The position numbers were made by a program, and so were the translations under genes. A stretch of 63,509 nucleotides of DNA, the filler included, from Guillardia theta CCMP2712 (Eukaryota > Protista > Cryptophyta), in NCBI RefSeq assembly GCF_000315625.1. It is 5 parts of 5 records of this genome, joined end to end, with 100 filler letters (N's around TTAATTAATTAA, not from the genome) between each part and the next. Parts side by side here need not be neighbours in the genome. Positions count along the whole stretch, not along the records: positions 48,922 to 58,178 come from NW_005434264.1; 4 more parts are not named here. One strand, given 5' to 3'. Positions 1-63,509 of this stretch are shown one piece after another; the first letter of the stretch is position 1; each line of letters begins with the position of its first letter. The notes below the pieces were generated by a model that ran no database searches, was not told the DNA's origin, and saw nothing but the letters and a program-made list of their open reading frames with translations.

Positions 1-521
1 AGGAGGAGAGGAGGAGAGGAGGAGAGGAGTGGCGGTGGAGAGAGGAGGGAATGAGGAGAGGTAAGATAGAAAGAGGTAGAGACGCTGAGTAAGGGGAGGA
101 ATGGTTAGTTCTAGGGAAGGGGAAAGGCTGAGGGGGTGAGGTAAATCATACGGTCATCGTTGAGATCAGTCGGAAGAGGGACGTGAAGGCAAGGGAAGAG
201 GTGAAGGGATCGGAGGAGAGGGGATTCGGGGAGGAGGGGATAGCACGGGTTCTATTGAAGTGTTAGTAAGCTGAATGCTGGGAAGTCTTTTGACTTTCTT
301 TCAGTTCCCCCGGGACTTTGTCAGCTCATTCCGCATGGTGTCCTAGGCTCGTGCCGTCCGTCAAATTCTGAGTCAGGAACGATCTAGGTGAACAAGAGGA
401 GGAGCAGTGGCGTAGAAGACACGCACGGTACTCTACTTGAGAACAAGGAGAAGGAAGCCTGAGAACAAGTAGGGGGTGGAAAGAAGTGTAGCGTAGATCG
501 ATCAACATCGACAAGTCAGAC

Positions 522-2262
522 ATGGTCAGAGCCTTGATGCTGGCCCTCGTCGGCCTCTTCGTTGGAGCCCGTGGGGATGTTGCTCCGGTCTTCGTCACCT
601 CTCTTCAGTACAATCAAACGTTTCCCCTGGCGCCCGGCCAATTGCTCAACCTCTCTGAAACAGTCAAGATACACGACGCAGACCCAAGTGGAACGCCGCA
701 GGGCTCAATCTCGAGCAGTGCTAACTTGTTGCAGATTAGTTTGTTCTGTCTGACGCAAACTGCTCCGACGACACTCGTTCCTCTCTCCTGCAATTTTGAT
801 GGCTTCAGCATACAGGCAAGCTTGTCCTTCACAGAGGGGCTGACAAACCGTAGCTCTATCGACTTCAGCATGAAGCTGCAGCCTTCCGGGAGCTACGAGA
901 CCTTCCCGTCACCTCTGGTGCATGTGTGCTTGCAGGCGAGGGATGGCCTATCCAAGACAAGCAGCTTCTGTTTCAACGTCTACCTCCTGGTGCCGCCCAA
1001 GCCCATTCTCAACAACTCTCAGTGTGTGCAGCTCTTTAACAGCAGCACCTGGAGCTTCAAACCTTATCAACAGCCCGTTTGCTTGATCGCTCCTCTCAAC
1101 GAGCTCTCTGCCGTTGGCCTTGGGCAGACTTTGGAGCGTAACATATACTTCTCTTGCGCACTGTCTTACGCCTCCGTCAACGTCGCCGTCTTGTCAAACC
1201 CTGGTCTTCCTAACGGTTTCACCATCGCAGGAATGTATGGAGGCCCCAGTGACTCGACCAACCCCACGAGTTCGTCTAACCTGCTGGAGTTCACCTACTT
1301 GCCCGACCGCGCGCTAAAGCACCAGCACTACGTCTTCAGCAGAGCAGTCTCCTTCGCTCCATCGGAAGATCAGGTGGGCCTGAGCTTCAAGTTCTGCTTG
1401 TCTGCCATCTCGTCGTACCTGCTGCCCAACTCTTCTTCTTGGCCTCAGCTCTCTACCGACACGTGCCTGTCGATCTCAGTAGTCCCTCCCTCCTTCGCTC
1501 TTAACTCGACGGATCTCAATCTTTCCGCCGCCTTCTACCACGATGTTCTGGTGGGCTGTGACTATGTCTGGAGCATCACTGTCTACGAGCCAAGTCGTTA
1601 TCAGCAGGGACCTGCGACTCCTTCGCTGCAGACGAACTACACTGCAGCTCTTGTCGGCGACTCGCATGATCTTCTTCCTCCCTCCGCCTTCTTCTCCGAG
1701 GGTCAGCCACTGATGGTGTGCAGCGACAGGCAAGATCGAGTGTGTGCAGACAAGAGTTACCCGATGACGAGGTTCGAGCTGCGATGGACGCCAAGCAGAG
1801 GGCTGGAGGCTCAAACCTTCCAGTCTTGCTTCTGGTTGCAAGAGCGAAAGTTCTCGCGGTTCAATCGCCTTCGGTTCTGTGCCAACTTCCGCGTTTCCAA
1901 GTGCAAGACATGCGTGATGAGAGGGGAGACTCTTCTCGCCCTCGCTCGTCACTACCGCACCACGTGGCTGCAGCTTTGGGGAGCCAACCCGCATCTGCAG
2001 AACCCGCAGAACCTCTCGCAGCTCTCGTTCCTCCATCTCGGCCCTTCGTTCCATGTCAGCAAGGACACCGACGTGACCGTCATCATGCAGGTCGACTCTT
2101 CCTTTCTCTCCATGTCTTGTGACTTCGCTGCAGAGGTTTGGTATGCGGGCTGACGCCTTCAAGCTTGTCAACCCGGAGCTGCAGGCAGCCCTCATCCCTA
2201 AGGATACTCAAGTTTGCGTCCTCACCGCCATGTGCCGCCAGGTGAGAGTCAGAGGCGTGTGA
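522..2262 (+). CDS. Secreted protein with two C-terminal LysM domains
   Basis: N-terminal signal peptide (MVRALMLALVGLFVGARG). LysM-like CVMRGETLLALARHYRTTWLQLWGANPHL. Removing GT-AG intron 2091-2133 gives a second LysM-like repeat (IMQ|RFGMRADAFKLVNPELQAALIPKDTQVCV). 3' end approximate. Confidence 0.75.
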
Positions 2263-2459
2263 GAGTTGGTGACGAGATGAGCAGGAGACGGACAGCTTCT
2301 CAGCGTGAGGGCTTGTACTGTTACATTTCATTCACCTTATATAACCCTCTTCTCTTCCTTTGCAACTTCAACTTCTACTTTACACAACAGAACATCCTCG
2401 TGGTCAGCAGCCATGCCAGACCTCTCCCTCCACTTATCGCTTGTCTGCCGACTGAGTCC

Positions 2460-5297
2460 TGGCACTAAAAAACGTCAGAGATGGACGAAAGGGAGAAAGA
2501 GAGCAGAGGACGGAAAACCTTCTCATCGCAGCTTTCGATTGCCTAGCGAGAAATTCCTTCCATGCAGCCACCTTGACCTCTTCCTCCCTCCCTCCTGCCG
2601 ACGAAGCTTCCACATCCCTCGCATCTCGCATCCCCGCAGCGACTTCCATGGCCGTTCTGGCATTGCATTCGTCCTCGAGGGCGAGCATGGTGGCCTATAG
2701 GTGGTGAGAGGCGGAGGAGCAAGGAGGAGGGAGGCGCCACCTGTAGACACTCCCTCATCGTCGCTTGCGTCTGCTGCGCTGCTGCCTCCTGAGCCTCGAG
2801 AATCTTTTGTGCCAGCGTTGGGTCCACGCAATCCTAGAGGAGTCGAGGTTGTGATGAGAGGGAGAAGGAAGCAGAGGCAGAGGGGACGAAGAGGCACCTT
2901 CAAGACCATCTCAGTCCTCATGGACGCTTTCATCTGCTGGCGAGCAGCACGAGTTGCTTCACGAAGCTGAAAGAAAGTAAGAGAAGGAGGAGGCGACGAG
3001 GACAAGAGAAGTCGAGGGGCGGGAGGAGGGTCAGTCCTATGCTGCTGACCTGGTCCGCAAGAGTCTTGAGTGTCTGCTTCTTGTGTGGGTCTGACGTAAT
3101 TTCCATCCTCATCAGCAGGAGCTGACTTGCTTTCAGCTCCTCCTCCTCCTCCTCCTCCTCCTCCTCTCACCTGCAGCAGTTGATCCTCCAATCGCCTTTC
3201 TCCTCGTCCAGCATCATCCTCACTCGCTCCCACAGAGAGCGAGTCTCGCTGTGCATCATCAACCGGCTCGCCCTCCTCTCCCTCTCCCTCTCTCACCCTC
3301 GCGACGCTTTGGGGATCGGGAGTCATCGCCACTTTCTTGGTCGCTCGCAGAGGGTGAGGAGGTTCGACGCTCGCGCGCTCCTCCAGCTTCACCCGCACGG
3401 CTCCTTCCTTGCGCCACGGGCCTGCAGAGACCTCGCGAGCTTCTCGGGTCAGGCCTGAAGACAGTCAGCAACGCCAAGTGAGGGAGCCTGGCGGTACCGA
3501 GAGAAGGAGGGCGAAGCTGCGATCGTGGAATTGGAATCTCAGCTCGGGGCGAGGGGCAACGAGGATCGGGAGGGTGGGGAGGAGTGGAAAGGCGGACTGA
3601 AGGCGGACGAATGCCTGATTGTTTCCGCGTCTCCAAAACCTCAGCAGGATGTGACGTGCGTTCTGTTGATGCCACGGAAGCCGCAGAGTCTTGCGGCTTA
3701 TCCTCGGCAGCTGCGAGAGGCAGCGAAGTAGCTCGCGCCTGCTGGTTCGCTGCTTCCTCTCTGCGCTTCAAGAGCTTCTCTATCAGTGGCTTCAGCTGGC
3801 GAAGTTCGTCTGCTTCGATGTCCGCTCCCTCGCCGCCGCTGTTGGGCTCGTTGACGAGAGAGCGGAGCTGTGAGAGCACGTGCTCGTCGTCGACGTGGTC
3901 CAGGTCTCCCAGCTTGATTCTCTCGCGGATGTTCCCCGCGTGGAGGAAGATGGGCTCATCCTTGACCTTCTCCTGTGCCTCCTGAGGAGGAGGAGGGATT
4001 CTCACCTCGCTGAATTGAGCATGCAGCCCCGCATGCTCACTGAGGGCCTCGTCGTGACGCTGCTGGAGGTCATCGAGCTGGTCCTTCACTCTTCCTCTCA
4101 CCAGTCGCATCACCAACTGTAGTGCAGCCACCGACATGGCAGCCCCGACCGAGAGCTCACTGAGAGGAGCCAGAGCGCCAGCAGCCGTAACGCCGAGCTT
4201 GGAGCTGACGGCAAGGAGGATGCTCATCAGCCCCCACTGCTTCGCCTTCCGATCATACGACGTGATCTCCCGCTGAGCGTGGGAGCGAGCGACGAGCAGG
4301 TGACTGCGGACGTTGGCGAGCTGAACGGCGAGGTCATGCTGCTCGAGAGCGAAAAGTTTCATGTCCTTACGGTCCACCTGCCGCTCAGCCAGCGAGTCGC
4401 TGATGATGCGATCGAGGGCTGAGCCCGCAGACAAGACGTCACTCTCAGCGCGGTGAAGGTGAAGGAGCGCCTTCCGGAGAGAGCCTCTTCCCTCTCTCTC
4501 CTCCTCGCACGTCGCGCGAATTTTCTTGGTGATCTCGATGAGATCGACAAGCGCAGCCAGTCCGCACAGGGCCTGGGCATTGCCGAGGGCAGAGGAGACG
4601 GCAGGGCCCAACATGAAGCGAGTGAACTGATGCGACAGCTTGTCTTGGCATGTCATAAGGAATCCTTGCAGCGGTGCCAGTGACTTGGACAGGTCGCCAG
4701 CGATCCCACTGAGAAAAGGAGCAGTAGCGTTGGCCACCTGAAGGCGCAGCTGCTCGAGGACGGCGACGCCCTTCTGGAACTCCTCCATGAGCACAGCACC
4801 CTCGTCTGATGCCATGAGCGAAGGGTCGTTGGCAAGCCTGACCCTGACATGTTTGATGCTCTCCGATAGCTTTCGGCCCTCCTCGATAAACTTCTTCTCC
4901 TCCTGCTCCCACAGGTCAACACAACGTCACACCTTCGATTCCTCACTCTCACCTCAGTCAACGAGCTCCAGCTCACCCTCCACGCGTTGACGTCGATCAG
5001 GCTGCTGTCTTTCAGCGCTGCCGCCGCTTCCTTCTTGCTCTCAGCTTGGTCCACGTGCGAGCAGCCGCGGAAGCAGGTCGAGTGCTGCATGTCGCGGAGG
5101 AGCTTGGTGGCGCTACGCATGATGTAGGAGCTCTGCTTCCTCTGCTGCCGCGTGAAGTCAGGCTGCAGCTCCACCTGCCGCCCATCCACTGAGAGGCAAG
5201 GCATAGTGCCATCCCAGAACTCAGGAGAGATCAACGCCTGTGCAGCGGGATGGAAGAGGAGGAAGCTCAGAACGAGGACGTTTCTTCCTCTCATCAT
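2460..5297 (-). CDS. Hypothetical multi-exon protein (signal peptide, coiled-coil and hydrophobic segments)
   Basis: ORF 4653-5297 starts with a signal-like peptide. The long helical ORF 3259-4815 has hydrophobic stretches (WGLMSILLAV...). 3' end uncertain. Confidence 0.5.
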
Positions 5298-5583
5298 CCC
5301 TGGGCAGAGAAAGGGAAGCGGAGGAAGATGATATTCGGCAGAAAGAGTCTGTTGAACGTGCTTCTCTTGCTTCTCCTGGTTATTCTTCCTTGTCCTTCTG
5401 CTCCTTGTACCTCAACGTTTCTTAAAACATCAACACATCGCTGGATGCTGGGAGGCTTGAGACCCAAAGAGTTTCAACATCTGAAAGCAACAGTCATCAT
5501 CTACCTTATGTCAAACCTTTCACTTCTTTTCCAGTCTCAATTCGCTTCACCACAAGTGTCTGCCACTGCCCTATCCCTATCCC

Positions 5584-5730
5584 TGCGTGCCTGCCTGCGT
5601 GCCTGCCTGCGTGCCTGCCTGCCTGCCAGTCAGTCCGATCAGCCAGTCAGTCCGATCAGCCAGCCAGCCAGTGAGTGAGTGAGTGAGTGAGTGAGTGAGT
5701 GAGTGAGTGAGTGAGTCAGTCAGTCTGTCA
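5584..5730. repeat. Compound microsatellite: (CCTG)n-type then (GAGT)n
   Basis: Seen directly; (GAGT)n also occurs at 63358-63400. Confidence 0.9.
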
Positions 5731-6499
5731 GTCTATCTGTCTGCCTGCATGCCTCTTCTGTCTCTGTGAGTTTCGCTACTCCCCTACATTTCCTTCTCTC
5801 ATGGCGCCAACCGGAAGGGCTATGAAACCAGCGGGTGTCCCTCATGACCCACCCCCTCTTACCAACATTCATAGGGAAAAGAGGGGGTGTGAGGGTTTGA
5901 TTGGTGGGTGCTGATTTGAATTCTGAGGGAGAGAGAGGGAGAGAGAGGGGGAGGGAGGGAGGGAGAGGGAGAGGGAGAGGGAGGGAGGGAGGTGAGAGAC
6001 GGACGGACGTAGGCAGGGAATTAAGGCCTTTTCATGAAGGTAGGGAAGAGAAGAGGAACAAGGAGAGGATGAAAGCAAGGGACTGAAGGAGGAAGAAATG
6101 CGTGAATCGGTGAGAAAGGAATGGAGGGAGAGACGGGGAGTGAGGAGCGAGGATGAAATGGGACAAGGCAGCAAGCGCGAGACGAGAGGTCCACCGGGGA
6201 GGGGCAGAGAAGGCATATGAATGTGGAGCAAGCAAGAGAAGGCATATGAATGGAGGAGGGGAAGGGAGTGAGGAAGAGAAAAGAGTGAAGGGGTACGGGA
6301 GAGATGCAAAATGAGGGGGAGGTATAGTGCAACAAAAGGAAACAGAGCAAATTACAGAAAACAGAAGAAATTGAATATGATGGAAGAATGTCATTTCATT
6401 GCAACGAAATGTGACTACTCTGACACAATTCTGAGGAGATCATATTGATGATCAGTAAAACGAGCTCTTCAACACTGTTTCTTTTCATCTTGTAGATGT

Positions 6500-8191
6500 T
6501 CATGTTGGGTATGTCGCAAGTGGCATTTGATTTATTCCGCCCCTCCCCCCCATCTGTCGAATGTCAGACAAGAGCACATGACGGGAAGGAGGATGGATGG
6601 ACCGTAGGATGGAGGAAGCGAATCGTTTGAGCTGTGTGAAGACATTGGCGGAAGCGTCTCGCGCATTCTGACGGAGCCAGGCATGTGACAGTGCCTGCAT
6701 CATTCCACGGTCATACGAGAAGAGCTGGTGAGCATCTGGACTAACAGCCTTAGCGGTCAATCGCTTGGCAGGGTCAACTGTGAGGAGCGCGTTGATGAAG
6801 TCGACCGCTTCACTCGTCAAGTTGGCTGTGGGAAGCTCAGAGACAATCGTGCAGGAGCCGCTCTCACCGTGAGGAGGGTACGTGAAGTTTCCTCGCTTCA
6901 CTGCCAGCAGCCTCTCATGATCGTTCTCGCCGTCGAAAGGAGCCTGCAACGACAAGTTGACTCCTGCCTTCCCCATCCTCAGTCTCTTCACCTGCCCGCA
7001 CAGAATCATGAAGGTGATGACGCCGATGCTCCACATGTCGCATGCGCATCCATAGCCCTGTCCTCCCCTGGCGTCCTTCCCAGCAGCTCAGAGTCTCATA
7101 AATGCCGTCAGCTCCCCCCTTACCAGCGGCGCCTTAGCGCGGAGAACTTCGGGTGCCACGTAATACGGGGAGCCGAGGATGGCATACATCCCGTTGGAGT
7201 TGGAGAACACCTTGCTGAAGCCGAAGTCTATCAACTTGATGTTTGCATCCTCCTCTTCACTCTCCAGCATCAGGTTTTCCTGCCGTCAGCGGGTCATAGG
7301 CACTCCAGGCTTCAAGTGCAGCAGCAGACCAGCTTCAAGTCACGGTGAGCAACGTGTCGCTGATGGCAGTAGTGAATGGCCTCCACTATCCCCTTGATGA
7401 TCCTTGCAACTCGCTTCTCCGAGAGTTCAACCTTACCCAACGGGGAGTAGTAGAACTGGAGCAAAGCACGTCAGCGGTAAGAGTGACTCAGCTTCCAAGA
7501 CCTTCTCGCCATTAGGAAAGATTTCAACCCTCTGCAGGAAATGCCAGAGTTCTCCTCCGGTGCAAAGCTCCATAATCATGAAGAGCTTGCCGTCTTCCTC
7601 GAAGATCTCATACAGCTGGATGATATTCTTGTGGTTCAGAGATCTCAGCACTTGAATTTCTCGTCGCAAACGAACAAGGGTCTGCGGTTGAATTCCAACG
7701 AGGTTGATCGCTTTCACCGCATATTGCATTCCTGTTTCTTTGTGCGTTGCCACACGGACTGTTGAAAACGTTCCTGTTCCTAGAACTCCTTTCTCGTCAA
7801 AATCGACATCATACAAGGAGCTGAGCTTGCTCTTCCGCTTGGCTATGACTACTAAAATGGTTCAGACTTACGAAGTTTGAGGTCACCACTTACTTGGGAC
7901 ATATTGCTGTGCGGAGGCATCATGGTCCACATGGTGCGACTTGCCTATCACCGCTGGTTTCCCTTCGCCTTTCTTGCACTGAGCAACAGCCTCCTCTTCC
8001 GGGTCGCTTTCCTTGGTGACCCCCTCGTCTTGCTTCTCTTTCTCGATCACAGACCTGGCGGCCTGTCACCTCCCTCCTCTTTCAAGGGACCCGCACCTGG
8101 TTCTCATTAGAGGAGCAGCGCCTCCTCTCAACCTGTCTGTCAGAAACGAAGCGTGAACAATAAGCCCACTTCCATGTAGCTTGAACGCCAT
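6500..8191 (-). CDS. Ser/Thr protein kinase, CaMK/CDPK-like (multi-exon)
   Basis: GVLGTGTFSTV, YAVK, MELCTGGEL, HRDLKL|ENLML (split by an intron), IKLIDFG, GSPYYVAPE, CDMWSIGVI, DPAKRLTA. Start uncertain (8191 or 7920). Confidence 0.9.
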
Positions 8192-8573
8192 CGCTGAGGA
8201 CGAGCACGTTCGGCGGTGCCCGCTTTCGAGTTCTGACTGGCACAGAAATGTTGTCTGTGCATAATGGAGCAGAGCAAGGAGGCACACAATCTGTCGGGTT
8301 GATACAGATCCAGACATGGGGAAAGGAGCTTTGGCCATGCAGCAGAGACTTGATTGAGAACGAGAGAGAAACTTTCGAACCTGCTGAGACAGGAATGAAG
8401 CAAGAAGAAAGGCAGTTCAGGACTTCAGCAGGCCACTGCCAGAAATCTGCTGCGCTGAAAGAGAAGCAGAGGCCGAAGGGGAGCGATCACATGCACAACC
8501 TCATCGACCTGGATGGAGGTCACGAAGAGAGGCTCACTATGCGACACTAAGCCGAAGATGGGGAGGAGAAGGA

Positions 8574-8787
8574 AAGGGACGGCAGGCAAGGACCTTGAGG
8601 AGATGCTTGAGAGGGACGGCAGGCAAGGACCTTGAGGAGATGCTTGAGAGGGACGGCAGGCAAGGACCTTGAGGAGATGCTTGAGAGGGACGGCAGGCAA
8701 GGACCTTGAGGAGATGCTTGAGAGGGACGGCAGGCAAGGACCTTGAGGAGATGCTTGAGAGGGACGGCAGGCAAGGACCTTGAGGAG
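8574..8787. repeat. 37-bp minisatellite, ~5.7 copies
   Basis: Unit GAGGGACGGCAGGCAAGGACCTTGAGGAGATGCTTGA; overlapping ORFs show a 37-aa period. Confidence 0.95.
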
Positions 8788-8851
8788 GAGTAGCTGCTGC
8801 TGCAGACAGGTCACCGCGACATTCCTGGAGGCATAGCAATGCCGGGTCAAG

Positions 8852-9141
8852 AAATATATATCTCCATTCTAATTTTATATAAGTTTTTATATACTATTGT
8901 GTAATGGAGCTTTGTACTATTTTGCAATTATAAAAGTACTTAAATCCAGCCATTATTGAAAAATCAAATATTTAAAACTATTTTAATTCAATTTTTGTAT
9001 CATACTGTTGTGTCTCAAACATATGTGTACTGTCTGAATGTTTAGTTACATTTCACATACACTATCATTATAAAGTAGTTTTAAAGCTGCGACTCATTAT
9101 TTGTAGTTAACTAAAACCTTTCCGGGCGGGGACATTAAATA
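8852..9141 (+). mobile_element. AT-rich ~290-bp insertion; candidate non-autonomous Fanzor/IS200-605-like element with structured right end
   Basis: Sharp composition shift from GC-rich flanks. Stem-loops with G.U pairs at 9022-9059 and 9078-9117; GTGTCTC (9010-9016) can pair with GGGACAT (9129-9135). Preceded by TCAAG. Confidence 0.45.
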
Positions 9142-9440
9142 CCGGGAAATGGCCGGTGAAAACGGATTAAAGGAAATGTAGCTACGCGTTCTATGAAGGG
9201 GGAAAGGAGCGGGAAAGGAGCTTCGAGGATGGATGGTGAAGGGGAAGGGAGAGGAGAGGAGCGGAGAAAGGGGGAGGGAGGGAAGAGGATCGGAGGAAGG
9301 GGAAGGGAGGGAAGAGGATCAGAGGAAGGTGAAGGGAGGGAAGAGGAGCGGAGGATGGAGGCAGGGGAATGGTTGAGAGGAGGAATGTAAGTTGAGGGAG
9401 GTGAGGATTGAGTTTGTTGTTCTGCTTTCAGATCAAGGAG

Positions 9441-11650
9441 ATGGTGCAGGTTGCATTAGAAGGAGCCTGGAGGTGATGTGCTGGTGGTGAAGGTCTATCA
9501 TAATCCTTTTGGCTCACCAGATTCTAGAGGCCCTGAACCGATGCATTCCTCGCAGAGGTCAGCAGAGGAGGTGCCAGTTCCGGCTTCGAGTGCGAGTATC
9601 GGACTGAGATGATTGCCCCTGAGCCTCTTCTCATCCTTTCTGCAGGGAAACCCGCATGGATAGAGGAGTATCCCCGTGTGCTGGAGAAGGTACTTCGTGC
9701 CTGTTGCTGCCCTGGTCTCAAGGAGAGAGCAGATGGGGGGGATGATGAAGTCCTGGGCGGACGAGCGCGAGCGTCTCGTGCAGCAGCTGGAGCAGACGCA
9801 AGCATACTGCTCAAGCCTCGCATTCCAGGTGAGCTGAGCATGCCGAGATCACCTTTTGCCTGCTGCCTTGGTTGATGACGAGGGACAACAGGTGAAGAGC
9901 TTGCAAGAGGAAAACCGACAGCTGGTGTCAGCGCTTGCGATCAAGGACCAGGAGAGAGGAAGAGGCTCCCACACTCCCGTGAGACACGAGAGCATGGGCT
10001 CAGAGCGAGTCAGTCAACGTGGGGGGCACTCAGACGAGGAGCATGAGGACGACGACAGCATCAAGATCATGTCTCAGAGCAGTGAAATGAGAGGCCGCTG
10101 GGGCCCTCCGGTAATGCTGGAGCCGAACTTGAAGTTTGGACAGCTGGAGGAGGAAGGGGAGGAGGAGGAGGCGAGTCACGTCTCGGCCATGAGGGATGGA
10201 CCCAACGGAGAGACAGCACCGGCTGAAGGAGAGCAGCCGACTTCCAACCCGAGCGTTTGGGTTGCTGTGTGGAAGAGCCCAAGACAAGGGTGAGAGGAGG
10301 AAGGGAGCTGTGAGATGTCGAGGGGGAGGGAAAAGAAAGCAGGAGGGGAAAGGGAGGGCGAGAAAGGGGTAGGGGGATGGGAGGGGAAGGGGGAGATTCT
10401 TGAGCATGACTGTGCTGCAGGATGCAGATCCATGGCATCGACACGACCGTGTCTAGCCAGGTGGCGACAGTCTGCTGGGACGGCAGCTGCGATGTCTTTG
10501 AGCTGGAGCCGCACGCGAGAGGCTTCATGAGGTCATGGAAGCAACCAGCTCGTCCTTCTTCCGGTCTCTATGCCGTCAGCTTCGGTGACCTTCGTCGCTG
10601 CTTGAAGCTCATTTGACGTGCTGCCAGGGCTGAAAGGGGAGAAGCGCATCCTCGCAACCGCCTGCATGGATTCTCTGTGCCACTTACTGTCCGGAGAGGA
10701 CGGCAGGTTATTGCAGTCGTTGAAGGGACACACGGGAGAGGTGAACTCGCTCAACTTTCAACGAGACGTTTCGGGGGGCCTGACGAACCGGCTTGTCTCC
10801 GGGTCTGACGACATGACCTGTGTGGTCTGGGACGTGGAAAGAGGTTCTCCTTCTCTACTTCCTTCTCTGCTCGTTTCTCTACTTCCTTCTCTGCTCGTTT
10901 TTAACCTCCCCTCATCATGTTTTCATGTTTCCTCCCTCCGCCCTCATGATGCCCTGCCTATCCTATGCTTTGACTCCTTGCCCGCCTGACTTTCTCATCG
11001 CTTCTCCCTGAGCCTGCCACAGGTCTTCCCGTGCAGACGCTGGCAGGGGAGCATGAGGAAGCAGTTTACGGCGTGAAGTTCCACAAGCAGGACGCTTGCT
11101 TGGTCGCCTCCGTCGCCTTCGACCGGATGGGCTTCCTGTGGGACTTGCGGCAGAAGTCAGCGGCGCTTCGTCTGGAGGGGCATCGGGATGACGTCATCGG
11201 CCTTGACTTCTCCCCCTGCGGTAAATTCCTGGCAACAGGCAGCGACGACTCCACGTGCCGCCTGTGGGACCTGAGGCGGACTTTCACGACAGTGGACGAG
11301 CTGCAGCATGCCATGGAAGTGAAGCGCATCGCCTGGTCGCCATGCGGCAGGTGGCTGGCGGCTGGCTCGTCTGACTGCACTGCGTACGTTTGGAACACGG
11401 AGAGAATGCCGTGCACCCTAGAGGGAAAGCTCGAGGGTCACACGGCTCAGGTTGCTCTCTCCTTGATCTCTGGCACATCCTGACACTCCAGCAGATCTTC
11501 GACGTTGCTTGGCTGCCCAGCAGTCTTGGCTGGGCCTCACTAGTGACCGCAAGGTGATCCTCTCCTCCTCCTCCTCCACTTAAGGGTGACCTCTTTGTCA
11601 GTCATGACCATCACTGGATCGCCTGGGGCCCATCGCTCGACGATGTTTAA
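9441..11650 (+). CDS. WD40-repeat protein (multi-exon)
   Basis: GH...WD repeats: LKGHTGEVNSLNF...LVSGSDDMTCVVWD and LEGHRDDVIGLDFSPCGKFLATGSDDSTCRLWD; N-terminal coiled coil. Confidence 0.88.
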
Positions 11651-11747
11651 AAGCGAGAATTTACTACTCCTCCACCACTGTACGAGCTCTCCTCTCGTTT
11701 ACACAATCTACAAGACAACACGGAAAGAAGGAGAGGAACGAGAGTGT

Positions 11748-13096
11748 TCACTTGTCCTTGGCGATGCTGTCGATCTTGTTGAGGATAGCTGAGAGCTGCT
11801 GGTCCGTCGAGGTTTTCAGCTGCCTCAACTTGCTGAGGTAGTTGCTGCCCCAACATCAGCTGCACAGGTCGCGGCTCCTAACTCACCTGTGCTTCGTCTT
11901 GGACGGTCCTTTGATGTGCTTCACCTTATCAGCGAGCGAAGAAATCGCGTCACTGGCACGGGGATGAGCAAGGGCAGGAAGGGCATGTCAGACACAAGAC
12001 CTGGTGGAAGAGGCGAGAGAGACGAGCCCGTTCTTGATCTGCTTCAGCTGAGACTGTCACGATAATGAGTACATCTCTTCCACCCTCTCAGGTTTGTCAC
12101 CGCTGTCTTGGTCTTGTACTCGTCCTCCTCGTTCTCGTATGTTCCCGGAGCGGCCACGTTCATCACCTTGGAAGCGAGCTTCGCTTGCTCGAGCTTTGCC
12201 TGAAGCAGCTTGATTCGCCAGTTGGCGAGGTTCAGAGCATGTTGCGCTGCGTCCTCTGACGCCCACTCAGGCTGCCCCCCGCTGACCACATGGTCTCCTT
12301 GCCACACCGTCGGGGCCTGGAATGTGTTCATCCCTGCCCCGGAATAGTAGGGGGCCCCGTAAGGAGCCCCGTAGTAGGAGGGAAGGTAGACGGAAGGAGC
12401 TGCCATGGCTGCTACTCCACCGCCTGGGACCATGCAAGGACCAGACACAACGACCCTGAGAGGACGTCACAAGTTGCTCGAACTAATGTTCAGACAGAGA
12501 TGTTAAGATGGAGAGAATGAAGAGGATGATCCGAAACAGGATTGAGATGAAAAGGATTCAAGTGGAGTAAGCAGAAACAGATAGCAGGAAAGGCAGCGAC
12601 TTTTATTTGTGTGTGTGGAATTGGTGTTAGCATTAATGAGAATGAATTTGTGGAGGAGATGGTGGTTATAAACATGAAGTTGTGGAGGATTCAAAGAACA
12701 TCAAGATCGCATGTCGCACTTACCCTCCGCATCCAGCAAGGGAAGGAGCTGAGCCAGAGCTCATGGACGGATACCTGAAGAGATCCATCCGACATCAATA
12801 CGAACATGTTGATTTGAAATTGAATGACTCACTGGAAATTTCTTGCAGGCGCACTCGTTGGCGCTCCATAGTAGCTAGGGAAACTAGAGGTAGAAACAGC
12901 CACCTGAAGGCAGATATCACTCATCGATCATCAACGCTTGCGCTTCTCTCGCACAAGAAGAGCATGTCGCACAAGGAAGAAGAGCATCACTCACATCTGA
13001 CAGCACTGTCGCTCTTCGACTTCCTCCTCTCACGGTCAGAAGCCCCAGCATCGCGACGGCCAACGCCGACGCCGCCAGAAACTTTAACCCTACCAT
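11748..13096 (-). CDS. Hypothetical signal-anchored protein with Tyr/Gly/Pro-rich region and coiled coil
   Basis: MVGLKFLAASALAVAMLGLL N-terminus; exon 12044-12448; terminal exon ...LSAILNKIDSIAKDK*. Confidence 0.55.
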
Positions 13097-13402
13097 GCCG
13101 CCTTCGAAGAGCCGTGCCACCCCCACCCACCTTTGATACCTTCATGACCCCACCCTTGTCTAGGATCAGCATACCCCCCACATTACCCTGTTACTACCCC
13201 TCTAATTTCGGGGTACATTGTCCCCCACCAGGGACCACCACCCCCACCATCAGGCACTCCCATCGTGGGGTGGTCTTTGTCATGATTCTGGTTACCACCC
13301 TACCCATTGTTTGTAGTCAAAACTTGGTAGCTCCTAGGGGTACTTTCGAAACTCTGGTCTACCATCATCCAGCTCAAGTTCTGAAATGTAGGCAATGGTC
13401 GC

Positions 13403-16400
13403 ATGACGCAGGGAAGACGCAATGTAGCTCATGTTGATGCCCCTGCTCCTGCTCCTCTATGCTCCGCTTCTTCACTTCCCGGTTCATGGTCGTCTTGTCT
13501 CACTGAGCTCCATCACGACACATTCTCTTGCCTTCATCACGGCATCCTCGCCTGCCTGCTTCTTGTCTCTACTTTCCTCCTGTACTCCCTGCGTTCCAAC
13601 CCTTGCAGACGGTCAAAGGTTGGCTGCAAACTGCGGTCGGCATTGACTATCCTATGCCTCTTCCGGCCGCACGTTGCTGCTTGTGGGCTCAATGCGCTAG
13701 TCAGGCTCACCGTCATTCTCCCAACGTTGAGAGCGGCGCATGCAGAGCGAGGGAAGGGCTTGCGCTTGACGGAGATTGTGGGAGGAAGTAACGATGGGCT
13801 TAAGAGGCGAAAGCAGGCGAAGTTGGGCGTGAGGGAACTAACGAGCATGAAGGAGGCATGTCGAAGTGCACAGGGAGGGAAGGCGTGTACCGCAGTCGCA
13901 TGGCTGAAGCAACACATCGATCAACACCCGAATGCAGTCGACGCTCTGAACAACTTGGGGGTGATCTACTCATCGGTCAGGGAAGGAGCGTTATGGATGA
14001 AGGCACAGCACTTCTTCGAACGAGCGCTGGCAGTTGACGCGTCCAGCCCTGCTGTCCTCTACAACTACGCGCTCTTGCACGGCATGATGCCGCACAATCA
14101 TCCGCACAACATGAAGTGCAAGGCCAGGCAGCTTCTCGCCTCCGTCAGACGTCTCATGCCAACCTCGATTCACGTGAAGCGAAATGAAGTAAGGTGGGTC
14201 GACGCCGGGAGCACTTTTGATCCCCGCGGGTGGGACCAGGAGGATGAGCAGAGGCGGTTGAAGGTCTTGGAGCAAGGAGGCCTTGTGCTGCTGGTGATGA
14301 CTCGCCAGAGGATCTGCGGTAGAGGCAGGGCAAGTACTGACGTCAGTAACTCAATCTTCCTAGCAGCTGATCTTAGCTAATCCATATCGCAGGTGCCAGC
14401 TGTCGGGTCGGATCAGGTTGAGCTGGTAGAAGCTTGGTCTCGTGCTCTTGACTTGAGTCTTCGAGAAGCCTCGCTGCTGCTCCTCTCGTCCGAGGAGTTC
14501 GCGGGTCTCATCACTGACCGTCGCAGATCAGCAGCGATCGCAAGGGAGCCCCTCGCTGAGGTTGTGCAGGGCGAGCCAGAGATTTCCCTCCTCTCTCCGC
14601 GTTGCCTCCGGGATCATGTCAACTGTTCCGTCAATTTCGCAACGTCAGAGGAGGTGAAGACCTGCAGCTCGACTGCGAGTGAGCTGAAGCTCCGGCTGTC
14701 TACCGCCCTCTCCGTTTCCCCTCATCGCCTCCTCCTCGAGTGCCTCGCCTGTGCCCGCATGAACCTGAGAGATGGCGACTGCATCCTCTCGGGCGAGCAC
14801 CTTCCTTGCTCCTCGACTCCCCAGCTCGATCCGTCCTGCTCTGCCCTCGGTCAAGACATTGTTGATGAGTTTCGTTGCATCTCCAGAGGCCTTCGCGTCC
14901 ACGTGCTCAAGCAGGTAACAGGCGTCCTCGCGTGGGGAAAGGTGCCTGGAGGAGCGAGGAGCGAGAAGCAAGACAGACTCATCCCTCGGGTCCTCAATGC
15001 GCTGTCGATGTCTGTTGGTGCCTTCCCCGAGGACCTCTTCTTTCCTTCCCGCGTCGTGTCTCTCCTCTCTGCCGGTGATTCGCATGTGCTCGCGGTCGCA
15101 GGTGACAGATTGTGGGGCTGGGGAGCGAATCGTCACCATGAGGCGCATCCCAGCACCAGGACCAGTCTCCGCATGCCAACCGCCTGGGGGGAGGAGACGC
15201 GTCTGCCGGCCTCATGGAAGAACCTCTTTGATGCCTGCGACTTCCTGTCTGCGTCACATCCAGCTGGGGTGAAGCAGGTCATCGCTGGGGGCGAGCACAG
15301 CCTCTTGCTCTTCAGCAACGGCTCCGTCCTCGCGTGGGGAAGCAATTCCGACGGTCAACTAGGGCTGCCCCCCTCCTGCTCCGATGCTGCTGGGCACCTC
15401 TTGCAAGGGCTGCCTGCCATCGTGTCGGTCGCTGCCGGGCATCGTCACTCGCTCGCTCTCACTGCTGACGGGTCGGTGTACGCGTGGGGAGCCAACGTGC
15501 CCGGGCAGCTGGGAGACGGGTCCCTAGAGTCCACCTGGAGGCCCACCTGCGTGCTCAGCTCCCGAGGAAGTGAGCGAGTCGTGCGCGTTGCGGCAGGGCG
15601 GGCGCACAGCATGGCGCTGCTGAGCAACGGGACGGTGATGGCCTGGGGATGGGATGCTTTCGGGCAGCTGGGCCAGGAGGAGCCGCAAGGCGCTGCTCTA
15701 CGACCTCGTGCTGTCGCGCTGCCGCAGGGAGTTCGAGTCTGCCAGATCGCAGCTGGAGGCGTGCACTCGCTGGCGTTGGACGAGAAGGGGCAGGTGTGGG
15801 GATGGGGAGGAAACGGCTGCGGGCAGGTGGGGGAGGGGAGGGTCTCCTACAGCTCTCGACCGGTGGTGGTGCTGGAGGAGGCGAGCAGCATCGCAGCTGG
15901 AGCTTCTCATTCTCTCGCGGTTGCTCGAGGAGGGCTCTATGGATGGGGCAGCAACGCAAACGGAGAGCTGGGGGATGGTACGCGAGAGTCTCGCCCCTCC
16001 CCCACCCGCTCCTCTCTCTCCGACGTCCGCGTCCTCGACGTCACAGCAGGTCGTTGTTGCTCCTTCGCGCGAGTTTCTCCAGCAGCGAAGGAAGAGTCAT
16101 CGGTAGCACCCGCTTGGGCTTTTCCTCCCCGAGACAACAACAACGCAACGATCCTCCTCGCGCAACTCCATCCGAACAAGCGCTGCTCGCGCGTCCTGGC
16201 CATGCATGACCTCTCGTGTGTTGCTGCTGTGGCGATAGGAAGCGACGACGATGCAAGGAGATGCGTTGTCACTTCCTCGAGAAAGCCGCTGCGCATGTTT
16301 GCTCAGCTGGCGTACGGCAGGGGGCGGGACAAGGGTTCGAGCTTCTACCTCAAGTCTCACGAGCGCGGCGGCTGCCTGGTCAACGAGCGGCTGGCGACTC

Positions 16401-16642
16401 GAGGCAGCTGGACCAGAGTCGAGGAGGGTGACGAGCTGCGCGTCGGCCACAACATGACGCATAGCGGCATCTTCCGCTTCACCTTGAAGTCACTGGAGGG
16501 CCCGCGCAACGTCACCGTCCTGCCGGCTCGGGGCGAGTCACTTGATGACTGGCAAATGATTCAGCATGATGCGGCTAATGCCGCAATCACCGTCACTGGC
16601 GCGGCCCCCGGCCTGTCCGACCGTCACCGTCGGTCACAATGA
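13403..16642 (+). CDS. TPR + RCC1-repeat protein with possible C-terminal FHA-like domain
   Basis: TPR-like ALNNLGVIY...FFERALAVDASSPAVLYNYA. Several RCC1 repeats (IAGGEHSL...AWGSNSDGQLG; AAGHRHSLALTADGSVYAWG). C-terminal GCLVNE...VEEGDELRVG...FRF. Confidence 0.85.
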
Positions 16643-16960
16643 TTGAGTACGGTAGCTGATCGTGACTACTAGGATGATAACTGAGAGTCACTGTGTTTTG
16701 AGCGGCGGCACGTACATGGCAAAGCCTGTGGCCCATACAGCTGAGCCTAATCAATAATATCATCCGATTCAATCACTCCGCGGCCCTTGACTGAGTGATC
16801 AGACAAGCCGGTGAGCAGCAAAACTCCGAATGATCATGGCCGCAGTTGACTCGGCCCGGCCCGGCGGCCCCCGCCGGGCCGAGTCCGACCGATCGGACAG
16901 TCACTGGGCGCCGCGTGACCCCGTGACCGAGATAACTAAAGTCGCGATGATGGTTGCGGT
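16590..16960. repeat. GC/CpG-rich intergenic block with GAGTCAC/ACTGAG motifs
   Basis: Same sequence vocabulary at 20410-20760, 41230-42260 and 60810-61020. Confidence 0.5.
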
Positions 16961-17296
16961 GCTGACCAGCTAAAACACTAATAGCCGAAAAGCCTCTAGC
17001 TAGAGTCAAAGGATGGAACAAGAGTTTTTTCAGTAAAGTTAGGTCTCTGACTCCGAAATATCGCTTGTTTAATTGGAATATACAGATAAAATTCCAAATA
17101 CGCTTCAAATTTTCAAGGTTACACAAAGTAAATCAGGATGTCTATGACCGCTTTTTTTTAGAGAGACTAGTGAAAGTATCACTTAATTTTGGAAGACAGC
17201 AAGAGAGTGTAACGTGCTCGGATTGCTGTCTTTTTCTTCTGCTACCTCCACGATCCTGGTCTTGGCGCAGTCAGGTCGCGTGTGTCAACAAGCTTG

Positions 17297-20200
17297 ATGC
17301 CCTGCCTTGATCGCTTCAGCGTCGCAGCGGCCACCATCGAGTCAAGACTGGCTGATGGCTTCGGATACGTCGGCATGTGCGTAGGAAGCTACCCGTTCCG
17401 ATCCATCTTGCTCGCTCTTGTCATGTGCGCTTCGCTTGTTCCTGGGATTACCATGATCAAGTCTGAAAGTGCAGCACAGAAGTTGTATGCCCCTGCCCGA
17501 TGGAACAGAGCAAGGGATGAGAGAGAGTTGTATAGTGCTATTTTCGGCAACCAAGACATTGAAAAGCGCACTAGGTGAGAGTAGGGAATCATGGAATTTT
17601 GCGAGATTCTGATATGTTTTACAGCTCTCTGCTGGCCTATACCAGCAATGATGCACAGAACCTTCTTGATGCAGAAGTTATCAATAGCTTGAGAAGTATC
17701 CATGAAGGCATTATCAAGATGGAATCGGTGATTGCCACTGGTGATAAGAAGATTTCTTTTACCTTCAAAGATATTTGCAAACGATCAGGCAGTATAGGCT
17801 ACGAGAGCAACTGTTCTTTTATCGGAGTTGTAGACCTGAGCCAAGAGGAGATCAAACGAATTCCCGCAAGCTTTTACAACAACCCTAGATTTGGATACAT
17901 CCCAGTGGCCACGTTTCTGGGGGGCCGTGTGGAATCAGAAAACTCTTTTGTCAAGTCAGCAGCTGGTTTGTTGCTCCAGTACTCGATAGCGGAAACGACA
18001 GACAAGTCGATGATGGCTAGGTGGGAAGAAGACTTTCTCAAGCATGTCCAAACTGTCGCCAAGGAGCAAGGGCCATCATTACCTTTCAAGCTGGCATACG
18101 AGATTGAAAAGTCAGAGGAAGAGGAACTCTCGAAGAGCACAAGCAGCGACATCAAGTTGCTCATTGTTTCGTTTGTTGCGGTGATGGCCTTTACTTTCAT
18201 CGTCATGCATTCTTTCATGGACAAGGTGGCATCGAAAGCATTCTTGAGTTTTGCTGCTTGCGGGGCGATTGGCATGGCGATTGGCAGCTCGTTTGGTCTG
18301 ATGGGGTATAGTCAAGTGAAATTCAATCCTGTCGTTGCCTTCGTTACTTTCTTGCTCTTGGGTCTCGGAGTCGACGACTCCTTTGTGATGGTGCAGGCAT
18401 ATCACTACACTGCAGAGAAGTTGAGCAAGGACGCTACAGTGAAACAACGGATGGAGCTCGCCTTCAGGACCGCTGGAGTCTCGATGTTCTTCACTTCCCT
18501 CACCGACTTCCTCGCCTTCGCCGTGGGCGCAACCAGCAACTTCCTAGCAGTGCAAGGGTTCTGCGCGTATGCAGCAGCTGGTGTGGCGTTCATGTTCGTG
18601 TATCAGCTGCTCTTCGTCGGAGCCTTAATGGCTCTTGACTCGCACAGAGAGTACTCGCAGGTAGCATGGTATTGGTCCGTCGTCGGGAGGGGATACCTCT
18701 GGCCCAACTTGTACAAGAGCGACGAGACTCCGAGCAACACCAACTACGTGACAGCCGACGGGCATTGCCGCTCCCAGCCAGAGACTGAGCTCCTAAAGAG
18801 AGTCGCAAGAGCGTATGGCCGCATGCTTCTTGAACCGGTTGTTTCCGCCTCTATCTTGATCCTTTTCGCCGGGTACCTCGCCGTTGCCGTTTACGGAGCT
18901 GCCAATGTTGGCACTGGACTTGACGTCCGTGACCTGGCAGCATCTGACTCGTACTGGACGATCTTCATCTCAGAAAGGTTCAGACTCTTCAACGACTATG
19001 GCCCTCTCTACCTGATCGCCTTTCCTTCTGCTGTGACCGACATGTCGTTGCCTGGAGAGCGGGTGAAGTTCCTCGAGACTGCGAAGAAGATAGAAGAGGA
19101 CGCGTGCTTCACGCCAGTGCCTCAGGGTGTTTGGTTGAGGGACTTCCAAGAGTTTGTGAGGAAGGGAGGAGGAGACGAAACGCTTCAAGGGGACGCGTTC
19201 TACTCGTCTCTTAGCACATGGCTTCAAGGGAACGGGAAGGACTACCTCAAAGACATGATCGTTGAGCTCAAGGACGGCAAGGTTTCTTCCATCAAGGCAT
19301 TTCGTATCAAGGTCAGGCAGATTCCCGGCACCACAACGAGCGGGGACAAGGTCGGTGTGCCCTGCATGAAGAAAGTCAGAAAAATCTTGGACGAGGCATT
19401 TCCTCCCAACAAGGATGTAAGGCCGCTCACCATCAATGATAGAGACTCGTTGGTGTTTTGGGAAGGATCAGCTATCATTGTCGAGCAGACAGTGTTGAAC
19501 CTTATCTATGCGGTGAGCCAAAGCGAGATGCATTATAATGTCTCGGATGACGTTGAGAGTACAGGCTGCAGCTTGTTTTGTCGTGACGGTCATCATCATC
19601 CCGCACCCGGTGACTTCACGTGACAGCAAGCCTCTCGTCGCTCTGACACATGCACCAGGTTCTTTGCTTCCTCGCTATGATCGTCGTGGGGATGATCCTG
19701 GTGGGCCCTGCTAGAGGAGCGTTGCTGATAGAGCCATGACATTCAAGGATGACCGCCAGGTGGGACGCTGGCGAGCATGTCTCTGGTGTCAAATATGAGG
19801 ATTGAAACCATCTCCATGATCGATCTCGTAAGCCTCTCGTGTTTGCCTGCTGCCTTGTGAGCGCATCCCAGGTGTTGGGCATCGGCTTCTCCATCGATAA
19901 CGTCGCTCACTACGTGCATGCCTTCATGAGCAGTCAGGCTGTGGTGCACAGCGAGGACGGGCGGGTGCTGAGCTTGGCGACGAGGAAGGCGAAGGTAGGA
20001 GAGGTGGCAAGAGGACCAGCTGACGAGGAGCTCAGGCGATCGATGCGTTAGAACGAATAGGTCTCCCCATCCTCGCGGGAGACATCTCGACCATGATTGC
20101 CCTCCTGGCTCTTCTCGGTTCAAAGAGCAGAATCTTCTTCTCCTTCTTCTGCGTAACAAGTTCTCCTCCGCGTGCTCGTCCTCTGACAGCCGGTTGGCAG

Positions 20201-20410
20201 ATCCTCTTTGCGGTGCTGCTGCTGGGATGTCTCCATGCGGTGGTTCTCCTCCCTGTCGTTCTCGGATACTTCGGGCCCTTGATCGTTTTGCACGAGGCCC
20301 CTCAGGCTGGCCAAGACGATCCCGTGGGAGCTCTTGATGAGAAGGACGAGCAGCTCCCCAGCAACTTCAACGTAGCAGTGGTGACAGTGAACGGTAGTAG
20401 CAGCCAATGA
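17297..20410 (+). CDS. Patched/NPC1-like sterol-sensing RND membrane protein
   Basis: FLLLGLGVDDSFVM (GxxxDD), GVSMFFTSLTDFLAFAVGA, second-half IGFSIDNVAHY, GCLHAVVLLPV; many transmembrane segments; several introns. Confidence 0.92.
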
Positions 20411-21605
20411 TCAGTCCGACGGTCATCATGAGTACCGCACCGTCAGAGTCACTGAGTCGGAATCAGTGACTGGCACCGGGGCCCGGCGCCGCCCCGGGCC
20501 CGGCTGCCTTCACTGTCAAGCCTGGTACGGTACCGTAGTACTACGGTAGTGGAGTCCCGGCGAGTGCGGCCCGGCGTAGCAAGCGGCTGATGTGAACCGT
20601 GGCCGACTCTGATATGTACTAGTAGAATTAAACTTGAAAATTTTAACTTCAGACACCGGCACTCTAGTGACACTGGCCGGGCCGCAGCCTAGTCACTGAG
20701 TGCCGGGCAGTCACCCCGGCGGTCGCCGCGAGTGGCCCGCCGCCGCCGGGATCCGATCATGCCACAGTTGCAATCCTGTGATAATTAGTTATTTTGTTTT
20801 TAAATTAAATTCACAGGGAAATAACTTACGATCTCAACTGGAAGCAAATTGGAGATCCACAAACCCTACCCCAACACCCTCTTGTTTTCATACCCTACCC
20901 ATCAACTTGCGGTTCTCGTGCCTAGTATACCCCCCTTTTTATAGTTTCTTTACCCCCTATTATAACTAGAGGGTCATAGTGACACCCCACCAATTGCTTT
21001 CAATCTCCACCCTCACCCCCTCATTCGACCTCAATTTATATCACATTGCTGGACCCCTTCCTCAATCACCCTGCAACTATCTGACACTACCCCTACCCTA
21101 CCTCAAAGAAGACACCCCCCTCTCTGAACCCAGGTGTTGCAAATACCATCGCTATTGGAAGACTACCACAATATATGTTGTGTATCAGACCGGTACTTCA
21201 CCAACAAATTTACTACCCCTGCCGACATTTTGCAGAGCTGCAGGACCCCTACCTCCTTTATCTCTATCCTGGCAACCCTCTACCCCACCCTTTTCACCTA
21301 CCCCCACCTGACAGGTTCGTGTTTCGCCTTCCCCAACCAGTTTTCCCCCAACCAACATCGCAATGTCCTCCTGCCGCATCTTTCGAGCGGCATGCCGGTC
21401 TACCCGCCCTCCCCTCCATCCCCATCCTCCTCCTCCTCTTCGTCCTCCCCTGCGTCCTCCTTTCAACCATTCACTCAGCCCTCCTCTGCTTCCCCACTAT
21501 CACAAACCTTTCCTACCGTCTGCTCCTCCTCCCCTTCAGAACCATATCAGTTCCCCTGAATTTTCATCGTTAACGGGTCGTCATATTCCTCTCTCACAAG
21601 TGTCT

Positions 21606-22061
21606 ATGAGAAGCTTGTTCACCATGTCGTCGTCCTGCTCTGGAAGCTTCAGCTTATGCTCTGCTTCCCGTGCTCATCTGCCATTTTCTGCACGCAATTC
21701 TCGACGTTTCTCAATGAGGAATGGAGAGGACTTGCGGCATTTTGCGGTCTTCAAGGGAAAACGAGGAGTCGTGGAATGCAACGAGTTGTTCTTGCTCAGA
21801 GCAGGAGAATCTGCTGCCAGCATATCAGAATCGTTGGCTCAAACCCCGGGGGCGGCTGAGTCCATATTTCAAGCTGTGTCTCGACCGGACCCTCTGGGAG
21901 TTGAGCTGGAGCCTGTGCTGATGGACGTGCCTTCAGAAACCCCTCTCCTCGCTCAGAAGATGGCAGCCAAGGCATCGCGATCGCCCGCCCTGAGCGGAGG
22001 CAACGTCATCGAGGTCAACGGGATGAGGGTGTTTCTGGTAAGCCAAGACCAGATGTCCTAG
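21606..22061 (+). CDS. Hypothetical protein
   Basis: Protein-like ORF portion MRSLFTMSS...RVFLVSQDQMS; no recognisable domain. Confidence 0.35.
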   Translation: MRSLFTMSSSCSGSFSLCSASRAHLPFSARNSRRFSMRNGEDLRHFAVFKGKRGVVECNELFLLRAGESAASISESLAQTPGAAESIFQAVSRPDPLGVELEPVLMDVPSETPLLAQKMAAKASRSPALSGGNVIEVNGMRVFLVSQDQMS

Positions 22062-22124
22062 AGCTCGACGTCTTGTTGCCTTGTACTTTAGCACTTTCAT
22101 TCTCCCTCCTCTTCTCTTAGATAA

Positions 22125-22622
22125 TCAACTCCTCCTTCTCTCCTCGCAGTCTCTATTCGGTGCTCTGCTTGGCTTCAGTGTCGGTTTGCGCCCTGCCTGG
22201 AGGACACGTCGAGTCCCCGCAGGAAGGCTGCATGCTTTTGGCGTTTGAGGCGCACCTGGAGCAGGAGTGAGCGTTGAGCGAGTAAAAGCAGCATCACTTG
22301 ATAGCCCTTGAGCCCCAGCAGCCCAGCTGCCATCCCTGCTGCGAAGCAAACTGTCGGCAAAGTCATCCCTCCCACCTGCGATCCTCGGCCTCCTCTTCCT
22401 CGAGCTCCACCCTTACGCTACCTGCTAGGACACTGAGCAGTGACCGGCTGATGACTTTGGATGGCGTGTAGACCTGTCAGCTGTCGTCACCTCCTCTCCT
22501 CTCTCGACGTCTCCCTGTTGCCTTGTCGCCGGGGCTGTTCGCAGCCGTCAAACATGGTGCGCCGGCGACTGAAAAGCATCTGGAGTAGGTTCACCCAAGA
22601 CCACCACCACCTCCTCCTGAGC

Positions 22623-22676
<54 letters not shown>

Positions 22677-23582
22677 CTTGTACCACTCCTCCTCCTCCTT
22701 CCTCCCCCTTCTCGTACTACCACGCCTCTCCTCTCCTCTTATTCCTCAACCTGGTGGTAATAGGAGTGTAGGAGGCACCGCAAACTCCAGGGCTCGAGCT
22801 GCTTGTGCCGATGCCTGCCGTCGCGTCACTGCCTTCTCAACCTGCTCGCCAATCACTTTGTTCGATCTCGATGGTCCAGTTGACCCTCCCCTGCCACGAG
22901 TCACCGCCGGCCTCCTCGCAGCGACGCGTCACCTGCAGCTCGCAGTGTCCGATGGCGATGAAGTTCTGAACATCCTGTCTGCTTTCACCCTCCTGCTCCT
23001 CGCCAGCTCTCGCTCACCTGAGACTCGCCGTTGAAGACGCGAAAGCTTTCCTGCACCCGGCAGCGAGTTTGATTGGCAGCTGCAGGCAGGTGAACCAGAA
23101 GACGAGGAGGCAGGAGAAGAGGAGAAGATGGAGTGGAGAGAGTTTAGGAGGTGGAGGAGGGGAGGAGGAGGAGGAGAGACGGTGAGATGGTGGTGATTGT
23201 GAATGAGAAGGAGGAGGAGGACCGATTGAAATCAGGTTTGAAGCTGTGCATCTTGTCTCCCGCACGTAGTCAGCTACCTTGCCCTGCACATCAGATGAGC
23301 GGGGGGAACGAGCGAGGGCAGAGGACCGAGCAACGATAGCCGCTCAAGAAATCTTGCATGTTGTCCTCGGACGAATCTGCAACGAGTCAGGAGAGGAGGG
23401 AAGAGGGAGAGGGGGGAATGGAGGGAGAGCGATTTAGAGGCAGTACGCGTGATGTTTGTGGAGTCCGGTATGTAGAAAGCTCGATCGTAGGCGCCATATA
23501 CGAAGATCTGCCATGACTCATGAAGCGAAGCGAAGGAGACGAGAACCTTGGGGAGCGGCAAGTCGAGGAGGGAGAGGTTCAT
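22125..23582 (-). CDS. Hypothetical multi-exon gene
   Basis: Protein-like exon fragments (IFVYGAYDRAFYIPDS; QGKVADYVRETRC) separated by pyrimidine-rich intron-like tracts. Confidence 0.3.
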
Positions 23583-23924
23583 GGAGGGTGAGCATTGGCT
23601 GAGATCGGTACAAGGAAAGGTGAAGTCAAACGAAACTTTGATGGTACCGCCTGTTTGCTAGCAGCAGAGAGTCAGGTAGGGAGTGAGAAGGAGGGGGGGG
23701 GAAGGGGAGAGGAGGAGGGAGAGAGGGGGGGGAGAGGATGGGAGATGGGTCGGGGGGTCAGAGAGGGCGGAGAGGAATGGAAGAAGAAGGTGAGGAGTGG
23801 GGAGGTACAGATTTCCAGCAGATCNNNNNNNNNNNNNNNNNNNNNNNNNNNNNNNNNNNNNNNNNNNNTTAATTAATTAANNNNNNNNNNNNNNNNNNNN
23901 NNNNNNNNNNNNNNNNNNNNNNNN

Positions 23925-24960
23925 AAGTTGAGTCTTGAGACGGCGCTTAAGGCTCTTCTTCAGCTGCGAGAGATCAGGGTGTTGATGCCAGGAGGGGATG
24001 TAAACTTTCGACTCGCGAGGTTGAATCTCTAGCTTCAGATCAGCCAACATGTACTTCTTCATAGCGGACGTAGCTGCAACGGCATCCTCGAGTGGACCGA
24101 CAAGCACGACGTTGTCAGCATAGGCCAAGACTCGAACAGAGGGAAAAAGCTCTGCGATATGGAGGAGCAGGGGCAACTTGAACTGTCAGCAGACCCGGCA
24201 CCGCCAGCCTACGCGCAGACAAGCAGGGCCCAGGCCCGGAGGGTCAAGCAACAGTCGCTAGGAGGTTTAACAAGGAGCACTGAGGAGCATGGGAACGTCC
24301 GAGATGAAACCCCCTTAGACGCGATACCCGGAGGCATCCGACTGACCGCTGTCAGCTGAGACGTCCGCCGCTGCCACAAAGCTTTGAAGCTGGCGGTTGC
24401 GGCCCCCGGACGGAGAAACAGCAGCCGCCAAGCAAGGAGCCGGCCGCTGCCGCCCGGGGGGCCGCCGGGGGCAGCTGAGCGGACAGAGGGAGGCTGGGCA
24501 CAGGAGCACGGTACCGCTCGAGGTGACGCATCCAGTCCTCCTCGCTAGCCTCCGAGTCAGCGGTAGCCGAGACCAACACCGCCCGTGACGGCCGGCAGTG
24601 ACGCCGCATCAATGCCCAAGGACCGGGGCTGTGCGGCATCGGAGGCAGGCGAGCTCGGACCAGCAGCAAGCCCCCCAGTGGTGTCGAGCTCTCCGGAGGC
24701 ATCCGACGTCACAGTGGGCGCGTCGGCTCCACTCTGGATGTTTCCCCCATCGGAGTCGGAGACCTCCGGCGAAGACTCCTCGGGCGACTCGACAAAGTCC
24801 GAGGAGGAGCTGTCCTCTGGCTCGAGAAGTGCTTGCACCCGAAAGGGCGTCATGCGCCTCGCACCAGACAAGAGCGCTTCCAGCGTCAGCTGCATGGTGA
24901 GGCGCTGATAGGTGGCGGCGCGTTTGCGAGCCAAGACCTCAGCCTAGTATTGACTACTAG
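23925..24960 (-). mobile_element. Non-LTR retrotransposon remnant (RT domains 5-7 plus upstream Ser/Glu-rich ORF)
   Basis: VRVLAYADNVVLVGP...LKLEIQPRESKVY at 23925-24176. Intronless GC-rich ORF upstream; RT domains 1-4 absent; truncated by a gap. Confidence 0.7.
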
Positions 24961-25365
24961 TAGTTGGAACGTTATGACAGAGCGACAAACCGTGACAACT
25001 TGAACAAACCGCTTCCTCTACCGAGGATGGTGGAGGGACTGCGCCTGAGTGGCTTATTGCCCAATATGAGCCTGGTAACAATCTGAGCGAAGAGAGCGGG
25101 TGTGCTTTGTAGAGGCCTACACTCGTAGCCAGGCTAGTTGGAAGTCAGCAAGAACTTCTGAACTGATTCCAAAGAGGAATGGAAGACAGATAGCTCCACG
25201 TGTCAGGTCTCTTTCTCTACCTCTCCTTCCCATCAGTGAGCATCTTGGCAGCTGGCTTAAATTTGGAAAGTTTCAAACATTACCATCTGCTTCACTAGCT
25301 TGAATTCATCAGCCAATCGCAGTTTGTATTTCCATTTGCAGCCCACGCGATCCCCTCAACGATCC

Positions 25366-26096
25366 TCAAGGCTGACTTTCGGTATCTTCTCTCATATGCT
25401 CTTCCTGTTCAACTTTTTTCAGCTGCCCGAAACGAAAGCCCTCAACTCACCTTCTTATCCGCCTCCTCCTGCATCTCCTGCTTCAAGTTGTTGAGCATCA
25501 TGTCGGGGTTCCAGTTCCCCTCCTTGACTCGCAGCTGTTTCAAGGGAAGGAGGCGTTCGTAGAGGAGGCTCAGGTCTATGCCGTTGACCTGAGAGGGAGG
25601 AAGGCTCCCGTAATCGTCTTTGAACGACGTCGGCAGAGCTTCGCCCCCGACCACTCCAGGCTCCGCCACCACAGTCGACAGGTCGTCCTCGTGCTCCCCT
25701 TCTAGGTCGGGGATGATCTAACAGGCAGCGTGAGCGTGTGAGTCCTCTGCCTCCAAGTTACCAAGATGTCGTCGTCGTCATTAGATGCTGCGATGTTGTT
25801 GTTCACTTCCGTTGCCTGCGTGTCATCTCCTCGTCGTCGACCGGCAGGAGGAGCAGACTCGTTTGACGCGGACCATCCAGATTGTTTCGGCAGCACTTGA
25901 GAGCTGGAGGCTTGCTGCTCCGACTGGTTCTCTCCCTCCTGCAAAGGATGACGATTGTCGTTAGAGCAGTGAGGATGGAGTAAAATTGTATCAAGAGAAC
26001 CACCTGTGCTTGCCTCCTTCTTCGCGGCGGAGGCTTGGGAACATTTTTCTCCCGAAGTGCTCCATCGAAATCTCCACTTTCTTCCATGAATGACAT
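25366..26096 (-). CDS. IFT43: Intraflagellar transport protein 43 homolog
   Basis: Spliced product has PPPRRRRQ, SGW, DDDIL|IIPDLEGEHEDDLSTVVAEP and GIDLSLLYERLLPLKQLRVKEGNWNPD, matching the IFT43 IPDLE and IDLxLL...W.D motifs; three GT-AG introns. Confidence 0.8.
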
Positions 26097-26329
26097 AGTC
26101 TCGATGAACGAAGGACTCAAACCCCTCCAATTTTTGGCAGGCAAACTACTTTCCGGCTGATCCACTAAAAACAAATTATGATGTGAAGTTAGACAGTATC
26201 GAGAAACGATCTTGATAATGATATATCAAACAGCAATGTGCTTCAATGTTCCTCCTATTCCCATCAACCCACCTCATGTTGCCTCGTCTCGAAACCAATC
26301 CTGTCTCTCCCTACCTACCTGCCTGCCTG

Positions 26330-26434
<105 letters not shown>

Positions 26435-27129
26435 TGGCTTGCCTTGCCATGTCTGTCCCGCCTTGATTAATTTAACGCCCACCACTCAAAAGACAGAAAA
26501 CAATTCTGCTCTCAAAAAATCACTGCCCTCGTTCCTGAGGCGGGCCATCATAAATACCTTCTTGTGCGACAACACCATGCAGGAAGGAGGGGGAAGAGAA
26601 AGAAGGGAGGGAGAAAGAAGGGAGGAAGGGGAGGGGAGGTAAGAGAGGGAGGAGGAGGGATGGAAACAAGGGAGGGAGGGAGGGAGGAGGAGGAGGGAAG
26701 GGGGAACTGTGGAGAGGGCGGGAGAAAGAAAGGAGGGAGGAGGGCAGAGGGAGAGGGGGAGAAGGAGGAGGCAGGAAAGGAAGGGGAGGAAGGGGAGGGG
26801 AGATTGCCAGACACTCTGAAATTCAATACAGAAATCTGCTTGATACTGGTTGATTCTTCCCCATTACGCTTTACATTCCCGAAGGGGAGAATGAAGAAAA
26901 GGCTCTCCTTGGAAGAATGTGGAGGACAGATGAAACTGATGGACTCGCGGTGATGGAGAAGGACAAGCTTCCAGTTCTGAGTGTGTTGCAGAGAGTCGAT
27001 TGCAGTCATCTTAGGGTTTAGCTTCATTGTTATCTATCACCTGACATTCTTCAAGTCTCATGGTACAGACGGCCTGCAGTCAAGTTGTTCCAGGACCTCA
27101 CAATTCTACAGAGAAGACAATCTTCGGGT

Positions 27130-27655
27130 TCGGTAGGAGATGGAGAGTGAGGTGGATGAATTCCATGACGTCCGATGACAAGTACAACCTTCTTTGCGTG
27201 CAGGTGAGGGTGATTCAGACTAGTCCTGTCTTGACTCTCTTCACTGTTGCCCATCAGAGCATGCGCAATGAAATTCAGGTGGTTACATGTATAGGCGACG
27301 TTGCCTTCTCGGCGTTGGCGGTGACATGAGTGTCCGAGTATGAGAGGAGGGACAGGCTGACGGCTGTCCTAGCTCATCGTGACGGTGTCTACCGCATTGG
27401 ACCTCAGCTGCCACCTCCGGGTTCAATCTCTCCTCTCCTCCTCCTCCTCACTCATGTGTGCGTCAGGTGCTGTCGGACGGGGACCCTCTGACAGGCGTCG
27501 CTGCTTCTTCGCATCCCTCCCGTGACTCGTGCTGGAGCAGGCGGATACAAGCTGGACATCCATCCTCTCACTAAGATCGGCGTGCTCTGCACCTTCCTGG
27601 CAGGCATCGTGGCATGCACGTTCCAGGTGATGCGGGAGGTTACGAGGCCTGGCTG
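27130..27655 (+). CDS. Small hypothetical multi-exon gene
   Basis: Short exons bounded by GT/AG (MTSDDKYNLLCVQ|SMRNEIQVVTCIGDVAFSALA|...|GGYKLDIHPLTKIGVLC). Confidence 0.3.
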
Positions 27656-27701
27656 AGGCATCTCAGGCATGCGAGCTGCTGAACAGAATCACTGTCATCG
27701 G

Positions 27702-28390
27702 TCAGTGCACGTCGACAGACATCCAGGTGGGAAGAGGCTGGAGGGATCTTCTTCTCACACCCTGACAGGCGGATCTCCCTCCTGTTCTGAGCGAGGCGTG
27801 CAACAGGAAGCGTGTGTGGCGTCTCAGGCTGTCCTGACTCTCTCCTAGATACTCCGTCTTCATGTGGCTGACCCAACGGCTCTTGATCTTCACGTTCCCA
27901 GTAAGGGGACCTTCTTTCCTTCTGACTGGCTCAGCTGAAGGCCCAGCAGATACTCGGCTGGCTCTTCGGGCCCACGTTGCTGTGCGTCACCTCTTTGCTC
28001 TGCACGCTCTTCACCTCCATCTTCGTCGATAAAATCTTCCAACGGCGACTCGGTCTGCTCGCCTGCCGGCCCCCTCCCCTGTGATGCTCCCGCAGACAAA
28101 GGGATCCACTGCCACGAGCTGGGGCAGGACATGCTCGCGTACCCGAGTGGAGAGGCAGACAAGGTGAGCCGAAGTTGGAGAGTGACTTCAGCTTCGAGTT
28201 GGAGGACTGAAAGGACAACAAGTCCCCGGAGGCGAGGGGGAAAGGAAAGAGGGGAGGAAGAAGAAGGGTGGGGAGGAAGGAGGGAGGAAGGAGGAAGTGT
28301 GGGGTGGGGATGACGATGTAGGAGGTGACGGCGTGGGAGGACAAGCGGCTGCTGCGTCACGACGAGCTGGCGAGTCAATGATGACTGCAA
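27702..28390 (-). CDS. Hypothetical multi-exon gene
   Basis: Exon-like fragments (EDFIDEDGGEE; KIKSRWVSHMKTEYL). Confidence 0.25.
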
Positions 28391-29043
28391 GCGCTGAAAG
28401 TGAAACGAAAATCTCCCTCCAAAACTCTAAAAGTTTCACCCCTTCTAATGAGGATCCTGAAACTTTCGCCTCTCATTTGAAATTTCGATAGCTTCTGAAA
28501 TGAAACAGTAAAAGTTGAAAGTAGGGCCTGAGGGGCGGGAAAGAGGGAGAAGGGAGAGGAGAGGAGAGGAGCGGGAGGACGAGGAGAAGCAAGTTAGAAG
28601 CAGAAGAGCGGCAGTGGGGAAGGACACCAGAGGCGGCTAAAGAACAGAGAGAGTGAGGATGGCAAAGAATGCAACATGGGTTGCATCAGACATATGGGAT
28701 CGTTTGTGGAGGATAACCAGAGCAGCGAAGGAGGACAGGAGAGGAGAGGAGCGGAGAGGAGAGGAGAGGAGAGGAGAGGAGAGGATTGGAGGGGAGGTCA
28801 AGGGAGGGGAGGGGAGGGATATCAGAGGAGGAGAGGGGAGGGGAGAGGATAGCAGAGGAGAGGAGATGTGAAGGTACAGTAATAGGGCGAAGGCCCGGGA
28901 GGCCAGGAAGGAACCAGCAGATTCATTGATGAGAGCATCATAGCATCATGGTTTTGATGATGAAAAACAAGCATTATCTCTGTTTCTCTGACATGCTTCA
29001 AGTCTGGTTCAGACTTGACGTTGACAGTTGACGACGACCTCAC

Positions 29044-30177
29044 ATGAGCGCGGGAAATAGTTTCACCATCTCTGGTCTTCAAGACGACTATGACGACGTG
29101 ATCGATGACATCCCCGAGTTCGTCTCTCCTCCCCCGGAGCAGGTGGAGCAGCTCAGTCAGCACTTTCCCGTTCAACCTGCCGCGCAGAGTGATGCTCTCA
29201 GTTCGAGGGTCGCAGGTCTGTCGCTGAGGGAGGAGAAGAGCGAGTCCAGGTCTCCCGTCACTACCCCCACCGCCACCAAGTATGGAGGAGGAGGAGACGT
29301 CTGCCCTCGCTGCAAAAGCACCGTGTACTTCGCAGAAGCCAGAGAAGGCCCAGATTCCATCAAGTACCACAAGTAATACCTTCTTTCCTCTACGCCGATC
29401 TCCTCTTCTCGTGCTCCTCTCTTCTCCCCTTATGTCCTCCTCTTCATGCTCTTGTTTCCTCGCCTTCGCCTTTCTCTGTTCTGCTCTCTCGCCTGCTCAC
29501 ACTCTCCACGTTTCTTTTGCTCAGGCTGTGCTTTGTGTGCGCGATCTGCAAGAAGCTACTGGACAGCACGTACTCGGTCAGGCAAGGAGAACTCTTCTGC
29601 AAGTCCTGCTACGGTCTTTCTCCGCATCTTGACAGGGACGGTGTGACATGCAGCAGGCAAGGAGTTTGGACCTAAGGGCTTCGGCGTGGGAAGCTCTCTC
29701 CCTACCTCTTCTCCCACCAGCGCATCCTCGCCTTCCATCACCACAGGCACAGGTGTGCGACTCAGTGCCTGTATGGTGACGGGAGCGAGCAGGGAGGGCC
29801 TGGGCGCCATCAGCCAACGAGACTCCATCCCCAAGCAACAAGGTATTCGCCATCCCCTGCTGCTCCCGTGACCTCTGGTAGCTTGCGAGCAAGTTTGGAG
29901 GAGGAGAGAAATGCCCACGTTGCAATAAGACAGTCTACTTGGCGGAGGCGAGAGAAGGCCCCAACATGATCAAGTACCACAAGACCTGCTTCGTGTGCCT
30001 CCTCTGCTCCAAGTCCCTTGACAGTCGCTTCACCGAACGTAGTCGACTTGCTCTTCCTCCCCCTGCTGACCGAAGGATGCAGGACGCGGCGAGCTCTACT
30101 GCCAGAAGTGCTACGCCAAGGAGTTCGGACCTAAAGGCTTTGGTATCACAGGAGTGACAAGCGAACCAATCGAATAA
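29044..30177 (+). CDS. Two-LIM-domain cysteine/glycine-rich protein (CRP/MLP-like)
   Basis: KYGGGGDVCPRCKSTVYFAE...YHK|CFVCAICKKLLDST...FCKSCY...GPKGFG; second LIM KCPRCNKTVYLAE...YHKTCFVCLLCSKSLDS...GPKGFG. Confidence 0.92.
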
Positions 30178-31027
30178 TGGGAGGGAAGGAGAGGAAGAAG
30201 AGAAGGAAGAAAGAGAGGAGAAAGGCGAGAAAGGAGAGGAAGAGGGAGACGACAGTATGGGGGAGAGGAGAACGCTTGGAGAGATATTCTGCCCGGGGGT
30301 GGCCCCGAGGATAAGTATAAGGAATTGTTATTGTTATGTAAGTCATTCAAACTGTTGTCGCATCGTTGCATCCTCTCTGAATTGTACATCGACGAACGAA
30401 TACCAGCACTGATCGGCACACCTCAGGAAGCGGGAATAAGGATCAGCGGTACGTGAGTAGAGCTAGTACGTCAGACAAGGACGTCAAGCTGAAAGAGGAA
30501 GGGAAGAAAAGTTGGCTCATCCTATAGGAGGAGGATACAGTGCCACAGCAGGAAGAAGAGAGGTCCCGAGAACTGCTCGAGGTCGAACTTTTCAACTGGA
30601 CACAAGGCGTGAGAAACGAGAAACCTCAAAGCATCATCAACTCGCACCTCCGAGCGCCATTAGCCCTGCTCGCAGCAGAATGCCGAAGACGAGAACTGCG
30701 AGGAGGACCTGGACAATGTCATGCTCCTGCTCATCTCCTCCTCACTCACCTGCTGGAGGCCCAGCTCGCCTCCGGCAAGGACTGAGTGACTGTTGATAGC
30801 GATGAAACCAAGAGTGGTTAACGAGACCGCACCAAAAACGAGGACGACAGCTTCGAGGCAAAAGTCGTCGAAGATTTGAGCTTCGACGTTTCGTTCCATC
30901 GTGACTTTACGTTCGCTCACCAGAAGCTCTTGTCGGTAGATTCATCCTGCACAAAAACAACCGTCATGCGTCATGTGCCAGTGTTGTCATGTGTTTGGGA
31001 TAGTATCGAGTTGTATAAGAAAGCATC

Positions 31028-31576
31028 GAGCTCTTGTAGTGTATGGCATGGGATGGAGCTCTTGTAGTGTATGGCATGGGATGGAGCTCTTGTAGTGTAT
31101 GGCATGGGATGGAGCTCTTGTAGTGTATGGCATGGGATGGAGCTCTTGTAGTGTATGGCATGGGATGGAGCTCTTGTAGTGTATGGCATGGGATGGAGCT
31201 CTTGTAGTGTATGGCATGGGATGGAGCTCTTGTAGTGTATGGCATGGGATGGAGCTCTTGTAGTGTATGGCATGGGATGGAGCTCTTGTAGTGTATGGCA
31301 TGGGATGGAGCTCTTGTAGTGTATGGCATGGGATGGAGCTCTTGTAGTGTATGGCATGGGATGGAGCTCTTGTAGTGTATGGCATGGGATGGAGCTCTTG
31401 TAGTGTATGGCATGGGATGGAGCTCTTGTAGTGTATGGCATGGGATGGAGCTCTTGTAGTGTATGGCATGGGATGGAGCTCTTGTAGTGTATGGCATGGG
31501 ATGGAGCTCTTGTAGTGTATGGCATGGGATGGAGCTCTTGTAGTGTATGGCATGGGATGGAGCTCTTGTAGTGTAT
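31028..31576. repeat. 28-bp minisatellite, ~19.6 near-perfect copies
   Basis: Unit GAGCTCTTGTAGTGTATGGCATGGGATG; no spacers. Confidence 0.97.
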
Positions 31577-33556
31577 AGCATGGTACGAAGTTCTCTTGCT
31601 CTTGCATATCTTCGCTGTCGCCATGACATAAGTACCACATCCCCGATCAGTCCGGGCCCACTAGTCCGCTTCTTGTGCTCCGGGCCGAGTCAGTAGTGAT
31701 CCACTTGTTAATACTTATCAAAAGGAACTCAATACAAAGGTTACTCATCAAAGTGTACCAGTTTGTTGGTCAATCTTTTTTAGTCCACCTCCAGAAAGCC
31801 TCTTTGATGTCTTGTATCACACCCACACGTACCCCCTCTCCCTACCGGTTTTTAACCCCTACCCCTACCCCTACCCCTACCCCCATACTCACCACCTTCC
31901 CCTACCTAGTCGGTAAGAAATTTATTCATTACGACTGAGGTTGGACCACGCACCCCCCTCATATTCTTGATGACTCTACCCCTACCCCCCCGCTACCCAG
32001 ACTAACACCCCAACTTATATTTTACTCTTCGCAATCCTTCGATTCAACCCCTACCCCCTTCTGTCCGTGTGGTACGGTTTTGGATAGCCACCGGTATTTC
32101 AAGGCACCCTACCCCTTTGTGTTCAAGCGGTCGTTTGGTATCACCCACCCTTGTGATCGAAAACTTACCAGCAGCTTCAGATTGGACCGGTTATCGAAAC
32201 CCTTTTTCATCCCACCGGTGGTATATTGACCACCCACCCATCCATCTACTTTACCCCTCGGGGCGCTAGAGACACCTCGAGCAGAGTCGCTTTCAGACCT
32301 GGAGGGAATTTTGAAATTCTCCTCCACAACTTTTGAAACATATTTCTCAAGTATTTCAAATTGAAACGAGTAAATTCAAAGAGTCCCCCAAAACGCTTCA
32401 TTTCGAAAGAATATCACGTTTTAAGCTCCTCCACAAACATTTCATGCAGGTGACACACCACATTTCACTTTGTTCTCTTCAAAATATTGTCTCAATATTC
32501 AAAAAGAGATCAAATATTATCAAATTTATTTGTGATTGAAATAAAATCCAAAGAATATTTCAAAATTTACTTCAAATTTAAAACCAGCCCTGAACGGCCT
32601 GCCAGGGACGCACAATAGGGTGGGGTGTGAAAAAGAGGGGTGGGGTACTATGATTCGAGGGTAGGTAGTTCATCGGTGGGTGTTCACACCCCCCAAAAAG
32701 AATAGTAAGATAGGGGTAAATACGATATTTGTCCCACAAATACAAGGGTGGGTGGTGCAAGATATTCGGACACTGTGTCCCATGGTAGGGTAGTGTCTTG
32801 AGGGAGTGCACGGGGATGTCGAACTGCCGGTAAGATACGCCAAGGGAATGGAAGGGGAGGAGAAGGAGAAGAGGAGGAGAAGCGAACTGAGACCTGGATG
32901 ATGGTCAAGGAAGCGAGACGATTAGGAAGAGAAGATGAGAAAGGCAGAGAAAACGAGACGTGAAGGGGATGGGGTTTAACAGAGCAAGGCAACGAATGCA
33001 TCAGGGTATTCATGGGTGTAAGAAACTCTAAGGTTAGGATGCAAGATTCGTGCAGAGTCGTAAGAAACTTTGAAACGATCGGAGTATATGAGATTTCACC
33101 CTTTACAAGAAATGTGCAAGGTAGATTTGGGTGAAACGAGGATCCCGCGTAAGCACGAAAGCACGCTGCAAAGTGATATGTCGCCATCATCATTGATCAT
33201 TGACCTGTCATTTTGTAAAAATTGGATCTTGGCAACATTAACGTCTATGGCTAGACTCTAACGCGTGTGTGCGATGCTCAGGTGACTCTGTGGGGTTGGT
33301 GTGATCCTTGTCTTGTGTTGGAAATCTCGTCAACTTTAGGTCGCGGTCAAGAGCGGTGGATGGGAATGTGTCAAGTTGGATGAGGGTTGGATTTTGTTGG
33401 GCCCACTCAGCAGCTTCGTTCCAGTGGTGTTAAATAGTCCAACCTTGAGCAAAGAGGTTGTTGTGCTCAAAAGCACTAAGGCATTTGAGTGCTCATTCTT
33501 CTTTGGGTTGAGATTTTTCTTCTTCTGTCAATTGGAACAAGATTCCGCACAATACG

Positions 33557-34592
33557 ATGGACGGCAAAAAGAGTGTGGTCCCTGACGCTACTCAGATGTC
33601 ATTTCCAGAACTGATTGAAATTATGAAGAAAGATGCTGCGAGACAAGAACCTCTGGTCGCTGTCATAGCGCACATGCTGGAGGAAACTGTGGTCAGGAAT
33701 GAGCAGCTGCAGAAGAAAAGCTCCCTTCCTTCTTTCACCGGTCGCAGGCCCCCCCTCACAGCCTCGGCATTTGTGAACAGGTTCATGCTGCAGCCCTCGA
33801 ATCAAGTCTTGTGCTTACTTGTTGCTCTCCAGGGTAGCGAAGTACAGCGGAGCAAGTCCCTGCTGCTTCGCCGTTGGCCTCATCTACCTCGAGCGGATGA
33901 AGAAGCGCGACCCGGGGGTGTGTCTGACTACCACCAATTTCCAAAGACTGTTTCTTGTGGCGGTGATGACTGCAGCCAAGTTCCTCGACGACTTCTACTA
34001 CTCCAATAAGCACTGGGCTGAGGTGGGCGGCATGACAACTGTCGAGATCAACAAGCTCGAGCTGGAGTTTCTCTTCCGCATGGGCTTCAGCCTTCACATG
34101 CAGCGCGAAGAATATGACTGGTATGCCGAGGAGCTTCACTCGCGCGCACAGCAAGAGATCCTCACAGCTCAAGTCCAGCTGGCCACCATCCAGCCTGTCA
34201 TCCAGCAGTACACCGTTCAGCCCCAGCTGGTGCAGCCGCAGCTCATGCACGTGGTTCAGTTCCAGGCCATGGCAGATCACCGCCTACATGTACAACAAGA
34301 GCAGCATGTGGTCGTGGATCAGGCGGTGAGCGTCCCCGCTAAGCTCGGGCTCCCCTTCAAGACGAGGCCCTCGCCGCGACGGGGCCCGGAGGACGCGTAC
34401 ACAGGCCCTGACTCTTTCCTGTCCGCTCACACCACTCCCAGCAGCAGCACTGCTTATATACCTCACCTTCCCCCTACGCAGAACGTGGTGCAAGGGCCAG
34501 GAGCAGAAGCACAGGCGAAGAGCGGCATGAGCGGGAAGCAGGAGGGCGACGAAGGGAAGGGACCCAACGGGATGGACTGGGTTTACTGCTGA
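33557..34592 (+). CDS. PHO80/CYCU(P)-type cyclin
   Basis: FVN|RVAKYSGASPCCFAVGLIYLERM...NFQRLFLVAVMTAAKFLDDFYYSNKHWAEVGGMTTVEINKLELEFL; intron 33781-33832. Confidence 0.93.
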
Positions 34593-34766
34593 CAGGTAGG
34601 CAGACGATAGTGTATGATATGAGGAGTAGAGCTGCAAAACATGTTGGAGTTTTAAGATATTCATTATGATCACTCAAGATTCGATCCTTTTTTGTCTTCT
34701 CCCTGGACCGCTTCTCTGCAGAAATGAGATATTCTCACGAGAACCAGCGGGTCTGCGAGGTCAGGT

Positions 34767-37700
34767 CTACTCTTTATCCTGCTCCTCAACCTCCATGTCC
34801 TTTGCCTCCACCTTCTCTTCCTCTTTCACTTCCTCCATCTTGTGAGGCAGCGGCTCGAGGCGCGTGCCGTAGAGTTCGAGGCGGAGGCTGACGTGCTCGA
34901 ACCAAGCCCTGGGGCAGACGCGGACGAAACGAGCGACGAGAGGAGGCTGCTGGATGGTCAGCTGCAGATGAAGAGGAGCAGAAGGGAGGAGACTCACGCT
35001 CAGCTTGTGACCCACGGGCGTGTGCGGGTCGGTGTTGCCTCCGAGCAAGCCTTCCCGGCCCTTCCACTCCTCACTCTCCGTCTCTTTCGTCATCAACTGC
35101 CCAGACGTTCAGCCTTGAAGAAGGAAGAAGAGGCAGCGACCTCGTAAGCAGTGACCCACTGCTCGAAGATGCCATCGCGCGTGTGTCCTCTCCCTTGCGT
35201 TGCGATGCCTGTGAGCTCGCATTTGCTTCCGAGATCGACCTGACGCCTACTGTGAGCGGAAGGAGGAGCAGATGGAGCAGGAGGGTTTTACCTCCAGCCA
35301 CTGGTCTGCCGAGGGTTCGGCAGCCAGCCAGCAGCCGGTCATGCCATCAACGCGATTGAGTCTGCGACATTCGTGAGAAGAGAAAGTGAAGGAGAGGGAG
35401 AAGACAAAGTGAAGGAGAGGGAGAAGACAAAGTGAAGGAGAGGGAGAAGACAAAGTGAAGGAGAGGGAGAAGACAAAGCGAAGGAGAGGGAGAAGACAAA
35501 GCGAAGGAGAGGGAGAAGACAAAGCGAAGGAGAGGGAGAAGACAAACCTTGCAAGACGAGCGCCACATTGATCGGGAGGCCACCCTTGCGAATCCCAGAC
35601 TGCAAGTGAAGTGAGGAGGACAAGGAAGGAAGGGAAAGAAGAAGAAGAAGAAGAAGAAGAAGAAGAAGAAGAAGAAGAAGAAGAAGAAGATGATGATGAT
35701 GATGACGATGAGGAGGAGGAGGAAAGAGGAGGAAGGAGCGAGGAGGAAGGAGGAAGGAAGGAAGTGGAGCAGGAGTGAGGAAGTTTCTACCGGAGCTGGC
35801 AGTGATTTGCTGGTCCTTGATTTCTCCGCTCTACTCAAGGAGCTCAGGAGGATCATTGGAGGGCATGAGTGGGGATGTGGAATCACCTGCATGCCAAGAG
35901 CGTCGCCAAGGAGCGTCAGGTCTTCTATGGCTGGCTCTGCCTCGCACAAGACCTGCATGCTATCACCACCTCTCCTCTCCTCTCCTCTCCTCTCCTCTCA
36001 TCGCCTCTCCTCTCCTCTCCTCTCCTCTCCTCTCCTCTCCTCTCCTCTCCTCTCCTCTCCTCTCCTCTCCTCTCCTCTCCTCTCATCGCCTCGCCTCTCC
36101 TCTTCTGCTCTGCTCTCTTCTCTTCCCCTCTCCTCCTTTCGTCGCCTTGCCTCGTCTTCTTGCTTATACCCCCCTCCTCCGTCCCTCCGTCCTTCTCTGC
36201 TCATACCCCGGGGTTCTCCCAGCTGCTTCCGCGCTTCCTCGGGGTTCCAGCTGACGAGTCTGCGTCTGTATCCTCCTGCTCGCTCCCTCACTGATCGTTG
36301 CCACGCCCAGCAGCACCTCACCTGGAGGTTCCAGAAGGGCATACCTTCCACCGGAAGCTCCTTGAGCACTTGCCCGTACACACTTGCCCTGCATGAATGT
36401 CAGTCTGTTGAATGTCTATCTCCCCGCTCCTCGTCCTCGTCCTCCTTACCAATAGGCCGAGTGCTTTGCAACAGCACTCCACTCTTTCTTGAACCTATTG
36501 TGTCGTCAGTGCTTGCCATCGACATACTGAAAGAGCAAGATCGTGATAGTTTGAGGGAATGAGGAGGAGGAGGAGCAGTAGGAGATGAGCGAGAAAGATG
36601 AGATTGGGGGTTGGGGATGAAAACAACTCACTCGGGTCCTTCGCCTTTGAAGTTGTGTTGCATCAGGCCCGTCACCGCACACCTTGAGAACTTCAGCTGG
36701 AGTTGGCTTGTCAGGCAGTCACCAGCTGGTATGGTAGTGGCGGTAGAAGTGAGCATCGGTATCTGTCCACCTTCCCCTCGCTCCCATCGTCTGCTCCAGC
36801 TCGAGGAGGAACCTGCCAGGCACTGTTAGGTGGGAGGCAGCTGGAGTTGAATTGCACCTTCTTCCGCGGATCATCTCGACATCTCGATCGCCTGTAGTTT
36901 GAGGAGCTTCAGTTGCTGAGAGGTGAGGGGAGGCAGTCACCTGCTCCAAGGATTGCCAGGCAGTCGATGAACTCGCCGACCAGCTATCAGATGGTTAAGA
37001 GACAGAGAAAGTCGAAGATAAGGAGAGGTGGGAGGAGAGAGGAGGAATAGGAGGTTGAGGAGTCAGAGGAGTCAGAAGTAGACGAGGAGGGATAGTGGAG
37101 GACGAGGAGAGAAGGGGGAGGGGGAGGGGATGGCGTGATTCGTCTACCTCAGGATCGTTGAGCTCCACAGCAGTCGACATGTTGTCATGCAGGAACGTGA
37201 ACTCTGTCGACACTTCAGCCATGAAGCAACACGCGACGAGTAAGACCCGCTCGGAAAAGATGCTGAGGAAGCGACAGTTGACCGTATCTGTGCGGGAGAA
37301 AGTCATGGGGGAAGAGACGAGGCCAAGGGACCAACAAGAGGAGAAGAACAGGGACTCACTTGCTCAAGGTGAGGAGGAGATGAGTGATGAGGTAGCACTG
37401 CTGCTTGAACAGATCTGCAGCAAAGTCATGCGGAGGAGGAGGAGGAGGAGGAGGAGGAGGAGGAGGAGGAGGAGGAGGAGGAGGAGGAGGAGGAGGAGGA
37501 GGAGGGTTCCAAGCTGGTTCTTGGGGAGATAAGGATAGATCTACAGGTTCAGGCCCTCAGATCAGCAGGAGAAGCAGATCATCATGTGATGGTACCTGTG
37601 GATAGATTGATAGGACATGGTGCATGCGAACTGGGCCAGCATTGTCCGGAGAGCCGCTGCTGCAACCAGACGCGTGACTGGTTCTGCGCTTAGCAGGAAG

Positions 37701-38823
37701 CAGAAATTACATGTTGGTGTTGTCGAGCTCGATGCCCAGCTCCTGCAGGAGGTAGCACCAAACCTGGAATCGTCTCACCCCCTGCCTCCCAATCCTCCTC
37801 CTCCTCTGACCAGCGCGTCCGTCACATCCTCGTACTGCGGCCTCGCCCTGCAGGTGCCGTGAGGTTTGCCTTGGCTGGCATCCTCCTACCTGAGGAACCA
37901 TCCGCAGTAGCGACAGCGAGTGGCAGCATCGTCGTTGGCGCTGCAGAAGAAATCAGACAGTTATGGAAAGATGGCAAGGAGGGATGGGGTAGGCGGTAGG
38001 AATGCGATAGGAGGAATAGCTGAGAGGTGAGGAGGGGAAGAGAGTGGAGGGGACGGGAGGAGAGGAGCGGAGAGGAGCGGAGAGGATAGTTGATGATGAA
38101 GAGCTGAAGCGTTTTGACTGCCTCATGGCAGGTGATGCAACCTCGTGCAGTTGTTGCAGTTGGTCCTCTTAGTGAGCGGCAGCCTGATGGCGCACATTCA
38201 TCAACGCCTCACCTGCCCACCTCCTTCCTTGTCTTTCCATGCTGTAACCCTCCCTCTCCTCGTCCCTCACCTCTCCTGACGAGGGTCGAAGCCAAGAAGC
38301 TCCACCTGACATGTTTCCTTCAGGACTGCGCAACATCCACCTCCTGTACTCACAGTGTCGCACTGCTCCGACAGCGCAGTCTTCACGCCATCCCACACGC
38401 TAAAGGAAGATCAAAAGTCAGTTTCTGCCCTTCTTGCCCCCTTCGCTCACCTCTTGAGTCCTTCCTTGGCATCAATATCAACGCCCATCCACTTAAGGGC
38501 GAGCAGTCCTTCCGCAAGGCCCAGCACGTCGCCTGCTGCGATCTTCACTCAAAGAGCAGAAACTCGCCCTCTCCTACCACTGTTGGACTCTGGATCCAAC
38601 GCAGCCGCACCACAGGAGGCCCAGCTCTGGTACCTGACCCGCAATCAACGATGCCCATGGAGTCGTCGGTGTACCTGGCCTCGTACTGAGCTGCGATCTG
38701 CCAGAAGCGCTTGTCTGCCTCCTTCTTGATCTGCCCAGCAGGTGTAACCCCAGACTTGCTGACCTTCTCCTCCCTCCTTACCGGGCCCTGACTGCGCAGC
38801 GCCACACCAGCCAGAAGCAGCAT
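34767..38823 (-). CDS. Multi-exon region ending in a discoidin (F5/8 type C) domain; may be the 3' part of the RAMA-HMG gene
   Basis: RLN...GCWLAAEPSADQWLE, LGGNTDPHTPV, PPLVARFVRVCPRAWFEHVSLRLELYG; upstream Cys-rich exons CNNC...CRYCG. Confidence 0.65.
35384..35546. repeat. 23-bp intronic minisatellite (~7 copies), followed by (GAA)n at 35637-35689
   Basis: Unit GAAGGAGAGGGAGAAGACAAAG(T/C). Confidence 0.9.
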
Positions 38824-38949
38824 GGTGTCACCGGCATACCTGGGCCCATCCCGTCACCAACAGTCGGTGCATTTTCATCATAAATTTTTCATCTTCATCA
38901 TCATCATCGTCGTCGTCATCATCAAGGGAGGAGGAGATTCTCCGCTTCC

Positions 38950-40443
38950 CTCGCTGGCCCTCAAGTCAACTCACGTGTCCCATTTGCTGTGATAATTCTT
39001 CACGCCACGATGGAGGAAGCCGATGCCGCGCAGAGCTGATGCGACCCGAATCTAACCCAAGGAAGCAAAGTGAGAGGAGGAGGCACCAAGGAGCAGCAGC
39101 ACCGGCACGAGGTCTCCGCTACCCTTGATGAACGCCTGTGCCTCTCGGCGAGTGGAGGGATCAGGGCCCTTACCATGGCACAGGCACCTTCAAGGGCGTC
39201 AACGTCAGAGACCGCACATGATGGGAGACCTTCTAGTGTGGCAGGCAAGCACAGGAAATTCGAATTCGACGTCCTTCTCGTCATCGTCGGCAAGAGCGAG
39301 AATGGTCTCAACCTGTTCACATGCTATCAGCAACGGGCTTCAGAGCTTGGCGGGATCTACCTCGTCGACCTGTACAGTCACCTTGCGGCCGTTGATGGAA
39401 GTTCGCCTCCTCTTGCTTGCTTCAGACGTCGAAGCATGCGAGACTCTCGTAGGTGTTGCGACAGAGAGCACAGACAACTTCTCGAGCGACGTAGGAGACG
39501 TGAGGAGGGGCAAACCGTCCTGCTGAGTGAAAGCAGCCAGCTTCTTCTCGACGAGCTCAGCCATGTTGCCATCTATCTTGAGCTTGTCCAGGATCTCCAT
39601 CTTGAAGGATTCCTCAGACAGCTTGTCTTGCTGGTCGTAGTATGGCTTCTTGTCAGCCTCAGGAAGCTGCTCCCACAGCTCCTTTGCCTTGGCAAGGGCT
39701 GCGTCCTTGGAAAGCGCCTCCCCTTCCGTCCTCACCTTCTCACTGTTTCTCTGATACCAGAGGAGGTACGCTGGAATAAGCTTGCTCTTCTTCGCAACTT
39801 CAGGCTCATCTGCAGCTTTTTCGTCATCTTCCTCTCCATTCATTTCGCTGAGGGAGCGTTTCTTGGTATCATCCGTGACATTCAAATCCGAATCCATCTC
39901 CCGCTCAAGGTCCTCCGCAGAGATAAGGTCGAAAATCAAGGGAAAGCTGACGCATTCTTCGCTCATTTGCTTGAAATAATCCAGAGTCTGATCCATGTCA
40001 ACAACTTTGATTCTAGTCCAGATATCCATCTCAACAGCCTCTTTCTCCTTTGAGTCTAGCGTTTGTGCAAACAGCTTGACCGAACTGCAGGAAGCGATCT
40101 CAGAAATACCACTCAGGTACTCATCGTCAGACCTGTATGTCTCTCCTTGACACTTCACAGATCCATCTTCCAGCAGCTCGCCGACAACGCCGCTGTTGCC
40201 GTTTTCTTCAACCGTCCCATCTTGACTGATGTACATGGGAGTCTGCAGAGTCCGAAACGTTCGAGTAAGAAATATAGCAAGACAGACGGCACAGAGACAT
40301 AGCAGACAACACAAATCGTCATGTGGCAAACGAGTAGGACACACCAGAGTCAGTTTGCAGCCGGCTTTCAAAAAACCATCCGAGATCATTGCTCGGATCT
40401 TCACCGCATCCTCGTCCAGGGCTATTTCACCTTCACTCGACAT
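38950..40443 (-). CDS. RAMA-domain + HMG-box chromatin protein
   Basis: N-terminal MISDGFLKAG...VGELLEDGSVKCQGETYRS...IWTRIKV...TLDYFK (RAMA-like). HMG box KLIPAYLLWYQRNSEKVR...KAKELWEQLPEADKKPYYD. Further exons downstream. Confidence 0.7.
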
Positions 40444-41229
40444 CGTTTGTATCTGATTCTTCTACAGCACTTTGATCAATTGCTCTGAACTTTCATTCCC
40501 CTGTCCAACAGGATAAGAGAGCTCCTGTGAAATCCTCTCAGTTGTTGATTCGAACAGAACTTGCAACAGTTCCATGAGCATCACCATCAAGAAAACTCGC
40601 ACACCAATCCATGTGAATCATAAGGAGGAGCTCAAACAATCACACCATACACAGACAATTTTCCAGCCTTTTCTTATTGTTCTTTGAGCAAATCCGAATT
40701 TCAAATTGCCCATTCAAACGTCTTTGTGATTGTCTGTGCGCTCGTGGAGGGAATCAGTCTGATGATATTCTACTTCACGTCTCCCTCAATTTCCTTCTGA
40801 CTTCTTCTCCGTCCCCCCCTCCTCTAATGCCCGCTCACTTTGACTTTTCTTTCACGGTTCTTTACCCTCTTCTCTTCCTCGTCTCGGCTTTCTAACGTCT
40901 GTTACACTCTTTCTCCTCGATCCACACTGCTTCCTGTGATGCAATCCTCCTCTTCATCCTCTCCATGCCTGTCCTCCCTCTCCCTCTCCCTCCCACTCTC
41001 CGCGTCTCCCTTCCCGCTCTTGCTTGCCCCTCGACCCTGCCTCATGCTTCGCATCCTCGTCCACTCACGTTTGTAGTCAACATCGACAAGCACAGTCAAT
41101 ACAATCTACCATCACATTCATACATACCCTATTTTATATAATACTCCACTTAAAGAATAAGTTCTGTGCACCTACCTGGATGCACTTCAGGTCCCATAGT
41201 CAAGCTCCCCCACTCGCCTCAGAGTAAAA

Positions 41230-42260
41230 CTGATCCGGGCCGGATCGGACGGCGCGGCGGCGCCGCGGCCGCGGCCGCGGCGGCTAAGCCTTCAGCGGCA
41301 GTCACTGCGCAGTGGCCTCAGTGCCAGTGACGGCGCGGCGCGTCCGGCGCCGGCGGCAAGCATGTTGGCATCGCCACTGAGACTCCGTCACGGTTCGGTT
41401 GACACAGTATGGCCGACCGTTGATGGCCCTGCCTTGCCGCCCAGCGGCTGACTCGCCGCCGTCAGCCTGGCGGCGGCACGGCGCGGCCCACCGCCCGGCG
41501 CTTGGAGGATTTCCGCCGTGACAGGCTGAACTTGTCGGAAGGCTGAGGCCGAAACGGGGCGGCGCCGCCGGCGGCGGCCCGGCGGTGCCACCTCCCGAGT
41601 CCGAGCCTGATCGAGTCATGGCCCTAATCGGTATCGGCGGCTCAGTGAGGGGCCGGGCCCGGGCCGGGTGCCCGCGGCCCGCGCGGCCGCGGCCGCTGGC
41701 ACGCGGGCCGCTCCCGAGCCTTCGGGGGATCGGACCGTGCCACTGGTGCCGGGCAGCCGCCGCCGCCGCTGTGACTCGGCGGTGGCACAGCGCCGGGCCC
41801 CCGTCACCCGGTGGCCAGTGTCACCGCCGCGCCGGCCCGCCGCCCGGCCTGATGATCATCCGCCGGCCGCCCGGGCCGCCGGGCGGCCGCGCCGCGCGGC
41901 CGGCCCGGCGCTCCGACTCTCCGGCGTGCCAGTGCGGCAGTGTGAGCGTCACTATCACTGAGTCACCGGGTCGCCGTCGCTAAGCCTGCGGCTGCGGGCG
42001 GCCGCGGGCCGGCGCCGGGCGGGCCCGGCCGTCCGCCGAGTCGCCGGCGCCGGGGCCGCCGGCCCGCCGCGGGGGCCGGGGTCGCCGCCGCCAGGGCCCG
42101 GCGGAGGCTCACCGTCTGCAGCGGCTGCCAGACTCTCCCGAGTCCCGGAGTCCTGAAGGCTCGGCCGCCGCCGCCGGCCCGGCGCCGGCCGCCCGCCGGT
42201 CCGATCGGACTCCGAGTCACTACTCGGACCGGGCCCGACGTCCGGGACCGCCGGTTCCGA
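41230..42260. repeat. Extremely GC/CpG-rich low-complexity block between divergent genes
   Basis: Dense GGCC/CCGG/CGCG runs with GAGTCAC/CAGTGAC motifs; ORFs are R/G/A/P low-complexity. Confidence 0.65.
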
Positions 42261-44339
42261 AGTTCAACGGTTCAATTCAACGGTTGGGCTCAGGGGCTGC
42301 AGTTGACTAAAGTTCCGATCGGACGAAAAAAAAAAGGTACAAGTTGTGCTCATCTGACTTCGGGATATCCGAGTAGGGGTGGTGGTGAATAGGAGGGATG
42401 GAGAAGCAGAGTGGGTGGGTGTGAGGTAGGGTGCTTCAACAATATTATTGAAAATGACGAAAAGATTGATTTTCGATTTTTGCTGACGGTTTTTCTTTGT
42501 TCTTGAAATGTTTCCACTAAAATTGAAAACTCGAACCTTCAAATTGAAAGCATGACTTCTTCCCGGGCGCTTCAGGACAGTGAACATCGTGGTAGCGGGT
42601 ATTCCATGACCGGTACTTCGATACTAGAAAGAACCGGTGTGAATGATGTTTGAAACACAAAAAATGAACTGAATGGGTGGTGAATGCTTTCCAGGGGGGT
42701 GGGGGGTGGGGGTAGCAGAACAAAGATCAAAGAGGGTCGAGGGTTGGGGTATGATGATCAAATCATCCAGGTATTTCCGTTCGTTGGGGGGTGGGGGTGG
42801 TCCGGAAGACAACTCCCTGACTTGTAGTCACTTGTGCTTAACGACCTGGATGGGGGTAGGGGTGATGGTCAACAGGGTTGGATATTCGCTTCTGGTCCGG
42901 GGGTCCATATCTCTGCTATGTCACTGGTCATCCCATTGACCTTGTGGGGTCAATGGTGAGGGAAGGGTTGACATGGTCTAATGGCAACTTAGAAGGGGGT
43001 GGGGTAGTCATGTCAAAGAGTGGTCGTTGCTCTCCAACAGGACGGGTACATTCCAGTGGTTCACAAGGTCTCGGAATGGGTGGGGTCAATGACTGCATTT
43101 TATCACCGGGTTATACACCTATTGGAAGGACCCGGGTACTCTCACTGCCCTACCCACCATCGATTACAGTCAACTTTAAAATGTACGAACAGTGGAAGGG
43201 TGGGTGGTGCTCTAAAATATGTCATTGGTGAAATGCATTGTAAAGTGACCAGTCGAGGGGTGGGGGTAGGGGACGAGTACCCATTACACCGATAGAGGTA
43301 GAAGTTGGATGGGTGGGTAGTCCGGTAGGATATGAAATGGGGGATCCAGTTGGGGAAACTTTGGGTTGAAAGGAGCCTCAACATAGGGTGGGGAGGAACA
43401 AGGGTGGGTATGGGTATGGGTATGGGTGGGGTATAGAAGTTGAATTTTATAAACTCAGCCCCTGTAGTAGCAGGATCAGGGGGTGGGGGTGGGGTTGGGG
43501 AATGAGGGGTGGGGAATCCGATGGGACTTTAGACAATCTCTACAGTAGCAACCCCATGGGGTAGGGGTGAATCTGGTAAGGCTGGTAGGGGTGATCAAGA
43601 GATATTTTCATGGGGGTAGGGGTACAGTCACGTCTAGAGAGGGGTGGGTTTTAGGATAGGTCGTGGGTAGGGGTAAGGGGTTGGGTACTTCAACAAGAGC
43701 GATGTGCATTTCGATGGCGAGGGCAGAGGAACGGGAGAAGCGAGCGGCAAAGAGAGGAGGGATGGCAAACAAGCGATTGAAACAAGTTTAAAATCTTGAT
43801 TGGCAGGAAGGACGTCGAACTCTTGGACAAAAATAATATTGAAGAGAGTCATGCGGAAGGAAGCTTCGAATTGCGAGCTGGGTTTGGCTCCGGGAGCCGA
43901 GGGTAGAAGGAGAGTTGGTCTTGAGGACGAGGGTGCATGCTTGTGAACGATGGAGATCTCATGAGTAGAATCCATCAGGTTCCAGTTATGTAGCATGAGG
44001 ACGGGAGATCTAATGCAGTGCCCAGCACTCTGTGAAAGTGTACTGGAAAGCTTCGAGGTATATAGAAGAGATGTTGTTGTCTAGGACTGTCAGATGTTAG
44101 CAGGTTGATGGATGGGATGTTGATAGATATGCATGTCCATGTTCGAGCTTTTGGTAGGTACCAAAAGTATTGGACTTTTGCAAGTTGAGTCAAGCAGCAG
44201 AAATTTCCCGTATCGTGGCATTCAAAAAGTTCAGAAATCGATAGCATTGTCACATGCTGAATGGCAGGATAGGGATAGTGATCTCACTGATGTCTTTCTC
44301 TTGGTGCTGCAGAAATACCGGTCATGAGTGACAAGTAAT

Positions 44340-48638
<4,299 letters not shown>

Positions 48639-48921
48639 CGGGCCGAAGAAACAGAGGAGAGATGAGAGAAGAGCCTGGGGACACGCTAGAGAGAGAGGGG
48701 AGAGGGGAGAGGGGAGAGGGAGCGAGGAGGAGGGAGGAGGGAGGGAGGGGGAGGGAGGGGAGGAGGGGAGGAGGGGAGGAGGGAGGAGGGAGGAGGGAGG
48801 GGAGGGGAGGGAGGGAGGGGANNNNNNNNNNNNNNNNNNNNNNNNNNNNNNNNNNNNNNNNNNNNTTAATTAATTAANNNNNNNNNNNNNNNNNNNNNNN
48901 NNNNNNNNNNNNNNNNNNNNN

Positions 48922-51186
48922 AAGGCTGCAGTCGGTCTACTGACGGGCCCGGCCGGCAGATCGTCGAGAAACAGGGGGTCAAGGGAGGTTTTCTTCCCCT
49001 GGGAGAAATGTCCTATGGGTTTTGGATCTGCGATATAAAAAAGTCTGTCTTGGTCACGTGATGTGTCACGTGACCGGTCAGGTGAGCTGTCAGCCGGGTC
49101 ACGGCCCCTGTCAGCCGGCTGACATGTCACGGGCCTGCTGACACGGTCCGCTGACCGGTCACGGCCGCCCGGAGAGATCAGGCCCCCGGCCAATCTCCGG
49201 ACACTTAGCCTCCTGGCGGGCCTCCAGGGGGTCTGAGGCGGGGCTGAAGGCTGCAGTCGGTCTACTGACGGGCCCGGCCGGCAGGATCCGTCGAGAAACA
49301 GGGGGGTCAAGGGAGGTTTTCTTCCCCCTGGGAGAAATGTCCTATGGGTTTTTGGATCTGCGATATAAAAAAGTCTTGTCTCGGTCACGTGATGTGTCAC
49401 GTGACCGGTCAGGTGAGCCTGTCAGCCGGGTCACGGCCCCTGTCAGCCGGCTGACATGTCACGGGCCTGCTGACACGGTCCGCTGACCGGTCACGGCCGC
49501 CCGGAGAGATCGGGCCCCCGGCCAATCTCCGGACACTTAGCCTCCTGACGGGCCTCCAGGGGGTCTGAGGCGGGGCTGAAGGCTGCAGTCGGTCTACTGA
49601 CGGGCCCGGCCGGCAGGATCCGTCGAGAAACAGGGGGGTCAAGGGAGGTTTTCTTCCCCCTGGGAGAAATGTCCTATGGGTTTTTGGATCTGCGATATAA
49701 AAAAGTCTTGTCTCGGTCACGTGATGTGTCACGTGACCGGTCAGGTGAGCCTGTCAGCCGGGTCACGGCCCCTGTCAGCCGGCTGACATGTCACGGGCCT
49801 GCTGACACGGTCCGCTGACCGGTCACGGCCGCCCGGAGAGATCGGGCCCCCGGCCAATCTCCGGACACTTAGCCTCCTGACGGGCCTCCAGGGGGTCTGA
49901 GGCGGGGCTGAAGGCTGCAGTCGGTCTACTGACCGGCCCGGCCGGCAGGATCCGTCGAGAAACAGGGGGGTCAAGGGAGGTTTTCTTCCCCCTGGGAGAA
50001 ATGTCCTATGGGTTTTTGGATCTGCGATATAAAAAAGTCTTGTCTCGGTCACGTGATGTGTCACGTGACCGGTCAGGTGAGCCTGTCAGCCGGGTCACGG
50101 CCCCTGTCAGCCGGCTGACATGTCACGGGCCTGCTGACACGGTCCGCTGACCGGTCACGGCCGCCCGGAGAGATCAGGCCCCCGGCCAATCTCCGGACAC
50201 TTAGCCTCCTGGCGGGCCTCCAGGGGGTCTGAGGCGGGGCTGAAGGCTGCAGTCGGTCTACTGACGGGCCCGGCCGGCAGGATCCGTCGAGAAACAGGGG
50301 GGTCAAGGGAGGTTTTCTTCCCCCTGGGAGAAATGTCCTATGGGTTTTTGGATCTGCGATATAAAAAAGTCTTGTCTCGGTCACGTGATGTGTCACGTGA
50401 CCGGTCAGGTGAGCCTGTCAGCCGGGTCACGGCCCCTGTCAGCCGGCTGACATGTCACGGGCCTGCTGACACGGTCCGCTGACCGGTCACGGCCGCCCGG
50501 AGAGATCAGGCCCCCGGCCAATCTCCGGACACTTAGCCTCCTGGCGGGCCTCCAGGGGGTCTGAGGCGGGGCTGACGGTCCGCTGACCGGTCACGGCCGC
50601 CCGGAGAGATCAGGCCCCCGGCCAATCTCCGGACACTTAGCCTCCTGGCGGGCCTGAGAAATGTCCTATGGGTTTTTGGATCTGCGATATAAAAAAGTCT
50701 TGTCTCGGTCACGTGATGTGTCACGTGACCGGTCAGGTGAGCCTGTCAGCCGGGTCACGGCCCCTGTCAGCCGGCTGACATGTCACGGGCCTGCTGACAC
50801 GGTCCGCTGACCGGTCACGGCCGCCCGGAGAGATCAGGCCCCCGGCCAATCTCCGGACACTCGGCCGCCCGGAGAGATCAGGCCCCCGGCCAATCTCCGG
50901 ACACTTAGCCTCCTGGCGGGCCTCCAGGGGGTCTGAGGCGGGGCTGAAGGCTGCAGTCGGTCTACTGACGGGCCCGGCCGGCAGGATCCGTCGAGAAACA
51001 GGGGGGTCAAGGGAGGTTTTCTTCCCCCTGGGAGAAATGTCCTATGGGTTTTTGGATCTGCGATATAAAAAAGTCTTGTCTCGGTCACGTGATGTGTCAC
51101 GTGACCGGTCAGGTGAGCCTGTCAGCCGGGTCACGGCCCCTGTCAGCCGGCTGACATGTCACGGGCCTGCTGACACGGTCCGCACC
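48922..51186. repeat. 332-bp satellite array, segment 1
   Basis: Near-identical units; ORF-track period 332 (49409, 49741, 50073); rearranged units near 50575-50860. Confidence 0.97.
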
Positions 51187-53952
51187 CATTACGTCATGAT
51201 CTTGAATTACTCAATAATGCTTCCGGTACAAAGGCTGGCCCAGTGGGCCAGATCCAATTAGTCCTGAGGGGGGCATAGCTTGCCGTCCGGGGTCCAGAAG
51301 CACACATATCTGCTTTAGACTACCCTCCTTTCCCCTATCAAATGTCGGGTGGTGTAGCACTACCCCGTTTGTGGTTGTGAGGTCCTTCAAGGGGGGTAGA
51401 CAAGGCAAATTGAGGCTGTTCTTGGAGCCTGTTAGTACCGGATCTCGAGCTCCTCGTACAGTTCTAATACGCTTTTAAGGCGATTTCAGGGTGATGGTGA
51501 ACTGTGTTCCACCCCCCCGCACCCAACAAACGGCTGGTTTGAATTTACATGCATGAGTACCCCCATTTTAACCCCAGGTTCTCTTGGGAATGCGAGGGTA
51601 GGTGATTGGAAACAAGACACCTCCACCCCCTGCTTTCCAAGTTTGAAATATAGAAAAAGGGGGTAGGGGTCACCCCTTTCCTTCACTTTCCCCAAATCCC
51701 CCCTCCCTCGACCAAGCAAGAGATGGCGAACCGATCCCTTGCTCGCGCGCGACAACCAATTTGAATGGTGAGAGACTTCGAATCTATGTGTACTGTCATG
51801 TGGATGAATAGAAAACTTCTCTTTGAACCTATCCATAATGGTTGAGACCCATTCTTGGATTCCAAGAGGAAAGAGAAGATTTGAATCTGAGTTCGTTGAG
51901 TTGCTTGTGAATACAAAGAAGCTTTGAAGCATGGTGAGAATAGTTTTAACTGTATGTTAATGATGATGTTTGCTTTCTTGATCTTGTGATGGTGTAAATA
52001 TGCATCAAATACTGTTTTGAGCGGCAAGGATTCAAATTTGCATGGTTACATTATCCCAACAAGCATGTCACTTGCCTTCTTGTGTTTGCACTGAGACGCC
52101 TCGATGATGATGTATCTTAGTTATATAAGCGATTTTCACACTTTGAGAAGGAAAACATGAGGAAAATGGATCAGGGTGCGATGAGAGATGCAACCTTCGA
52201 ATACTTGATGGAAATGCGATCCTCCTTGTTGCGTTGCCACCCTAGCATCCTGGTACCAGAATGCTACGTGAGATGAAAGTGAAGCAGATTTGAAGATACT
52301 TGCTGTTGCTTTTCTATGTTTGCGATGGATTTGAATCAGGTGAACGCCAAAAGAAAGTGGCGTCACCAATGATGCTTGCACATTGTATGCAGATGTATGT
52401 GACTCTCTCTCTGTTGGTGACATTCATTTCATGCAATGAGGAACTTGCACGTCACATACTCTAGCATGGTACTATGCATGTGATAGCGTGCAACTGTTTC
52501 ATTCACAGGGTAGCTTCAATAAAGTCAAATCATCACATCCTTGCTGGTTAGATTCGTCTTACATGCCAATGCTCGTCGCCATGTAATTCTGTACATTCTT
52601 GTGCTTGTGGCTTTGTTAAGCAGCCACACTCCACCATGCCGGGCACTGAGCCTGGCATCGTGCACATGATGGTCATACATATAGCTTTACAAGCAACTAA
52701 TCGAATAGGCAAACAAAGATGAAGAAAGCATGAGACATCAGCTGCCTCCAGACAAGGTTAGCTCTCTGCCAGCGAACGCATCAGCCACTTGAAAGCTGAA
52801 TCATGATTGAGATCGCCAGAATTGTCTGTCGCACTGCAGTTGATTTTTGAAAACAACTCTCATGAGCTGTACTAGCCATTCCTTCTCTCAGAGTCTTCTC
52901 TCATGCAATTCCATTGCCGAGGAGTTTTCTCTCGTGCTTTCAAGTATTGATAGTTGAAGGCTGGACTTGAATGCCGGGCGTTGTGCATCAGTGCACTTCT
53001 CTGAGCAGTGGAAGCAGAGCCATTGCAACAAGCCCATCACAGCTAAGATGATAAATCTGTCGATGAAAGAAGTTCAAAGCCAAAGAGGACGGAGAGTGTA
53101 ACTTGCGGTTTGGAATAAATCTACAGCCAGACACGAGTCTAACTTGTACATAGTCATAATTGTGACAATTGTACGACATGTATGTATATTCTATTGATGT
53201 TACTTTGTCTAGAACAAGAACATGCATCTGAAAGGTTGTAGTGTAATCCCAACATTTTACACATGCGAAGCATCATTATCTAATGTCAAAATATAATGAG
53301 GTAGCGATGCAAATCATGATGAAAACTTCAAGACGTTTGAATTCGGACTGGCATCTTGCATGGCGCCACAGATGATTCAAATCATGAAGTGCAGATCTTG
53401 AAAATCTCGAGGTGCTTGCACTAAAGCGGCTTGACAACTATCGTTCAGCTTCATTCTAACTCAGAAGAAGACGCTGCCTGTTCCAAACATCTCCAAGATT
53501 GCATCAATCTCAAGTTTTTCATTCATGCCAAACCAGCATTCTCAGCCTTCAATCCCATGAGAAGCGATAATCGAGGTGTGACGTACCTCTACGCAATCAT
53601 ACTCCTTCACCACCTGCTTCAGACCTCCATTTCTTCATGTCAGACTTGATACTTGTTTGCTTTGAACGAAGAACACAAATGCCTGTTGCTTCAGCTCTTG
53701 CATGCGCCGACGCCATGCATCATGGAGGGCGCTTCGGTACTGCGTGCCGGCGTGTAGATGGCGACATGTCGGGCGTGTAGGGGAAGCCTCGAAGTCAATT
53801 TGAAACTGGATTTGAAATTTTACATACTTGTAAACAGTACCAGAAAGCAACTTTAAAACCTGTAGTAGACCACCCCACCCCACAATTTGATGTGTTTGCG
53901 AACAACCCCGTTCAGGAAGAAATGGACCAAATTTCAAGATCATGACGTAATG
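51187..53952. mobile_element. TIR element A (2766 bp) inserted in the satellite at ACC|GGT, no TSD
   Basis: 20-bp perfect TIR CATTACGTCATGATCTTGAA (51187-51206 / 53933-53952). Satellite register resumes across it except for 2 bp (TG) missing at the left junction. Confidence 0.8.
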
Positions 53953-54400
53953 GGTCACGGCCGCCCGGAGAGATCAGGCCCCCGGCCAATCTCCGGACAC
54001 TTAGCCTCCTGGCGGGCCTCCAGGGGGTCTGAGGCGGGGCTGAAGGCTGCAGTCGGTCTACTGACGGGCCCGGCCGGCAGGATCCGTCGAGAAACAGGGG
54101 GGTCAAGGGAGGTTTTCTTCCCCCTGGGAGAAATGTCCTATGGGTTTTTGGATCTGCGATATAAAAAAGTCTTGTCTCGGTCACGTGATGTGTCACGTGA
54201 CCGGTCAGGTGAGCCTGTCAGCCGGGTCACGGCCCCTGTCAGCCGGCTGACATGTCACGGGCCTGCTGACACGGTCCGCTGACCGGTCACGGCCGCCCGG
54301 AGAGATCAGGCCCCCGGCCAATCTCCGGACACTTAGCCTCCTGGCGGGCCTCCAGGGGGTCTGAGGCGGGGCTGAAGGCTGCAGTCGGTCTACTGACGGG
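53953..54400. repeat. 332-bp satellite array, segment 2
   Basis: About 1.35 units matching segment 1. Confidence 0.97.
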
Positions 54401-57159
54401 CATAGCGTTGCTTTTCCGGCCGGGCGCTCATAGGAAAAATTGGCAAGATTTTTTTTTTTTCGAAGGGCCTGTGGGGTCCCTTCATTTCATGCCATGTGGG
54501 AGTACCCTACTTTGAGAAGGCGTGTAGGAGGGTACTCGCTCTTAGGAAAATCGTTGCTGCGCAGGGCCAAAGAGGGGTAGGGTGATTTGAATTTGGTTGC
54601 TTGGACACCTCACCACCGTCGGCACGCCAAAACCAAAGTAAAAGTACGAGTTTTAGAAGTATCTGTGGTACCAACTTAATATTGCAGCGTTTATATGGTA
54701 CAAAACGAGGGCCAAACTGGTCGGNNNNNNNNNNNNNNNNNNNNNNNNNNNNNNNNNNNNNNNNNNNNNNNNNNNNNNNNNNNNNNNNNNNNNNNNNNNN
54801 NNNNNNNNNNNNNNNNNNNNNNNNTTCGACTTCCGAGAACCCTCCGTTTGACTTTCGTGGGGGGTGGGGTGGGTATGGAGCATCTCAACTACCCACCTTT
54901 GAACCAGTTTGAAACTGTGTGATAGGGGGTGGGGGGTAGCCCCCATTTCTCATTCCCCAAGCCCCCTCTCCCTGGACGAGCAAGAGGCGATGAAATGGTG
55001 CCTTCCTGACTCGCGAGGATGAACCTTGACATTGAGAGACTTCGAATCCAACCCAACTGAGATAGGAATGAGATGAAGATCTCATATCATACCTGTAAGA
55101 GATGATCGAGCTTCTTTCTCAACTCTGCAGGTTGGGCCAAGGTTTGAATCATCCATCGCGTACTGGAATATGCACCCTAGGTACAAACAATCCGCGTGTG
55201 TACTCGAAAATATTCTTCGAAGACAAGATGAAATTTTCATGAACAGCTAAGCAACTAATGATAGATTCACCATTGAACAGAATCAACTCTGATTGACCCT
55301 TCTTTCAAATTGCCGTAGGTTGAACGTTGAGCTCAAATGCATGATTTGTGAGAAATTTGTATCAAACTGTACCTTAAGCGACTTTGCTGTCTAAATATGT
55401 GTTCTCATGTCATCACTCACTTTCAATTCTTCTAATCTTACGGTCAGGATTCATGCACCTCACTTTTCTATAGAGAAAGCTTTACATGCTCAACCGTTCA
55501 ATGATGCATGAAGAGACGTTTGCACAAAGGATTTCTTTACCTGCCAGGATAGATGACTTTGAATCATCGTTGTTGATCATGAATCACTATACCCATGATC
55601 AAGTGCATTGACAATTGCATTTCCATGTTTCATGACGTTGGATGATTTTTCTGCATTGCAACTAAGTTCTTCCTCTGTCATGACATTTCCACAACGCTGC
55701 AGAAACCTAGTTAGAAATGAAACAATGTGCAGATGAATCTGATATCAATAAATGAGATGTTCTTCGAATCAATCCTGCCTTGTTTGGACAGTTCGCAATG
55801 CTACCATGCAACAGTAGAGTTCCTGTCGCATTTGGCTCTACAGAGGAGTGCCTTGTTCAACAGAGCAAGCACTCGATGATTGTAAACGAACCACAAACAC
55901 TGTGAATCAATAAACAGAATTCCACATTCAGGTGATCATATCTTTATTACAAGCGTTTCAATCTGGGTAAAAGCACAACCGACCTCCTTGTAATCCTGAC
56001 GACGTTCCATCTTTTGCCTGGCGAAGTTATTTCTGTGTTAACCAAGAAGCATGTGACATGTAGCCACATCATAAATGCTGTACGGCCTGGAATATCAGCA
56101 TCTTCAAAGTGCTCGTGTTTGCTGTGACCGTATCATCTGCTTGGCAGCGGCTCATTGATGGACACACGATCTGATGCAAGTTCACACCAGTAATATTTAG
56201 ATGATGCATCATGTGATCAAATGGCATAGACCTTGGTGATTTGCAACATGTTTCATCGTTCCAACACATCCTTGAAAACCGGATGAAAAATCCTTCACGA
56301 ACCACTGGACTTGCTTGTTATCATTCGATAGTGCTGTGGATCATCGTGGTTTCAAGCAATCGAGCAGCTCACTGCTAAAATGCACTGTATTTCTTGCGAG
56401 CCTATCAGCCATCATCGTGAAGACATGTGTTCTTGAGCTCACTGGTGACTGTACGGCTTTTGAACAATCCAGTCACCGTCGGATGATGATTCCCTGTCGC
56501 CTTGTGTGTAATCTCCATCCATCTACTCCAACTCAGTTTCCCTGTCATGCATCGCAGATAGCTTAGGGTATTTCACAACCCGGTTTCGATTGCAACGTAT
56601 CCCTGTGATGGTGATTTTCACTTGTATTATTGATGCTCTTCGCTCACCAAACGATTTTTCGTGAGATCCACGCACTGTACGAAGCACTCCTCAAGGATCA
56701 TCATCTCTACACCTCAGGAATTTCCCATGAGGAGGTTCGGTGAACATCTGATGTCTGCACACGCTGCCGCGGGCTCGCTGTTTGCGAGCCATGGTTAGGG
56801 CAGTACAGAGCGGTGCGACGTGCCTCGAACAAGGGGAGGCTCATGGCGTGTAGAGAGGTCGTTCAAACTCGTTTATAAAATTGTACCATAAGAAGGCTCT
56901 ACAAATTAGTTAGTAGACTACCCCATGATCTCACTGCAACTTCTGGGGTGCAGCCCTACTTCTCTGTTTATACTCAACCATTCCACAATACAGTTTAAAA
57001 TATCTTATTGGAAAACAACATCAGAGTTATAAACCTGAAATTTGGACCCTGTTTGAAATCCTCAAACACGCCACCCCCCAATCCACATAGAAAGCAGAAC
57101 AACCCCCTCACGGGAAAACATACACCCCAAAGCAGAAAAAGCAAAATGTCAACGCTATG
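54401..57159. mobile_element. TIR element B (~2759 bp including a 100-N gap) inserted in the satellite at GGG|CCC, no TSD
   Basis: TIR CATAGCGTTG (54401-54410) / CAACGCTATG (57150-57159). The flanks rejoin exactly to GACGGG|CCCGGCC. Shares blocks with element A. Confidence 0.8.
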
Positions 57160-58178
57160 CCCGGCCGGCAGGATCCGTCGAGAAACAGGGGGGTCAAGGG
57201 AGGTTTTCTTCCCCCTGGGAGAAATGTCCTATGGGTTTTTGGATCTGCGATATAAAAAAGTCTTGTCTCGGTCACGTGATGTGTCACGTGACCGGTCAGG
57301 TGAGCCTGTCAGCCGGGTCACGGCCCCTGTCAGCCGGCTGACATGTCACGGGCCTGCTGACACGGTCCGCTGACCGGTCACGGCCGCCCGGAGAGATCAG
57401 GCCCCCGGCCAATCTCCGGACACTTAGCCTCCTGGCGGGCCTCCAGGGGGTCTGAGGCGGGGCTGAAGGCTGCAGTCGGTCTACTGACGGGCCCGGCCGG
57501 CAGGATCCGTCGAGAAACAGGGGGGTCAAGGGAGGTTTTCTTCCCCCTGGGAGAAATGTCCTATGGGTTTTTGGATCTGCGATATAAAAAAGTCTTGTCT
57601 CGGTCACGTGATGTGTCACGTGACCGGTCAGGTGAGCCTGTCAGCCGGGTCACGGCCCCTGTCAGCCGGCTGACATGTCACGGGCCTGCTGACACGGTCC
57701 GCTGACCGGTCACGGCCGCCCGGAGAGATCAGGCCCCCGGCCAATCTCCGGACACTTAGCCTCCTGGCGGGCCTCCAGGGGGTCTGAGGCGGGGCTGAAG
57801 GCTGCAGTCGGTCTACTGACGGGCCCGGCCGGCAGGATCCGTCGAGAAACAGGGGGGTCAAGGGAGGTTTTCTTCCCCCTGGGAGAAATGTCCTATGGGT
57901 TTTTGGATCTGCGATATAAAAAAGTCTTGTCTCGGTCACGTGATGTGTCACGTGACCGGTCAGGTGAGCCTGTCAGCCGGGTCACGGCCCCTGTCAGCCG
58001 GCTGACATGTCACGGGCCTGCTGACACGGTCCGCTGACCGGTCACGGCCGCCCGGAGAGATCAGGCCCCCGGCCAATCTCCGGACACTTAGCCTCCTGGC
58101 GGGCCTCCAGGGGGTCTGAGGCGGGGCTGAAGGCTGCAGTCGGTCTACTGACGGGCCCGGCCGGCAGGATCCGTCGAG
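57160..58178. repeat. 332-bp satellite array, segment 3 (ends at a gap)
   Basis: About 3 units; ORF-track period 332 (57296, 57628). Confidence 0.97.
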
Positions 58179-59229
58179 NNNNNNNNNNNNNNNNNNNNNN
58201 NNNNNNNNNNNNNNNNNNNNNNTTAATTAATTAANNNNNNNNNNNNNNNNNNNNNNNNNNNNNNNNNNNNNNNNNNNNGACGGGCTGCCATGTATGGCGC
58301 GAAGGAGGATGGTGATGGGTTTGGGGTGAGGGACGTTCTGCAAGAGGTATCGGAGGTCTTGTAGATAGGTCACGAGGGGCTCGGGGATGATGGCGAAACA
58401 AATAGACGTAAAGTGGTGTTAACATGAGAACAATAATTTGATGATTAAATTGATAGATGTTTCCATTGCACCTCAGCGTTCCTGGAGGTCTTTGCAGATA
58501 CCTCAAAAGCTCCATCCTGAGCGTGATCTCCCACCAAGAGCAGTTGAGAGAGACATTTGTTCTGTGATTGGAGGCAAACAATTCCTACACCGTCACGCCA
58601 ACTTGCGGATACATCAATCGACAACGGTCAACCTCTCTGTTCACATACGGACACAACGTTACAACCATGCCGTGGTGCATGCATCTAGCTAGTTGGCTAC
58701 AAACTTCTTATGCAGTAGGAACCTTTCTTTTTTTTCGGAACCATCAATTCACTCCAACACCTTTCATTCAGTACTTGTGTCGACATGAGCTGACGCCAGT
58801 CACGTTACAGTCGGCATCACGATTTCGTTACAATGGACCTCGGTCCGAGCAGTAAAACATCATTTATTATATGCATCGATTCGGAAGCACTATTCAAATC
58901 CAGTCTCGATGCATGAAGTACCTTAAATCCCACACTGACTTCACCGCTTCCTCTTTCCGTTGCAGCCCATCATTTGCCTCTCTCTGACAACCACCCGACG
59001 GGGGCATCACAGAGATTGGCAGCTGAGCCTGATAAGGCAGCAAAGGTGACGAGAGCTGGACTGGCAGCTGGACTGGTGCGACGAGGAGGGTTGAGCGGTT
59101 TACTTTTTGAAAAGATGCCCGTGAGGCGGGCCCGGTTGTAGCACACCCCCCTCTTATAATTATTATTATCATTATTGTTCCGTTTCCGATGGACTAAAAA
59201 AGAATGAGGGGATCTGTAGTAAGTTGACG

Positions 59230-59251
59230 GTCACGTTACCATCGGCATCTC
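59230..59251 (+). promoter_or_regulatory. Conserved upstream motif GTCACGTTACCATCGGCATCTC
   Basis: Identical at 61334-61355; variants at 58800 and 61103; surrounding DNA is diverged. Confidence 0.5.
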
Positions 59252-59592
59252 AAACGACGAAATTAAAAAATCTCATTGCGCGAAGCAGGGGTACCTGACA
59301 ACTGAATCTAGGGGGTAGGGGTCTTGTATCGGGGAAAGTTGCAATGGGGGAATGACGAGCCCTGAGGACCGGTACTAAGGGGAGCATGCGTCAGACCCTG
59401 TACCACTCTATCCTCCCTTCCCCTCCCTTTCCCCCCCTCTCACCCTCCCCTCCATAACCCATACCCTCTGATCTCTTCATCAACTGATTCCCTTCTCTGC
59501 CTCACCGAATCTCTTTCAAGCAGCCCGCCCTCTCCATCACGACATATCATCACTAGCGAAATCCCCGTGCCTCCTACATAATCCTTCCTCCC

Positions 59593-60642
59593 ATGGTCCG
59601 GCCCTCTGCCTCCCCCGCCTCCAAGGCCGTCGCCCTCGCCTTCGCCCAAGCGGTATGCCCCTCCCCCTCATCTCATCTCCTCCCTCTTTCTCTGCTCTAA
59701 CCCTTCCCCTCCCCCCTCCAGGTCTCCCGAGCCGTCCCTGCCTCCTTCAGCCACCTCTTCATCCCCCGCAAGGGCCGCCTCTCCCTCTACGACGCCCTCC
59801 GNNNNNNNNNNNNNNNNNNNNNNNNNNNNNNNNNNNNNNNNNNNNNNNNNNNNNNNNNNNNNNNNNNNNNNNNNNNNNNNNNNNNNNNNNNNNNNNNNNN
59901 NGCGCGGAGCAGACGTCGGGGGGTCGGGGTGAGGGAGGTGGAGTCAACAAGGTCCTCGAACACAACGGCTTCACCAAGATCCGCGACCGCTGCATCCTCC
60001 CCGACGAGGGGGAGGGCGACGGACTTCTCGAGGAGCAGCAGCGCGCGCTACTTCTTCTCCAACCGCCGCTGGAGGAACCCCGACGACCCCCACGAGCTCC
60101 AGGAGCTCCGGCAGGCCTGGCTCAAGCTCCGCCAGCTCGCGTGCAGGCTCGGGGCGGACGTGAGCCTGGAGGCGCTGGAGCAGTGCTGCCGGGAGAGGTA
60201 CGGGGCGTGGGCGGAGATGACGGTGAACTGGAGCAAGGCGCCGCGTCGGGTGTACCGGAAGGCGAGGACGGGGAGGAAGGGAGGGAGAGGCGAGGGGACA
60301 GAGAACAAGGCTTCATTGACTGAAATGGAGGCAGTCGCCGTGAGCGAGGTACCGGCGGTAGGGCTGCCACTGTCTGTGTTGCACGGCGAGGAGATATTGA
60401 GAGATGAGCTCAAGGATGCAGGTTGCCTTCTCAGTACTCGGCGGGATGTCATGGCCGTCCAGTCAGAGCCGTGGGAGCTAAGCCTGCTTGGCGAGGCGAG
60501 GGAGGAGGAGGAGAGCTGGCTGGAGGAGGAGCTTCCGTTTGTAGGGTGGGGGGAGACGCCGGAGGAGGTGGCGGGCTTAGGGAGGACGGGCTGCAATGTA
60601 TGGCGCGAAGGAGAGAAGGTGGTATGGAGTGAAGTAGAATAG
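59593..60642 (+). CDS. Orphan gene family member, copy 1 (gap-interrupted)
   Basis: MVRPSASP...AFAQA|VSRAVPASFSHLFIPRKGR...YFFSNRRWRNPDDPHELQEL; near-identical to the copy at 61600; apparent indels next to the gap. Confidence 0.6.
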
Positions 60643-61599
60643 AGTAGAGAAAGCACTGAGATACATGTGTGCTTGGTTTTGCAGGACAGAAGAAATACTA
60701 GTCCTATTTTCGTGGGTACTCATACTAGTAAAGGGGGGTAGTAGGGTTATAGCGGGTCAAGTGAAGTACTCAGTAGGGTTATATGGGGTGGGGTAGGGTT
60801 GGCCGCCGGGCCGTCAATCCCTATCACAATTCAATGATGACACAGGGCGCCCAGGCTTCCGGGCCGGGCCTGGACTGAGTCCCGATGACCGTCGGACCGA
60901 GTCACTGAGGGTCGTCACTAACTTGCCGGGCGGGGGGCACGTTATGAGCCCAACCCGGACACTGCACTGCAAACTGAAAATCAAGTGAGCGATCTCAACC
61001 CGGTGACCAGTCACGCCACTACTAACTTGTAAATCAGTAGGTCAAGGACTCGCTTATGATCCCGGTCCGAAACTTCGGTTGAGCAGATTTTATCTTCCCC
61101 TATCACGTTACCATTGGAAACCTGTCGAGTCGGTCCGAAGAGTAAAACGACATTTAAAAGAGTCAGCAGTGACCTCTGCTAACTCCTTCGGGAGCTCAAG
61201 GGCCACAGCCTGTCAGATCATTCTCATTCCTTCGCTCAGCCGCACAAGCTCCTCTTGAAGTTTACAACGGAACGACCCGAAAGCTTCCCGCTCTTTTTCG
61301 CTATTTCCGTCATCGGCAGCATTGCTGATCTTCGTCACGTTACCATCGGCATCTCTCGACCATCGGTAAAACGCCATAATATACACTACCACCACCGGTC
61401 CTGCGCGGATCCGGAGAGACTATGGGGTACTAGTTAGCGAGGTGCAACTTTATAAAGTAAATAAAGGGCCTCGAGCCCGAACCCGCCTCCCTCCTCCTCC
61501 TCTCCCTCTTGCTTGACCTCCTCACCGTGCTTGCTGCATCGGTTGTCGTCCTCTAACCCAGATCTCAAGCACACAGCTGAAAACTCTGAATTCCCTGCC

Positions 61600-62096
61600 A
61601 TGGTTCGGCCCTCTGCCTCCCCCGCCTCCAAGGCCGTCGCCCTCGCCTTCGCACAAGCGGTATGCCCCTCCCCCTCATCTCATCTCCTCCCTCCTCTGGC
61701 CTGACCCCTGCTCTCAGGTCTCCCGAGCCGTCCCTGCCTCCTTCAGCCACCTCTTCATCCCCCGCAAGGGCCGCCTCTCCCTCTACGACGCCCTCTGTGA
61801 CTGCATCCCGGCCGCCGCCCGTAGCGCGGAGCAGACGTTCGGGGGGTACGGGGTGAGGGAGGTGGAGTTCAACAAGGTCCTCGAGCACAACGGCTTCACC
61901 AAGATCCGCGACCGCTGCATCCTCCCCGACGAGGTGGAGGCGACGGACTTCTCGAGGAGCAGCAGCGCGCGCTACTTCTTCTCCAACCGCCGCTGGAGGA
62001 ACCCCGACGACCCCCACGAGCTCCAGGAGCTCCGGCAGGCCTGGCTCAAGCTCCGCCAGCTCGCGTGGATGCTCGGGGCGGACGTGAGCCTGGAGG
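61600..62096 (+). CDS. Orphan gene family member, copy 2 (partial, ends at a gap)
   Basis: Same exon/intron layout; open frame ...EVEFNKVLEHNGFTKIRDRCILPDEVEATDFSRSSSARYFFSNRRWRNP. Confidence 0.65.
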
Positions 62097-62589
62097 NNNN
62101 NNNNNNNNNNNNNNNNNNNNNNNNNNNNNNNNNNNNNNNNTTAATTAATTAANNNNNNNNNNNNNNNNNNNNNNNNNNNNNNNNNNNNNNNNNNNNAACT
62201 GCTGAGCGGCAGGTGGGCTGGAGCTCGACTGCGAGCAGCTGGAGTGAGCGAGCGGAGGAGAGGGAAGGCACAGCAAGACAGGGGAGAGGCAGATGAGGGG
62301 GAGGGCAAGGAGAGCAGGCACTGAGAGGAGGGGAAAAGACGGAGAGGTAGAAAGCAGGTTGGAGCCAAGGAATAGGAGGGAGGCGGAGGGACAAGTAAGA
62401 AGAGAAGAAAGGGAGTGGGGGGGAGTGAGAGAGAGCAGAGGATGGGCAGAAAAGAGGAGAGAGGAGGGGAGAGGAGAGAGGAGAGAGGAGAGAGGAGAGG
62501 AGAGGAGAGGAGAGGAGAGGAGAGGAGAGGAGAGGAGAGGAGAGAGGGGGAGCGAGGAGGGGAGCAGAGGAGAGTGGAGGAGGGAGGGA

Positions 62590-63509
62590 GAGCAGAGAAA
62601 GATTGCGGATGGAAACGCGAGAGGGACCTGAGGATTCCAATGTATCTGAGATCGATGGAAACGATCATCGTTTTCAGTGCTGTACACGAACCCCTCCCCT
62701 GCTGTTGCTCCATTGTCGGCCCACGACTCGATCCTTGGGCCTGTCCCCGCCGTTGAACCCACTGGCCAGGAACCTCCCAGCGCCCCTGCCCACTCTGATC
62801 AACATCCTCCTCAACATCCTCCTCCTCCTCCCTCCCTCCCTCCCTCCCTCCCTCCGTCCCTCCGTCCCTCCGTCCCTCCGTCCCTCCGTCCCTCCCTCCC
62901 GGCTCCTGCCGGCTCTCCTTCCTCCTTCCCTCCCTCCCTCCTGGTGCAGCTGCCATCACCCTAATCTCGTGATCCCCCTAGCTTGCCCTTCTACACTCCA
63001 CTGCTCTTCCCCCGTTACCTGCCGTCCCGTCCGTGTTCTCTCCCCCGCTCGTGTGCCAGTAGTTCCTGCCCGAGCTCGCCTGCTCTACTGTCACCTGCTC
63101 CTCCTCCTCCTCCTGCCTATCACCCTGCGAGGCGAGTCTGGTGGGATGTAGCTGGCGGGAAAATCGAAGACGTTGGTCTCCGGCACTGCCGAGAACGGTC
63201 AAGGAGGAGGCGGAGACGGAGCAGGAGCAGGAGAATACAGGGGAGGAGAGGAGGAGGGGAGGAAAGGAGAGGGTGGAGGAAAGGGGAGGACCTGAGCCAG
63301 CATTCTTCCAGTTGGGCATTTTGACGCTCTCCGGAACAGAAGCAACTTTGCCTGCAGGGAGTGAGTGAGTGAGTGAGTGAGTGAGTGAGTGAGTGAGTGA
63401 GGGAGGGAGGGAACGTCAGACATTGATGCAACAGCACGCAGTCGTCGTCGCTACCTGACGTTTTGGCGTTCTGCAGGTTGGAGAGGTACCGGGCGTTACT
63501 CTCGTCTAT
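62590..63509 (-). CDS. Partial hypothetical multi-exon gene
   Basis: GT/AG-bounded exon-like segments (KVASVPESVKMPNWKNAGS; PETNVFDFPASYIPPDSP) between microsatellite-containing introns. Confidence 0.3.

Follow-up and report, generated by a model that had tools for sequence, protein, structure and literature searches.

The window analysed here, a stretch of 63,509 nucleotides of Guillardia theta CCMP2712 DNA, includes a 9-kb scaffold (NW_005434264.1, positions 48,922 to 58,178) carrying a very abundant satellite, with a unit of 332 bp, a GC content of 63.5% and 96-100% matches between copies (TRF period 332). Two inserts, referred to as elements A and B, interrupt this array, and the two insertion sites on which our analysis is based (n = 2) both lie on this one scaffold. 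The coordinates of all features are collected in Table 1. Paramecium caudatum also has a 332-bp satellite, Sat1, for which primers have been published (PMC8354472); neither primer matches the satellite studied here with up to 3 mismatches allowed, and identity with Sat1 was rejected.

Table 1. Features of the satellite scaffold, in positions of the whole window.
Feature	Position	Strand	Evidence
Satellite array left of A	48922..51186	+	TRF period 332, 96% matches; sequence
Rearranged/deleted satellite units left of A	about 50560-50905	+	sequence
ACC, left half of satellite palindrome TGACC/GGTCA (A site); preceding TG, after 51183, lost	51184..51186		
Element A, 2,766 bp, about 45% GC, non-coding, RNA nearly silent	51187..53952	+	
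A left terminal inverted repeat CATTACGTCATGATCTTGAA, 20 bp	51187..51206	+	X3 and X7 contigs start exactly at 51187
Conserved block in A	51617..51807	+	local alignment
A right terminal inverted repeat, 20 bp	53933..53952	-	X1 contig stops exactly at 53952
1.35 satellite units separating A from B, phase continuous with both sides	53953..54400	+	
Element B, 2,759 bp assembled / about 2,662 bp real, non-coding	54401..57159	+	
B left terminal inverted repeat CATAGCGTTG, 10 bp	54401..54410	+	
Assembly gap in B, 100 N, real content AAC (3 letters)	54725..54824		X1, X3, X7
Conserved block in B; RNA coverage starts inside, about 54986-54992	54880..55071	+	local alignment
B transcribed unit 1	54986..55900	first mates on + (mate strand, not settled RNA strand)	X21 RNA coverage
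B transcribed unit 2	55900..56900	first mates on -	X21 RNA coverage
B right terminal inverted repeat, 10 bp	57150..57159	-	
Satellite array right of B, 3.1 identical units	57160..58178	+	TRF

An earlier note on this DNA had described the satellite as broken twice by unique segments of about 2.76 kb. The two breaks stand, while the segments are not equally unique, since the summed read depth of B-like sequence is roughly 4-35 times that of A, and the size given for B has to be reduced. Contigs from X1 and X7 give AAC in place of the 100 N of the assembly gap, and the loose ends of X1 and X3 behind 54724 read AAC+TTCGACTTC; with AAC as the only gap content, the length of B becomes about 2,662 bp instead of 2,759 bp.

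The ends of both elements (terminal sequences CATTACGT and CATAGCGT) have the form 5'-CATnnCGT ... ACGnnATG-3', with 6 of the first 8 bases common to A and B, and their arms are perfect over the 20 bp in A and the 10 bp in B that the same note had reported. The symmetry extends to 23 bp in A when the flanking ACC/GGT is included, and to 14 bp in B with CGGG/CCCG. Contigs from a de Bruijn read graph built for three data sets place the boundary of A: they stop exactly at its first base in X3 and X7 and at its last base in X1, which puts the termini at CAT/ATG and not at ACC/GGT, and implies a graph branch at the first flanking base, that is, at least two contexts for A. For B, a contig from the X7 metagenome joins the left end of the element to 112 nt of another GC-rich flank, which runs as far as 54400. 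Taken together, the A contig ends and the alternative B flank indicate that the termini are true element ends, in agreement with the view of A and B as discrete inserts with inverted repeats at their borders. We rejected the possibility that ACC/GGT and CGGG/CCCG belong to longer repeats, inserted with an 8-bp target deletion, since for B this would require a coincidence of 4^-8, and the A contigs end at CAT/ATG.

When B is excised in silico, its flanks give the uninterrupted satellite exactly; when A is excised, the satellite is regained only once TG is added back after 51183, and apart from this lost dinucleotide the flanks of A (187 and 188 nt) agree with the satellite throughout. Joining the flanks thus bears out what had been claimed for both removals. 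Direct repeats are absent from the junction pairs of both A and B (2 of 2 sites), so that the reported lack of target duplication holds, and the insertion points coincide with palindrome dyads, CGGG|CCCG for B and TGACC|GGTCA for A. Palindrome centres with a half-length of at least 4 account for 8 of the 332 junctions of the satellite unit, and the probability that both sites fall on them by chance is about 6e-4, which upholds the proposed insertion at palindrome centres.

A and B are distantly related. Their likeness is confined to the CATnnCGT termini and one homologous internal block of about 190 bp, which has the same orientation and a similar spacing from the left end in both elements, and whose local alignment score is 50, compared with a shuffle mean of 14.6 +/- 1.1. 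The block contains CAGTTTGAAA, AGGGGGT.GGGG, TTCCCCAA and AGCAAGAG, followed 47 nt further on by GAGAGACTTCGAATC; the relationship asserted in the earlier note is therefore confirmed. RNA coverage begins within this block in B and, faintly, in A, and transcription of B is organized as two oppositely oriented units. The block probably acts in cis, for instance as a promoter or as a region bound by protein.

Neither element contains a convincing protein-coding ORF, whether the standard or the alternative stop-codon sets are applied; reading TGA as sense gives a frame of 310 codons, which was rejected as non-protein-like. Pfam returned no domain for A or B, only one sub-threshold chance match, and the variant positions of B copies, counted from read data, lack 3-base periodicity. 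No tRNA or Rfam family was detected in the elements, and the structured-RNA reading was also rejected. B-like sequence includes internal deletion and inversion variants. A and B accordingly have the features of generic non-autonomous inverted-repeat DNA transposons: perfect repeats, non-coding interiors, and more than one copy or context, as seen in the higher read depth of B and the branching of contigs at the A termini.

Insertion at a palindrome centre without target duplication is rare among cut-and-paste transposons. Among the closest parallels is Spy, of the PHIS superfamily, described from invertebrate animals with the target AAA|TTT and the termini 5'-GGANNNNG (Han et al. 2014, PMC4122938). 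Like A and B, Spy elements carry inverted repeats and lie exactly in the middle of a 6-bp palindrome whose sequence is neither duplicated nor lost; their copies are mostly non-autonomous, and their families share little except the termini (PMC4122938). The comparison with Spy drawn previously stands for the outcome, insertion without target-site duplication at both of our sites, but not for the sequences: the targets here are GGG|CCC and ACC|GGT, the termini are 5'-CATnnCGT, and neither AAA|TTT nor the GGANNNNG terminal consensus is present, so that assignment of A and B to Spy was rejected. The other PHIS groups, ISL2EU, PIF/Harbinger, Nuwa and Pangu, resemble A and B in that the dyad at which they insert belongs to a short palindrome (AT, TWA, CWG and ANT). 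They differ in duplicating 2-3 bp of target, and the ISL2EU termini described mostly start with GG (PMC4482050). A has no duplication at all.

Cryptons and Helitrons are the other eukaryotic DNA transposons known to lack target-site duplication, and neither has inverted repeats in the strict sense at its termini. The insertion site of Helitrons is AT and their ends are 5'-TC...CTRR-3', and Cryptons use tyrosine recombinases and have a short core in common with the target. A Helitron assignment was rejected, as A and B possess inverted-repeat ends and show neither 5'-TC...CTRR-3' nor A|T insertion. P elements, whose termini start with CATG, are similar to A and B in this terminal start and in their GC-rich palindromic targets, but they differ in generating 7-8-bp duplications, which are absent at the A and B sites. 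The GC-rich palindromic character of P element target sites comes from a published target model (PMC2577343).

The explanation we favour, with about even confidence, is that A and B are non-autonomous members of an unclassified lineage of inverted-repeat transposons that integrates without stagger, as Spy does. For such elements we infer that a transposase moves them, that strand transfer is blunt and that GC palindromes are preferred. In the proposed mechanism, the transposase would be a dimer with its gene in another part of the genome, and would act on the ends of A and B and link both of them to the two target strands at one shared phosphodiester position, namely the dyad of a short palindrome rich in GC. 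Joining would leave no single-stranded gaps in need of filling, and for this reason no target-site duplication would form. The loss of TG 3 bp from the A junction is not predicted by clean blunt integration and counts against this explanation.

That loss has the appearance of a repair scar, and would fit a different origin, in which double-strand breaks in the satellite were closed by end-joining with DNA that has inverted-repeat ends, for example a transposon after its excision or a linear extrachromosomal molecule. The missing duplication would then be a product of repair and not of transposase chemistry. The blunt junctions, with neither duplication nor microhomology, and the several deletion and duplication rearrangements in the nearby satellite (50560-50905) are in line with such capture. 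We nevertheless consider it unlikely: two independent breaks exactly at dyads would require a symmetric nuclease anyway, the perfect repeats at both ends of each element are complete down to their final base, the B site is regained without loss, and the lost TG lies away from the A junction.

A distinctly unlikely alternative is that A and B are ordinary transposons which duplicate a short palindrome on insertion, and that the A site changed afterwards. The B junctions alone read equally well as a 2-bp GC duplication (...ACGG[GC]ATAGCG...CGCTAT[GC]CCGG), as had been pointed out, and ISL2EU, with its 2-bp AT duplication, is an example of known relatives of this kind (PMC4482050). No direct repeat can be parsed for A, however, where the flanks are CC and GG, so that a duplication of the ISL2EU type fits B only. 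The contigs that end at CAT/ATG include the C and G that this parse would assign to the target, and the perfect 20-bp repeats of A, together with flanks that match the satellite except for TG, argue that the A site has not decayed.

A serine or tyrosine site-specific recombinase that inserts circular forms at dyad-symmetric satellite sites, using the array as a landing pad, would account for the symmetry of the targets and for the presence of A and B in the same array and the same orientation; in addition, the joined ends of either element form a perfect palindrome (...ATG/CAT...). We regard this possibility as highly improbable, because the two target sites differ in sequence, the A junctions have no shared core (the centre of the A target is CG, that of the joined ends GC), ORF and Pfam analysis revealed no recombinase gene, and a B-like end occurs beside a different flank in X7. 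Finally, an assembly artefact, with unique contigs placed inside a collapsed satellite during scaffolding, is hardly credible: the scaffold is short and contains a gap of the wrong size, all three read sets disagree with the reference copy of A at several bases and by a 9-bp indel, and none of the contigs listed, which stop at the element ends, bridges an element-satellite junction, but perfect inverted repeats at breakpoints are beyond what an assembler can produce, as is a satellite phase that continues across both inserts, and the element termini are contig ends in three data sets.

Returning to transposition without stagger, a broader form of this reading, which we offer tentatively and hold to be possible though doubtful, is that A and B represent an undescribed eukaryotic cut-and-paste group with non-staggered insertion at the dyads of GC-rich palindromes. 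Such a group would be the equivalent of Spy for GC targets, with termini unrelated to those of Spy; it may home preferentially to a strongly amplified satellite, and it would bring along non-coding transcription units of its own, in opposite orientations. If so, this would be a second duplication-free lineage, with another target and other termini, and non-staggered integration would have arisen more than once or be wider within a superfamily than thought; annotation pipelines that depend on duplications would overlook such elements. As a host sequence, the satellite supplies built-in paralogous empty sites.

Neither a transposase nor an autonomous copy was recovered from the A and B sequences by ORF and Pfam analysis or from protein searches with three ORFs, one spanning the junction of B with the satellite, one within the satellite and one in A, and exact-product look-up of four window ORFs gave no match. 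A metagenome scan with a degenerate 25-mer for both B ends produced only 4 unrelated chance matches; viral and prokaryotic collections scanned with the A repeat and the conserved-block pattern returned nothing, and neither did blastn searches of plasmids with A and of phages with B. No further complete insertion with both flanks was retrieved from the metagenome, viral, prokaryotic, plasmid and phage collections scanned, and a literature search for the terminal sequences yielded chance primer matches only. The organism itself occurs in freshwater, lake and runoff metagenomes.

The part of the window drawn from NW_005434264.1 consists of 332-bp units (63.5% GC) in tandem, whose copies match one another at 96-100%; the array is broken by two segments of lower GC content (~35-52%), the elements A and B. 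When the flanks of B are rejoined they give 201+201 nt of uninterrupted satellite, and those of A give 187+188 nt, only with a TG restored after 51183; a comparison of both junction pairs revealed no direct repeat at either element. The repeat finder stretches the terminal repeats into the flank, to arms of 23 bp for A and 14 bp for B, since each flank is one half of a palindrome in the satellite. Coincidence cannot account for perfect 10- and 20-bp inverted repeats placed exactly at both points where a satellite of continuous phase is broken.

Coordinates of the satellite, the two elements and their parts; depths are summed word depths over all aligned X3 contigs and indicate copy number only roughly
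Feature	Position	Description	X3 depth	Source
Satellite array	48922-58178	332-bp unit	~0.27-1.9 million	
A	51187-53952	ends: perfect 20-bp inverted repeat CATTACGTCATGATCTTGAA	~330-700	repeat finder, pair I6
B	54401-57159	ends: perfect 10-bp inverted repeat CATAGCGTTG		repeat finder, pair I24
B ends	54401-54900, 56900-57159		~1,600-2,800	
B interior	54900-56900		up to ~12,500	
Block in A	51617-51807	common to A and B		
Block in B	54880-55071	common to A and B		
B-like RNA unit	54986-55900	first mates +		X21
B-like RNA unit	55900-56900	first mates -		X21

The termini were delimited with Logan contigs from the sequencing data sets X1, X3 and X7. These are de Bruijn unitigs, and that of an element with a single flank would extend ~30 bases into it. 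Contigs of X3 and X7 start precisely at the first base of A, and one of X1 stops precisely at its last, which implies that the graph branches at the first base of the flank; the ends of A therefore occur in at least two contexts, and they read CAT.../...ATG, not ACC.../...GGT. An X7 contig matches B from 54401 inward after 112 unrelated GC-rich letters (ending ...GGCCGGCCGA), so the left terminus of B is a genuine end of the element, here in a different sequence setting. Among the contigs compared, none was seen to bridge the element-satellite junctions of this copy. The outer 12 bp of the A repeat (51187-51198 and 53941-53952; CATTACGTCATG) form a near-palindrome (10/12) centred on ACGT, and the ends of either element, if joined, would make a perfect palindrome around ATG|CAT.

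Both sites lie at palindrome centres, with half-lengths of 4 for B (CGGG|CCCG) and 5 for A (TGACC|GGTCA). Within the 332-bp unit, such centres occupy 13 of the 332 inter-base positions at a half-length of at least 3 and 8 at a half-length of at least 4, giving P ~6e-4 that both sites hit centres of the latter kind, assuming uniform site choice within the unit. The earlier note's observation of two inserts is real, and chance does not explain it. Both sites are most simply modelled as stagger-free integration at the central dyad of a short palindrome, which would be carried out by a symmetric, dimeric enzyme. If a linear molecule had instead been captured by end-joining, the blunt joints and the loss of TG would be accounted for, but the intact ends and the two dyad hits would require a symmetric nuclease in addition. 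A 2-bp GC duplication is an equally possible reading of B taken alone, but it is impossible for A. Integration through a 2-bp crossover, as by a serine recombinase, fails for A because its target centre is CG and its joined ends are GC.

The stagger-free model concerns two elements that cannot be aligned over most of their length. They have in common the terminal pattern CATnnCGT...ACGnnATG and one ~190-bp block, in identical orientation and at ~380-430 bp from the left end, which scores 50 in local alignment (vs 14.6 +/- 1.1 in shuffles); the block retains identical runs of 8-16 bases, including AGCAAGAG and GAGAGACTTCGAATC, spaced 47 nt apart in both. The earlier interpretation is borne out in part, in that the inserts are related by termini and block, bounded by inverted repeats and free of duplications; a whole TSD-less family and a satellite landing pad are hypothetical. 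That A and B are non-autonomous transposons inserting without duplication has, in our judgement, an even chance of being correct. Searches of protein, metagenome, viral, prokaryotic, plasmid and phage collections found neither a further complete insertion nor an autonomous partner. A and B are non-coding: stop-to-stop frames reach at most 156 aa in A and 96 aa in B, alternative stop-codon sets gave no convincing frame, ten pieces searched against Pfam returned no family and one sub-threshold chance match, and no tRNA or Rfam family was detected in either. The hexamer TTYGAA is ~four-fold enriched in both (20 occurrences in A where 4.9 are expected, 18 in B where 5.3 are), with no longer common context found around it in A and B; TTTGAA in A is strand-biased, 13:3.

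Among known systems, Cryptons and Helitrons have no inverted-repeat ends and differ in this from A and B. P elements resemble A and B in having CATG-type ends, but, unlike A and B, they make 7-8-bp duplications. Their target model, like the sites described here, is GC-rich and palindromic (PMC2577343). Closest in behaviour are the Spy transposons, which integrate without stagger at AAA|TTT and are defined by an AAATTT target, GGANNNNG termini and a PHIS DDE transposase (PMC4122938); A and B likewise sit at palindrome dyads without duplication, but have neither the Spy target nor the Spy termini. Other PHIS groups duplicate AT, TWA, ANT or CWG, and the ISL2EU termini described in PMC4482050 usually start with GG; the duplication pattern is absent from A and B. 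By target and termini, A and B cannot be assigned to Spy, although they behave like it.

From the X3 depths, which serve as a rough guide, A looks low-copy, and B-like sequence is present at ~4-35x its depth. The interior of B is several-fold deeper than its ends. B-like sequence includes internal deletion, replacement and inversion variants, and some skip or invert parts of the interior (joints 54613>54995, 54473/55426, 55601>55670); B may thus far be best viewed as a possible composite, with an interior that is itself a more widespread repeat. The 100-N gap in B has a true content of AAC: contigs of X1 and X7 place only these three letters between 54724 and 54825, and loose ends in X1 and X3 continue from AAC into TTCGACTTC, the sequence beyond the gap, so B is continuous and ~2,662 bp long, not 2,759 bp. 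All contigs of X1, X3 and X7 carry a non-reference base at 51224, 52907 and 53063, as do all those of X1 and X3, not X7, at 51848, 51852 and 53497, and nine extra bases (CGGGGAGTA) absent from the reference follow 53787 in all three sets. The assembled A is the dominant version in none of them, and therefore belongs to another strain, represents another copy or is slightly mis-called.

The raw RNA run X21 shows essentially no satellite transcription and almost none of A, and its B-like reads form two oppositely oriented units that meet near 55900. TGTAA and AATAAA each occur on both strands within 55880-55951, which would fit convergent, polyadenylated B transcripts; depending on the strand convention of the library, transcription may instead be divergent. 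Most B-like reads match only partially, at 90-99% identity, so the RNA comes largely from other family members. Reads link B-like segments to loose ends at B 55129, 55489 and 56024 which, to judge by four consensus strings of low agreement, seem to overlap into a GC-rich, apparently tandemly repeated ~27-nt sequence (roughly GGCTCACGCAGATACACCCACGGG) that the window does not contain. Evidently, B-like pieces lie within a different repeat elsewhere, from which they are transcribed.

The source organism is found in metagenomes from freshwater, lakes and runoff and, under one species label, in DNA runs and probable RNA runs. Identity of the satellite with Paramecium caudatum Sat1, also of 332 bp, was rejected, the Sat1 primers having no match. 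In X7, a runoff metagenome, satellite depth is only ~8-12 (bins 53900-54299) and that of A-like sequence, ~97% identical in the longest contigs, is ~5.5-7; in X1 and X3, satellite depth is up to several thousand times that of A. Amplification of the satellite may be confined to one strain or lineage. Around 50560-50905 the array is structurally unstable: it has undergone several deletions within it and carries a duplication of 44 bp (TRF row 50818-50905), with joins that, by eye, seem to fall at short common words such as CTGA.
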